From Archaeoglobus sp. JdFR-37 (lineage in GTDB: Archaea; Halobacteriota; Archaeoglobi; Archaeoglobales; Archaeoglobaceae): DNA of 56,138 bases. The stretch covers positions 62,001 through 118,138 of the forward strand of contig MTMY01000032.1 of NCBI GenBank assembly GCA_002010215.1. The letters are read 5' to 3'. The notes beneath the pieces are model-generated. The model searched no databases and had not been told where the DNA came from. It saw only the letters and a program-made list of their open reading frames with translations. A program made the position numbers and the translations under genes. This document shows, piece by piece, positions 1-56,138 of the stretch (within the stretch, counting starts at the first letter, position 1; the number at the start of each line of letters is the position of its first letter).

Positions 1-798
1 CTGGAGCATCTCTGGGTCTGTGATGCGGATTTCTGCGTCAGTTTCAGTCTCCTTGACCTCGAGAGCAGCCTTCAGCACAGCAATCTTGGCGTTCTTGACC
101 CTCTTGGGCATGCCTGGGTGCACAACTTCCTTGTCGATCACTATGCCGTCGATAAGCTCAGTGTCTTCAACGCCGCCGCCCTGCCTCTTTTCCAATTTGA
201 TGTTGTCCTCGTCAACAACATATTTGCCGTTCTCTAGTTCCGCCACCTTTCTGACAGCATCCACCACTATTCCAGAGAGGTGCTCGATAGCGTATTCGGC
301 ATGCTTTCCAGTAATTGCCGTTGCAGCAATCTTTCGCAGAGTTGCGTCATCGTTAAGGTCAACATCAATGGCTATGTTCTCCAGCACCTCTATTGCCTTT
401 TCAGCAGCAAGCCTGTAACCTCTGCAGATTATGCTCGGGTGAATGTCCTGCTCTAGCAAGTCCTCGGCTTTCTTGAGGAGTTCTCCAGCCAGAACGACTG
501 CAGTAGTTGTACCATCTCCAACCTCATCCTCTTGGGTCTTTGCCACTTCTATGATCATCTTTGCAGCCGGATGCTCCACATCCATTTCCTTGAGTATTGT
601 AACACCATCATTTGTTATTACCACATCACCCAAGCTGTCCACCAGCATCTTGTCCATGCCTTTGGGGCCAAGTGTAGTTCTCACAGCCTCAGCGATGACG
701 CGAGCGGCCATTATGTTCAAGCGCTGCGCATCCCTGCCAACCGTCCTCTGAGTCCCTTCCTTCAGTATCAAAACCGGAGTTCCTTGCAGTGTCGCCAC
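1..798 (-). CDS. ths: Thermosome (group II chaperonin) subunit, 5' part; runs off the window start
   Basis: Manual translation from GTG at 798: [18 protein letters not shown]...[13 protein letters not shown]...[20 protein letters not shown]...[18 protein letters not shown] at 804-810. Alpha vs beta subunit not resolved. Confidence 0.97.
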
Positions 799-844
799 TC
801 TTCTCACCTCCTGTCAGAGGCTGGTAAAAAGTGGAACAGAATTT

Positions 845-1795
845 CTATATATATCTTTCGGTCAGTTTCTTCTCATCCAAAAGATTCAGAAAATCTTTTG
901 CAGAACTCACACATTCCAGTTCTTCCTTCATCACAAAAATAACAGAACCAACTTCTTTGTTTACCATTTTCTCAACTATATATGCTGCTTTTGCAGCAAC
1001 CGTTTCAGAGATTCTACCAAGTATCTCGGCCCTCTTTTCGATTGTCTTGACCTGTTTTACACCTGTCAGGATGGATTCATCATCTGTTTTGGCCACTGCA
1101 TCGAAGGGTGCATGCTTGATGGGATATACCTTAACACCTATGCACCTCAGCTGTTCAACTATTTCCGCTTCTTTACCCTGAAGCTCCACTTCTTTGATTT
1201 CCTCTGTCTCAACATCTTCACCCACAAAATTCAGGACATCTATCTCCTTCATCACGTATGTACCCAGTATTTCCTCCAGTTTGAGGGCATTCTCAACGCT
1301 CGTGTCCACACCCTCCTCATACTTCTTTGCAGCTCTTCGCGAGATTCCGAGATGCCTAGCAATATCACCTACAGAGATTCCCAGCCTCTCTCTGGCTGAT
1401 CTTATTCTCTCACTGTCCAGTCTCACGTAATATCCACCAGGAGCTGAGTAAACGAGGGGTGCAACCTCTTCAACAACAAAATCATAGAAAGTGGCAGTAT
1501 TAATTACGGGTAAGCCATATCTGGTGTAAACTACACCCCTCTCTAAGTAATCAAATTTGAATTTCTCGCCCACAACAACAGGGCTCGCTTTCAGGAGTTT
1601 GGCGATTATTTTCATCTCTTCAGCCATTTCCGGCTTGAAGGAGTCGATATTGTATAGAACCTTTACAAGAAGAATTACAGATTCCTTTTTAGCAACTATA
1701 TCGAAACATCTCGGCCTAGTTTCAACTAAATCAGTTACAGCATAACCCGCTTTACGCAGAATCTTAAGTACAGAAGCTGCAATTACTTCCTGCAT
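845..1795 (-). CDS. Archaeal transcriptional regulator with central Cro/C1-type HTH (COG1395-like)
   Basis: CFDIVAK/FDAVAK repeated domains flanking RSARERLGISVGDIARHLGISRRAAKKYEEG HTH; YSAPGGYYV motif. Confidence 0.85.
   Translation of the reverse strand: MQEVIAASVLKILRKAGYAVTDLVETRPRCFDIVAKKESVILLVKVLYNIDSFKPEMAEEMKIIAKLLKASPVVVGEKFKFDYLERGVVYTRYGLPVINTATFYDFVVEEVAPLVYSAPGGYYVRLDSERIRSARERLGISVGDIARHLGISRRAAKKYEEGVDTSVENALKLEEILGTYVMKEIDVLNFVGEDVETEEIKEVELQGKEAEIVEQLRCIGVKVYPIKHAPFDAVAKTDDESILTGVKQVKTIEKRAEILGRISETVAAKAAYIVEKMVNKEVGSVIFVMKEELECVSSAKDFLNLLDEKKLTERYI
846..861 (-). promoter_or_regulatory. BRE-TATA promoter of the thermosome gene
   Basis: Minus strand reads CCGAAAGATATATATA about 50 nt upstream of the start, inside the last codons of the upstream gene. 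Confidence 0.6.
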
Positions 1796-2155
1796 CCTAT
1801 TAGAAAAGGGTATGCCTTACTATATAATACTTTTGAACCCGTGTAATCGTCTATCTTTTTGAGATTATTTCTCAACCTTAGGTATTACCGGTCAATACTG
1901 CCCCAACATTATATTTGATTGGTCCCATGAGCAGGTGACTTTAAAGCATTTTAGGTTCCTGTTGTCGTTTCTAATTTTAAGCCTTCTCGCCCTGTCCTCC
2001 ACCCATCCTCCTTCCAATTCTCCCTAAAAACTGTCATAGAACTCTGAGCACATGGCAGTTTGATCGTTAGGAAGTTTGATTTTGCAATAACCGGAGTGGT
2101 GAGTAACGAAATTTACGCAGCAAATAACTCAGGAAATTAAAAAATGAGTGAAAAA

Positions 2156-2860
2156 TCAAATTCCGATACAGAGTTGTTCGAACTTCTCGTGGTCTAGAAG
2201 CTCTTCTGCCTTTCCTTCGAAGGCAACTCTTCCACTGATGAGTAAATATGCGTTATCACTTATCTCAAGGGCCTTTTTGACGTTCTGTTCCACCAGAAGT
2301 ATCGTGAGGCCGAGTCTGTCCTTAAGCTCAAGTATTTTGTCAAAGATTGTGTTGGCGAACTTTGGAGAAAGCATAGCTGTTGGTTCATCAAGCATCAAGA
2401 GCTCGGCTCTCCTTATGAGAGCCGTAGCAATAGCAAGGAACTGTCTCTCCCCTCCGCTGAGAGTTCCTGCCTTCTGATTCATTCTGTACTCAAGTTCAGG
2501 GAAAACATCCAGCGCCAAATCTTTCCTATCCTTATATTCACCGTTATCCAGTGTGTAGCCAGCAATCTTCAGATTTTCCTCCACTGTAAGGTTCGTGAAA
2601 ACGTTATCCACCTGCGGCAGATAGGCAATCCCCATCTTCGTCCTTTCGTGAGGTGGCGTTAGTGTAACATCCTTATCGTTGTAGATCACTCTCCCCGAGT
2701 GGATGGTAGTAAGGCCGAAGATTGATTTCAGGAAAGTGCTCTTTCCGCTGCCGTTAGGGCCAACTACCGTCGTGATCTTCTTTCTTTCCACATTTGCATT
2801 TATCTCGAAGAGAATATGTAGCTCCTTATATCCCGCCGATAACTTCTCAGCCCTGAGCAC
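2156..2860 (-). CDS. livF: Branched-chain amino acid ABC transporter ATP-binding protein (LivF-like)
   Basis: GPNGSGKST Walker A, LSGGE signature, LMLDEP, LLVEQN; likely GTG start at 2860 after GAGGTG. Confidence 0.92.
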
Positions 2861-3680
2861 CAAGATACACCTCAATAACCTCTGGATTATTAAGAATTTC
2901 TCTTCCTTTACCTTCAGCCACGATCCTGCCGTTGGCCATCACATACACTCTGTCAACGTAATCAAGGATTATATCAAGCCTGTGCTCCACTATCATGAAC
3001 GAAATGCCTTCTTTTGCCAAATCCTTCAGCTTCCGCAGTATACTGTGAGCAAGTGCGGGAGCGACTCCAGCGATGGGTTCATCCATGATAATAAGCTTTG
3101 CATCACACATCAGTGCTCTGCCTACTTCAAGCAACCTGAGCTGCCCGCCACTGAGATTCATTGCCCAGTCGCTCCAGAGGTGGTCAATACCCAAAAAATT
3201 GAGAATATTGAAAGCTTTGTCCACCAAGTCCTCCTCTCTTTTCAGCCATTTTCCGGTGAGAGCTTCGCTAACCCTTTCCCCATATCCGGCATCGGCTATC
3301 AGCAGGTTCTCCAGCACCGTAAGCTTTTTCAGCGGGTGAGGTGTCTGGAAGGTTCTGACAATTCCCAGTTTGAATCTGTCATGTGGTGCTTTATTGGTAA
3401 TATCCCTGCCTTCAAAGATTATTCTGCCAGCATCAGCCTTCAGGAACCCTGTTACCACGTTTATCAACGTCGTCTTGCCACTTCCATTAGGGCCAATTAT
3501 TAGCGTTATGCCACCCTTAGGTACCTCCACGCTAACCCTGTCTAGGGCTCTCAGCCCGCCGAAGTTCTTGGTGGCTTCTTCCGTTACAAGTGCGTTGACT
3601 CCAGCGTTAGGTCCACTTGATTGAGTTGGTTTCGAAGCTCCATACTCCAGCTTCAGTCCAAGCTCCCTCCTTGACGGCAT
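2847..3680 (-). CDS. livG: Branched-chain amino acid ABC transporter ATP-binding protein (LivG-like); start uncertain
   Basis: [42 protein letters not shown]. Confidence 0.92.
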
Positions 3681-4929
3681 AGATTCTGTATTCAGACCCT
3701 ACTCTGTCATTGTATTCATCGAACTTGACGGGTCCACTGACAGGTTCAACACCATAAGCGCCCTTACTGTACTTCTCTGCCACCGCTGGGATTACCTTTG
3801 CCATTTCGTCAGCATCGTACTTTCCAAGTTTGTCGTAAACTTCAGCAAACGCCATGGCAAAGACCCAGGCAGCATCGTAAGCGTTCAGACCGTAGCTCTT
3901 GGGTTCTTTACCGCCAGTTCTCTCAGCATAGACCTTCTTGAGGTCCTCAAAGGCTGCTCCGCCTCTTGTCTCTGAGACGGTGCTGTAAAGTCCAACTTTG
4001 CTGGCTTTATCAGCCACATCCTCTATGACCTTGTTGCTCTTCGCCGTACCATCACAACCAATCCATTTGACAGTCAGCAGAACTGAGTCATCCTTCACTT
4101 GGGCAAGCATCGTCGCTACTTCCTCATAGCTGAATGTCACCACAGCAACCTCTTCAGGCTTGTAAGTCTTGAGCAGGTCGTTTACTGCATCTTCTATTGT
4201 AGCTATGTATGGTGTGAAGTCTGCCGGTGGTGGGTCCGGATACTCAACAGAGGATTTTACTTCGATGCCGAGCTTCTCGAATTCAGCTCTACCATACTCG
4301 TCCAGCCCTTTACCCCATGCGTTACCGATGTAGGTTATAACCACAGCTTTCACACCGAGTTCTTCAGCCAGTTTGGCAATAGCCTTGGTCTGGAAAGCGT
4401 CGGTTGCGACGAACCTAAACACATACTTCTTCTCTTCAGGAGATGTAACTCCTATATACTTGGGAGCTGCCGTTGACGATGGAGAACCGAGGATTATCTT
4501 GTTTGACCTCACATATTCAATGACGTTCTTTACTTCCCCACTACCCATGGGACCGACTATGAGCTTGACACCTTTGCTATGTAGAGTCATGACCTTGTCC
4601 AGAGCTATTTTCGGATCAACTCTCGTGTCCTCAACGTACAGTTTTACCTTATAGGGCTTACCATTCTTCTCAAAATACGCATTAATCCTCTCACTGGCGA
4701 TTGTTACAGTAGTTTTGATGTCCTCACCGTAGGTCGTCAAGGGTCCAGAAAGGTCCACCAATACACCCAACGGAATCTCTACCTCTGCCGGTTTTGTCGG
4801 GGTGGGTTTAGGCGTCTCTGCTGGAGTTGGTGTTGGTTTCTCTACTGGCTTCTCCTGCTGGGCACAGCCAGCAAGGAGAATAGCTGCCAGAAACACTACA
4901 GCAAATATCTTCAGCCATCGCATGCTCAT
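3607..4929 (-). CDS. livK: ABC transporter substrate-binding lipoprotein (LivK-like)
   Basis: Lipobox LLAGC, Pro/Thr linker, GVLVDLSG, YVFR, AYDAAW motifs of PBP1 branched-chain binding proteins; start may be ATG 4923. Confidence 0.9.
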   Translation of the reverse strand: MSMRWLKIFAVVFLAAILLAGCAQQEKPVEKPTPTPAETPKPTPTKPAEVEIPLGVLVDLSGPLTTYGEDIKTTVTIASERINAYFEKNGKPYKVKLYVEDTRVDPKIALDKVMTLHSKGVKLIVGPMGSGEVKNVIEYVRSNKIILGSPSSTAAPKYIGVTSPEEKKYVFRFVATDAFQTKAIAKLAEELGVKAVVITYIGNAWGKGLDEYGRAEFEKLGIEVKSSVEYPDPPPADFTPYIATIEDAVNDLLKTYKPEEVAVVTFSYEEVATMLAQVKDDSVLLTVKWIGCDGTAKSNKVIEDVADKASKVGLYSTVSETRGGAAFEDLKKVYAERTGGKEPKSYGLNAYDAAWVFAMAFAEVYDKLGKYDADEMAKVIPAVAEKYSKGAYGVEPVSGPVKFDEYNDRVGSEYRIYAVKEGAWTEAGVWSFETNSIKWT

Positions 4930-4944
4930 GAAAATACATTAAAA

Positions 4945-4952
4945 TTTATAAA
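4945..4952. promoter_or_regulatory. Palindromic TATA box (TTTATAAA) between the divergent livK and livH genes
   Basis: Centre lies about 26 nt from both ATG 4923 (-) and ATG 4975 (+). Confidence 0.55.
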
Positions 4953-4974
4953 CTTTAGGGTTATCGCCGCAACC

Positions 4975-5898
4975 ATGGCCGTTATCGAGGGAGCACTTGT
5001 GTACTCAAATCTCTTAGCACTACTCAGTATAGGACTGACTATAACCTACATAACAACGGGTGTGCCAAACTTTGCCCAAGGCACAATGGCAGTATTTGGA
5101 TCATACGTTTCGCTGACGTTATGGCTCCTCTTTGGAGTTCACCCTTATCACACTATCCCCGTCTCATTCATTCTAGGAGGAATTTTAGGCATTGCAATCT
5201 ACACTGTCGTTCTGAGACCCATGATCCAGAAGGAAGCGATGATAGTCATTTTGATGATCGCAACCTTAGCAGTAGACCTCATTCTCTTGGGAGCTCTTGG
5301 AGCGTACTCTGAAACTCTTGGAGTCATCTCTGGGAAAGGTACAAGAAAATTCATATTTACTCCAATGGACTTCAAAATACTTGGCGCGGATGCAATACTT
5401 GTAATTTCGAGCCTTGCCATCCTGATGCTCCTCTTTACCCTCTTTCTACTTCTCTATAAAACCAAATTCGGCATTGCTTTGCGCGCGTCCATGGAAAATC
5501 CGGCTCTTGCTGAGATCATGGGTGTAAATGTGGAGTATACTCGCATTTTCTCCTGGTTTCTTTCAGGCTCCCTCGCTGCCGTTGCTGGCACCCTTTTACC
5601 CTTCAGGCAGGAAATCGTCCCTGCTACCGGGGCTATAATAATCGTTTCTATATTTGCTGCAAGCATAGTTGGCGGGCTAAGTAGCATTTACGGAGCACTG
5701 GCAGGAGGATATATTATAGGCATGTCGGAGTCAATGGTGACGTTTTATCTATCCAAGGTAATTGGGCCGTATATACTGGTTTACAGCAAGGTTATCTCAC
5801 TTATAGTGTTGATAATTGCTCTGATTGTGGCTCCGAGCGGTATTGCAGGATTGGAGATATGGAGGAAGAGAGTATGGCGCAAGAGTTCTTCATCCTAG
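4975..5898 (+). CDS. livH: Branched-chain amino acid ABC transporter permease (LivH-like)
   Basis: GLTITYITTGVPNFAQG, TKFGIALRA, IVGGLSSIYGA; hydrophobic. Confidence 0.92.
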   Translation: MAVIEGALVYSNLLALLSIGLTITYITTGVPNFAQGTMAVFGSYVSLTLWLLFGVHPYHTIPVSFILGGILGIAIYTVVLRPMIQKEAMIVILMIATLAVDLILLGALGAYSETLGVISGKGTRKFIFTPMDFKILGADAILVISSLAILMLLFTLFLLLYKTKFGIALRASMENPALAEIMGVNVEYTRIFSWFLSGSLAAVAGTLLPFRQEIVPATGAIIIVSIFAASIVGGLSSIYGALAGGYIIGMSESMVTFYLSKVIGPYILVYSKVISLIVLIIALIVAPSGIAGLEIWRKRVWRKSSSS

Positions 5899-6920
5899 AT
5901 GTACTTCTCTGGACTTCACTGTATCTTATAGTGACACTCAGCCTGAATATCGAGTACGGTTATGCAGGGATACCTAACTTCGGAAGAGCTTTAGCTGTTT
6001 TAATGGGAGCAATAGCTGCTGGAGGCATAGTAAACCGAATCCTGATAGCAATTTTCGGAGTAGAAGGAAACATAATCGAGGCCAGTGGAGGTCTTAAAAG
6101 CGTAGTGAACCCGATGATAGCTCAGAACCCTCTTTTCGGATTGGCGATTCTTGCCCTATCGCTGGTTATTGCCGCACTGATTGGAGCAATTACTGGAGCG
6201 CTCTTCATACTCCCCAGCGCTAAGCTGAAGCAGGACTATCTTGCGATAACACTCCTCGCCATAAGCGAAGTGATTTTCATGGTTTCCAATTACAACACTG
6301 CCATAATCGGAGGCTACTACGGAGTGAGTGTCCCCGATATACTTGCATGGCTTCCAGGAGAGCAGAGGTTTCTGGCTTTCACAGTGATATCCCTTTTCGT
6401 AGCCATTCTGGTTTACTTTTTTGTCGAGAGGCTTCTCACATCTCCATACGGCAGATTGCTGAAGGCTATGAGGGAGAATGAAGATGTTGTGGAAGCTTTT
6501 GGCAAGAATATCATGACCATCAGAATAAAGACAGTCGCTATTGGATCGGCTGTTGCAGCCACTGCAGGAGCCCTTTACTCTTTCTATAGCGTCAATGTCA
6601 TTGCCACAACATTCAACAGAGTTGAGTGGACTTTCTTCCCCTTCCTTATGCTTTTGCTTGGAGGGATGGGTAACAATAGAGGTGTCGTTCTTGGAGTTTT
6701 CTCCTTCGTTCTGGCAAAACTCTTTCTGACAGTCTATAAATTTGAGATAAAAACGCTGCTTCACCTTCCCTTCGAGGCAACATGGCTGGAATATATACTG
6801 TTCGGGATAGCAATGCTTCTGATCCTATACTACAGGCCTGAAGGCATCCTGAGAGAGAAACCAGTAATGACTCCACCGGTAAAGCAAGCTTTGAGAGAAA
6901 GAGAGAAACCCCAGTCCTAA
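5874..6920 (+). CDS. livM: Branched-chain amino acid ABC transporter permease (LivM-like)
   Basis: SLNIEYGYAGIPNFG, DYLAITLLA, SPYGRLLKAMRENE, RPEGI; GGAGG upstream of ATG 5874. Confidence 0.92.
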   Translation: MAQEFFILDVLLWTSLYLIVTLSLNIEYGYAGIPNFGRALAVLMGAIAAGGIVNRILIAIFGVEGNIIEASGGLKSVVNPMIAQNPLFGLAILALSLVIAALIGAITGALFILPSAKLKQDYLAITLLAISEVIFMVSNYNTAIIGGYYGVSVPDILAWLPGEQRFLAFTVISLFVAILVYFFVERLLTSPYGRLLKAMRENEDVVEAFGKNIMTIRIKTVAIGSAVAATAGALYSFYSVNVIATTFNRVEWTFFPFLMLLLGGMGNNRGVVLGVFSFVLAKLFLTVYKFEIKTLLHLPFEATWLEYILFGIAMLLILYYRPEGILREKPVMTPPVKQALREREKPQS

Positions 6921-6926
6921 GACCCC

Positions 6927-7364
6927 CTAAGACCCCTGAACCTGAAGCATCATGCGGTATGCGTGTTTCCCTATTCCATAATAGTGTTTTATTATTTCTG
7001 CAATCCTGAATCCAACCCTTCTGTAAATTTCCACTGCAATGCTGTTTGCAGTGTTGACCTCCAGCATGATTGAATCGTAACCGAGCTGAGAAGCCATCTC
7101 TGCAGCCTTCCTTATAAGCGATTTACCAATTCCCTTGCCCCTCCATTCTTCCTTAACAGCAACGCTTCCGAGGCAGAATATCTCGTCGTTCCAGTACAGA
7201 ACCGCTACACCAACTATTTCGTCATTATTTACAGCAACTAGAACCTTCTTTTTGTAATCGGTCATTGAAAGCTGGGCGAAGGCGCTGTATCCGAGGATGT
7301 CGTATTCAAGGTGGATAACATCCTCCACCTCTTCGTCGGACATCTCCCGAATTTCAAACTCCAC
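6927..7364 (-). CDS. rimI: GNAT family N-acetyltransferase (RimI/Ard1-like)
   Basis: VAVKEEWRGKGIG acetyl-CoA motif, LEVNTANSIAVEIYRRVGF, HYY. Confidence 0.85.
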   Translation of the reverse strand: MEFEIREMSDEEVEDVIHLEYDILGYSAFAQLSMTDYKKKVLVAVNNDEIVGVAVLYWNDEIFCLGSVAVKEEWRGKGIGKSLIRKAAEMASQLGYDSIMLEVNTANSIAVEIYRRVGFRIAEIIKHYYGIGKHAYRMMLQVQGS

Positions 7365-7452
7365 TTCTCCAGCTTATCAAGGCAATATAAAAAATTTTTG
7401 CCGCAATAATCCTTCAATAATCCTTTTATTCAATGTCGAAGAGGCAGGAGAG

Positions 7453-9777
7453 ATGACAGTGAAGGCACTGCTGGAAGAAGTGCAGAGAGCTTGCAGGAAT
7501 GCTGTTGAAAACCGGCACAGATATGCAGTTTTCCTCTGCTCATCTCAGTTAGATGACAGGCTGGTAAAGCTGGCCAAAAAAGTATATGCTGCTTATCTTC
7601 AGGAGAGAGATGGAGGAGAGAAGAAAGGCGATGAGAATGGCCTTTTAATCGTTGGAAGGAGTGCTTTCCTTGAGATTGCTAGGGATAAATTTGAAGGCAA
7701 GTTCATACACTTCAAAGAATCTCCGAAAGTTCTTGGGGAAACCTATTCATCCCTTATTCTCGACCTCACTGAGGGTTTTCATCCCAACGATTTGGGAATA
7801 ATAGTCGAAACCATCTCAGAAGGAGGAATAATAATCATCCTTTCTCCCTCTCTTGAAACTTGGAACAATCTCGTGGGCAGGTGGCATGAGGAGCTGATAA
7901 GTGAGCCTTACAGCATTGAAGATGTTGTGCCTCGCTTCTACAGGCGTTTCATCAGGCGAAGTCTTGAAAGCGAAGGCATAATAATTTTCGACGCAGATAG
8001 AAGGAAGATTTTGAAGAAATACGAGTTCAGCAAAAAGAGGGAGTCAAGAGAGGAGATAGAGATTCCCGCAGAGGAGAGAGAGATAAAGAAGAAACTCTAC
8101 AAGCTTTGTGCGACCCAAGATCAGGTGAGGGTTCTTCAGCTCTTCGAGACTTTCTTTGATCGGGCCAAAGAGAGGAAGGCTGTAGTCATTACAGCGGACA
8201 GGGGAAGAGGTAAGACGGCAGTACTGGGCATAGTAACACCATACCTTATTTCGAGAATGCAGAGAGTGCTGAAGAGGCCTGTGAGAATAATGGTTGTGGC
8301 TCCTACCCCTCAAAGCGTTCAGACCTACTTCAAATTCCTGATGAAGGGATTGGTAAGGCAGGGAATGCGGGATTTCAAGGTGAAGGAGAGCAACGGTATG
8401 GTGACAGTCGTGAACAGCAAGTTTGCCAGAGTAGAATACACTGTGCCGAGGAGAGCCCTTATTGAGAAAGACTATGCAGACATAATAATTGTTGATGAAG
8501 CTGCAAGCATCGACGTGCCGGTGCTGTGGGAGATTACTGAAGGCTCAAGATACACCATATTCTCCTCCACAATCCACGGCTACGAAGGAGCAGGCAGGGG
8601 CTTCAGCATCAGGTTCATGAAAAGGCTAGAGGCTGATGAAAGCGTTGAGATTCAGAGGATTCACATGGAGGAACCCATAAGATACGGAAGAGACGATCCA
8701 ATTGAGAGATGGCTTTATGACGTTCTGCTGCTGGATGCTCAGCCAGCAGAACTGGATGAGGAGGACATAGAGAGCATAAAGAGAGGTAAGCTTGAATTTG
8801 AGCCTATCGATAAAGACAGATTGATGGAGGATGAAAAGCTTTTAAGAGAGTTCTTCGGCATATACGTTCTTGCCCACTACAGAAACCGTCCTTCTGATCT
8901 CGTTATCCTCTCAGATATGCCTAACCACCTCCCGTTTCGGGTGAAGGTGAATGATAAAACGGTCTGCTCCCTCCACATTGCCGTTGAGGGTGGGATGGAT
9001 GACGAAGTGATTGATAAAATAGCCTCAGGCTACAAGCCAAAGGGTCAGATAATCCCTGATCTTGTGCTGAAACACTACTGGAACTATGGATTTCCTAAGC
9101 TGAAGGGCATCAGGATAGTTAGAATAGCTACGCATCCTGCAGTGATGGACATTGGGATTGGTACCTTCGCCCTGAATGGAGTTGTGGATTACGCCAGAAA
9201 TACAGATTTGGACTGGGCTGGAAGCGGTTTTGGAGTTTCGCCCGAATTGCTTCGCTTCTGGATGCGGAACGGTTTTACGCCTGTCCACATAACCCCTCAG
9301 AGGAACGAAATTTCAGGAGAACATACAGTCATAGTCCTGAAGCCTCTGAAAATGCATGTTGAGAGCATAGTGGAAGAGCTTAGCTCCGACTTCATAAGGA
9401 GGCTTGTAGAATATCTCAGCGATGAGCTTAGAGATCTTGAAACAGAAACAGCCCTACTGCTCCTGAGGAGTCTGCTGAGGGACTCAAACGTTCCCAAACC
9501 CGATTTTGGGAAGGTAGAGAGGAAGAGGATGAAAAAATACTTCGGAGGAATGAGCCTCTACGAGTACGTTTCCGATATTGCCAGACCTCTTGTAAGGTAC
9601 CACTACTCAAGGAGTGATAGGATTGAGCTTGATGAGGATGAAGAATACGTTGTTGTGGCAAAATGTCTTCAGTTAAAGCCCTGGCATGATATTAGAGCTG
9701 AAAAATCCTTCAGAACTCTTTTGAAGGTTCTTCAGAAGCTCTGGAGGCATTATTATGAGGGAGGAGAAGAGAATTAA
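7453..9777 (+). CDS. tmcA: tRNA/rRNA cytidine N4-acetyltransferase TmcA/Nat10
   Basis: ADRGRGKT Walker A, VDEAA, STIHGYEGAGRGF, AHYRNRPSDL, RIVRIATHP GNAT; ATG 7453 preceded by GGAG. Confidence 0.95.
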   Translation: MTVKALLEEVQRACRNAVENRHRYAVFLCSSQLDDRLVKLAKKVYAAYLQERDGGEKKGDENGLLIVGRSAFLEIARDKFEGKFIHFKESPKVLGETYSSLILDLTEGFHPNDLGIIVETISEGGIIIILSPSLETWNNLVGRWHEELISEPYSIEDVVPRFYRRFIRRSLESEGIIIFDADRRKILKKYEFSKKRESREEIEIPAEEREIKKKLYKLCATQDQVRVLQLFETFFDRAKERKAVVITADRGRGKTAVLGIVTPYLISRMQRVLKRPVRIMVVAPTPQSVQTYFKFLMKGLVRQGMRDFKVKESNGMVTVVNSKFARVEYTVPRRALIEKDYADIIIVDEAASIDVPVLWEITEGSRYTIFSSTIHGYEGAGRGFSIRFMKRLEADESVEIQRIHMEEPIRYGRDDPIERWLYDVLLLDAQPAELDEEDIESIKRGKLEFEPIDKDRLMEDEKLLREFFGIYVLAHYRNRPSDLVILSDMPNHLPFRVKVNDKTVCSLHIAVEGGMDDEVIDKIASGYKPKGQIIPDLVLKHYWNYGFPKLKGIRIVRIATHPAVMDIGIGTFALNGVVDYARNTDLDWAGSGFGVSPELLRFWMRNGFTPVHITPQRNEISGEHTVIVLKPLKMHVESIVEELSSDFIRRLVEYLSDELRDLETETALLLLRSLLRDSNVPKPDFGKVERKRMKKYFGGMSLYEYVSDIARPLVRYHYSRSDRIELDEDEEYVVVAKCLQLKPWHDIRAEKSFRTLLKVLQKLWRHYYEGGEEN

Positions 9778-10075
9778 CTTCGATGAGGAGTACATTGAGC
9801 CAATAAAGAGCGGTGATAAAGTCACGACAGTAAGAAGGGGGATAAAAAGCTATCCGGTAGGCAGAATAGTAGAGCTGACCGTCAACTACAAACCCTTTGC
9901 CAGAGCGAGAGTGGATAAGGTGGTCGTCAAGAGGGTTAAAGAGCTCAGTGAAGAAGATGCCAGGAGAGACGGATTTTCCAGCAGGGATGAGCTTATAAAG
10001 GCTCTGAAAAGAATATATGGAAACATAAATGAAGAGGAGTTCGTTACAGTTGTTCACTTCACGGTGGTGGAATAA
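9755..10075 (+). CDS. ASCH domain protein (YqfB-like)
   Basis: IKSGDKVTTVR (GxKxxTxR) and EEDARRDGF motifs; overlaps the tmcA 3' end. Confidence 0.9.
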   Translation: MREEKRINFDEEYIEPIKSGDKVTTVRRGIKSYPVGRIVELTVNYKPFARARVDKVVVKRVKELSEEDARRDGFSSRDELIKALKRIYGNINEEEFVTVVHFTVVE

Positions 10076-10488
10076 TGGGTGACGTGATGAGTGATGGTAA
10101 GACTGAGGAATTGAAAACCCATAGACTTGCTTCAATGTGCCTTGTGGGTAAGGTTATTGAGCTGGGCGATGGCTATTCTAGGGTAAAGCTCGAATGCGGC
10201 CCTGAGATGGCGGTTGATGAGAAGGGGCTTATACATGGCGGCTTCACCTTCGGCTGTGCAGACCTAGCTGCTATGGTGGCTGTGAATCACCCGAATGTTG
10301 TGCTCGGTAAAGCTGAGGTAAGATTTACAAAGCCCATAAGGGTTGGTGATATTATCGAGGCGGAAGCAAGAGTTGTGGAAGTTTCGGGAAAAAGGCATGT
10401 CGTTGATGTGATTGTAAAAAGAGGGGGCGAAACGGTTCTGGAGGGTAAATTTTACTGTTACGTCCTAGAGAAACACGTTCTTGACTGA
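10075..10488 (+). CDS. PaaI family hotdog-fold thioesterase
   Basis: GLIHGGFTFGCADLAAM, VRFTKPIRVGD; TAATG coupling to the ASCH gene. Confidence 0.88.
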   Translation: MGDVMSDGKTEELKTHRLASMCLVGKVIELGDGYSRVKLECGPEMAVDEKGLIHGGFTFGCADLAAMVAVNHPNVVLGKAEVRFTKPIRVGDIIEAEARVVEVSGKRHVVDVIVKRGGETVLEGKFYCYVLEKHVLD

Positions 10489-10610
10489 ATTTTTGAATTT
10501 TTCCTGAAAATGATTCAAGAATTGGCACTCATGCCTTATCGCGAGATTTCAGAAAGCTTCCAAAATCAGGTAGGCAACCTTTAAATTCCATCGGCAACAA
10601 GCTGCAAGAG

Positions 10611-11426
10611 ATGAGTGAAGAGAAACGTGAGGATAAGCTTGTCATAAAGAGACAGGGATTCCCTTCAAAAGGTGAAATAGTCATAGGTACTGTTACCCGT
10701 GTTCTTGATTTCGGAGCCTTCGTAAGCCTAGATGAATATGAAAACAAAGAGGGAATGGTTCACATCAGCGAAGTTGCCCCAGGATGGATCAAGGATATAC
10801 GTGATTATGTTAAAAAGGGACAGAAGGTTGTTTGCAAGGTTCTAGATATCAATCCAAAAAGGGGTCACATTGATCTCAGCATAAAGGACGTCAACGAAAG
10901 GCAGAGGAAGGAGAAGATTCAGCAGTGGAAGGGAGAGATGAGAGCTTTCAAGTGGCTAGAGATTGCGGGACAGCAGGCAGGGACGGAGAGAGATCAGTTG
11001 ATCGAGATCGGTAGAAAGCTCATAAAGGAATACGATTCGATTTATGCAGCCTTCGAGGAGGCAGCATACGAGGGCTACGAAGTGCTCATACCGATAACCG
11101 GAGAGGAGCTGGCAAAGGCTATAGGTGAGATTGCCAGAGAAAACATAAAACCACCAAGGGTAAAGGTGAGAGGATATTTCATTCTCAAAAGTACGGCTCC
11201 TGATGGAATAGAAAGGATAAAGAAGGCCCTATCAGAGGTTTACAAAATTAAGAAGGATGATGTAGATTTTGAAATCGAATATATCGGTGCACCGCGCTAC
11301 AGAATCGTACTTGAATGCGAAGACTACAAGACTGCGGAAAAAACCCTCAAAACAGCGGCAGATAAAGTTCTTAAAGCCATAAAGAAGCTGGGAGGAGAGG
11401 GCGAGTTCGTAAGGGAGGCAGCCTGA
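10611..11426 (+). CDS. eif2a: Translation initiation factor aIF-2 alpha subunit
   Basis: S1 domain GAFVSLDEY...HISEV...GHIDLS; YIGAPRYRI; conserved synteny with nop10 and PAC2. Confidence 0.97.
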   Translation: MSEEKREDKLVIKRQGFPSKGEIVIGTVTRVLDFGAFVSLDEYENKEGMVHISEVAPGWIKDIRDYVKKGQKVVCKVLDINPKRGHIDLSIKDVNERQRKEKIQQWKGEMRAFKWLEIAGQQAGTERDQLIEIGRKLIKEYDSIYAAFEEAAYEGYEVLIPITGEELAKAIGEIARENIKPPRVKVRGYFILKSTAPDGIERIKKALSEVYKIKKDDVDFEIEYIGAPRYRIVLECEDYKTAEKTLKTAADKVLKAIKKLGGEGEFVREAA

Positions 11427-11623
11427 TGAAAGTAAACATAAGGAAGTGCTGCGAGTGCGGCAGATATACGCTGAAAGATGTATGTTTCTGCGGTGGAAAG
11501 ACGTATATGCCAATTCCTCCCCGCTTTTCTCCTGAAGACCCTTACGGGAAATATAGGAGAAAGCTCAGAAAGGAGTTGGGCTTCTTTGCATTGAGGAGGT
11601 GCCAGAATGCTGCAGAGAGTTGA
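11426..11623 (+). CDS. nop10: H/ACA RNP protein Nop10
   Basis: RKCCECGRYTLKDVC...PPRFSPEDPYGKYRR. Confidence 0.95.
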   Translation: MKVNIRKCCECGRYTLKDVCFCGGKTYMPIPPRFSPEDPYGKYRRKLRKELGFFALRRCQNAAES

Positions 11624-12386
11624 TGTAAGATTCATCAAAACCCCCGAAGAAGTGGGACTGAAAAATCCCATATTTATAGAAGGTTTGCCTGGAATCGGGC
11701 ACGTGGGAAAGCTTGTGGCTGATCACCTAGTCAAGGAGCTAGGTGCGGAGAAGATCGTTGAAATATATTCCCACCACTTCCCACCACAAGTTATGGTAAT
11801 GGAAGATGGCCTGATCAGAATGCCGAAAAATGAGGTCTATGCTGTCAGCGCCCATAACAACGCCCCCGACCTTCTGATACTGGTTGGAGACTTCCAGAGC
11901 ATAAGCAGCGAAGGTCATTATGAGCTTGTAAATGCGTATCTGGACATAGCCAAGAAGTTTGGGGTGAAGAAGATATTTACCCTTGGAGGTTACGGAATAG
12001 GAAGACTGGTTGATGAGCCATACGTGCTGGGAGCCACAAACAGCAAGGAGCTCATGGACGAGCTTAAGAAATATGGAGTCAGATTTGAAGCTAACGAGCC
12101 AGGAGGGGGAATTATCGGAGCTTCAGGCCTCCTTCTAGGAGTTTCATATCTTGAGGGAATTGAGGCTGCATGCTTGATGGGAGTAACATCTGGCTACATG
12201 GTGGACCCGAAAAGTGCAAAAGCCGTGCTTGACGTGCTGATGAAGATACTCCACATAGAGGTAAGCGTTGAGGCTCTGGAAGAGAGAGCCAAGGAAATGG
12301 AGAGGCTAATTGCCCAGATCAAGGAAATTCAGGAGGCTTCAATGCAGCAGTGGAAGAGCGACGAGGATCTGAGATATTTCAGATAA
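11607..12386 (+). CDS. PAC2 family proteasome assembly chaperone
   Basis: EGLPGIGHVGKL, HFPPQV, TLGG, CLMGVTSGYMVDP. Confidence 0.92.
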   Translation: MLQRVDVRFIKTPEEVGLKNPIFIEGLPGIGHVGKLVADHLVKELGAEKIVEIYSHHFPPQVMVMEDGLIRMPKNEVYAVSAHNNAPDLLILVGDFQSISSEGHYELVNAYLDIAKKFGVKKIFTLGGYGIGRLVDEPYVLGATNSKELMDELKKYGVRFEANEPGGGIIGASGLLLGVSYLEGIEAACLMGVTSGYMVDPKSAKAVLDVLMKILHIEVSVEALEERAKEMERLIAQIKEIQEASMQQWKSDEDLRYFR

Positions 12387-12419
12387 CTTTTTTACGAATT
12401 TTTAACAATATCCACTTGT

Positions 12420-12581
12420 ATGCCAGTGTGTGGAGAATGCGTTTATTTCGTGCCAGATTACAGAAAAGCAGGATTCTGCACAAACACTGAATCGCCAAAA
12501 CCCTCTCCCACGGGATGTGCTGGTTTGCCCTTCAAAAGGGTGTTTTATCATGAGGGGGGCTGCTCGAAATTTGAGGGTTAA
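12420..12581 (+). CDS. Unannotated 53-aa Cys-rich microprotein (CxxCxxF...GxC...CxxF)
   Basis: Manual translation MPVCGECVYFVPDYRKAGFCTNTESPKPSPTGCAGLPFKRVFYHEGGCSKFEG; fills the gap after PAC2 and stops 1 nt before the DUF72 GTG. Confidence 0.7.
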   Translation: MPVCGECVYFVPDYRKAGFCTNTESPKPSPTGCAGLPFKRVFYHEGGCSKFEG

Positions 12582-12582
12582 G

Positions 12583-13263
12583 GTGAAGGTTGGATGTTGC
12601 GGTTTTCCAGTTTCCATGAAGAAGTACTTCCAAGAGTTCAGGCTTGTTGAGGTCCAGAAGACCTTCTACAAACCTCCATCTCTGGACACTCTGAAAAACT
12701 GGCGGAAGAACGCTCATGAAGACTTCGAATTCACAGTCAAAGCCTGGCAGAAAATTACCCATCCCCCCTCCAGCCCCACCTACAGGAAGGCTGGCATCGA
12801 AGGAGAGGATTGCGGATTTTTCAAGCCCACGCAGGAAGTGTTTGAAGCTTATGAAGTGACGAAAGAAGTAGCAAAAGTCTTGAAGGCTAATATAATCGTT
12901 TTCCAGACGCCTAAGAGCTTTTCTGAAAGTGAAGAAAGCATGCAAAACCTACGGGAGTTTTTCTCGTCCATTCAGGATGAATTCGTTTTTGTCTGGGAAC
13001 CCAGAGGGTGGAGTGACGAGAGCGTTGCATCTATTTGTGGAGAACTCAATCTCATCCATGCCGTTGATCCTTTCGTCCAGAAACCCCTCTATGGCGAAAT
13101 AAACTACTTCAGACTTCATGGAGCCCATAAAAAGATGTACAGGCATAAGTACAGTGATGAGGAGCTCAAACAGCTGTTGGAGTTCTGTGTTAGGGAGAGC
13201 TATGTGCTATTCAACAATGTTTACATGTATGAAGATGCTAGGAGGTTTTTGGGACTAATTTGA
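12583..13263 (+). CDS. DUF72 domain protein
   Basis: MKVGCCGF, VEVQKTFY, FTVKAWQKITH, FQTP, WEPRG, YFRLHG, LFNN; GTG 12583 with upstream GAGGG is more plausible than the track start at 12430. Confidence 0.9.
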   Translation: MKVGCCGFPVSMKKYFQEFRLVEVQKTFYKPPSLDTLKNWRKNAHEDFEFTVKAWQKITHPPSSPTYRKAGIEGEDCGFFKPTQEVFEAYEVTKEVAKVLKANIIVFQTPKSFSESEESMQNLREFFSSIQDEFVFVWEPRGWSDESVASICGELNLIHAVDPFVQKPLYGEINYFRLHGAHKKMYRHKYSDEELKQLLEFCVRESYVLFNNVYMYEDARRFLGLI

Positions 13264-13344
13264 ACCCTCAGACGGCAGATAGCCAAAACAGAAAAGTTAA
13301 TTAATAATTATAGTAGATAAAGGATGAACATATGGGGATGAAAC

Positions 13345-14025
13345 ATGGAGTTTTTACTGATATCGCTCATACTTTTATTCATTTCTGTGTGGGCCCTGAT
13401 GGTTCTGAACTCTCAGAACGAGGGCAAACTTTCGATACTTAATCAGTACTGGGAGCTGGTATCATATGGTATCGGGCTTTTACTGATATTCATAGGGTTA
13501 ATATACCTCCTGATCTTCGTGGGCCTCTTCATTGGCAGTTTTTCTATTATATTCCCCCATGTCATCGGTGTGGCAATCCTCTACATCCCCATTGCAGCAG
13601 CATTTCTTGTGTGGATTCGCAAAATAGGGATAAATATCGCAGAACCGAGTGGCAAGTTCCTGAACATTGTTACATACATCGCGGTTTCTTGGATATTACT
13701 TCAGCACATCGAGTTGATTGTAAGACCTTCCGTGCCCTATACTGCCCTAGGTATAATTTCATTGACAATTTCTCTCCTCGTTTTTTTCGCATCTGCCTCT
13801 CTCCTGAGATACAGAAAGTTAATGAAGAGGCATATGCTCCTGCCACTAAACCTCAATCCTTTGTTAAATGGTGTATTTGTGACATTCGCCTTCATCAGCT
13901 TGGCGGGAGTTTCTGCAAGTCTCGGACTCTTTCTGACGCACGTTCTTTCCTGCCTCATTGGTGCTCTGGTTATCACCTACTTCGTTGTTGATTTTATAAG
14001 GGAGGTAAAGATCTATTTGAAATGA
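13345..14025 (+). CDS. Polytopic membrane protein of unknown function, upstream of the signalling cluster
   Basis: About 7 hydrophobic segments; GGGG SD-like element upstream. Confidence 0.7.
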   Translation: MEFLLISLILLFISVWALMVLNSQNEGKLSILNQYWELVSYGIGLLLIFIGLIYLLIFVGLFIGSFSIIFPHVIGVAILYIPIAAAFLVWIRKIGINIAEPSGKFLNIVTYIAVSWILLQHIELIVRPSVPYTALGIISLTISLLVFFASASLLRYRKLMKRHMLLPLNLNPLLNGVFVTFAFISLAGVSASLGLFLTHVLSCLIGALVITYFVVDFIREVKIYLK

Positions 14026-14137
14026 TATTTTGTGGAACCTATCCAAGATTCGACACCACGTTATAATTTACACGTAAACCTTATAAATATGTGCTTGCCA
14101 AAATGTACCAATATCTAATGATCTGAGCTGGTCCTGG

Positions 14138-17100
14138 ATGGTTAATCGGGAGATACCTGAAAGTTCAGGAGAAGATGATGCTGGTAGGACGGTAGGAGAG
14201 AAAAATAGGCTTGAAAGCCTTATCGATTCTATAAAAAGTATTGTGTGGGAGGCTGATGTAGAAACGTTTCAGTTCACCTATGTGAACAAGCAGGCTGAGC
14301 GAATTCTGGGTTATCCTTTAGAGGACTGGAAGAAGCATAGGTTCTGGTTCAGCGTTCTTCATCCTGATGACAGTGAATCAGTCATTTCTAACTGCAGAAA
14401 AGCTATCGCCGATAAAAAAGATTTCAGGTTAGAGTACAGAGCAATTGCTGCTGACGGGAGTGTTGTATGGTTTGAAGATATCGTTACAGTGGTTGTGGAA
14501 GATGACCGGCCTGTGAAAATCAGAGGAGCCATGGTAGATATTACTGATAAGAAGAGAGTAGAGAGGGCTTTCAGAGTGCTCAATCAGTTTAGCAGGGCAT
14601 TGATGAGAGCTGAAAATGAGAACAGTTTGCTCAACGATACATGCAAGATAATCGTCGAAGATGGAGGATATATCTATGTCTGGATCGGTTATGCCATGCC
14701 TGATAAAACTGTGAAGCCGGTGGCAAGAGCTGGCAAAGATGGCTATGCTGAGGCGATAAAGGATACATGGGTTGAAAGTGAAACCAGAAAAGGCCCTACA
14801 GGAGCAGCAATAAGGGAAAAAACAGTAGTAATCGCCAGATATTTAGATACTGGGGGATTTTCCAAGTCCTGGAGCGAGGAGGCTTTGAGGAGGGTTTTTG
14901 CATCCTCAATCGCTCTACCTCTCAAACATGAAGGCGATGTGCTGGGGGCCCTTAATATTTATTCATCCGAAAAGAATTCCTTTGATGAAAAGGAGGTTGA
15001 GCTGCTCAGCGAACTTGCGGACAATCTCGCATACGGTATTGCCTTAATGAGACTTGAAAAAAGAAGGAGAAGGATGGAGAAACTACTTGAATCATTGTGG
15101 GAAATAGCCAGTCTCGAAGCTGATTTCAAGACGCTTTGTAATCGAACTCTTTATGAAATTCTCCAGCTCACCAGCAGCAAATACGGCTTCTTTGGCTCCA
15201 TTGAAGGCGATGTTCTTGTAGTCCATGCCTGGAGTGAAGACGTCATGGAAGAGTGTCGAATAGATAGAATCTATAGATTTCCCATTGAAGGTGCCGGACT
15301 CTGGGCCGATGCTGTAAGGGAGAAAAGAGATGTTATTATCAATGACTACAGCAGCTATTCAGGCAGAAAAGGAACTCCTGAAGGCCATGTGCCTCTTAAA
15401 AATCTGCTCTTTGTACCTGTTTTCAGTGGGGAAGAGGTAGTCTCACTGGCCGCCGTTGCAAACAGGGAGGGAAACTATGATGAAGAAGATGCAGAACTCA
15501 TCAGGATTTTTCTGGCAAACGTTCAAAAGGTGCTGGAGAGGGCCAGACTTAAAGAGCAGCTCAGAGCAATTCTAGAGAATATTGTTGATGTGATTTTAAT
15601 AGCTGATTTTGAAGGCAACATAAAATTCGTCTCCCCTTCCATTGAGTTTATTTCCGGATACAGACCTGAAGAGATTATGGGCAGACATGTTCTTGAGTTT
15701 GCACATCCTGAAGATTATGAAACCATTCTCAAAAGCATGTCCAAGCTGGCTGAGAACCCCGGTATAGCTATGAGGGCTGAATTCAGGGCCAGAAGCAAAG
15801 ATGGCACTTGGAAGCATTTTGAGGCCATCGGAAAGAATCTCGGTGATATACCTGGAATAGAAGGAATAATGGCAAATATCAGGGACATAACCGAAAGAAA
15901 AAAGCTGGAGGAGCTCTATAGCACTGTAATTGAAAATACTGGAACGGGGATGTTATTGCTGGAAGGATTGAGGGTAAGCTTTGCCAATAGACAGGCGGAG
16001 ATGATTCTGGGAAGTGTGAAGGATATTAGAGATATTCTATTCGGGGATGATCTAGAGAGGGTGCTGGAAAAAATCAGAATTCTGGAGGTTGAACCCTCAA
16101 GATCTCCAGAATCCTTTGAAGCAAGAGTTAAGGATAGAGAAGGGAAGATAAGAAATGCTGTGCTGACAGTCTCCTTGATTCCTGGGACAAAAAGCAAAAT
16201 AGTATCAATCCTAGACGTTACGGAGCTGAAGGAAGCTGAGAGGAAAATGAGAGAGAGTGAGGAAAGATACAGAACACTCTTTAAAAAATCCAGAGATGCA
16301 ATTGTGCTTACAGGTATGGATGGAAGGATAATCGACTGCAATGATGCCGCTTTGAAGCTTGTGGGGATGAGTAAAGCAGAGGTAATCGGAAAACCCTTCA
16401 CAGAGCTGAACCTAATTGAGAGAGAAGATATCCCATACCTGATGGAACTCTTTTTCAGAGGGGTCAGGGAAGAGATAAGCATGGTGGAGATTAAGGCGAA
16501 GAGAGGAGATGAGACCAGATGGTTTGAAGTTTCACCCACTGTGCTGAAGCAGAAAGGAGAACCATACGCTTTTCTCAACATAATCAGAGATGTCACAGAA
16601 CGAAAAAAAGCTGAGGAAGAGTTGATGTTCACTCTTGAAAGGCTCAAAATTCTGCATGAACTAGATCAGGGGATTATAACGGGAAGGTCATTTAAGGAGA
16701 TTGCCGTGACAGGTTTGCAGCATATGGTGGAGTTTACAGGCAGCGACATGGGCGTTCTTTTCACTCTAGATCCAGGGAGGAGAAATCTGGTTCCTATAGC
16801 AGTCCATCCCGCTCATATAGTATGCAAAGACTATATTCCCACAAATCACATGAGGAATCTAAATGCTCTCATGCAGGGGGAGGTTGTAAGAATTGACAAC
16901 CTGTTGGAGCTTAATGACTTCGCAGAACCTGAAAAGTTCATGCTGAAAGCAGGTATTCGTTCCTACATCCAGATCCCGCTGAGAGTTAGAGGCGAAATAA
17001 TGGGCATCCTTCTCTTGACCTCAAAGAAAATCGGTACCTTTGAAAGAGTATCCGAATTTCTGAAAGAGATATCAGACCAGCTCGCCATTGCTTTACAAGA

Positions 17101-17368
17101 GGCAAGACTTTTTGATATGAGAATAGAGTCCATAAGACAGATAGAGCGTAACATAGAGCAGTTTGCTGTACTTGTAGACCATATAAGAAACCCACTGGCA
17201 GCCATTGCTGGTATAACGGAAACTGAGATAAAGGATAGAAAAGTGGCAGAAAAAATTCAAAATCAGGTTCAAAGAATAAACAGGGTGGTAGAAAAGCTTG
17301 ATAAAGGCTGGATTCAGTCTGAGAAGATCAGAGAATTTCTGAAGAAGAGCTGGAGTAAAAATGAGTGA
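14138..17368 (+). CDS. Multi-sensor PAS/GAF protein with C-terminal HisKA (DHp) but no HATPase domain
   Basis: PAS/PAC motifs (DITDKK, DITERK, DVTELK, DVTERK), three GAF-like regions, H-box DHIRNPLAAI about 70 aa from the end. Confidence 0.9.
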   Translation: MVNREIPESSGEDDAGRTVGEKNRLESLIDSIKSIVWEADVETFQFTYVNKQAERILGYPLEDWKKHRFWFSVLHPDDSESVISNCRKAIADKKDFRLEYRAIAADGSVVWFEDIVTVVVEDDRPVKIRGAMVDITDKKRVERAFRVLNQFSRALMRAENENSLLNDTCKIIVEDGGYIYVWIGYAMPDKTVKPVARAGKDGYAEAIKDTWVESETRKGPTGAAIREKTVVIARYLDTGGFSKSWSEEALRRVFASSIALPLKHEGDVLGALNIYSSEKNSFDEKEVELLSELADNLAYGIALMRLEKRRRRMEKLLESLWEIASLEADFKTLCNRTLYEILQLTSSKYGFFGSIEGDVLVVHAWSEDVMEECRIDRIYRFPIEGAGLWADAVREKRDVIINDYSSYSGRKGTPEGHVPLKNLLFVPVFSGEEVVSLAAVANREGNYDEEDAELIRIFLANVQKVLERARLKEQLRAILENIVDVILIADFEGNIKFVSPSIEFISGYRPEEIMGRHVLEFAHPEDYETILKSMSKLAENPGIAMRAEFRARSKDGTWKHFEAIGKNLGDIPGIEGIMANIRDITERKKLEELYSTVIENTGTGMLLLEGLRVSFANRQAEMILGSVKDIRDILFGDDLERVLEKIRILEVEPSRSPESFEARVKDREGKIRNAVLTVSLIPGTKSKIVSILDVTELKEAERKMRESEERYRTLFKKSRDAIVLTGMDGRIIDCNDAALKLVGMSKAEVIGKPFTELNLIEREDIPYLMELFFRGVREEISMVEIKAKRGDETRWFEVSPTVLKQKGEPYAFLNIIRDVTERKKAEEELMFTLERLKILHELDQGIITGRSFKEIAVTGLQHMVEFTGSDMGVLFTLDPGRRNLVPIAVHPAHIVCKDYIPTNHMRNLNALMQGEVVRIDNLLELNDFAEPEKFMLKAGIRSYIQIPLRVRGEIMGILLLTSKKIGTFERVSEFLKEISDQLAIALQEARLFDMRIESIRQIERNIEQFAVLVDHIRNPLAAIAGITETEIKDRKVAEKIQNQVQRINRVVEKLDKGWIQSEKIREFLKKSWSKNE

Positions 17369-18416
17369 GCAGGATTTCTCTGAAAAAATAAAGATTATTG
17401 GCGAGGTTCTGGATAGCCTCCCGTTCTACGCAATGCTGGTGGATGAAGACCACAGAATACTTTTTGCCAACAACAAGGTTAGAGAAGAGTTCAAAAAGGA
17501 CGTGGGTGGAATTCTGGGTGAGTACTGTCCAAAAGCAATCCATGGAATGGATGAGCCATTTCCAGGCTGTCCTCTGGAAGAAGTTCTGGAAAATGAATGT
17601 AGCCCCATTGAGCGGGAAGTCTACGACGAAGAGAAGAATATCTGGCTCATTTCAGCCGTTTACCCCCTCAATCTGAAAACTGAAAAGAAAAAAAGGGTGT
17701 TTCTACATTTTGCGCGTGATATAACAGAGAGAAAGATGATAGAAAGAATTAGGAAAGAAAGAATGGAGCATATTGAAAAGGAAAAAAGGCTGAGCCAGGA
17801 GTTCAATGACATTCTTACCCTTATAAATAAAACAATCAGACACGACGTCATCAACAATCTTACAGCTATAATAGGGGCTCTAGAAGTTTACAGAGAGACG
17901 GGTGATGAAACATGGCTGGAAAAAATCTCGGACAAGGTGAAAAAGTGTGTTGAGATAATTGAGGGGACGAAAGATCTTGAAGTTCTTTATAGGGGAAAAG
18001 AAGTTCAGATTCTTAATATCAGAGAGGTTATAGAAGAGGTTGCTAAGGACTATGATGTGGATGTGAGAATTGATGGAAACTGCTACGCTTTTGCTGGCGA
18101 GGCAATATTTTCTGTCTTCGATAACCTCTTCGGAAATGCCATAAAACATGGAGGTGCAAGTAGAATTGATGTAAGTATCAAGACAAAGAACGGGACTTGT
18201 GAGATACGAGTTGCCGACAACGGAAGAGGCATTCCAGATGAAGTTAGGAACAGGATATTTGAAGGGGGCATCAGCTACGGTAATGCTGCGGGAACCGGAC
18301 TTGGGCTGTATATAGTCAGGAAAATAGTGGAGATCTACGGAGGTTCAGTAGATCTAGAAAGCAGTTCTGGAAGTGGAGCCGTTTTTGTGATAAGGCTGAA
18401 ATGTTATGAAATTTAA
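17361..18416 (+). CDS. PAS-domain histidine kinase
   Basis: H-box RHDVINNL, N-box NLFGNAIKHG, G1 DNGRGI, G2 GTGLGL. Confidence 0.93.
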   Translation: MSEQDFSEKIKIIGEVLDSLPFYAMLVDEDHRILFANNKVREEFKKDVGGILGEYCPKAIHGMDEPFPGCPLEEVLENECSPIEREVYDEEKNIWLISAVYPLNLKTEKKKRVFLHFARDITERKMIERIRKERMEHIEKEKRLSQEFNDILTLINKTIRHDVINNLTAIIGALEVYRETGDETWLEKISDKVKKCVEIIEGTKDLEVLYRGKEVQILNIREVIEEVAKDYDVDVRIDGNCYAFAGEAIFSVFDNLFGNAIKHGGASRIDVSIKTKNGTCEIRVADNGRGIPDEVRNRIFEGGISYGNAAGTGLGLYIVRKIVEIYGGSVDLESSSGSGAVFVIRLKCYEI

Positions 18417-18643
18417 ATAAAATTTTTTACTAATGTTTTAGCCAAAAGGGAATTCTTGAAAGGTTTAGAGGGTGTTTTGCACCTAACCATAAAGGTATAT
18501 GCCAGATGATGGACATAAACAATTCCTTATCCTTGCAGAAGGTTAGAAGTAAAAGAAATAATTTCGGGAAAAAATGAAGATTCAAAGCAAGCCACCACAA
18601 AGTATATGTGTATTTATCATTACGATTACCATCAGGTGACATC

Positions 18644-19009
18644 ATGAGAAAAGTGCTGATCGTGGATGATGACCAGATAGTGTTGGAAGTTCTCAAGATG
18701 ATGCTTTCCGACTACTATGATGTCATCACCGCATCAAACGGCAAAGAGGCAGTGGAGCTCTACAAAAGACAGAAGCCCGATATCGTGCTCATGGACATCC
18801 TTATGCCAAAGATGGATGGTATAGAAGCGACCAGAATAATAAAGTTGATTGATCCGGATGCCAAAATTCTTGCAATTACAGCCTACGCATCTCACAAAGG
18901 GAAGGAGATGCAAAAAGCCGGCGCTCTGGACATCATCGAGAAGCCTGTCAGGAAAATGGAGCTGGTCGAGAAGATTGAGAAGTATCTCGGTCCTATCAGA
19001 ACGGTTTGA
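18644..19009 (+). CDS. Single-domain response regulator (CheY-like receiver)
   Basis: VLIVDDD, MDILMPKMDG, ITA, KP; AGGTGA SD before ATG 18644. Confidence 0.93.
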   Translation: MRKVLIVDDDQIVLEVLKMMLSDYYDVITASNGKEAVELYKRQKPDIVLMDILMPKMDGIEATRIIKLIDPDAKILAITAYASHKGKEMQKAGALDIIEKPVRKMELVEKIEKYLGPIRTV

Positions 19010-19130
19010 TGATGCTGACTCAGATTAGCCAGATATGCCAGTTAAGTGTGTTTAGAGATATCTCTACCAGCTAAGCAGGCTGAATAATAATATAGACTGC
19101 TCTACACCTGAAATCTCATTTGAACTCTGC

Positions 19131-19925
19131 TCACCTCCTGAAAATCGACTCAAGAAACTCCCTTTCTTTCCTCAGCTCTTCTACCTTGGCTCTGTAATCC
19201 ATCAGCCCATAGCCCAGATCATCAAGCTCAACGGTTATAGCCCCTTCATATCCAGTATCTGCAATTTTTCTTAACGCTTCTTCAACCTTTTCGATCTTCT
19301 GACTTCTTCTGCAGGAAATGTGCCTCCCTGAATCGTCCCAGCCGCTCACATGAATGTTCTCTACCAGATCTATAAGTCTTAGCATGTTATGAAATTCTCC
19401 CGCCTTAAGAGCGTGGCTGATATCCAAGGTGATTCCCAGTCTGTAACGCTTTACATAGTACTCAACCTCATCAGCCCTTTTGCATAAGCTGTTAATCCTA
19501 GGCTCTGAATTCTCAAGCAATAACCTGACACCCTTCAATCTTGCATAACGGAAACAAATGCGGATATACCTGTCGAGAGCTCTTCGATCCTCCTCCACTG
19601 GATTTCTGGCAGCACTCCTCTTCCCTGCATGAATGGTGACAGGCACACATCCCAATTTCTGGGAGAGGGAGATAGAGTAAAGGGTTTCCCTAATTGTAAG
19701 TTCTGCAACTCTCTGATTGACACTGCAGGGGTTCAGATCGAGAACCGGGGCATGTAACGCAGGAATGAATTCCGCATATCTATTCAGCTCTGGAACATCT
19801 TGAGTTAGCCAGAAATGAGGAGTTTCAACCCAAAATTCCACACCATCATAACCTGCCTCAATACATGCCTGAAAAATTGTGGGAATAGAGTATTCATATA
19901 GAAACATGGTGGAAAAGAGCATCAT
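19131..19925 (-). CDS. Sugar phosphate isomerase/epimerase (AP endonuclease 2-like TIM barrel)
   Basis: GYDGVEFW, LHAP, TIHAG, LLEN, TLDISH, HVS, TVE. Confidence 0.82.
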   Translation of the reverse strand: MMLFSTMFLYEYSIPTIFQACIEAGYDGVEFWVETPHFWLTQDVPELNRYAEFIPALHAPVLDLNPCSVNQRVAELTIRETLYSISLSQKLGCVPVTIHAGKRSAARNPVEEDRRALDRYIRICFRYARLKGVRLLLENSEPRINSLCKRADEVEYYVKRYRLGITLDISHALKAGEFHNMLRLIDLVENIHVSGWDDSGRHISCRRSQKIEKVEEALRKIADTGYEGAITVELDDLGYGLMDYRAKVEELRKEREFLESIFRR

Positions 19926-19931
19926 AGAGCC

Positions 19932-21023
19932 TCACCCGGTCACACCCTGCATTCTGAGATAGGCTTCGCCTCTCCTTCTGACCTTTTCCAGAACCTCATT
20001 TTTTGACCTCCCGGATGAGAGGATGGAGACTAGCGGTTCCCCCTTCTTAACCTCCTTAACGGGTGTGATGTCAGCGAAGAATGGGCTGCCTGCCGGCACA
20101 GATTTCAATCCCACATCAAGGGGTGCAAAGAGAATTGCTCTGCATGCGTATCTTTTCGGTTTCAAAAGCTTCATTTTTCCCCCTACTTCCACTTTTTTCC
20201 CCATTTTTTTCTCCTCAACAGCATCCACATGCATCTTGAAGAGGTTAACGTCGCATGCCCACTCTATACTGTCCAGTGAGCCCTGGAATCTGGGATTTAT
20301 TTCTAAGACATATGGCCTTTCTGCAAGAATAAAGTCAATACCGACACTTCCAGTCAGATCGAAGAGTGAAACTGTTTCAACAGCCGTTCTGTAGAGTTCT
20401 TCATGTCTTGGAAATGGAGTTATGTTCCCGCAGTACTGGAAAGGTTTCGCATGAAGCCATCTCTCACCGTGTAGAATGTAATTCGCAGCAATTGGGATTG
20501 GTTCCCTCCCCACCATCAGCGAAACTGAGCATGCTATACCCTCAACATATCTCTGCAGGATGTACCCATCCCTTAATTCACGTCCGAACTCTATCCCCTC
20601 TCCGCCTCCTCCCTTTACAGGTTTCAGAATGTACTTACTGTACTTGCCCACCTCATTTTCCCTCTCCAGTTTACCCCTTCTCAGAATCTCAGGAAAGGGT
20701 ATTCCAGCTTTCTCAAGCTTTCTGTAGAATTTTAGCTTGTTTACAATGTCTCTGGTCACCTTCGGCTCGCATCCTAGAATTTCAGCATTTATTTCAGCAT
20801 CCTCCATACCTGAGGACAGAACAACAGGTGCATTGTATTGCTGTGCAATCTCCTCCACCTGTTCTTTTCTTCCATCATCTCGAAGGAAGTAAATATCTCT
20901 ACAGTAGAGCCGCAAATCGGCATCAACATGCTTTGTTACTGCTATAACTTCAAATCCAGCTTTGAAGGCAGACTCGGCGATGTTTCTCACATTACCTCCG
21001 GCTACAACTACCACCCGTTTCAT
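19932..21023 (-). CDS. ATP-grasp domain protein (predicted carboxylate-amine ligase, COG2232-like)
   Basis: ILKPVKGGGGEG, QRYVEG, GIDF, LEINPRFQGS. Confidence 0.85.
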   Translation of the reverse strand: MKRVVVVAGGNVRNIAESAFKAGFEVIAVTKHVDADLRLYCRDIYFLRDDGRKEQVEEIAQQYNAPVVLSSGMEDAEINAEILGCEPKVTRDIVNKLKFYRKLEKAGIPFPEILRRGKLERENEVGKYSKYILKPVKGGGGEGIEFGRELRDGYILQRYVEGIACSVSLMVGREPIPIAANYILHGERWLHAKPFQYCGNITPFPRHEELYRTAVETVSLFDLTGSVGIDFILAERPYVLEINPRFQGSLDSIEWACDVNLFKMHVDAVEEKKMGKKVEVGGKMKLLKPKRYACRAILFAPLDVGLKSVPAGSPFFADITPVKEVKKGEPLVSILSSGRSKNEVLEKVRRRGEAYLRMQGVTG

Positions 21024-21047
21024 TCTATTATTCGCCTCATTCGCCTC

Positions 21048-21791
21048 TTATCTACCTCTTATCCGCCCTGCTATCACATCTTCCTCTTCAGACCTGTAAA
21101 CATCTGAAATCTTGCCATTTCCCAGAACCTTAAGGCCTCGAATAACAACTGCAGGTATACCTCCTCCTCCTTCCCCCATGAGCAGATTGGCGAATGCTGC
21201 AATCTCATCGGCAATGCATTCGACTGTGACTTCCAGGGCCCTGCCATAAAGGTCTTTTTCACCCCTCCAGTCCTTCAGAACCTCCACGCCTGAAGAGCCT
21301 ATGGCAAAGCCCACAACACCCTTCCTGAAAGGTCTTCCATTTGTGTCGGTGATTATGATTCCTGTTCTCTTCCCTGTTAGTTCCAAGATCCTTTTTCTTA
21401 TTTTCTCAGCGCTTTTATCTGGATTTTCGGGAAGGAGGAGAAGATAACCCTCTCTTACATTGCTGTTGTCAACGCCAGCATTAACACAGATATTCCCGCA
21501 TTTTGCTCTTGTGAGAATGAAAGGTGTAGTGAAGAAAACCTCGTCACTTTCCTCAAGAACCACCTGAACAAATTCTGGCTGTTTTCCCAGTTCTTTAGCC
21601 AGTTTTATTGCTTCTTCTGTCGGTTTAACGGCCTCAATCTTCCTCAACCTTCCTTCAGCCTTCGAAATTACTGTGGAACAAATAGCAATGATATCTCCAT
21701 CCTCAAGCTCAATAGATTCGACTATCAATCTCGCAATATCGTCTCCCTCAGCAATTTCCGGGAGCTTAAGAGGTATTGCTTCCACTTTCAA
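21048..21791 (-). CDS. cofE: Coenzyme F420-0:L-glutamate ligase
   Basis: SKAEG, NAGVDNSN, DTNGRPFR, DLYG, ADEIAAFANLLMGEG. Confidence 0.95.
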   Translation of the reverse strand: MKVEAIPLKLPEIAEGDDIARLIVESIELEDGDIIAICSTVISKAEGRLRKIEAVKPTEEAIKLAKELGKQPEFVQVVLEESDEVFFTTPFILTRAKCGNICVNAGVDNSNVREGYLLLLPENPDKSAEKIRKRILELTGKRTGIIITDTNGRPFRKGVVGFAIGSSGVEVLKDWRGEKDLYGRALEVTVECIADEIAAFANLLMGEGGGGIPAVVIRGLKVLGNGKISDVYRSEEEDVIAGRIRGR

Positions 21792-21813
21792 TGGTTCAAC
21801 TCTCCCCCTATCT

Positions 21814-24546
21814 TCAACCCCTCACCCTCAGGAAGGTGAAAAGAATATCCATGAGGTCGTCTCTGCCGGGCTCAATCTGTCCAGCTCCCTGAGCCAGATC
21901 TTTTCTACCGCCACCGCCTCCTTTTATCAGCTTTCCTACTTCTCTTATGAGGTCTCTCGCATCCACAGCATCGCTGCCGCTGAAGCACACCATCTTCACA
22001 CCATCTTTAACGGTAATCAGGCAGCCAACATAGCCCATCTCTGCCAGATAGCCTCCCATCTTAGCAAGGGTTTGCATGTCCTCGCCTTCAAAAATCTCCG
22101 CCACTACCCTATATCCTGCAAGCTCTTCAGCCTTCTCGCTCAGCATCTCAGCCTTAAGCTTGGCAATTTCATCCTTCAGCTTCTCTATCTCCTTCTTTTG
22201 GCTCTTCCATTCATCAAAGAATCTTGCAACTGTCTTTGGTAGCATGGCAGGCTCCACTCTGAGCAGATTGCTCGCCTCCTTCAGATATTCTTCTTCTTTC
22301 GCTATGTGATCTAAAGCAGCGTCCCCGGCAGCGAATTCAAATCTGATAACACCATCCTGAATAGACTCGGTTCTGAGTATCTTGATCAGCCCTATTTCTC
22401 CTGTTGAGCTCACATGGGTTCCGCCACATGCCTGCACATCTTCTCCAGCTCGAACAACCCTGATATCCTTTCCAGGCGGCACTCCACCCTGATAAAGTCT
22501 GAATCCGTATTTCTTCTCAGCCTCGATTCTGTCCTCAATCTCCCATGTAACAGGCTTGTTGGCCATAACCTCTGCATTTGCAATCTTCTCTATCTCTCTG
22601 ATTTCGTCATCGCTCAGCTTTTTGAAGTGGGTGATATCGAGCCTTGCCTTATCCCATTCTTTCTTGGCTCCAGCCTGCCAGACGTGGTTGCCCAAAACTT
22701 TCCGGAGAGCATAGAGGAGGATGTGTGTTGCAGTATGATGTCTCATGTGCCTGAACCTTCTTTCAGCATCCACAAATCCCTTTACTTTCACCCCTTTCTC
22801 AATATTCTCAACGGCACCATCCACAATATGGACCACTACACCATCTTCTTCCAGCACATCTGTAACGGCTATCTTCCTGCCATTCAGCTCCAGATAACCA
22901 GTATCGTTATCCTGTCCTCCACTTTCGGGATAGAATGCAGTTCTATTCAGAATAACCTTGCCACCAGCCTTATCACCTTCAACCCCTAGGACCTCAGCCT
23001 CAAAGCTCAGGAGCTTGGAATCATAGTAAAGCCTTTCAGTTGGAGGGTACTCAGCTTGAAGAATTTTCCTCTTTTCTTTCCTCTCAGCCTTTGTATGGCG
23101 GGACGCAAGCTCCGCATAGAAATCTTCGGGCATTTCAACTGCCACACCCTTCTTCTCGGCAATTTTTAATGCCAACTCAGCGGGGATGCCGTGGGAATCG
23201 TAAAACTCGATCAGATCAGACTTCTCAATCTTCCCCTTCCGCTCAATTGTTCTCTCAACCAGTCCAACTCCCCTCTCCAGTGTGACGCGATATCGGCGCT
23301 CTTCAAGCTCCAGAATCTCCTGAATTGTTTCCATGGGCACATCAAAGCTGAAGTCCTTCAATATGTTCCTGTGGATGCTGATGATGTCGTAGAGGCCAAG
23401 AGAGAGCTCAAGCTCTTCAGTAAGCCTGAAACTACGCCTTATCATCAATCTGGCCAGATAGCCAGCTCCTGCGTTGCTTGGGACAAGTCCATCTCCGAGC
23501 ATGAAAAGTATGGCTCTCGTGTGATCTGCAAGGGCATAAACCAGCTCCATTGGCTTTACAATCTTCTCCAGCTCTTCAACCCCTATCCCCAGCTTGCTGG
23601 CAACTCCTTTCCTGAGCTCCAGCAGTGCCTCGCCTCTGAGGGAGCCCATCACCCCTGCAAGCTTGGAACTTTCAGCAATGATTCTCGCCACTTCTTCATC
23701 CTTCCTGTCAACGCCAGCGTTGCTGTGATCCAGAATTGCATCCACAACCTGCCCAAAAACAGCATCGTAAAGGGTTGCAGTCCCCTGACTGGCCCAGGTA
23801 AATCGCTCAAGACCATAGCCGGTGTCAACGATGTAGTTATCCATTTTCCTGTATCGTTCTCCCTTTATCTCTATATCCCCGTCTGGATGCACTTCGAGGT
23901 TCATAAAAACCAGAGTTGCTACCTCCAAGCCACCTACGATAGCCTCCAGACACGGACCCGCATTCCCACCGCCAGCCCAGGGCTCCTCCTTGTAAACGAT
24001 ATCTTCTTTCGCCACACCAAGCTCGTTCAGTAGTTCCGTGCAGTAGGCAACTGTCTCACTCTTCCAGTAAATCTCCTCTTCAGGATTGTTGAAAGCATGG
24101 TGGGCCATCATTTCGAAAAGTGTCAAATGTCTACCCGTTCTGCCCACGCTATCCAAATCATCCATTCTGATGCATGGTTGCGAAATCGTGAGCGGATTGG
24201 CAGGTGGTGGAGCAACGCCTGAGGTTACGAAGGGTTGGAAATCTGCAATGCTGGCAATTGTGAGATAAATATCGTCTCTCCATCTAGCAACCACAGGATA
24301 ACGTTCAATTCGCTCATGACCTCTTTTCTCGAAAAATGAGAGGTAGTATTCTCTCATTTCGTTAACATCCATCTTCTTCTTGAAAACAGGATCACCTATG
24401 AACGTGTAGCTGCCGCACGGAGGATCGCCGCAGACTTCCCTATCATCAGCGGTCCAGAAGTGCTTTCCGCAAGTTTTGCAGCGTTTCCTTACAAAACCGT
24501 TTTCAGGAAGATAGGTTATATCCAGATACTCCTTTTCAAGGCTCAT
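21814..24546 (-). CDS. alaS: Alanine--tRNA ligase (archaeal type)
   Basis: RYPVVARWRDD, TIASIADFQP, DTGYGLER, HHTATH, QACGGTHV, GGGGG DHHA1. Confidence 0.98.
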   Translation of the reverse strand: MSLEKEYLDITYLPENGFVRKRCKTCGKHFWTADDREVCGDPPCGSYTFIGDPVFKKKMDVNEMREYYLSFFEKRGHERIERYPVVARWRDDIYLTIASIADFQPFVTSGVAPPPANPLTISQPCIRMDDLDSVGRTGRHLTLFEMMAHHAFNNPEEEIYWKSETVAYCTELLNELGVAKEDIVYKEEPWAGGGNAGPCLEAIVGGLEVATLVFMNLEVHPDGDIEIKGERYRKMDNYIVDTGYGLERFTWASQGTATLYDAVFGQVVDAILDHSNAGVDRKDEEVARIIAESSKLAGVMGSLRGEALLELRKGVASKLGIGVEELEKIVKPMELVYALADHTRAILFMLGDGLVPSNAGAGYLARLMIRRSFRLTEELELSLGLYDIISIHRNILKDFSFDVPMETIQEILELEERRYRVTLERGVGLVERTIERKGKIEKSDLIEFYDSHGIPAELALKIAEKKGVAVEMPEDFYAELASRHTKAERKEKRKILQAEYPPTERLYYDSKLLSFEAEVLGVEGDKAGGKVILNRTAFYPESGGQDNDTGYLELNGRKIAVTDVLEEDGVVVHIVDGAVENIEKGVKVKGFVDAERRFRHMRHHTATHILLYALRKVLGNHVWQAGAKKEWDKARLDITHFKKLSDDEIREIEKIANAEVMANKPVTWEIEDRIEAEKKYGFRLYQGGVPPGKDIRVVRAGEDVQACGGTHVSSTGEIGLIKILRTESIQDGVIRFEFAAGDAALDHIAKEEEYLKEASNLLRVEPAMLPKTVARFFDEWKSQKKEIEKLKDEIAKLKAEMLSEKAEELAGYRVVAEIFEGEDMQTLAKMGGYLAEMGYVGCLITVKDGVKMVCFSGSDAVDARDLIREVGKLIKGGGGGRKDLAQGAGQIEPGRDDLMDILFTFLRVRG

Positions 24547-24585
24547 CGCTTTATCTGAATTGGGAAAAGGATATAATTTTTTTGA

Positions 24586-25254
24586 TTACACTTTGTGAAA
24601 TCTGAGACTTTCGCTAAGTTTCAGGCTGTAGCAGCGGTGCCTGAGGTTTGGATCAAGAGTTTTCAGGACCTTGGCAAAATATATCTCCTCAAAAATAGAA
24701 TATGCTTCTTCTGTATAGAGTTCTAAGACTATGTCAAACATGCTCCTTATGCTGGCAAGCTCATGAGCATCCAGCATGTCCGGATTTACAGTCCCAGAAT
24801 ACAGAATTCTTCTGTCTGTAAGCCATGCAGAAAGCTCATAGAATTTCTCCAGAAACCCTTCACCACCGAACCTTATAAGTGTTGAGAGGCTGAGTATTGA
24901 TACAAATACCCTATCATACTGGATTGAATCAAGAATCTGCTTTAGCCCCCCTACTACTGCCACATGATCGGAATACTCCGCTCTTACTTCCATCACACCA
25001 CTTTCTTCCGTTTTCCCTATCCTGACTATGTCGTAATCTGAAACCTTTATATCAGAATTGAAACTGGAGTTAACCAAATTGAACAGTTTCTGAACCTTAA
25101 AATAATCAAGATCTGTAAGAACGAAAACGTGACGGTAATCCGGTGGAGGAATGGATATGTGAAAAAGCAACGAGAATGGAAAATCAACATGAGACTCTAT
25201 TAGGATGGATTTATCTCTCAATTCATCCATAATGATTTCACACTCTGTTGACAT
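24586..25254 (-). CDS. Hypothetical protein, possibly a degenerate KaiC/RecA-fold (DUF257-like)
   Basis: 222-aa ORF with SLSTL...SIRSMFDIVLEL...VLK pattern reminiscent of KaiC-like C-terminal strands; no Walker A. Confidence 0.5.
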   Translation of the reverse strand: MSTECEIIMDELRDKSILIESHVDFPFSLLFHISIPPPDYRHVFVLTDLDYFKVQKLFNLVNSSFNSDIKVSDYDIVRIGKTEESGVMEVRAEYSDHVAVVGGLKQILDSIQYDRVFVSILSLSTLIRFGGEGFLEKFYELSAWLTDRRILYSGTVNPDMLDAHELASIRSMFDIVLELYTEEAYSIFEEIYFAKVLKTLDPNLRHRCYSLKLSESLRFHKV

Positions 25255-25350
25255 CTTGTAGCAGTGAAATAAAGAATAATTAAAATCTTTCGCTTGTTTA
25301 AATTCAGTAACTTAAATATAATCTATAAATTAGGTTTCTCTTTTTCAAAA

Positions 25351-26523
25351 TTAGACGATTCCTATCTCTTCTTTTGTAAGATAGCAACTTGGATCATCAC
25401 CCCACAGGTCACCAGCCCTCAAAGCTCTCAGTCTGAAACCTCCACAGATCTCTTTATACCTGCACCTACCACATCTCTCACCCCTTATGTACTTTGTTTT
25501 TTCCCTCAATTTTATCAGCAGTTCATCCTTCGGCTTAAGCCACATCTCACTGAATTTCTGCTCCCTGATATTCCCGACAACATAATCCCACCAGAACTGG
25601 TTGGGATGGACATTGCCAAACATATCAACATCCGCAATCCTTTTCCCGCTATTATCTCCACCTCTGAACTTCATGAATTCAAAAGCAGTTTCTGCAAGCT
25701 TCTCATCATTCTCTTTCAGCTTCAGATAAGCGTAGATACCGTCTGCTGGATTATCAACTGTCAGAATCTCCGTCCTGTACCCCTCATCATGAAGCTGGAG
25801 AGCTTTCTGAAAAAGCCAGTCTATGAGTTTACGCCTCTCCTGGACGGAAATATCGTCTTTGAAATCGGCCCTTCCTGAAGGAACGAGATGATATAGGCAG
25901 AATCTGGGGATGTCATTTTCGGCAAGAAGGTCAATTACTTCCGGCACATCCTTTAAATTATACTTTGTGACAGTAAATCTGATGCCTGTCAACAGCCCCG
26001 CTTCCTTTGCATTTATCAGGCCGTCAAGCGCCCTCTGAAAAGCCCCCTTTAGACCTCTGAATCTGTCGTTGGTTTCGGGCATGCCGTCCAAACTTACCCC
26101 AACATAGGAGAATCCTGCTTCTTTCAGCTTTTCCGCAATTTCAGGAGTTATGAGTGTGCCATTTGTTGAAAGGGAGCACCTTATCCCCTTTGAAACCGCA
26201 TATTCTGCAAGTTCAAAAATATCTTTCCGCATAAGGGGTTCTCCACCACTAAATAGCAGAACAGGAACTTTCATGGAAGCGAGGTCATCAATAAAGGCTT
26301 TTGCCTCCTCAGTTGTGAGTTCGCCCTCCTTTTTACCGCCAGCGTCAGCATAGCAATGTATGCATTTAAGATTGCATCTGGATGTGACGTTCCATACAGT
26401 TACTGGTATCGCCTTTTTACTTGCCTCCACCAGCGCCTTTGGAATTCTACTTTTATCTCCACTGTAGGTGAGAAATTCAGATACGGTAGCATCTCCTGTA
26501 ACCATCTTGGTAATTCCAATCAT
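25351..26523 (-). CDS. ahbC: Radical SAM/SPASM protein, AhbC-like (alternative heme biosynthesis)
   Basis: MIGITKM N-terminus, WNVTSRCNLKCIHCY, FSGGEP, YHLVPSGR, TVDNPADG, GDDPSCYL. Confidence 0.8.
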   Translation of the reverse strand: MIGITKMVTGDATVSEFLTYSGDKSRIPKALVEASKKAIPVTVWNVTSRCNLKCIHCYADAGGKKEGELTTEEAKAFIDDLASMKVPVLLFSGGEPLMRKDIFELAEYAVSKGIRCSLSTNGTLITPEIAEKLKEAGFSYVGVSLDGMPETNDRFRGLKGAFQRALDGLINAKEAGLLTGIRFTVTKYNLKDVPEVIDLLAENDIPRFCLYHLVPSGRADFKDDISVQERRKLIDWLFQKALQLHDEGYRTEILTVDNPADGIYAYLKLKENDEKLAETAFEFMKFRGGDNSGKRIADVDMFGNVHPNQFWWDYVVGNIREQKFSEMWLKPKDELLIKLREKTKYIRGERCGRCRYKEICGGFRLRALRAGDLWGDDPSCYLTKEEIGIV

Positions 26524-26548
26524 TGCATTAAATTGGAGTGGTGAGTAT

Positions 26549-27574
26549 TTAATTCCTATCCCCTGTTGACGGCTTCGCCATCAACACCTTTTCAATAAGC
26601 ATTGTCAGATCTAAAACTTCCACCCTTCCCGACTTTTTAAGATTCATGTAGCAAAATGGGCAGGAGGTTACAAGGATGTCTGCTCCACTCTCAACTGCTT
26701 CATCTATTCTTTTCTCTCTTACAAGCTGGTAAAGTTCTGGATATGCAGCCCTCACACCTCCTCCACCGCCACAGCACAGGCTCCTCTCGCGATTGCTCTC
26801 CATTTCTACCAAGGTTGCCATTTTGCTGAGAACTTTTCTAGGAGCATCATACACACCCATGTGCCTGCCGAGATGGCACGAATCATGATACGTCACTTTA
26901 ATATCCAGTTTGCTGTTACCAGAAAGCTTCTGATCCAAAAGCTCGACTATATGCACCACTTCAACACCAAGCCCTCCGAAGAGCCTTGCATAATCCTTTT
27001 TGATTGTTCTGTAACAGCCAGGGCAGGAGGTGATGATGTATTTTGCACCGGTTCTTTCAACAGCATCCCTCAAACTTTCAAAATTTCGCCTTGCTGCCTC
27101 GCCACTTTCACCGGTCCGCAGAAGGGTGCTGCCACAGCAGTAGTTGTATTCGACGGAGTAGTCAATCTCAACATAATCAAGAATATTCAGGACGCTTTCA
27201 AAAACCTCCCCTGCTCTATAGATGGTGCTACAACCCGGATAATATAGATACTCGCATTTTTCAGCTTCGAATCTAACAGATTCGCACCCATAAGGGTTAC
27301 CGGTTTTCAGAACCTTCTGAGTTATATCTATGAGCTTTTCTGGAAGAACCCTTTCTGTCCTAAGCCTCGTTCTCTCCTTCTCAACCTCGTCAACGATTTC
27401 AAATCCAGAGGGACAGAAGATTTCACATCTCGCGCAGGTGAGGCATGTGAAGAACACATCTTTCAGATCTTCTCCTTTCAGCAGCAATCTGCCTTTGGGG
27501 CTCATATGCTCCCATAGGGTGACTTCATAAATGGGGCAGTCCTGAACGCAAGCTGAGCAGCGAACACACCTCAT
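26549..27574 (-). CDS. Fe-S oxidoreductase with ferredoxin and CCG domains (GlcF/HdrD-like)
   Basis: CVRCSACVQDCP, CLTCARCEIFCP, YCCG, YHDSCHLGR, CCGGGGG, SCPFC. Confidence 0.9.
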   Translation of the reverse strand: MRCVRCSACVQDCPIYEVTLWEHMSPKGRLLLKGEDLKDVFFTCLTCARCEIFCPSGFEIVDEVEKERTRLRTERVLPEKLIDITQKVLKTGNPYGCESVRFEAEKCEYLYYPGCSTIYRAGEVFESVLNILDYVEIDYSVEYNYCCGSTLLRTGESGEAARRNFESLRDAVERTGAKYIITSCPGCYRTIKKDYARLFGGLGVEVVHIVELLDQKLSGNSKLDIKVTYHDSCHLGRHMGVYDAPRKVLSKMATLVEMESNRERSLCCGGGGGVRAAYPELYQLVREKRIDEAVESGADILVTSCPFCYMNLKKSGRVEVLDLTMLIEKVLMAKPSTGDRN

Positions 27575-28851
27575 AAAATCCTCCCCGGATTCATAATATT
27601 AAGGGGATCGAAAACACCTTTGATCTTCTCCATCAGACTTCTTCTGTCAGAAAGCAGCTCTTTTCTGATTTCCCCATATCCATGCTCCCCAATATCCCAG
27701 CCCCTCCTTTTGACTTCCGAGTAAAGCTCCTTCGAGAACTCTATTCCCTTTCCTTCCTCTCCAATCACGATAGGATGAATGTTGCCGGTATCAAGATGTC
27801 CAAAAAAGAAGCATTCAAAACCGTATTTTGTGGCAATGCTTTTCACTAGCTCGATAACTGATGGCAGTTCTGAGATCGGGGCGATTATATCATCGCCAGC
27901 ATATACTCTCCTTCCTTCACCAAGCTCAGCACCAAGCAGGCTGCGTTTTCTCCAGAACTCTTCCTCTTCCTCCCCTTCCAGAACATGCGTGGCTCCAAAT
28001 TTTTCCAGAATTTTTGCTGCCTCATCAAAGTCTGAAGGTAAATGCGATGCAAACTCAACTGCCAGCAGATTTGAGTTGAATCCTAGCTGAGAAGCTGAAT
28101 CGCCGTCCATAAACTCAACTGAATCTGGCATACATCTCAAAACCCTTAGAGTTGCCTTCACGCAATCTTCCAGTTTTTCCACCTCACAGACGAATGTTCG
28201 CCTGTAAGTTGGTAGCGGGAGCACCTTCAACCATATACGGGTTATTATTCCAAGAGTTCCCTCCGAACCCACAAAAAGCGAGTGGACCCCATATCCACAG
28301 TCCTTAACCTGTTTTGTCCCCACAAAATTTATGCTCCCATCAGGCAGCACCACTTCAATGCCCTGAACGTAGTCCCTGATGGTGCCGTATTTCAATCCCC
28401 TCTTACCACTTCCCGCATTGGCAACAAAGCCACCAATTGTGCATATTTCAACGCTACCAGGTTCTGGAGGTAAAAAAAGACCTTTTTGTTCAAGATATTT
28501 CTTTATTTGACCCATGATAGCCCCAGGTTCAGCTTCAAGTATGAATTCCGAGTACATGTGGAACTTATTCATCTTTTTCATGTCCACAACTATTCCTCTA
28601 CCTGCAGAATTTCCGGCAGTTGAAGTTCCTGAACCACGTGGAGTTACGGGAATCCCATATTCTGATGCGAATCTCAGGACATCCGAAACTTCTCGGGAGT
28701 TTTCGACCCTAACAACTGCCAGCGGAGAAGTAATGAGGGGAGAAGCATCATATCCATAAACCTTGATAGCGTTACCAGTCAGAACATCATCACCGCCTAC
28801 TATGGAGGAAAGTTCATTAATAATAATTTCAAATCTTTTTTCAGCTTCCAC
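27571..28851 (-). CDS. FAD-linked oxidoreductase (GlcD / D-lactate dehydrogenase-like)
   Basis: PRGSGTS, TIGG, LFVGSEGTLGIIT, GNIHP, GEHG, FDPLNIMNPG. Confidence 0.9.
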   Translation of the reverse strand: MEAEKRFEIIINELSSIVGGDDVLTGNAIKVYGYDASPLITSPLAVVRVENSREVSDVLRFASEYGIPVTPRGSGTSTAGNSAGRGIVVDMKKMNKFHMYSEFILEAEPGAIMGQIKKYLEQKGLFLPPEPGSVEICTIGGFVANAGSGKRGLKYGTIRDYVQGIEVVLPDGSINFVGTKQVKDCGYGVHSLFVGSEGTLGIITRIWLKVLPLPTYRRTFVCEVEKLEDCVKATLRVLRCMPDSVEFMDGDSASQLGFNSNLLAVEFASHLPSDFDEAAKILEKFGATHVLEGEEEEEFWRKRSLLGAELGEGRRVYAGDDIIAPISELPSVIELVKSIATKYGFECFFFGHLDTGNIHPIVIGEEGKGIEFSKELYSEVKRRGWDIGEHGYGEIRKELLSDRRSLMEKIKGVFDPLNIMNPGRIL

Positions 28852-29116
28852 AATATGCCGTATGGGTGCAAGGTAAAAAAGTTATGGTTACGGGAAACCA
28901 CGTGCCTCCCACTCCGGTCTTTTCACCTGGATAAGAAAGCCTAAGTAAAGATATCAGGGAAGCTTTTTAACATCAGCTTAAATAATAAACTATCCAAAAG
29001 ATTTCGAATATATGCGTTTTGATTAGTATCAACGAATATAACATTAAGAAGCAATTTCAGAGGGCAGATTAAAGTCTAGGCTAAAGTCTAATGGATAAAT
29101 TTCCTAAAAAAAGAAT

Positions 29117-30112
29117 TTATAAAATTATTTCTATACCTAACCTCTCCGCCAGCTCCTTGTAACGGTTCCTGATGGTAACTTCAGTAACGCCAGCAACCTC
29201 AGCAACTTCTCTCTGAGTTCTCCTTTCCCCTTCGAGAATGCTGGCTATGTAAATTGCCGCTGCAGCAACACCTGTAGGTCCTCTACCACTGGTCAGTTCT
29301 TTCTCCTCAGCTTTTTTGATGATCTCAATGGCCTTCTTCTGGACCTCTCCACTCAGGTTCAGAGCTGCGCAGAAGCGTGGGACGTAGTCGGCAGGGCTCG
29401 TAGGCATCAGTTTCAGGCCCAGTTCTCTGGCAATGAAGCGGTACGTCCTTCCAATCTCCTTCCTGTCTACTCTCGAATATGTTGCAATCTCATCGAGGGT
29501 TCTAGGAACGCCAGCTTGGCGACATGCCGCATACAAAGCAGCGGCAACAACACCTTCAATACTCCTACCCCTTATCAGGTTTTTGTCAACGGCCTTTCTG
29601 TAAACAACTGCAGCTATTTCCCTTACACTCTTGGGTAGGCCTAAAGCAGAAGCCATTCTGTCAAGTTCTGAAAGGGCGAAGGCTAGGTTTCTTTCGGTAG
29701 CGTTGCTTATCCTGATTCTCCTCTGCCATTTCCTAAGCCTGAAAAGCTGGGCTCTGTTTCTGATTGAGATTGATTTGCCATAATAGTCCTTGTTGCTCCA
29801 GTCAATTATCGTGGAAAGCCCTTTATCGTGAATTGTGTATGTTACGGGAGCGCCTACTCTGCTTCGCTTCTCCTTCTGCTCGCTATCGAAGGCCCTCCAT
29901 TCTGGGCCAGAATCAATGTAAGTTTCCTCAATTACAAGCCCGCAATCCTGACATATAAACTCCCCACGCCTGTAATCTCTGATAAGTCTTGGACTGCCGC
30001 ACTCAGGACAGGTTTCAATTACGTCTTCTCTTTCCAGCTCCTTTCTTTCTACCTCTCTCTCTACTTCCTTCCTTTCTATTTCCTTTTCCCTTACTTTTTC
30101 CTTCTCCACCAT
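29117..30112 (-). CDS. tfb: Transcription initiation factor IIB
   Basis: Zn ribbon CPECG...CQDCG, GPEWRAF, two cyclin repeats, [10 protein letters not shown]. Confidence 0.98.
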
Positions 30113-30344
30113 GAGAACTCACCACAAATAACTCATTAATTTCAGCAGACCTATCGTAGGGGCGGATAATGACAAATGGAGACTTTGTTGGCCCAATAAT
30201 GTCATAAACAAAACCTACTTTCTCATTTTTTCTATTAACTACGTTACTTCCAATCTTTGGTAAATTCTTCGGATCAACTTCCACAACTATGTTGCCAGTC
30301 TTTGTGAGATGAAGAATCCTACCTATCTTCCTCAAGCCTTTCAT
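30015..30344 (-). CDS. gar1: H/ACA RNP protein Gar1
   Basis: [28 protein letters not shown]; conserved gar1-tfb synteny. Confidence 0.88.
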
Positions 30345-30400
30345 TCCGCCCCTACCAGAATTATAAATTTTTCGAAAGATATTTAAATAACTAATGGAGC

Positions 30401-30419
30401 GGATATATAAAGTTTTCGG
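30401..30419 (-). promoter_or_regulatory. BRE-TATA promoter of gar1-tfb
   Basis: Minus strand CCGAAAACTTTATATATCC about 57 nt upstream of the gar1 ATG. Confidence 0.6.
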
Positions 30420-30533
30420 TTGGAGCAGTACTTTGCAAAGTGATCTTGTTAAGTAAGATTAGGTGGCATGGTTATTAAAGTTATCTTGAAAGTGTAGAAC
30501 TGTCAAATACTGGATTCGTTACCTGATCTGATG

Positions 30534-30752
30534 TTACCTGAACCTGACAACCTCAATATCAACTTTCTCGAAATGTTCGTCATCCGTAACAACCCTTGCG
30601 TTTACTGAATTTGCGGCCGCAGCAATAAGAGCGTCTGCTATTGGAATTGCCTTCACCTTATACTCTCCCGCCATCAATGCAACATCTTCATCTATTGCAA
30701 TAACCTTTAGATTTGAAGCTCTTATCTACTCCACTCTCTTTCTTGCTTCGGG
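30534..30752 (-). pseudogene. vapC: VapC/PIN-domain toxin remnant (3' half only, in-frame TAG)
   Basis: Manual translation PEARKRVE*IRASNLKVIAIDEDVALMAGEYKVKAIPIADALIAAAANSVNARVVTDDEHFEKVDIEVVRFR*; ADALIAA and TDDEHF are PIN motifs; 5' half missing. Confidence 0.8.
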
Positions 30753-31400
30753 AGGTTTTCTACTGGTAACAGCTTTACTCGCTTCACTTTTATTGAATGA
30801 GAATTACGGAGATCGTAAAACTCCCTATACGGTTTTCTTAAAAGAGGCCTTTTCAAAAGTCTCTGAATCTGATACCTTAAAGTGGTTGGTTGATGGTATT
30901 GCGATGTTTAATGTTGCCTACCTCTTCTACATGTTCACCTATCAGCTATTTCTTCTGAATAAGGGTTTGAATATAGTTTTTCTGGGATTTGTGTTCTCTC
31001 TTCTGGTGATTGTGAGAGCGCTTTTCAGCTTTTTAAGCAGTTCTCTTGGAAAAAGAGTCTCCTATATAATAGCCCAACTACTGGGCACTGGTGATTCCGG
31101 GCATGGGATATACGGTGATGGCAATTGCCCAAAACATAATAACAGCTGTAATTGGCCCGATTTTGATTGAAGTGTGCATAGGCTGTGGTTTCCTACCAGT
31201 ATGGTGTGGATAAATGAGATTATTTCCTCTTCTCATAGAGCAACGCTACTTTCATTCATGAGCACGCTCTCCTCTCCATATTAATGGGGGTTCTTGTAAT
31301 TGGGCCAATGATAGACACTTGGATGTTAAGTCGAATATATCTTATTGCCGTAGTATTTCTCTGCTTTCTACTTTGATACTATACAGAGCATCAGTCATGT
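30751..31400 (+). pseudogene. MFS transporter remnant (3' half, several frameshifts); right end approximate
   Basis: GGFLLVTALLASLLLNENYGD..., then in shifted frames YWALVIPGMGY... and LWFPTSMVWINEIISSSHRATLLSFMSTL (MFS RATxxS motif). Confidence 0.75.
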
Positions 31401-31432
31401 ATAGGAGAGTGAGAGGTATAAGTTTAGAATAG

Positions 31433-31687
31433 TTATTCAGACCCTATCATCTCCGCAACTTCTTCACCTACGGGAGTTCTCCGATATACTCTCCCCACTT
31501 TTTCATCAGGGGTCAGACATTCTATCAGACCCTCTCTTTCCAGCTCTTTAAGGGCTCTGCTGACTTTTGAGAGGTTCAACTTTAATTTTCCCGCGATTTG
31601 TGTCGGTGTTTTTGGGTTTGAAAGTGTGAGTAACACAGCTTTTCTATTTTTTCCCCTTATAACAAAACTGTATTTTAACCAATTCAT
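31433..31687 (-). CDS. Small winged-helix transcriptional regulator (ArsR/MarR-like)
   Basis: PKTPTQIA...SKVSRALKELEREGLI...GRVYRRTPVG. Confidence 0.85.
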   Translation of the reverse strand: MNWLKYSFVIRGKNRKAVLLTLSNPKTPTQIAGKLKLNLSKVSRALKELEREGLIECLTPDEKVGRVYRRTPVGEEVAEMIGSE

Positions 31688-31789
31688 CTATTTCCATCGC
31701 TCCAAAAAAGTTATGAATCCTTTATTACCACCCTATTACCAACAACTTACTGAAGTATTATAAAAAAGTGTGTGAGTAGTGAGTAGTGT

Positions 31790-32476
31790 ATGCATAAGGA
31801 TGAATGGGAGAATTTTAACTTGGATGTAGTATCCAAATTTGAAAACTTGAGAATCAAAATACTCTATGACTCCCCCTATGCCCTAAGAAGTCTACTGTTT
31901 TACCATATAATTCCCCAGTTCTCTCCAAAAAACATCTTTATAGCAGTGTATTCAGACACCATGCAGAGGAGACTGGAGAAAACTTACGAGTCCATGGCAA
32001 GAATTTCTCCCGAGATAGCCGAAATTCTTGGAAAGGCGAAGATTATAAAAATCGGAAGCAATGATTCTATATCCTTTGGGAAACTGCAGCATTCAATACC
32101 TATGGATTCTGAGTGGCTCAAGACATTCATGAAAATTCTAGAAGGGTTGAGTGATAGAGACCTGATGCTTTTCCATGGATTCTCTCTGTTGCCTAGAATA
32201 TATGGCGAATCATCTCTCAAATACGTGCTCGATTTATTTGAGTCAATACCTGATGGACCTACGATCATAAGCAAGTCTCACAGGAGTATTTACGACGAAA
32301 GGACTAACATGTTCATAAATATGCTCTACGACATAATTCTTAGAATAGAGAAGATCGAGGACGTGGGGCTTGAGGAATTTTACAAAATAGGCGTAACTCA
32401 GAGCATTGTTATGGACGTGAGGCCAGGATTTTCGAGATTCAAGATAGACAGGAGTGGTAGGCTGGTTGAAGTTTAG
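31790..32476 (+). CDS. Hypothetical protein, possibly a degenerate KaiC/RecA-fold (DUF257-like)
   Basis: 228-aa ORF; KIIKIG, FHGFS, MLYDIILRIEK pattern resembles 24586-25254. Confidence 0.5.
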   Translation: MHKDEWENFNLDVVSKFENLRIKILYDSPYALRSLLFYHIIPQFSPKNIFIAVYSDTMQRRLEKTYESMARISPEIAEILGKAKIIKIGSNDSISFGKLQHSIPMDSEWLKTFMKILEGLSDRDLMLFHGFSLLPRIYGESSLKYVLDLFESIPDGPTIISKSHRSIYDERTNMFINMLYDIILRIEKIEDVGLEEFYKIGVTQSIVMDVRPGFSRFKIDRSGRLVEV

Positions 32477-32630
32477 CTCTGCCTGTTTCTGCAGACCTCT
32501 AAATCCAATTCCCAATTTCAAGAGAGTGTAGTATCTTACACCTTAAGTGACCGGAACGAAGGGCTAGGTGGGAGGGTAAAAAGGAAAAATAGTGCTGGTT
32601 AATCAGTGTTAGTTAGAATAATGTCAAACT

Positions 32631-33158
32631 CTAATCCTGCAGGTAAACTGTGGCTGTCTTAGGACTCTTCCCACCTTTGATGAAATGATAATGCTCGTAG
32701 GTCATAACTTCTTTGTCATCAAGCACCTCAGCGTCCACCAATTCTCCAACAAAGAGTGTGTGAGAATTCACATCCATTTCCTTCACCACTTTAGCCTCCA
32801 CATAAGCAACAGCATTATCCAGAACAATTGGAACTCCTGTTTTACCTATCTTATAGTTTATTTTTTGGAATTTATTGTAGTCCCTTCCACTTCTAAAGCC
32901 AAACATACCGATAAACGTCAAAGGTGTGTCTTTAGCTAGAACTGAGGCAGCGAACACACCGCTATCCTTGATGTACTGATGTGTCAGGTTTTCTTTGTTA
33001 ATGCATGCTGCAACCAGAATGGGGTCGGATGAGACCTGAAAGACTGTGTTTGCAATCATGCCATTGTATTTCCTACCATCCCTACCATTTCCTTCTTTTT
33101 TTACAGATGTAACGATGTAGAGACCATAACTGATTCTGTAAAGGGCTTGGAGATTCAT
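32631..33158 (-). CDS. Flavin reductase-like FMN-binding protein
   Basis: ISYGLYIVTS, NTVFQV, FGFRSGRD, HTLFVGE, MTYEHYH. Confidence 0.9.
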   Translation of the reverse strand: MNLQALYRISYGLYIVTSVKKEGNGRDGRKYNGMIANTVFQVSSDPILVAACINKENLTHQYIKDSGVFAASVLAKDTPLTFIGMFGFRSGRDYNKFQKINYKIGKTGVPIVLDNAVAYVEAKVVKEMDVNSHTLFVGELVDAEVLDDKEVMTYEHYHFIKGGKSPKTATVYLQD

Positions 33159-33259
33159 AAATAGTGGGTGTTTCGCTCCTTAATATTTCCTTTGGGAAAC
33201 CCTACTGTTGAACGCTTTTCAAACATCATGCTTATATAATACCGAAGGAAAAAACAGCC

Positions 33260-34900
33260 ATGCGCAGTGAAGAAGTTAAGAAGGGCATCGAGAGGACTGC
33301 TCACAGAGCTCTTCTGAAAGCTCTCGGTCTGACGGATGATGATATGGAAAAACCCTTTATCGGGATTGCCAATGCTTACAACACCATCGTTCCTGGCCAT
33401 ATGAGCCTTGACAGAATTACACAAGCTGTTAAAGAAGGAATTATTGCTGCTGGAGGTGTCCCCTTTGAATTTGGGACCATAGGGATTTGCGATGGTATTG
33501 CTATGGGGCACGAGGGAATGTGTTACGCACTGCCTTCCAGAGAGCTCATTGCAGACTCAATAGAGGCGATGGTTGAAGCCCATCGCTTCGATGGACTCGT
33601 TGTTGTTGGTTCCTGCGATAAGATCGTACCTGGCATGCTCATGGCCATGCTCCGCCTCAACATTCCTGCCATCGCAGTAACAGGGGGCCCAATGCTCCCC
33701 GAAAAAATCGGGGAGAGGTACGTTACAATTTCAACGGCTTTCGAGGCAGCAGGAATATACAAGGCGGGAAATCTGGATGATGCCGGTCTGAAGCTATACG
33801 AGGACTTCTGTGCAGCCTACTGCGGGAGCTGTCAGGGGCTTTATACAGCCAATACCATGCAGATCATGACCGAAACCCTCGGTTTAAGCTTGCCCTACAC
33901 CTCTACATCTCCATGTGGCTCCTCAAGAAAGCTCCGTATCGCAAAGGAGGCTGGGAAAAGAGCTGTTGAGCTTGTTAAAGGCGATATCAAGCCTCTGGAT
34001 TTTGTCAACGAGAGCTCCTTCCGAAATGCAATCACTATGGACATGCTCATAGGCGGCTCAACAAACACAGTCCTTCATCTCCCAGCCATTGCAAGGGAGG
34101 CAGGAATAAAGCTGGATGTAGACCTTTTCGACGAAATAGGCAGGAAGACCCCCCACATCGTTGCACTCGATCCGGCAAGCGAGCTAACAATGATGCATCT
34201 TGATGAGAGTGGAGGGGTGCCTATGATATTCAGAAAGGCAAAAAAGCTCTTCAGCAACGAGATGACTGTTAGCGGTAAAAGAGTTTACGAGATTGCTGAA
34301 TCAGCATTTGTGAGGGCCTCAGACATCATTCATAACCTTGACAACCCAATCCACAAAGAAGGGGGAATTGCTATACTAAAGGGGAATCTTGCAAAGGCTG
34401 CCGTTGTCAAAGCTGCCGCTGTCCAGGAAAGCATGCTGAGGTTTGAAGGTAATGCAAAGGTTTTCGATTCGGAAAAGGAAGCAATGAAGGCAATCCTTGG
34501 CAGCGAGATTGAAGAGGGAGATATTGTCGTCATTCGCTACATGGGGCCAAAAGGTGCTCCTGGTATGCCAGAAATGCTCATGCCCACAGCAGCCATTGCG
34601 GGAATGGGGCTTGAGAGAGTGGCTTTAATAACAGATGGACGCTTCAGCGGAGCGACCAGAGGGCCGTGCATAGGGCACGTTTCTCCCGAGGCTATGATAG
34701 GCGGTATGATTGCCTTCGTTGAGGATGGAGACGTTATCAGCATCGATATACCCTCTAGAAAGCTTGAGCTAAAGGTCGATGAGGATGAGATTGAATCCAG
34801 AAAGGAGAAGTGGAAGCCTCCTGAGAGGAAATTGAGGGGTTATCTCGCCAAATATGCGAAACTTGTAAGTCAGGCAGATGTAGGAGCCGTTCTTGAATAA
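33260..34900 (+). CDS. ilvD: Dihydroxy-acid dehydratase
   Basis: [40 protein letters not shown]. Confidence 0.97.
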
Positions 34901-34966
34901 TTTGACTATTTATATTTTATTTAACAAAAAGAATAGTGCTTTATCAACTCGCCGCAAACATTCCCT

Positions 34967-35728
34967 ATGAAAAAACTGAAAGGATTTTTGGGAGGTCTGG
35001 CAGCCTTCATATTTCTGGTTCTGATGTTCCAGAATCTCGCCGCAAACGGTGATGCTACTGCCATGGGTAATGGCACCATAGAGGTGGGCGGCTTCGGCAA
35101 GGTTTCTGTTGAACCGGATGAAGGGCACGTTATTGTTTCGGTGGAAGTTGAGGCTGCAAAGGCAAGCGATGCGGCCAGCAAAAATGCCGAGATAGTCAAC
35201 AAAGTTATTGCCAAAATAAAGGCTACTGGAGTGGAAAACATAAAGACGAAGAGCTACAGGGTTGAGCCAATATACCAATGGGTGGAAAAGCCAATAGAGC
35301 CGATAGAATCGATACCATACGAATCCAGTAAAGGAGGTGTGGTCAAAAGGAGCGAGATAGTGGGATACAGGGCATACACATCACTGGAAGTAGTAGCTCA
35401 TCCTGAAATGGTTGGAAAGGTAATAGATGCGGCCATGGAAGGTGGGGCAAACAGAATAGATTCAGTGTTCTTCACCCTATCAGAGGATGCTAGAAAAGAT
35501 GCATACGAGGTAGCTCTGAGGAAGGCTGTTGGAGACGCCAAGAACAAGGCAGAAGTTGTTGCTGAGGAGCTTGGGATAGAGAATTACAGGATTGCAAAGG
35601 TGACAGTTGGATATGGATACATCCCAGCCCCAGTATATGAAGTTAAAGCGGTATCTGCACAAACCACAATAATTCCCTCAGAAGTGGAGGTGAGTGCCAC
35701 TGTTAACCTGATTTATGAGTTTTCTTAA
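34967..35728 (+). CDS. SIMPL (DUF541) domain protein with N-terminal membrane anchor
   Basis: TIEVGGFGKVSVEPD, IVGYRA, GANRI, AVGDAKNKAE, IIPSEVEVSATV. Confidence 0.9.
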   Translation: MKKLKGFLGGLAAFIFLVLMFQNLAANGDATAMGNGTIEVGGFGKVSVEPDEGHVIVSVEVEAAKASDAASKNAEIVNKVIAKIKATGVENIKTKSYRVEPIYQWVEKPIEPIESIPYESSKGGVVKRSEIVGYRAYTSLEVVAHPEMVGKVIDAAMEGGANRIDSVFFTLSEDARKDAYEVALRKAVGDAKNKAEVVAEELGIENYRIAKVTVGYGYIPAPVYEVKAVSAQTTIIPSEVEVSATVNLIYEFS

Positions 35729-35930
35729 TTTTTTCAATTTTTGAGATTTTTGAGTTGAGTGAATCACCTGCTCCCCGCTGGCAACCCAGTAACCCGAATT
35801 CGGGAATTACCGAATGATAACAAGCTTCCAAAATTGAAGCTCCGGGACGGAGGAGGGGTAGGGTGGGCGGGATAAAAACTAAATTGAGGGTGTTAAAAAC
35901 GAACATGCAGATAAGGACAAAGACAAATCG

Positions 35931-36611
35931 CTATCTTGTATCGAACTCCTTTCCTTCAGCTGCATCCTTCAGGAAATCAAGGAAGAATTTTTCAGGATAA
36001 GACCCGATGAACTGAACAGTGTTTCCCTTCTCTAAATTCTGGATTACAGTGTGAGGGACTCCCATAACACCCCATTTCTCTGCCTTCTGAGGGAACTGCG
36101 AGGCTTCAATCATCACACCCTTTATTCTCTCATTAACCATGGCTGCCTGGTGGGCCAGCATTACTGCGCTTGGACAGTAGGGACAGGTTGGGGTAACATA
36201 AACCTCAATTTTCAGATTGGCATCTATCTCAGATAGTGCATTTATCGCCTCATTGGTTATCTCCAGATGGTGGGAAGAAATCATCATGATGTCTTTAACC
36301 AGCGTGGTGAACTCATAACCCATCGGCGTTCCAAGAAAAACCACTCTGCCGTTAAGCTCTTCTTCCGCATCGGTAAGAATTAATGTGGGAGCTCCCTCCA
36401 CTTCATAATTTCTGGCTTTTTCATCCTGAACACTATAGGTCTCCAGCTTAATGAGATTCGATAACTCAGCCACTTCCTTCAACAACGCCTCTGTATCATC
36501 GCAGTGTTTGCACTCCTCTTCTCTAAAAATCAGGGCTTTTACCTCTTCCTTCAAAATCTTATCAAACCGTTCCGTAAGGAACTTCCTGTCCTCTTCCCTA
36601 AGCAACCCCAT
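35931..36611 (-). CDS. Protein disulfide oxidoreductase (two thioredoxin/glutaredoxin units)
   Basis: CKHC and TCPYCP sites, GTPMGYEF, VMGVPH. Confidence 0.92.
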   Translation of the reverse strand: MGLLREEDRKFLTERFDKILKEEVKALIFREEECKHCDDTEALLKEVAELSNLIKLETYSVQDEKARNYEVEGAPTLILTDAEEELNGRVVFLGTPMGYEFTTLVKDIMMISSHHLEITNEAINALSEIDANLKIEVYVTPTCPYCPSAVMLAHQAAMVNERIKGVMIEASQFPQKAEKWGVMGVPHTVIQNLEKGNTVQFIGSYPEKFFLDFLKDAAEGKEFDTR

Positions 36612-36674
36612 TTTATTAAGCCCCACTTAAAGCTTTACACAAAATTTATTAATTTTTCACTTAAGCTTTTTAAC

Positions 36675-37151
36675 TTAAGCCTCGCAAACCTCTCCGTGTT
36701 CGTGGTCTTCTTCCTCTTCACCCTTCTCCATCTTCTCAAGTTCTTTCTCTAACCCAAGCTGCTTTATCCGGTCAAAGTCACCCTTTTTGCGGAGGTAGTC
36801 TACTATCGCCCTCCTCAGCGCATCCGCTGCCAGATTGGAGCAGTGCATTTTAGGTGCTGGTAAACCCCCAAGGGCTTCTGCGACAGTCTGCCGGGTGATT
36901 TTCAGGGCCTCCTCCAGCGTCTTCCCCTTTGCAAGCTCTGTAGCCATACTACTTGTTGCAATTGCCGCTCCGCATCCAAACGTCTGGAATTTTATGTCCA
37001 CGATGCGGTCATCTTCCACCTTTATGTACATTGTCATGAGGTCGCCGCAAACCGGGTTGCCGACTGTGCCAACTCCGTCTGCGTCCTCTATTACACCAAC
37101 ATTCCTTGGATTCCTGAAGTGCTCCATTACTTTCTCACTATACACTCCCAT
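36675..37151 (-). CDS. iscU: Fe-S cluster scaffold IscU/NifU-N
   Basis: HFRNPRNVG, GNPVCGD, FGCGAAIA, KMHCSNLA. Confidence 0.96.
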   Translation of the reverse strand: MGVYSEKVMEHFRNPRNVGVIEDADGVGTVGNPVCGDLMTMYIKVEDDRIVDIKFQTFGCGAAIATSSMATELAKGKTLEEALKITRQTVAEALGGLPAPKMHCSNLAADALRRAIVDYLRKKGDFDRIKQLGLEKELEKMEKGEEEEDHEHGEVCEA

Positions 37152-38305
37152 CACCTCCTCCGGTAGAGTGGAGACATCATTCTGAGTCTCTCCACGATGC
37201 CCGGAAGTTTTTCAAGAACGTAATCTACATCCTCCTCTTTCGAATACCTTCCCAGAGTGAACAGCACGCTTCCATGAGCCTCTTCATGCTTCAAACCTAA
37301 AGCCATAAGCACATGACTGGGCTGGAGGGTTTTTGATGTGCAAGCAGAGCCGGTAGATGCCTGAATATCCTCCATATCCAAGCTGAGAAGAATGGATTCG
37401 CCCTCCACGTAATTGAACCTAACTGCAATGTTATTGGGCAGCCTCTTCTCTGGATGTCCGTTGAGGTACGATTCTTCAACTGCCTTCAGAATTCCATCAA
37501 TCATCTTGTCTCTCATCTTCGCAAGCCTTTCTGCCTCGCTTCTCCACTCTTGCTTTGCAATTTCTGCGGCCTTTCCGAAGCCCACGATTCCTGCCACGTT
37601 CTCAGTTCCGCCTCTCAGCCCGAACTCCTGGCCGCCACCCAGCATGATGGGCTGAATTTTCACTCCTTTACGAATATAAAGCCCGCCTACTCCTCTCGGC
37701 CCATATATGTCGTTGGAAGAGAGCGTAACTAGGTCAGCATTCATCTTTTCAACATCAACCTCTATCTTCCCAAGGCTTGCTGTTGCATCCACGTGGAAGG
37801 CAGCATTTTTGCTCTTCACAACTTCTCCTATCCTCTCTATTTCCTGAATTGTACCGATTTCTGATGAGGCGTGCTGAACTGAAACCAGAATTGTATCGTC
37901 TCTTATTGCTTCCTCAATTGAATCTACGCTCACTATGCCGTATCTGTCAACAGGGATATACGTCACCTCAAAGCCATTTTTCTGGAGATATTTGCAAACG
38001 TTAATGATGGATATGTGTTCAATTGCCGTCGTTACTATATGCTTGCCCTTAGAAGCATTTCTCATGGCGTAACCTATGATTGCCAGATTGTTGGATTCCG
38101 TTGCACCGCTGGTAAAGATTACTTCATCGGCATTTGCGTTTATAAGCTCTGCAACTTTCTGTCTTGCTTCTTCAACAGCATTCCTTGCCTTTAGACCTAC
38201 AGAATGGACAGAAGATGGGTTGCCTGGCTCTTTGAAGTAAGGTACCATCGCCTCTACTACCCTTTCATCAATGGGACAGCCAGCCGCATAATCCATGTAT
38301 GGCAT
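37151..38305 (-). CDS. iscS: IscS-family cysteine desulfurase homologue lacking the PLP Schiff-base lysine
   Basis: [25 protein letters not shown] where SxHKxYGP is expected, STGSACTS. Confidence 0.93.
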
Positions 38306-38345
38306 TTCCAACACCTCAGCTCCTCAACCCCTCAACTCCAAGACC

Positions 38346-38723
38346 TCACACAAACATGGATGCATCTGCTTCAAGCAGGAGGTCGTTAAGGGTTGCTGCA
38401 CCCACGACCTTCACACCTTCAACAATGTTCCCCTTATCAATTCCCAGCAGATCCGCACTTCTGTCGCACACCATCATCTCAACACCGCTTTGCATCGCTT
38501 GCTCCATCACTTCCTTCAGCGTCGGAAACTCGCCAATTTTTATTTTCTCAGCCTCACCCTTCTTGACAACCGTAACACCCTTTATAACGAAATATATAAC
38601 AGCATCCAAATCCATAGCTTTGGCAGTTGTAGCCAGAATGAACGGAGCATAAAGCCTTTCGGGAGTGTCAACCCCGCTCGTAACAACATAAACAATCTTC
38701 TTCCGCTCTCCCATTCCAATCAC
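38346..38723 (-). CDS. DsrE family sulfur-carrier protein
   Basis: APFILATTA, YFVIKGV, MVCDRS, VGAAT. Confidence 0.85.
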   Translation of the reverse strand: MIGMGERKKIVYVVTSGVDTPERLYAPFILATTAKAMDLDAVIYFVIKGVTVVKKGEAEKIKIGEFPTLKEVMEQAMQSGVEMMVCDRSADLLGIDKGNIVEGVKVVGAATLNDLLLEADASMFV

Positions 38724-38969
38724 CTACTTGGTTTTTTTAATAAGGAACCTGAATACTCCATTACTTTCTTCAAACTTTACAAGCTCATGTCCTGTCCTTT
38801 TGACCCAGCTTTTGATGTCAGATTCAGCAGCAGGATCGTCTGCCAAAATCTCAACCAATTCGCCAACGTTAACCTCCTCAATAGCCTTTCTTGTCATGAA
38901 GATGGGAACAGGGCAGTACATGCCAATACAGTCAACCTTCTTTGCTGGTTTTTCCAAGCTATTTTCCAT
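38724..38969 (-). CDS. tusA: TusA/SirA family sulfurtransferase
   Basis: VDCIGMYCPVP, LADDPAAESDI. Confidence 0.92.
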   Translation of the reverse strand: MENSLEKPAKKVDCIGMYCPVPIFMTRKAIEEVNVGELVEILADDPAAESDIKSWVKRTGHELVKFEESNGVFRFLIKKTK

Positions 38970-39109
38970 GTAACGATGTTAAGTTGACCAATACTTAAAA
39001 GTTTGCTGCCTTATATCTTCGGATGTCAAAGCGGTCAAAGCAGTTAACAACTGGAGGTTCATCAAGGTTCACCGATAAGTTAAAATACCCTTTTAAGGTT
39101 GCGGTCTTG

Positions 39110-39142
39110 CCCGTAGGAGGCGTAGGCCGTTAGGACTACGGG
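39110..39142 (+). promoter_or_regulatory. Putative uL1-binding autoregulatory RNA element in the rpl1 5' leader
   Basis: CCCGUAG-GAG-GC-GUAG-GC-CGUUAGGA-CUACGGG: 7-bp helix with an asymmetric internal loop like known L1 sites; abuts SD GGAGGUGA. Confidence 0.65.
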
Positions 39143-39153
39143 GAGGTGATAAG

Positions 39154-39798
39154 TTGCTGGTGGCGAAAGAAAAGCTGGAAGAAGCCATAAGTGAGGCTGT
39201 AAATGGGGCAAAGCCGAGAAAGTTCCTTGAGACTGTAGAATTAGCCGTTAATCTGAGGAACGTCGATATGAGAAAGCCCGAAAACAGAATTGATGCTATT
39301 GTAACACTTCCGCATGGAGTTGGGAAGCCTAGGAAGGTAGGAGTTTTTGCCAGAGGAGACACTGCACTTAAGGCGAAGGATGTTGCTGATGCCGTTTTCT
39401 CTCCTGAAGATATTGATGAGTTGGCAAAGAATAAAAGACAGGCAAAGAAGATTGCAAATCAGATTGATTTTTTCATAGCTGAGGCAACCCTCATGCCCGA
39501 AATAGGTAAAAAGTTGGGCCCTGTTCTGGGGCCAAGAGGTAAAATCCCCCAGCCCATACCACCTCTTTCTGATCCTACACCAGTTATTGAGAGGTTGAAG
39601 AGGTCTGTTAAGATAAGAACCAGAGATAAGCTAACGTTTCATGCCCCTATAGGCACAAAAGACATGGACGTGGAGAAACTTGCCGAAAATGCTCTGGAGA
39701 TTCTCAAAGTCGTTGAAAATAAATATGAGAATGCGACAAACAGCGTGAAGTCAGTTTATGTGAAAACCACAATGGGTCCTGCTGTGAAGGTGATCTGA
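39154..39798 (+). CDS. rpl1: 50S ribosomal protein uL1
   Basis: RKFLETVELAVNL, LGPVLGPRGK, VKTTMGP; TTG start after GGAGGTGA. Confidence 0.97.
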   Translation: MLVAKEKLEEAISEAVNGAKPRKFLETVELAVNLRNVDMRKPENRIDAIVTLPHGVGKPRKVGVFARGDTALKAKDVADAVFSPEDIDELAKNKRQAKKIANQIDFFIAEATLMPEIGKKLGPVLGPRGKIPQPIPPLSDPTPVIERLKRSVKIRTRDKLTFHAPIGTKDMDVEKLAENALEILKVVENKYENATNSVKSVYVKTTMGPAVKVI

Positions 39799-39799
39799 A

Positions 39800-40816
39800 A
39801 TGGCTGCGGTAAGAGGGAGTCCACCAGTATGGAAAAAGAAGACCATTGAGGAGCTCAGGAATATATTCACGTCTTATCCAGTTGTAGCTCTGGTGGGATT
39901 CAGAGGTGTTCCAGCTGGCCAGATGCAAGAAATAAGAAGAAATTTCAAGGAATTCGCCCTCATAAAAGTGACCAAGAACACTCTAATTGAGAAGACCCTC
40001 GATGGGCTTGGAGGAGAATTTGCAAAGCTTAAGGACTACATAGAGGATCAGACGGCGATAGTCGCTACAAACATGAATCCCTTTAAGCTATTCAAAAAGC
40101 TTGAAGAGACAAAGATTCCAGCTCCACTGAAACCAGGTCAGGTTTCACCTGTTGACGTTGTGGTTGAAAAGGGGCCCACTCCATTCCCGCCTGGCCCCGT
40201 TATTGGAGAACTTCAGATAGCTGGCCTTCCTGCAGCCATCGAAAAGGGGAAGGTCGTCATTAAAGAAACTGTTACAGCCGTCAAGGCTGGAGAGGTAGTA
40301 AAGCCGGAAGTGGCGAGAGCTCTTGCAATGCTTGGCATAAAGCCCCTGAAACTTGGGCTGGAGCTCAGAGCAGTCCTTGAGGATGGTATAATATTCACAC
40401 CAGACACGCTGGCAATAGATGAGGCCAAAATAATGGCAGACTTCGAAGAGGCTGCCAGAAAAGCTCTGAACCTCGCCGTAAACGCTGCCTACATGACTGA
40501 AGAGACTGCAGAGATTCTCCTGATGAAGGCATTCATGGATGCAAAGAACCTTGCAGTGAATGCTGTGATATTCGAGGAAAATGTGATAGAAGATATAATC
40601 GCCAAAGCATACACAGAAATGCTAAGCATTGCATCACTGCTGCCAAATGAAGCCCTTGATGAAGATGTCAAAGAGAGGCTCTCAGGAATTCAGGCTCAGG
40701 CTCCTCCTGTAACTGTTGAAGAAGAGGAGGAGAAAGAGGAAGAGAAGGAAGAGGAAGAAGAAGAGGAGAAGCGTGAGGAAGAAGCTATTGAAGGTTTAGG
40801 TGCATTATTTGGATGA
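39800..40816 (+). CDS. rpl10: 50S ribosomal protein uL10 (P0)
   Basis: KVTKNTL, GPTPFPPGP, acidic tail ending EGLGALFG. Confidence 0.97.
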   Translation: MAAVRGSPPVWKKKTIEELRNIFTSYPVVALVGFRGVPAGQMQEIRRNFKEFALIKVTKNTLIEKTLDGLGGEFAKLKDYIEDQTAIVATNMNPFKLFKKLEETKIPAPLKPGQVSPVDVVVEKGPTPFPPGPVIGELQIAGLPAAIEKGKVVIKETVTAVKAGEVVKPEVARALAMLGIKPLKLGLELRAVLEDGIIFTPDTLAIDEAKIMADFEEAARKALNLAVNAAYMTEETAEILLMKAFMDAKNLAVNAVIFEENVIEDIIAKAYTEMLSIASLLPNEALDEDVKERLSGIQAQAPPVTVEEEEEKEEEKEEEEEEEKREEEAIEGLGALFG

Positions 40817-40844
40817 CGTTAAAAGGTAAAAGGAGGTAATAGAT

Positions 40845-41168
40845 ATGGAATACGTGTACGCTGCACTGCTCCTGCACTCAGCAGGAAAGGAAATTTCAGA
40901 AGAGAATGTTAAAACTGTGCTGGAGGCTGCTGGAGTTGAGGTTAACGAGGCAAGAGTCAAGGCTCTTGTGGCTGCTCTTGAAGGTATTGATATCGAAGAA
41001 GCAATAAGCAAGGCTGCATTTGCTCCAGCAGTCGCCGCTGCACCAGCTGCTGCAGCTCCAGCAGCTCCGGCTGAGGCAGAGGCTAAAGAGGAAGAGAAGA
41101 AGGAAGAAGAGGAAGAAGAGAAGGCTGAAGAGGAGGCCATCGAAGGGCTTGGTGCCCTCTTCGGCTGA
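40845..41168 (+). CDS. rpl12: 50S ribosomal stalk protein P1 (L12)
   Basis: [11 protein letters not shown], Ala-rich hinge, EGLGALFG. Confidence 0.97.
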
Positions 41169-41211
41169 TTTTGATTTATTTTTAATTCTTACTTTTTCCT
41201 TACCTTCTTTT
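41169..41211 (+). terminator. Oligo-T-rich archaeal terminator region after rpl12
   Basis: Several T runs directly after the stop codon. Confidence 0.45.
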
Positions 41212-41286
41212 ATGGGGAGATTCGGAATTACTACTACAAAATGAAGGTAGATGACAGAATTTGACTAAAAAAAGAGAGAAACATGA

Positions 41287-41673
41287 ATGATACACATCAT
41301 CGTGGCGATTGCATTGATCGTACACGGCTTAGTGCACTTGCTGGGTAGAGAGCAGCGTAACCAATAGCGTTAGCATTTGCCACCACGGTTGTAAGGAGAA
41401 GATTGCGACTCCTGCAACCACGAAGCCAACGGCGGCAAGAAGCCAGAGCAACCCAACCATTCGAATGCCTGCATCACCCATATCCAAATTTCCAGAGAGC
41501 AATGTGGTCTTGTAGGCGAAGCCTTCCACCTCAGCTAATCTCCAAGGCACCACGAACTGGTGATTTGCATCTTGGGTTGGCCTGATTCCCAATTTGGTGT
41601 GCTGGTTAACTTAGCTATCCTAGCCTACCTGTTCTTCGGCGAACAGATTGGCTTAATGCCCCAGTTGCATTAA
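41287..41673 (+). pseudogene. 128-aa membrane protein gene interrupted by an internal inversion (41347-41556)
   Basis: Plus-strand ends MIHIIVAIALIVHGLVHLLG and LVICILGWPDSQFG...PQLH* are in frame; the 70 middle codons lie on the minus strand. Confidence 0.85.
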
Positions 41674-41800
41674 GCTGCTTTAAGTCAAAGAAAGGAGTGG
41701 TAAGGCAAAGTAGAAGGCAAATAGCGCTCACCAGCATCATACACAACTGAGAGAAGAAAAACCCACCAAATGTTATAACTAAAAAGAAAATAAACCAACC

Positions 41801-42412
41801 ATGAATACAGGTAAAAAACAGAAAATTGCCATCGTTGCCCCCATTATACTTGTTATTTTCATGTATCCTGTTTTTCAACTGGCCGCAATAACCTTTGGGG
41901 AGCAAACAGGCTGGCATCTTGGATTACTGATATACTGGGTGATCTGGGGTATAGCTTTTCCTCTCTGGGTCATTGGATGGAGGAGCATACAAAATCTAAT
42001 CCGACCTCAAAAGCTAGATAAAAAAGTGCTTTTGCTTGTAATTTTGCCTCTTCTAATAGCTTTAACAGGTAAATCCATACTGGGGGTAGGGTATGAGGGA
42101 GCGAGCATCTGGGCGTCGCTTTTATTGCTATCAACAACATTCGGTAATGGCTTTTTCGAAGAAGTTCTGTGGCGAGGTGTGTATCTGAAAATGTTTCCCG
42201 ATAACGTCTTTTATAGAATGATATGGCCCAGTTTTTTGTTTGCGATTTGGCACTACGCACCAGGATCAGTTTCACCTAATACTAATTTGATAGGTTTGAT
42301 GGTTGGAGCAGGGCTGTTTGGGTTATACTTGAGCTATTTAACAAAGAAAACAAATACAATATGGTGGTCAATAGTAGCTCATACTTCTGGTGGGATTATT
42401 ATGATTCTTTAG
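41801..42412 (+). CDS. CPBP (CAAX protease/Abi) family intramembrane metalloprotease
   Basis: FFEEVLWRG, FAIWH, SIVAH motifs; hydrophobic. Confidence 0.9.
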   Translation: MNTGKKQKIAIVAPIILVIFMYPVFQLAAITFGEQTGWHLGLLIYWVIWGIAFPLWVIGWRSIQNLIRPQKLDKKVLLLVILPLLIALTGKSILGVGYEGASIWASLLLLSTTFGNGFFEEVLWRGVYLKMFPDNVFYRMIWPSFLFAIWHYAPGSVSPNTNLIGLMVGAGLFGLYLSYLTKKTNTIWWSIVAHTSGGIIMIL

Positions 42413-42633
42413 TCATTAATACGTGATTTTCTTGACTTGTACTCGTTAATCGTCATGCCTCGCTCATCTTCAATTTATGGGTTCTTGTGTGGGTGGAACG
42501 TGGGCGGATCGCACAATAGGATTGCACAATATTTTTAGTAAGAGAGGTTCGATATCACTCAGATCACCTCTCGCTGCGTGAAAGTTCCCACACCCGCAGA
42601 AAATTATCCTAAATCATTTAAGGAGGGAACAAC

Positions 42634-43173
42634 ATGAAAGGCCCAATCATAATCGTAGATTACAATCCTCAATGGCCAATCTTGTATGAAGAAGAGAAGA
42701 TTATGATTCTCAGCGTAATTGGTGATAAAGTGGTGGCGATCGAGCACATCGGAAGTACAGCCGTCCCCGGTTTGGGAGCGAAGCCAATTATTGATATCAT
42801 GGTTGCTGTCCGTCATCTTTCCGATGCCGACGAATGTATCGAACCACTCCAAAGCATCGGCTATGAATATGTTCCCGAATACGAAGTTTCAATCCCGGAG
42901 AGACGCTTTTTCCGCAAGAATCCTGTAAAAGTACCTCCGAAAGCACACATTCATTTACACATTGTTGAGCGGACGAGTGATTTCTGGGAGCGGCACATTC
43001 TGTTTCGGGATTTCTTACGCACCCATCCTGAGATAGCTCAGCAATATTGCCAATTGAAAAAGGAATTAGCCGCCAAGTTTGGTTCGGATCGTGACGCTTA
43101 CACCGCTGCTAAGACATCGTTTATCGAATCTGTAGTCGAAATGGCCCGTGCCAAGAAAGCAATCCGTCCTTAA
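42634..43173 (+). CDS. GrpB family protein (nucleotidyltransferase fold, UPF0157)
   Basis: IEHIGSTAVPGLGAKPIIDI, HIHLH, FRDFLRTHP, YTAAK; SD AAGGAGG. Confidence 0.93.
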   Translation: MKGPIIIVDYNPQWPILYEEEKIMILSVIGDKVVAIEHIGSTAVPGLGAKPIIDIMVAVRHLSDADECIEPLQSIGYEYVPEYEVSIPERRFFRKNPVKVPPKAHIHLHIVERTSDFWERHILFRDFLRTHPEIAQQYCQLKKELAAKFGSDRDAYTAAKTSFIESVVEMARAKKAIRP

Positions 43174-43257
43174 AGACCTGCTAACGGCTCTTTTATTCGT
43201 GAAACGTTATGTCAATCCGCCCGCTATTACGAAGTAATTATATACTGGATTTGAAGG

Positions 43258-44139
43258 GTGGACAAAATGGTAAAAATTGTACTGATTATTTTGGGGGTAG
43301 TCGTCATTTTAGCAGCACTTTCTATCACCATCGGCAACATCACATTTAACAGAGAGGTAAAAAACGAAGTAGAGGAACTTTTTAAAAAGAGTAAAAAGAT
43401 TGAAGAGAGCGGAGAAACAGGAGCAGCGCCAGAAGTAATTACTGAAGCAGATATAGGAGGCTTACCAGAACCCGTTCAGAGGTATTTGAAATACACCCAG
43501 ATCATAGGCAAGGAAAAGATTAAAACTGTCAGGTTAAAACAGGGTGGATATTTTCGGATGAAAGAAGATCAGAAATGGATGCTAATAGAAGCGGAGCAAT
43601 ACTTCAATGTGGATTCTGCTGAGTTCATCTGGGCAGCAAAGGTAAAATTTGCCCCATTTCTGTCAATCTACGCAAAAGACGAATTTATTGACGGGAAAGG
43701 GAGTCTAGTAGTAAAACTGCTTGGATTCATCAAAGTTGTTGACGCGAAGGGTTACGAAGTCGATCATGGAGAGATTATGAGGTTTCTGGCTGAGTGCATA
43801 TGGTTCCCTTCGGCATTTCTAAATGACTACATCAAATGGGAGGCTATTGATGATGAGTCAGCTAAAGCAACCATAAGTTATCAGGGGGTTTCAGCTTCAG
43901 CTACCTTCCATTTTAACGAAAAAGGAGAAGTGATGAGCATTACTGCGAAACGATACAGAGAAGTAGATGGCGAGTTCATTCTTGAGGATTGGGAGGGGCA
44001 GATTTTAGAGTACAAAATGTTTAATGGCGTTATTGTCCCGAGCAAGGTCAATATTATCTGGAAACTGGATACTGGGGATTTTTGTTATGATAAAATTGAG
44101 GTGGTTGATATAGAGTATAATAATCCCTCAGCGTATTAA
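43258..44139 (+). CDS. DUF6544/DUF6920-like membrane-anchored protein; start may be ATG 43267
   Basis: ITEADIGGLPEPVQRYL, AEQYF, FIW, RFLAECIWFPSA motifs. Confidence 0.75.
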   Translation: MDKMVKIVLIILGVVVILAALSITIGNITFNREVKNEVEELFKKSKKIEESGETGAAPEVITEADIGGLPEPVQRYLKYTQIIGKEKIKTVRLKQGGYFRMKEDQKWMLIEAEQYFNVDSAEFIWAAKVKFAPFLSIYAKDEFIDGKGSLVVKLLGFIKVVDAKGYEVDHGEIMRFLAECIWFPSAFLNDYIKWEAIDDESAKATISYQGVSASATFHFNEKGEVMSITAKRYREVDGEFILEDWEGQILEYKMFNGVIVPSKVNIIWKLDTGDFCYDKIEVVDIEYNNPSAY

Positions 44140-44222
44140 AATTGAAAAGGCAATCAAGAACATAAGTATAAGAATGTGAAGTGAAAGTTATTGGATTCAA
44201 AATTAAATTCAAACAATAATAG

Positions 44223-44293
44223 AGCCAGGGCCCGGATTTGAACCGGGGTCAGGGGATCTGCAGTCCCCCGCATAGCCCCTCTGCCACCCTGGC
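44223..44293 (-). tRNA. tRNA-Cys: tRNA-Cys(GCA), no intron, CCA not encoded
   Basis: GCCAGGG/CCCTGGC acceptor stem, anticodon arm GGGGA-CTGCAGA-TCCCC, T-arm CCCGG-TTCAAAT-CCGGG, U73 discriminator; TTAAATAA box about 25 nt upstream. Confidence 0.96.
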
Positions 44294-44507
44294 AGCAATT
44301 ACCTCTTCTTAAATTTTGTTATTTAAGGGTTGTGGTATACTAGACTTTTTAAAAGTCTTGATTGAGTGTTCTGGGGGGCGGTAGGGAAGGTGGGTAAATC
44401 AAAACATAATCGGAAATAGTAACTTTGTATTAGTATGGTTGGAAAATTTAAAACCCATTGGCCGTACAACAGAAAGCAATATATTTTGATGGGCTATCCC
44501 ACCTTCA

Positions 44508-45233
44508 ATGATTGCTTATGGAAGGTTCGTGGCAAGAGGTGAAATATACGAGGGCTTTTTTGAGGTTAAAGAAGGGCAAATTCTTATAGATGGCATGACT
44601 TTTTCAACTTCCAATGTCAAGTTTCTTCCTCCTGTAGAGCCCACCAAGATCGTATGCGTGGGCCTGAATTACAGAGATCATGCTGAAGAATTTGGAATGG
44701 AGCTACCAGATGAGCCTGTCTTATTCCTGAAACCTCCATCCGCTGTTATAGGTGACGGTGAAGCCATAGAGCTGCCGGATTGCGGAAGGGTGGATTATGA
44801 AGGTGAGCTTGCCGTTGTAATCGCCAAGAAATGCAGAAGCGTTTCTCGAAGCGAGGCTCTCAGCTACGTTCTGGGCTTCACCTGCTTCAACGATGTGACT
44901 GCGAGAGACCTCCAGCGTAAGGATAGGCAGTGGACCAGAAGTAAATCCTTTGACACCTTCGCGCCTATTGGTCCCTATGTTGCATGTATAGATGATGCCT
45001 CAAACCTGAAAATTGAAACCAGAGTTAATGGAGCTATAAAGCAATCTTCAAATACATCTAACCTCATATTCGATGTTCCACGCCTCATTGAATTCATATC
45101 CGGAATCATGACTCTTAGAGAAGGAGATGTCATAGCAACAGGCACACCTTCAGGCGTCGGCCCCCTCAGCAAAGGAGATGTGGTTGAGGTGGAAATTGAA
45201 GGCATTGGTGTTTTGAGAAACAGAGTTGTCTGA
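44508..45233 (+). CDS. Fumarylacetoacetate hydrolase family protein
   Basis: KIVCVGLNY, FLKPPS, DYEGEL, NDVTARD, KSFDTF, TGTPSGVG. Confidence 0.93.
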   Translation: MIAYGRFVARGEIYEGFFEVKEGQILIDGMTFSTSNVKFLPPVEPTKIVCVGLNYRDHAEEFGMELPDEPVLFLKPPSAVIGDGEAIELPDCGRVDYEGELAVVIAKKCRSVSRSEALSYVLGFTCFNDVTARDLQRKDRQWTRSKSFDTFAPIGPYVACIDDASNLKIETRVNGAIKQSSNTSNLIFDVPRLIEFISGIMTLREGDVIATGTPSGVGPLSKGDVVEVEIEGIGVLRNRVV

Positions 45234-45248
45234 ACAGAGGTGATGACC

Positions 45249-47828
45249 ATGATCGAAAAGGAATATAGGGCAACAGAAATCGAGGAAAAGTGGGTTGGAA
45301 AGTGGAGAGATGAGATGTACTATTTTGACTGGGATTCAAAGAAGCCTCATTTCATAATCGATACTCCTCCTCCCTATCCCACGGGATCATTCCACATCGG
45401 CAACACCCTGAACTGGTGCTATATTGATTTCATCGCCAGATACAAGCGAATGAAGGGCTATGAAGTCATGTTCCCCCAGGGTTGGGACTGCCACGGCCTT
45501 CCGACGGAAGTGAAGGTTGAGGAGATTCACGGCATAAAGAAGAGCGATGTCAGCAGGGAGGAATTCAGAAAGCTCTGCGTAGCCTTCACTGAAGAGAACA
45601 TAGAGAAGATGCGTTCCGTCATGAAGAGAATGGCCTTCAGCATAGACTGGAGCAAGGAATACATCACCATGTATCCCGAATACTTCCGCAAAACCCAGAT
45701 CAGCTTTGTCAGAATGTACAGAAAGGGTTTGATCTACCGTGATTACCACCCTGTCATCCATTGCCCACGCTGTGAAACCACTATAGCTCTGGCCGAGATA
45801 GAGTACAAGACCGGAAAAACCAAGCTGAACTATATCGAGTTCGATGAAGGTGTCATAATCGCCACCACTCGCCCTGAGCTGATTCCGGCATGCGTTGCCA
45901 TCGCCGTACATCCGGAGGACGAGAGGTATAAAGACTCCATCGGCAGGATTGTGAGAGTTCCCGGAACGAATCACGAGGTAAGAATAATTCCTGACGAAGA
46001 GGTTGATCCGGAATACGGCACGGGAATGGTGATGATCTGTACCTTTGGCGACAGGCAGGATGTGAAGTGGTGGAAGAAGCACGATCTTGAACTCAGAGAT
46101 ACTCTGACAAGGGACGGCAAATTGAACGAAAGAGCTGGGAAATACGCAGGGCTCACCATCCCAGAAGCCAGAGAGAAGATTCTGGAAGACCTGAAAGCAG
46201 AAGGAAAGCTCATCAAGCAGGAAGATGTGCAGCACAATGTTGGCCTTTGCTGGAGATGCAAAACGCCTGTTGAGATCGTTCCAGAAGAGCAGTGGTTCGT
46301 GAAAATAGAGAAGGACAGGATAATGGAGGCTGCAAGAAAAATAAAGTGGATTCCAGAGCACATGCTTTCCCGCCTTGAAGGCTGGGTCGAGAGCATGGAA
46401 TGGGACTGGGTCATAAGCAGGCAGCGCGTTTTCGCAACTCCAATCCCTGTCTGGTACTGTAACGACTGCGGAGAGGTTGTTGTGGCAAAGGAGGAGTGGC
46501 TCCCTGTTGATCCCACCAAAGATGAGCCACCAGAACCCTGTCCTAAATGCGGCAGTAGGAACTTCAGGGGAGAGGATGACGTGCTGGACACCTGGATGGA
46601 CTCCAGCATAACCTCTCTCGCCGTAGTGGGCTGGCCTGACGGGCTAAAGGAGTATCCCACAAATCTCCGCCCCCAGGGCCACGATATCATACGCACATGG
46701 GCCTTTTACACCATTCTTAGGAGCATTGCTTTAGTTGACGAGATACCATGGCATGAGATCGTGATAAACGGGATGGTTCTGGGAGAAGATGGCAGAAAGA
46801 TGAGCAAGAGCCTCGGAAACATAATCTCACCCGACGAGGTTATTGAGAAGTACGGCGCAGATGCTTTGAGGCAGTGGGCAGCTATTGGAGGTGTCGTTGG
46901 AAGCGATGTGATGTTCACTTGGAAGGAAATAGTTGCGGCAAGCAGGTTCCAGCAGAAGTTCTGGAGCATTTTAAGGTTCACCATGCCCCATGTTGAGGGA
47001 TACGAGCCTTCAGATAATGACATTGAGTACCTCAGAGATGTCGACAGATGGATTCTTTCAAAGCTAAACAGGCTGATTAAAGACGTAAACGAATACATGG
47101 ACGAATATCGATTCAGCGAGGCCCTGAAAGCAATCAGGGGCTTTGCTTGGTACGAGTATGCTGACAACTATCTGGAGATTGTCAAAAACAGGCTTTACTC
47201 TGGTGGAGAAGATGAGAAGAGGGGAGCAAAGTACGTCCTCTACAAGACCATGGATGCTCTGATAAAGATGCTGGCACCCTTCACACCTTTCCTAGCTGAA
47301 GAGTGCTGGAATATGTTCAGAGGAGAAGGGAGCGTTCACCTGCAGAGCTATCCTGAGGCTGATGAGAGGTTCATAGACGATGAATGGGAGAGGAAAGGTG
47401 AACTCATCAAGGAGATAGTTGCTGCAATAAGAAGGCTGAAGCATGATAGAGGACTGGCCTTAAACGCTCCCATGAAGAAAGTAATGGTTTATTCCTCACC
47501 CATCGACGTTAGAGATATTGCCGGAGCTGTAAATGCTCCTGTTGAACTACTTGACTCCATGCCAAAGATAGAGACTAGAGTTAAGGCTCTGAAGCCAAAG
47601 TTCGGAGTGCTGGGACCGCTATTCAGAGATAAAACAAAGGAGATTGTGAAAATGGCTCAGGAGCTCAGTGATGAGGAGAAGCTCAGGTTAGTGAGTGAGG
47701 GCAGCATAACGGTGGATGGCTTCGAGCTAAAAGCAGAATGGTTCGATGTTCAAATGGAAAAGGTTATAGGTGAGAAGGGAGTAGAGATTCTCGAAGTTGG
47801 CAATGCAGTTGTCATAGTGGAAATCTGA
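45249..47828 (+). CDS. valS: Valine--tRNA ligase
   Basis: [30 protein letters not shown]. Confidence 0.97.
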
Positions 47829-47838
47829 GGGATCAAAA

Positions 47839-48219
47839 ATGGATGAAGCCCTTAAAGAATTATTTGAGGAAATGGAGCCGACCTTTCAGCACATACTGAA
47901 GTGCGTCCTCCGCCTCACCCCATCCGAAATAGAAGTTTACTTAGCCTTGCACATGCACCCCAACATAGGCGTTGACGAGCTGGCAGAGCATATAGGAAAG
48001 GATAGAAGCGGAGTTTACAGGAGTCTCCAGACCCTCATGGAGAAGGGTCTTGTAAAGAGAGAATATCGGATTTTGAAGCACGGCGGCTACAAGTATCTCT
48101 ACGTTCCGGTACCCTTGGAAGAGCTGAAAGCCAAACTGAAAAAGGAGCTAGAAGAATGGTTTGAGAAGCTCAATGAGGTAGTTGAATCCTTCGAGCTCAA
48201 AATAGAAGAGAAGACCTGA
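47839..48219 (+). CDS. TrmB-like winged-helix transcriptional regulator
   Basis: LTPSEIEVY...DRSGVYRSLQTLMEKGLV...GGYKYLY. Confidence 0.85.
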   Translation: MDEALKELFEEMEPTFQHILKCVLRLTPSEIEVYLALHMHPNIGVDELAEHIGKDRSGVYRSLQTLMEKGLVKREYRILKHGGYKYLYVPVPLEELKAKLKKELEEWFEKLNEVVESFELKIEEKT

Positions 48220-48246
48220 AGATCGATTTGCTTTATCACTTTCTGA

Positions 48247-49068
48247 CTAAACCTCAGCATATGTCCTTTTGAGCAGTAATGCATCCTCTTCCAAATTGGG
48301 GCTCTCACATATAAGCATTCCTTCCACACCAAACTCTTTTAGAACTTTCAGAAGCTCCACATACTTCAAATCTGATTCTTCCAGATTCAGGTGGTTTTTC
48401 TCCCCTTTCAGACCATATTCTATCCCGCTGACGTGAATATGCATATACTTAATAGCTTCTCTGCCAAGCCTCTCCTCAACATGGCTCAAAATCTCCCAGA
48501 ACTCATCATAGCTGTTGTATCTCCGGTATCTGGCATGGATGTGGCTGAAATCGATGCAAGGCATTACATTTTCAAGCTCTTCTGAAAGCCTCAGCAACTC
48601 ATCCAGCTCACCGAACTGAGTCGGTTTGCCTGTGGTTTCGGGCCTGAGAATGACGTCAACACCATTCTGGCTTATTTTATTAAGGGCCACCTCCACACCC
48701 TTCTTGATATTCTGATACGCCCTCTCCTTTGAGCTTCTCAGATAGTAACCGGGATGGAAAACTATGTTTCTGGCCCCGAATATGCTGCCCACAAGAGCTG
48801 AATCAACTAACCTCTTTACGCTCTGCTGAAACTTCTCTTGGTTCTCTGCATTCAGGTTGATATAATAAGGCGCATGGACGCTTAAAGCTACGTTGAACTC
48901 CTCCGCAACCTCCCTTACCTCTTCAGCCTTTTTTCTTCCCATCTTGACGCCCCTTACAAACTGAACCTCCATGGCATCTAGGCCGAGTTCTGCAACTGTT
49001 TTAACTCCTCCCGCAGTACTGCGATCTTTCGATGCATGGGGAACACCGGCTGGCCCGAATAGAAGCAT
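48247..49068 (-). CDS. nfo: Endonuclease IV family protein
   Basis: FGPAG, SVHAPYYINL, FHPG, PETTGKPTQFG, CIDFSHIHAR, HIHVSG, CESP. Confidence 0.88.
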   Translation of the reverse strand: MLLFGPAGVPHASKDRSTAGGVKTVAELGLDAMEVQFVRGVKMGRKKAEEVREVAEEFNVALSVHAPYYINLNAENQEKFQQSVKRLVDSALVGSIFGARNIVFHPGYYLRSSKERAYQNIKKGVEVALNKISQNGVDVILRPETTGKPTQFGELDELLRLSEELENVMPCIDFSHIHARYRRYNSYDEFWEILSHVEERLGREAIKYMHIHVSGIEYGLKGEKNHLNLEESDLKYVELLKVLKEFGVEGMLICESPNLEEDALLLKRTYAEV

Positions 49069-49195
49069 GATGATTTGTGCTGAGTTATCATTAAAAGCTG
49101 TATCGATATTCGGGATGTAACTGCAGGTTGAAGGGATTAACCCAGAATGTTACAGCTGGCACCAAATTTATCTTTGAAAAGATAAACTATCTATT

Positions 49196-49963
49196 ATGAG
49201 AGCTACTTGGAAGGGCAGCATTACCTTTGGCCTAGTATCCATACCCATCAAGCTGTACAATGCAAGGATCACAAGGGAGATCAGCTTCCACATGCTTCAC
49301 GCCTCAGATGGGGGGCGAATAAGGCTGAGGAGAGTATGCGAGAAGTGTGGAAAGGAAGTGGGCAGAGATGAAATTGTGAAGGGTTATGAAATCTCAAAGA
49401 ATGAGTACGTAATACTTACAGAAGAAGACTTCGAGAAGATTCCTCTGAAAAGCGCCAAGGCCATCGGCATCCACCAGTTTTTCGACCCTTCTGAGCTGAA
49501 CATAATTTATTACGGGAGTTTCTACTACGTGGCCCCAGACAAGGGCGGAGAAAAGGCCTACTCTTTGCTGACTAAAGCCATGGAAGAGACCAATAGCGTG
49601 GGGATGGGAAAGATAGGTATGCGAGGGAAGGAATATCTGGTAGCAATTCGGCCTTTCAACGGTGGCATGGCTCTGGCACAGCTTTACTATGTGGATGAGG
49701 TGAGGAGCCCTGCAGAAATTCCGGGGTGGGGTGCAAAAGCAGAATTTACTGAGCAGGAGCTTGAACTGGCAAAGCAACTTGTCCTAGCCATGAAAAGGCC
49801 CTTGAGGCTTGAGGATTACAGAGATGAGTACAAAGAGGCACTGATGCAGCTAATCGAAGCTAAACTTGCCGGGAGAGAAGTTAAGGTTGTTGAAGAGGTT
49901 GAAGCTGCAAAATCGTTGCTTGATGCACTTAAGGCAAGTCTTGAATCCGTGAAGCAGGAGTGA
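49196..49963 (+). CDS. ku: Prokaryotic Ku protein (NHEJ)
   Basis: MRATWKGSITFGLVSIPIKLY, IVKGYE, YRDEYKEALMQLIEAK, LLDALKASL. Confidence 0.96.
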   Translation: MRATWKGSITFGLVSIPIKLYNARITREISFHMLHASDGGRIRLRRVCEKCGKEVGRDEIVKGYEISKNEYVILTEEDFEKIPLKSAKAIGIHQFFDPSELNIIYYGSFYYVAPDKGGEKAYSLLTKAMEETNSVGMGKIGMRGKEYLVAIRPFNGGMALAQLYYVDEVRSPAEIPGWGAKAEFTEQELELAKQLVLAMKRPLRLEDYRDEYKEALMQLIEAKLAGREVKVVEEVEAAKSLLDALKASLESVKQE

Positions 49964-50018
49964 AAGAGTAGGGAAGAGTAAAGAAGTAAATAGGTAAAAG
50001 GAAAGGGGAAAAGTAAAA

Positions 50019-50990
50019 ATGAGCTGGTTTGACAGAGTTATCCAGCCAATGCTGGCCAGACCTTCAAAGCCTTTCAGCTCACCCAACTTCATTTACGAAC
50101 TTAAATTTGATGGGACAAGATGCATTTCCTTCATTGACGTTGAGAGAAATCAAATAAGGATGCAGAATCGGAGATTAATGGAGATCTCCTACAGATACCC
50201 TGAAATAGATTTGCCATCAGCTTTCGGCAAAAGTGTAGTGGTGGATGGGGAGATAGTTGTTCTGAAAGGTGGCAAGCCAGATTTTAGCTTGCTCCAGAAG
50301 CGGGAGCATGTGGAGTCAAGAACAAAAATTTCGCTACTTTCGAAACTGTATCCTGCAACTTACATGGTTTTTGATATCCTTTATATTAATGGAGATGGTT
50401 GGATTATGGACAGAGCGCTGAAAGAGAGAAAAGAGGCGCTGGAAGAAGTCATCTCCGAAACTCCACACGTTCTGAAAGTTGAATGGATTAAAAGCAAGGG
50501 GGGCGAGTTTTATGAGAAGGTTGTCGCCCTCGGAATGGAAGGAATTATGGCAAAAAAGCTTGGCTCAGTGTATCAACCCGGTAGGAGGAGTGAAGATTGG
50601 CTTAAGATAAAGAAGAGCGACACTGTCGACTGCGTGATTGCTGGCTACCTCGAAGGTGAAGGGTGGCGGACTGGTTACTTCGGCTCCCTGATTCTGGCAC
50701 TGTATGATGGCAATACTCTTGTCCACGTGGGTCAGGTGGGCACTGGCTTCGATTCAGAATTTGTAAGACAATTTGGAGAAAAGTTGAAGGAAATCGAAGT
50801 TGATCAACCCTACTTCGATACTGAGTTCAAGCGGAAAGTTCACTGGGTCAAACCGGTTTACGTCTGCGAGGTGGAGTATCTGGAGACCACAAAGGATGGG
50901 AAGCTCAGGGCACCGGTTTTCAGAAGGTTGAGAAGTGATAAGAGTCCGGAGGAGTGCACAGTTGACCAAATCATTGACAGAATCGACTAA
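50019..50990 (+). CDS. ATP-dependent DNA ligase, stand-alone LigD/LigC-type ligase domain
   Basis: ELKFDGTR, VDGEIV, VFDIL, EGIMAK, YQPGRRSEDWLKIK, VGTGF, LRAPVF. Confidence 0.93.
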   Translation: MSWFDRVIQPMLARPSKPFSSPNFIYELKFDGTRCISFIDVERNQIRMQNRRLMEISYRYPEIDLPSAFGKSVVVDGEIVVLKGGKPDFSLLQKREHVESRTKISLLSKLYPATYMVFDILYINGDGWIMDRALKERKEALEEVISETPHVLKVEWIKSKGGEFYEKVVALGMEGIMAKKLGSVYQPGRRSEDWLKIKKSDTVDCVIAGYLEGEGWRTGYFGSLILALYDGNTLVHVGQVGTGFDSEFVRQFGEKLKEIEVDQPYFDTEFKRKVHWVKPVYVCEVEYLETTKDGKLRAPVFRRLRSDKSPEECTVDQIIDRID

Positions 50991-51004
50991 CCTAACCCTG
51001 ACAG

Positions 51005-51364
51005 GTGATGGAAATGCAACCGCTCTACAGACAGCTTAACCTGACAGCAAGAGAGGCTGCGGAGATAATGGCCACTGTTACAGAGATTTTATCCAGAAAA
51101 TTAGGAGATGATGAGGTAATAAAGGAGCTCATCAAGCTGTACAAAGGGGAGAAGCTTTGCTTTGCGGTGCTGACTCTTAGCAGGCTTCTCGGAATGGTTC
51201 TCGCAGTAAACGAGCCTGAGAGAGCAAAAAGTATAGTTCTGGACTTCACAAGATTCATGAAAATACTGGAGAAGGATGGCAGGGAGAGGCTGGTGAAGGT
51301 GATAGAGCAGGAGATTCTGGAGGAGGTGACTTTTGAAGTAGAAAAGCTTAAGGATGCTTTTTGA
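51005..51364 (+). CDS. Hypothetical helical protein, third gene of the ku-lig unit
   Basis: 119-aa ORF 14 nt after the ligase, AGGTGA SD-like element, host-like codon use. Confidence 0.7.
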   Translation: MMEMQPLYRQLNLTAREAAEIMATVTEILSRKLGDDEVIKELIKLYKGEKLCFAVLTLSRLLGMVLAVNEPERAKSIVLDFTRFMKILEKDGRERLVKVIEQEILEEVTFEVEKLKDAF

Positions 51365-51432
51365 TTTCGGTGGATGGCTTTCTTGGAACGTCTTATAAAA
51401 GCCTCCCGTTAGCGAGTGAGAAAGACCCAAAA

Positions 51433-52143
51433 TCAAGGTCTAAACATGCATCCGTGTCCGGGTATTATGTAGTCCGCCAGATTTTTCAGCTTTTCAACGC
51501 TTTTCATGGCTTCATCTTCAGAATAGAAATCTGCATTGTACCTCCAAATCTTCCCCGCCAAATAGTAGCTGGGCGAAACCACAGCATCTCCGGCAATTGC
51601 GATTTTCATTTCACCAATGCCGATGATTCTTCCGCCAGATCTGTTTGAATTTGAATATCTCAGTCTTTCAGTTTTAACAACCAAGGACATGTGGTCTGCG
51701 GTATGTCCCGGAGTAGAAACAGTCCTTACACCATCGGCAATCCTGTCCCCATCCTTAACACCTATAGAATTAAACCCATATTTCTCCACAGCAGCCTTTG
51801 CCGTTACAATCTCGCTCTCGCGGAACATTCCCAAGTTTCCGAAATGATCCCTATGCCAGTGGGTTATGAAAACAATGTCAATATCTGATGGCTTAAGCCC
51901 CAGAATTGCGAGATTATGAAGCAAATTTTTCGTGTTCCATTCCCTATTCTCGTTGCTCAGGTTGAATTCGAAGTCGAAGCCGGTGTCCACAATTATTCTG
52001 GCGTCAGATTCGATGTAGGTGACAGTTGAGCCGCCACCAACACCACATAATTCTTTCAAGGCCACAGCTTTAAAATCAGCTTCCTCAAATGCCTCTAAGG
52101 TTAACGTTCCAAATTTAATTATCCTCACAGACCTTGCAGCCAT
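51433..52143 (-). CDS. MBL-fold metallo-hydrolase
   Basis: VDTG, THWHRDH, TPGHT, AGD, PGHG. Confidence 0.9.
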   Translation of the reverse strand: MAARSVRIIKFGTLTLEAFEEADFKAVALKELCGVGGGSTVTYIESDARIIVDTGFDFEFNLSNENREWNTKNLLHNLAILGLKPSDIDIVFITHWHRDHFGNLGMFRESEIVTAKAAVEKYGFNSIGVKDGDRIADGVRTVSTPGHTADHMSLVVKTERLRYSNSNRSGGRIIGIGEMKIAIAGDAVVSPSYYLAGKIWRYNADFYSEDEAMKSVEKLKNLADYIIPGHGCMFRP

Positions 52144-52202
52144 ACCTTCTAAATTTAAAAAAGGTGAATTAAAAAGCTTTCAAAAATCCCTGTAGAGAAA
52201 AT

Positions 52203-52850
52203 TTACCTTTTAAGAGCCGTTACAACGCCATGACACCTGCATGCTGTCCCTACCACAGCCTCTTGCCTCTCTGAGGCCCATATGAGAAGATTCAGAACAT
52301 CTTCGCCCTTCAACGCTCCAAGCCCCGGTTCCAGATAGTGACTCTGAATTATGAATCCATCAGGTGCCGCGAAACGGAGTAATTCGTACATCGGGGCTGG
52401 CTTTTTCGCTCCTGTGACTGGACAGACGTCAGGAGCCCTACACTTCGGCAAACAATCCCCGTCTCTGTTGTAGCTGACAATTATGCTGCCCCTGGTCACA
52501 GAAACAACGATCTTCGCTGGCAATCCCGGCAAAATGCAGTCAACACCTTCATTCCAAGGCTCAAATCCGTATTTTTCAGTTAGTAGTGCAGCAGCGATGT
52601 GGATGGGAGCGGTGGGGAAAACGTATTCGGGTTTCAGCTCCTCCACCAGCTTCAGCACCTCTCCAATCCCACCCCTGACAAACAATCTTCCCTTTGCAGG
52701 TTTAATACCAGCATCAATAACCCCAAAACCGTACTTCTGCTGAACCATACAATCCTCATCAACATCAACCACAACAAAGTCACGTTGATGCTTCATAAGG
52801 TACTCTACAGCTTCCAGGCCGTATTTTCCACCACCGACCACGATATCCAT
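52203..52850 (-). CDS. Uncharacterised Rossmann-fold protein with Cys-rich C-terminal domain
   Basis: VVGGGKYG, PTAPIH, CLPKCRAPDVCP, TACRCHG. Confidence 0.7.
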   Translation of the reverse strand: MDIVVGGGKYGLEAVEYLMKHQRDFVVVDVDEDCMVQQKYGFGVIDAGIKPAKGRLFVRGGIGEVLKLVEELKPEYVFPTAPIHIAAALLTEKYGFEPWNEGVDCILPGLPAKIVVSVTRGSIIVSYNRDGDCLPKCRAPDVCPVTGAKKPAPMYELLRFAAPDGFIIQSHYLEPGLGALKGEDVLNLLIWASERQEAVVGTACRCHGVVTALKR

Positions 52851-52853
52851 TAT

Positions 52854-53888
52854 TCACCCCTCACCAAGCTTGGGAACTTTTCCGCTTCTTCTCGGCCTGA
52901 AATTGTTGAAGATGGCTGGAAAGCCCACAATAGTATAACTTCTATCGAATTCTGCAGTGCCAAAGATTTCTTCATCCACCAAATGCCGGACGTTTTCAAG
53001 GCTGCTGACAATTCCGAAGGGGACTTTATCGCCTAAAAGCTTTTCAAGCTCCTTTGCCTCCATCTCCCCAACTTTCTCGGCAATTGCTCTCCTTATCTCC
53101 TCCTGTCTCTCCACCCTCTCCTCAAATGTTATGTCTCCATAATCCAGACCAAGGGCTTCACACAGCCTCTTCCAGAAATGGGGCTCGTTAAGGATGCCAA
53201 AAGTAATGTAACCATCCTTCGCTCTGTATATCTCATACCCGGGATTCGAAACGAAGTCTTCTGCAATCTCCATTCCGTTCAGCAGTCTGGAGGAGTGGAT
53301 TGGAATGGCTGCAAGAACCGTGCCAAGCATGCTTATATCAATGTAGCAGCCCTCTCCTGTTTTCAGCTTTCGCACGTAAGCAGACAGGATCGCTATGGTG
53401 GCAAATACAGCAGAAGAGAAGTCTGATATCTGGACGTTCGGATCGTACGGCTTACCAAGCTTTGCTCCCGCTATCTCGCAAATCCCTGCCATGCTGATAA
53501 CGTTGATATCGTGTACTGGAGCGTTTATCCTTGGGTTCTGACCCATACCAGAAATCGAACAATATATGATTGAGGGGTTGACTTCTCTGGCAGCTTCGTA
53601 ATCCACACCGAGTTTCGCAGCCACACCGGGGCGAAAGCCCTCAACAACAACATCGCTATCAGCCACAAGCTCCAGAAACTTTTTCCTCCCCTTCTCTTCC
53701 TTCAAATTCAGAACCAAGCTTCTCTTATTCCTGTTCAGCGCAGCAAATATCTCTCTTCTGTACCTGATGGGGTCACCGGTAGGCGGTTCGATTTTGATTA
53801 CCTCTGCTCCGAGTTCTGCAAGCATCTGGGTGCAGTAAGGGCCAGGATAGAAGTAAGCCATCTCAATTACCCTCATTCCATCAAGCAT
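52854..53888 (-). CDS. CaiB/BaiF family III CoA-transferase
   Basis: PGPYCTQMLAELGAEVIKIEP, NRNKRS, EGFRPG, SISG, HD. Confidence 0.93.
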   Translation of the reverse strand: MLDGMRVIEMAYFYPGPYCTQMLAELGAEVIKIEPPTGDPIRYRREIFAALNRNKRSLVLNLKEEKGRKKFLELVADSDVVVEGFRPGVAAKLGVDYEAAREVNPSIIYCSISGMGQNPRINAPVHDINVISMAGICEIAGAKLGKPYDPNVQISDFSSAVFATIAILSAYVRKLKTGEGCYIDISMLGTVLAAIPIHSSRLLNGMEIAEDFVSNPGYEIYRAKDGYITFGILNEPHFWKRLCEALGLDYGDITFEERVERQEEIRRAIAEKVGEMEAKELEKLLGDKVPFGIVSSLENVRHLVDEEIFGTAEFDRSYTIVGFPAIFNNFRPRRSGKVPKLGEG

Positions 53889-54042
53889 AGGGTTTGATTT
53901 CCAGCAGTAAATTAAATACCTTCCTTTTTAGAGCACTCTAAAGACTTTTAAGCTGTAAAAATTATAATTATTAATAGGGATTTTTATGAAAAGTTCGAAA
54001 GGTATTTATTAATCTCATCAGACTCCCTTGAGGTGTTGCCTT

Positions 54043-55221
54043 ATGGTAAAGACCGTTGTAGTTAGCGGAACTCGCACACCAATCGGAAAATTCGGAGGAT
54101 CACTCAAAGACCTTTCTCCTGTTGAACTTGGAGCATTGGTGATACGAGAGGCAATTGCGAGAGCGGATATAAAGCCGGAGGATGTGGATGAGGTAATAAT
54201 GGGACATGTTGTGACGGCTGGATGCGGTCAGAATACTGCGAGGCATGCGGCTTTGAAGGCTGGCCTGCCCAATACCGTCCCGGCCTATCAGATTAACAAG
54301 GTCTGCACCTCCGGCCTGAAGGCTGTGGCTCTCGCTCACCTCATGATCCAAATGGGCGAGGCTGAGGTGGTGGTTGCAGGCGGAATGGAGAGTATGAGCA
54401 ACGCTCCTTATGCTCTGCTTAAAGCAAGATGGGGCTACAGGATGTTCAATGCCGAGCTTGTTGACCTGATGGTTCATGACGGGCTCTGGGACCCGGTTTA
54501 CAACCAGCACATGGCAGAGAACACCGAGGATGTGGCTGACGAATTTGGAGTCAGCAGAGATGAGATGGATGAGTGGAGCTATCAGAGCCACATGAAGGCA
54601 GTAAAGGCAATTGATGAGGGCAAATTTGCTGAAGAAATCCTGCCGGTGGAGATAAAACAGAAGAAGGGGAGCGTAGTTGTGGATACTGACGAATGTCCGA
54701 GGCGTGACACAACGCTGGAGAAGATAAAGAGCCTTTCGCCGGTTTTCAGGAAAGATGGGAAGATTACTGCTGCAAACGCTCCAAATACCAGTGATGGGGC
54801 TGCGGCGGTTGTCCTTATGAGTGAGGATAAGGCAAAGGAGCTGGGAGTTGAGCCAAAGCTGGAGGTTATCACCCACGGCCAGGCTTCAAGAGATCCGAAG
54901 TACATAGCAACTGTACCAGCCTATGCCGCCGAAACTGCCCTGAAGAAAGCTGAACTCAGCAAAGACGAGATTGACGTATGGGAGATAAATGAGGCTTTTG
55001 CCGCTGTAACTTTGATAAGCTCAAAACTCCTCGACATAGACCTTGACAGGGTGAATGTGAACGGAGGAGCTGTTGCCCTCGGCCACCCCATAGGCGCAAC
55101 AGGCGCAAGGCTGGTTGTAACGCTTATGCACGAAATGTTGAGAAGAAAGAGTGAATACGGCGTAACCACCCTCTGCGCAGGTCTCGGGCAGGGAGATGCC
55201 GTTGTATTCAGGCTATACTAA
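54043..55221 (+). CDS. Acetyl-CoA C-acyltransferase (thiolase)
   Basis: RTPIGKFGG, NKVCTSG, NEAFA, GHPIGATG, LCAGLG. Confidence 0.96.
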   Translation: MVKTVVVSGTRTPIGKFGGSLKDLSPVELGALVIREAIARADIKPEDVDEVIMGHVVTAGCGQNTARHAALKAGLPNTVPAYQINKVCTSGLKAVALAHLMIQMGEAEVVVAGGMESMSNAPYALLKARWGYRMFNAELVDLMVHDGLWDPVYNQHMAENTEDVADEFGVSRDEMDEWSYQSHMKAVKAIDEGKFAEEILPVEIKQKKGSVVVDTDECPRRDTTLEKIKSLSPVFRKDGKITAANAPNTSDGAAAVVLMSEDKAKELGVEPKLEVITHGQASRDPKYIATVPAYAAETALKKAELSKDEIDVWEINEAFAAVTLISSKLLDIDLDRVNVNGGAVALGHPIGATGARLVVTLMHEMLRRKSEYGVTTLCAGLGQGDAVVFRLY

Positions 55222-55278
55222 ATCTATCATCTTATTTTAAGTAAATGAAGTAGATGGAAGGAGATGGAGGAGGTCACT

Positions 55279-56138
55279 ATGGAGTTCAGCCTGGGTGAGG
55301 AGCACAGAATGCTCCAAGATGCTGTTAGGGAATTCGCCGAGAAGGAGATAATGCCCTACGGAAAGGAGTACGATGAGAGGAAGGAGTATCCCATGGAGAT
55401 CTACAAAAAAGCCGCCAAACTCGGTTTCATAGGTGCAAGCATCCCTGAGGAGTACAACGGGGCAGGGATGGACTGTCTTGCAGAGGCAATTATAAGCATG
55501 GAGTTTACTAGGGCCGATAGTGCCATTGGCAGCGCTATAGACTTGGCAGTGCTTGGAGTCCCGATGATCCTCCGCTTCGGCAGCGAGGAACTGAAGGAGA
55601 AGTATATGGCGAGAGTTCCGAAAGGTGACGGTCCATCGGCTATAGCCATCACTGAACCGGACTGTGGATCAGATGTCGCAGCTATGCGGACGAAAGCCGT
55701 GAAAGATGGCGATGAGTGGGTTATAAACGGCACCAAGACCTTCATCACCAACGGCGGTGTGGGAGTATACACTGTTGTACTCGCAAAAACTGCCGATGTT
55801 GAGCCGCCCCATAGAGGCATCTCAGCCTTTGTGGTTGAGCAGAATAGAGAAGGTTATGAGGCTAAGCCCATCGAGAAAATGGGGATGCACTGCCACGATA
55901 CCAGCGAAGTCGTCCTGAAAAACGTGAGAGTGCCGGCGGAGAACCTTATAGGTGAGGAAAATAAAGGTTTCTACCAGCTCATGCAGTTCTTCAACGAGAG
56001 TAGGATAAAGATTGGAGCACTCCACCTCGGCATAGCAATTGGAGCATACGAAAGAGCTCTGGAATATGCGAAGCAGCGAAAGGCATTTGGAAAGCCGCTT
56101 GCAGAACATCAGGCGATACAGTTCAAGTTGGCGGATAT
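55279..56138 (+). CDS. Acyl-CoA dehydrogenase, 5' part; runs off the window end
   Basis: Manual translation MEFSLGEEHRMLQDAVREFAEKEI...AITEPDCGSDVAA...INGTKTFITNG...RKAFGK; SD GGAGG. Confidence 0.95.
   Translation, partial: MEFSLGEEHRMLQDAVREFAEKEIMPYGKEYDERKEYPMEIYKKAAKLGFIGASIPEEYNGAGMDCLAEAIISMEFTRADSAIGSAIDLAVLGVPMILRFGSEELKEKYMARVPKGDGPSAIAITEPDCGSDVAAMRTKAVKDGDEWVINGTKTFITNGGVGVYTVVLAKTADVEPPHRGISAFVVEQNREGYEAKPIEKMGMHCHDTSEVVLKNVRVPAENLIGEENKGFYQLMQFFNESRIKIGALHLGIAIGAYERALEYAKQRKAFGKPLAEHQAIQFKLAD

Follow-up and report, generated by a model that had tools for sequence, protein, structure and literature searches.

A repeat-free, base-exact inversion of 210 bp has probably inactivated an accessory membrane-protein gene in Archaeoglobus sp. 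JdFR-37

Introduction

Intragenic invertons, reported by Chanin et al. in 'Intragenic DNA inversions expand bacterial coding capacity' (PMC10028968), are short inverted segments within a coding region that bring in a premature stop, and the accessible part of that paper includes one archaeal example with an early stop. The locus described here shares the short inverted segment, its position within a coding region and the premature stop. According to the same portion of the text, invertons have flanking inverted repeats and a presumed invertase and occur in both orientations in one population (PMC10028968), whereas we find no repeats, no recombinase gene in the window and one orientation in all contig data sets. 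Gene-altering programmed inversions (Milman et al., NAR 2023, PMC9881135) likewise change a coding sequence; as far as the available excerpt of that article describes them, they are programmed, driven by a recombinase and yield alternative functional alleles, whereas the inversion studied here yields a truncated product and shows first decay. Evolutionary microinversions (Potapova, Kondrashov and Mirkin 2022, PMC8755829) are in-place, base-exact and fixed, as our case appears to be, and were also found by sequence comparison; the 59 human–chimpanzee events covered in the accessible part of that study measure 17–33 nt, are precisely copied and are all flanked by inverted repeats. Our segment, in contrast, is 210 nt long and has no repeats. 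When paired nuclease cuts are made in genome editing, the fragment between the two breaks can be inverted by non-homologous end joining. Such inversions have homology-free junctions and a fragment reinserted backwards at its own site, as at our locus; no example from natural prokaryotic populations was found in the literature searched, and both junctions here are loss-free.

Here, we analyze a broken gene of Archaeoglobus sp. JdFR-37. It lies in what we call the window, the whole stretch of 56,138 nt that was analyzed, which belongs to a genome assembly of 52 contigs (94.5% complete). We propose that the locus is very probably a real, fixed and young pseudogene, in which codons 21–90 of a horizontally acquired accessory gene are reversed in place, and that, most likely, the gene was put out of action recently and does not serve as an on/off switch.

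Results

The broken gene has 128 codons and occupies window positions 41287–41673 in three pieces, with codons 1–20 on the + strand, codons 21–90 on the − strand and codons 91–128 again on the + strand. The head of the gene (41287..41346, +) supplies the start codon and codons 1–20, which encode most of helix 1; as read from its open reading frame (ORF), it is identical at 17/20 residues to P0003, a protein of 128 aa that is the nearest intact homologue and serves as the reference for identity counts. When the + strand is read onward, ORF 41287..41367 carries these 20 N-terminal hydrophobic residues and then six unrelated ones before a premature TAG (41365..41367), which closes the reading at 26 residues. 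The inverted middle (41347..41556, −), 210 nt in length and encoding codons 21–90, is legible on the opposite strand only, where it is recognized by its homologue matches and aligns with residues 21–91 of P0003 (E 2.2e-34). The tail (41557..41673, +) encodes codons 91–128, that is 38 residues, and the stop codon, and aligns on the + strand with residues 90–127 of P0003 (E 1.7e-15, 87% identity). Head and tail are in the same frame, positions 41287 and 41557 being 270 nt, or 90 codons, apart. The collinearity of the three pieces with the homologue is far beyond chance.

Flipping the middle piece by script produces a protein of 128 aa without internal stop. The first-pass annotation had proposed the three pieces, their coordinates and frames and the single 128-aa protein obtained by flipping, and all of this holds in the ORF readings and in the alignment to P0003; its question whether the restored protein has a full-length homologue is answered by that same alignment, which is gapless from residues 1–128 to 1–128 with 83.6% identity. 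The description of the inversion as codon-precise is also correct (210 nt, 70 codons), and by our own arithmetic any inversion within a gene has a chance of about 1 in 9 of being so. When longer proteins were searched with the 70 residues of the middle piece, 60 homologues of 124–399 aa emerged, mostly 124–131 aa (best E 2.4e-29), and their sequences start like the head and end like the tail of the broken gene. The restored protein retains 11/11 invariant and 18/18 near-invariant columns of a 38-member family alignment (A1). Family membership, judged by full-length collinearity and conserved residues, appears solely after positions 41347–41556 are flipped; in its present order the DNA does not contain an intact gene.

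The inversion also creates a chimeric ORF of 87 aa (41329..41592, −), composed of 12 foreign residues, the 70 inverted codons and 5 foreign residues. Its start codon is TTG, and we treat it as a by-product of the inversion and not as a gene.

The restored DNA was also compared with L006, the nearest named relative, which is a locus of a Methanofastidiosia metagenome-assembled genome (MAG). Identical bases number 48/60 in the head, 159/210 in the middle and 84/114 in the tail, and the restored gene agrees with L006 in the bases at both junctions. Because the middle has diverged from L006 to an extent resembling that of the head and tail, we regard it as the gene's own sequence. A foreign patch was considered as the source of the middle piece and ruled out, its divergence from relatives being equal to that of the flanks.

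The family has no Pfam model, and its members carry the source labels 'ABC transporter permease' or 'hypothetical'. No Pfam match above cut-off was obtained with the pieces, the best being DUF7475 (E 0.06), whose 14 bits fall short of the cut-off of 31.3. The AlphaFold model of P0003 (pLDDT 95.1) places helices at residues 2–16, 18–22, 47–73, 79–96 and 102–117, which amounts to four helices, that of residues 2–22 being kinked, and a short strand-rich loop. We describe the restored product as a four-helix membrane protein. Mapped on the model, one break lies where helix 1 ends and the other midway through helix 3. A Foldseek search of the PDB with the model of P0003 found no match at E <= 0.001.

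We then place the breakpoints at 41346|41347 and 41556|41557, to about 1 nt, because symmetric shifts reduce the identity of the restored protein to P0003: inversion of 41347–41556 gives 107/128 identities, a shift of ±1 gives 106, shifts of ±2 or ±3 give 105, and a shift of +2 nt introduces a stop. At codon resolution, no base has been lost or gained. Within ±25 nt of the junctions, inverted words are at most 4 nt long in either order, present or restored, and that length was also reached in 1997/2000 shuffles of the present order and in 1967/2000 of the restored one. Likewise, a repeat search of the window yielded no pair of inverted arms placed one at each junction. Microhomology is zero nt at both junctions, where position 41346 is T against G, the complement of 41557, and position 41347 is A against T, the complement of 41556, so that the inversion can be neither extended nor shrunk by one complementary base. 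We found no recognition sequence common to the two junctions. These results confirm that, as had been claimed from the letters alone, neither an inverted repeat nor microhomology is present at the junctions. Archaeal histones wrap DNA in steps of 30 bp, and 210 bp is 7 × 30 bp, a coincidence that we take as numerology only.

Blunt re-ligation of a released fragment would be expected to give junctions like these, which lack homology and have lost nothing. Our tentatively preferred account, which we hold to be a real possibility without giving it even odds, is that two double-strand breaks 210 bp apart would have released the fragment and that homology-independent end joining would have re-ligated it backwards. 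A double break re-ligated backwards was among the options listed in the first-pass annotation; it stands as the best fit to the anatomy, with no homology and no base lost or gained, and as a cause we only infer it. The Ku and ligase genes that were said to be encoded about 8 kb away are present, with Ku at 49196-49963 (+, E 1.9e-49) and an ATP-dependent DNA ligase at 50019-50990 (+, domains E 5.2e-37 and 1.4e-27). The two genes are adjacent and lie 7.5–9.3 kb downstream of the broken gene, and their link to the inversion is circumstantial. End joining of the Ku and LigD type usually leaves small losses or additions, whereas both junctions here are clean.

A stand-alone LigD_N domain (LigD-type 3'-phosphoesterase) is encoded elsewhere in the genome (G000:C4:79974-80273), and a LigD primase-polymerase was not found in the 94.5%-complete genome. 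The archaeal end-joining set here is either partial or incompletely assembled.

The same dead gene could have arisen through replication template switching or microhomology-mediated break-induced replication, in which 210 nt would have been copied off the opposite template before a switch back. Models of this kind do predict in-place, base-exact inversions, and we consider this origin unlikely, though worth keeping in view: the junctions offer no inverted repeat, their 4-nt word being at chance level, and zero microhomology at either end, and the segment is 210 nt long against the 17–33 nt of the microinversions in the accessible part of PMC8755829. The weight left by end joining and template switching goes to other or unknown causes. 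We infer that the inversion is a mutation scar and not a regulatory device.

The stretch is present in five public runs from four studies, each time as separately built contigs, and some of the four studies may share one sampling campaign. Counting a junction as bridged when a contig extends at least 31 nt to either side of it, both junctions are bridged in run X1 (41124-42100), run X2 (41124-41659) and run X3 (41203-41612). In run X4 (41320-42100) the right junction is bridged and the contig reaches only 27 nt past the left one, and in run X5 (41320-41530) the left junction is crossed with 27 nt and the right one is not covered. Runs X2, X3 and X5 come from other studies and X4 from another sample; X1 is possibly the source sample of the assembly itself and lends no independent support. 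In addition, an exact 28-mer from within the inverted segment retrieved L085, a JGI metagenome contig of 301,898 nt, which runs collinear with window positions 39980-43007, and thus across both junctions; the 3028 nt show 4 mismatches and stay on one strand throughout. The intact order, or a strand-changing joint, was seen in 0/5 runs and in 0/1 metagenome contig, with the reservation that contigs drop rare variants. The search for the intact orientation that had been suggested for this locus, run here on contigs, thus returned only the flipped order.

Position 41320 is where the contigs of X4 and X5 start, and 41530 is where that of X5 ends, each position lying about 27 nt to the left of a junction. 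All 8 listed pieces of X5 are <=334 nt, and we therefore read these ends as probably the SNP bubbles of a further strain.

The flipped form occurs on two haplotypes. Runs X1 and X3 are identical to the window and represent haplotype 1, and X2, X4 and L085 represent haplotype 2, which differs from the window at about 9 sites and one indel in 10 kb. Haplotype 2 carries a C>A polymorphism at 41443, which changes TGG to TGT on the − strand and Trp58 to Cys; the variant is present in X2, X4, L085, the protein P0071 and X5, a run that covers part of the stretch only. Trp58 is invariant in 38/38 relatives in the family alignment, and Trp58Cys is the only substitution seen in the 87-aa ORF; as a single substitution in 387 nt, it does not prove relaxed constraint statistically. 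Every conserved residue is still present in the three pieces of the window's own haplotype, and selection on the pieces is therefore conceivable. In a collection of 5.8 billion proteins we found no intact allele of this species and no intact protein nearer than P0003 (83.6%). A search with the 87-aa ORF retrieved two products of the flipped allele only, P0071 (87 aa, Trp>Cys, 4 contigs) and P0072 (66 aa, the window's own), the chimeric ORF having been predicted by public gene callers as a protein of either length. The protein collection holds no more diverged copy of the 87-aa form. The earlier remark that the event looks recent is supported.

Could the flipped order have been kept for a useful new product? 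The candidates would be the 26-aa single-helix peptide, the 87-aa chimeric protein or the 37-aa C-terminal tail. All three pieces are open, and the 87-aa ORF has its TTG start and is called as a gene in public annotations. The pieces, however, divide a compact fold of four helices within helices 1 and 3, the sole substitution in the 87-aa ORF strikes the invariant Trp, and the collection, lacking a more diverged 87-aa copy, gives no sign of persistence beyond this population, all of which makes this reading improbable.

We regard as very improbable a repeat-free, reversible ON/OFF switch, an option put forward by the first-pass annotation. On this reading, an enzyme would flip the 210-bp segment without reading inverted repeats and so turn the membrane partner of DUF6544 on or off, leaving a fraction of the cells with the complete protein. 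The junctions are exact, so that re-flipping restores a perfect gene, and no piece has decayed in the window's haplotype. Contigs can miss a rare second orientation, and public assemblies may thus show a majority OFF state; inverton screens, as described in the accessible part of PMC10028968, start from inverted repeats and would miss a repeat-free switch by design. The data nevertheless do not support this option. The contigs of all five runs and the one metagenome contig hold a single orientation, the protein collection has no intact allele of the species, haplotype 2 is without the invariant Trp58, and the two junctions share no recognition sequence that an enzyme might use. The recombinases for which a search had been recommended were not found in the window, with no Pfam recombinase, integrase or transposase match among the 53 window ORFs scanned, and a genome-wide search limited to PF00239 gave one partial Resolvase match (63/145 positions) on another contig, C6. 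A bridge recombinase of the IS110/IS1111 type was also weighed as the agent of the flip and discarded, since such an enzyme would likewise require matching sites in opposite orientations.

A k-mer (de Bruijn) assembler has no path by which to invert a segment that lacks inverted repeats. The last of the options listed by the first-pass annotation, an assembly or sequencing artefact in an organism that truly has the intact gene, could appeal to the assembly being in 52 contigs and to X1 being possibly its own source, and is rejected as having a negligible probability because the flipped order recurs in independent contigs (X2, X3 and X5 from other studies, X4 from another sample), in L085 and on two haplotypes, which with X1 makes 5 runs from 4 studies plus one metagenome contig. 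Among the listed data sets that hold the stretch there is no RNA record.

An intact gene for a DUF6544/DUF6920 protein (43258..44139, +, E 1.6e-83 and 1.2e-78) lies on the broken gene's strand 1.6 kb downstream, and a gene for an Rce1-like CPBP protease and a GrpB gene are found between the two. With the family alignment as query we obtained 73 family loci, whereas P0003 alone as query gave no relative in genome or metagenome contigs. In at least 21 of the 73 loci (tblastn) a DUF6544/DUF6920 gene lies directly downstream of the family member, and the two are adjacent in L006. Furthermore, the family is fused to DUF6544/DUF6920 in the proteins P0048 and P0057 and in the genomes G017, G026 and G051, which belong to the window's family or order; the fusion proteins measure 368–399 aa and come from several archaea and from metagenome proteins. 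Judged from this neighbourhood and these fusions, the 128-aa membrane family and DUF6544/DUF6920 appear to form a module, which can be seen in the genes of the window and at loci L003, L004, L006 and L086, and the broken gene would be the membrane partner of the DUF6544/DUF6920 protein. Our literature search found no paper on DUF6544.

Within the window's taxonomic family, a search with P0003 found matches in only 2/91 other genomes, with 28–35% identity and in fused ORFs of 368–373 aa. The closest relatives among the 73 loci belong to a Methanofastidiosia MAG and to Chloroflexota MAGs. Synteny with the family members G004 and G006 stops just past the ribosomal P1 gene, and the similarity to G006 restarts on another contig from window position 43432, inside the DUF6544 gene. 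Because of this interruption, the broken gene and the CPBP protease and GrpB genes (window 41170-43430) look like a lineage-specific insertion. The GC content is 0.417 for 41170-44200 vs 0.453 for the whole window. The rarity of family matches, the position of the closest relatives outside the family and the end of synteny after P1 together indicate that the broken gene is most likely a horizontally acquired accessory gene. The contig of the same-genus genome G001 breaks off within the P1 gene, at window position 41134, and a search of that genome with P0003 gave no match.

In the ribosomal P0 and P1 genes, the sequence for the acidic tails (41038-41123, 40717-40773) is made up of low-complexity repeats rich in GAA, at which both public contigs and the assembly of the same genus, G001, break; the ancestral state of the neighbouring locus is thereby hidden.

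Discussion

The history that we consider would begin with the horizontal gain of the gene as the membrane partner of a DUF6544/DUF6920 protein. Its inactivation, by cuts at the end of helix 1 and in mid-helix 3 that leave a + strand reading of 26 residues, would be recent, and the flipped allele would subsequently have become fixed in the species. If so, the locus offers a clean natural case of a kind of mutation seldom documented from prokaryotes: the reversal in place of a few hundred bases, exact to the base and free of repeats. It would have been caught soon after the event, and it is traced here across several environmental data sets. If end joining is the true cause, it would also provide field evidence that an archaeal Ku–ligase pair re-ligates a released fragment.

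The locus further calls for caution in annotation, as gene callers make unrelated short ORFs of such loci, and the 87-aa and 66-aa products are stored as proteins. A similar caution applies to inverton screens, which, to the extent that the accessible text of PMC10028968 describes them, are blind to repeat-free inversions when they start from inverted repeats. As a by-product, the analysis draws attention to an uncharacterised 128-aa membrane family that fusion and neighbourhood tie to DUF6544/DUF6920.

Elsewhere in the window, at 14138-18413, two overlapping + strand ORFs, 14138-17365 and 17361-18413, when taken together resemble a single, very long sensor histidine kinase of the PAS/GAF type. 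The first ends past its HisKA domain and the second bears PAS, HisKA and HATPase_c domains, and the region represents either two kinases or one frameshift-split gene.
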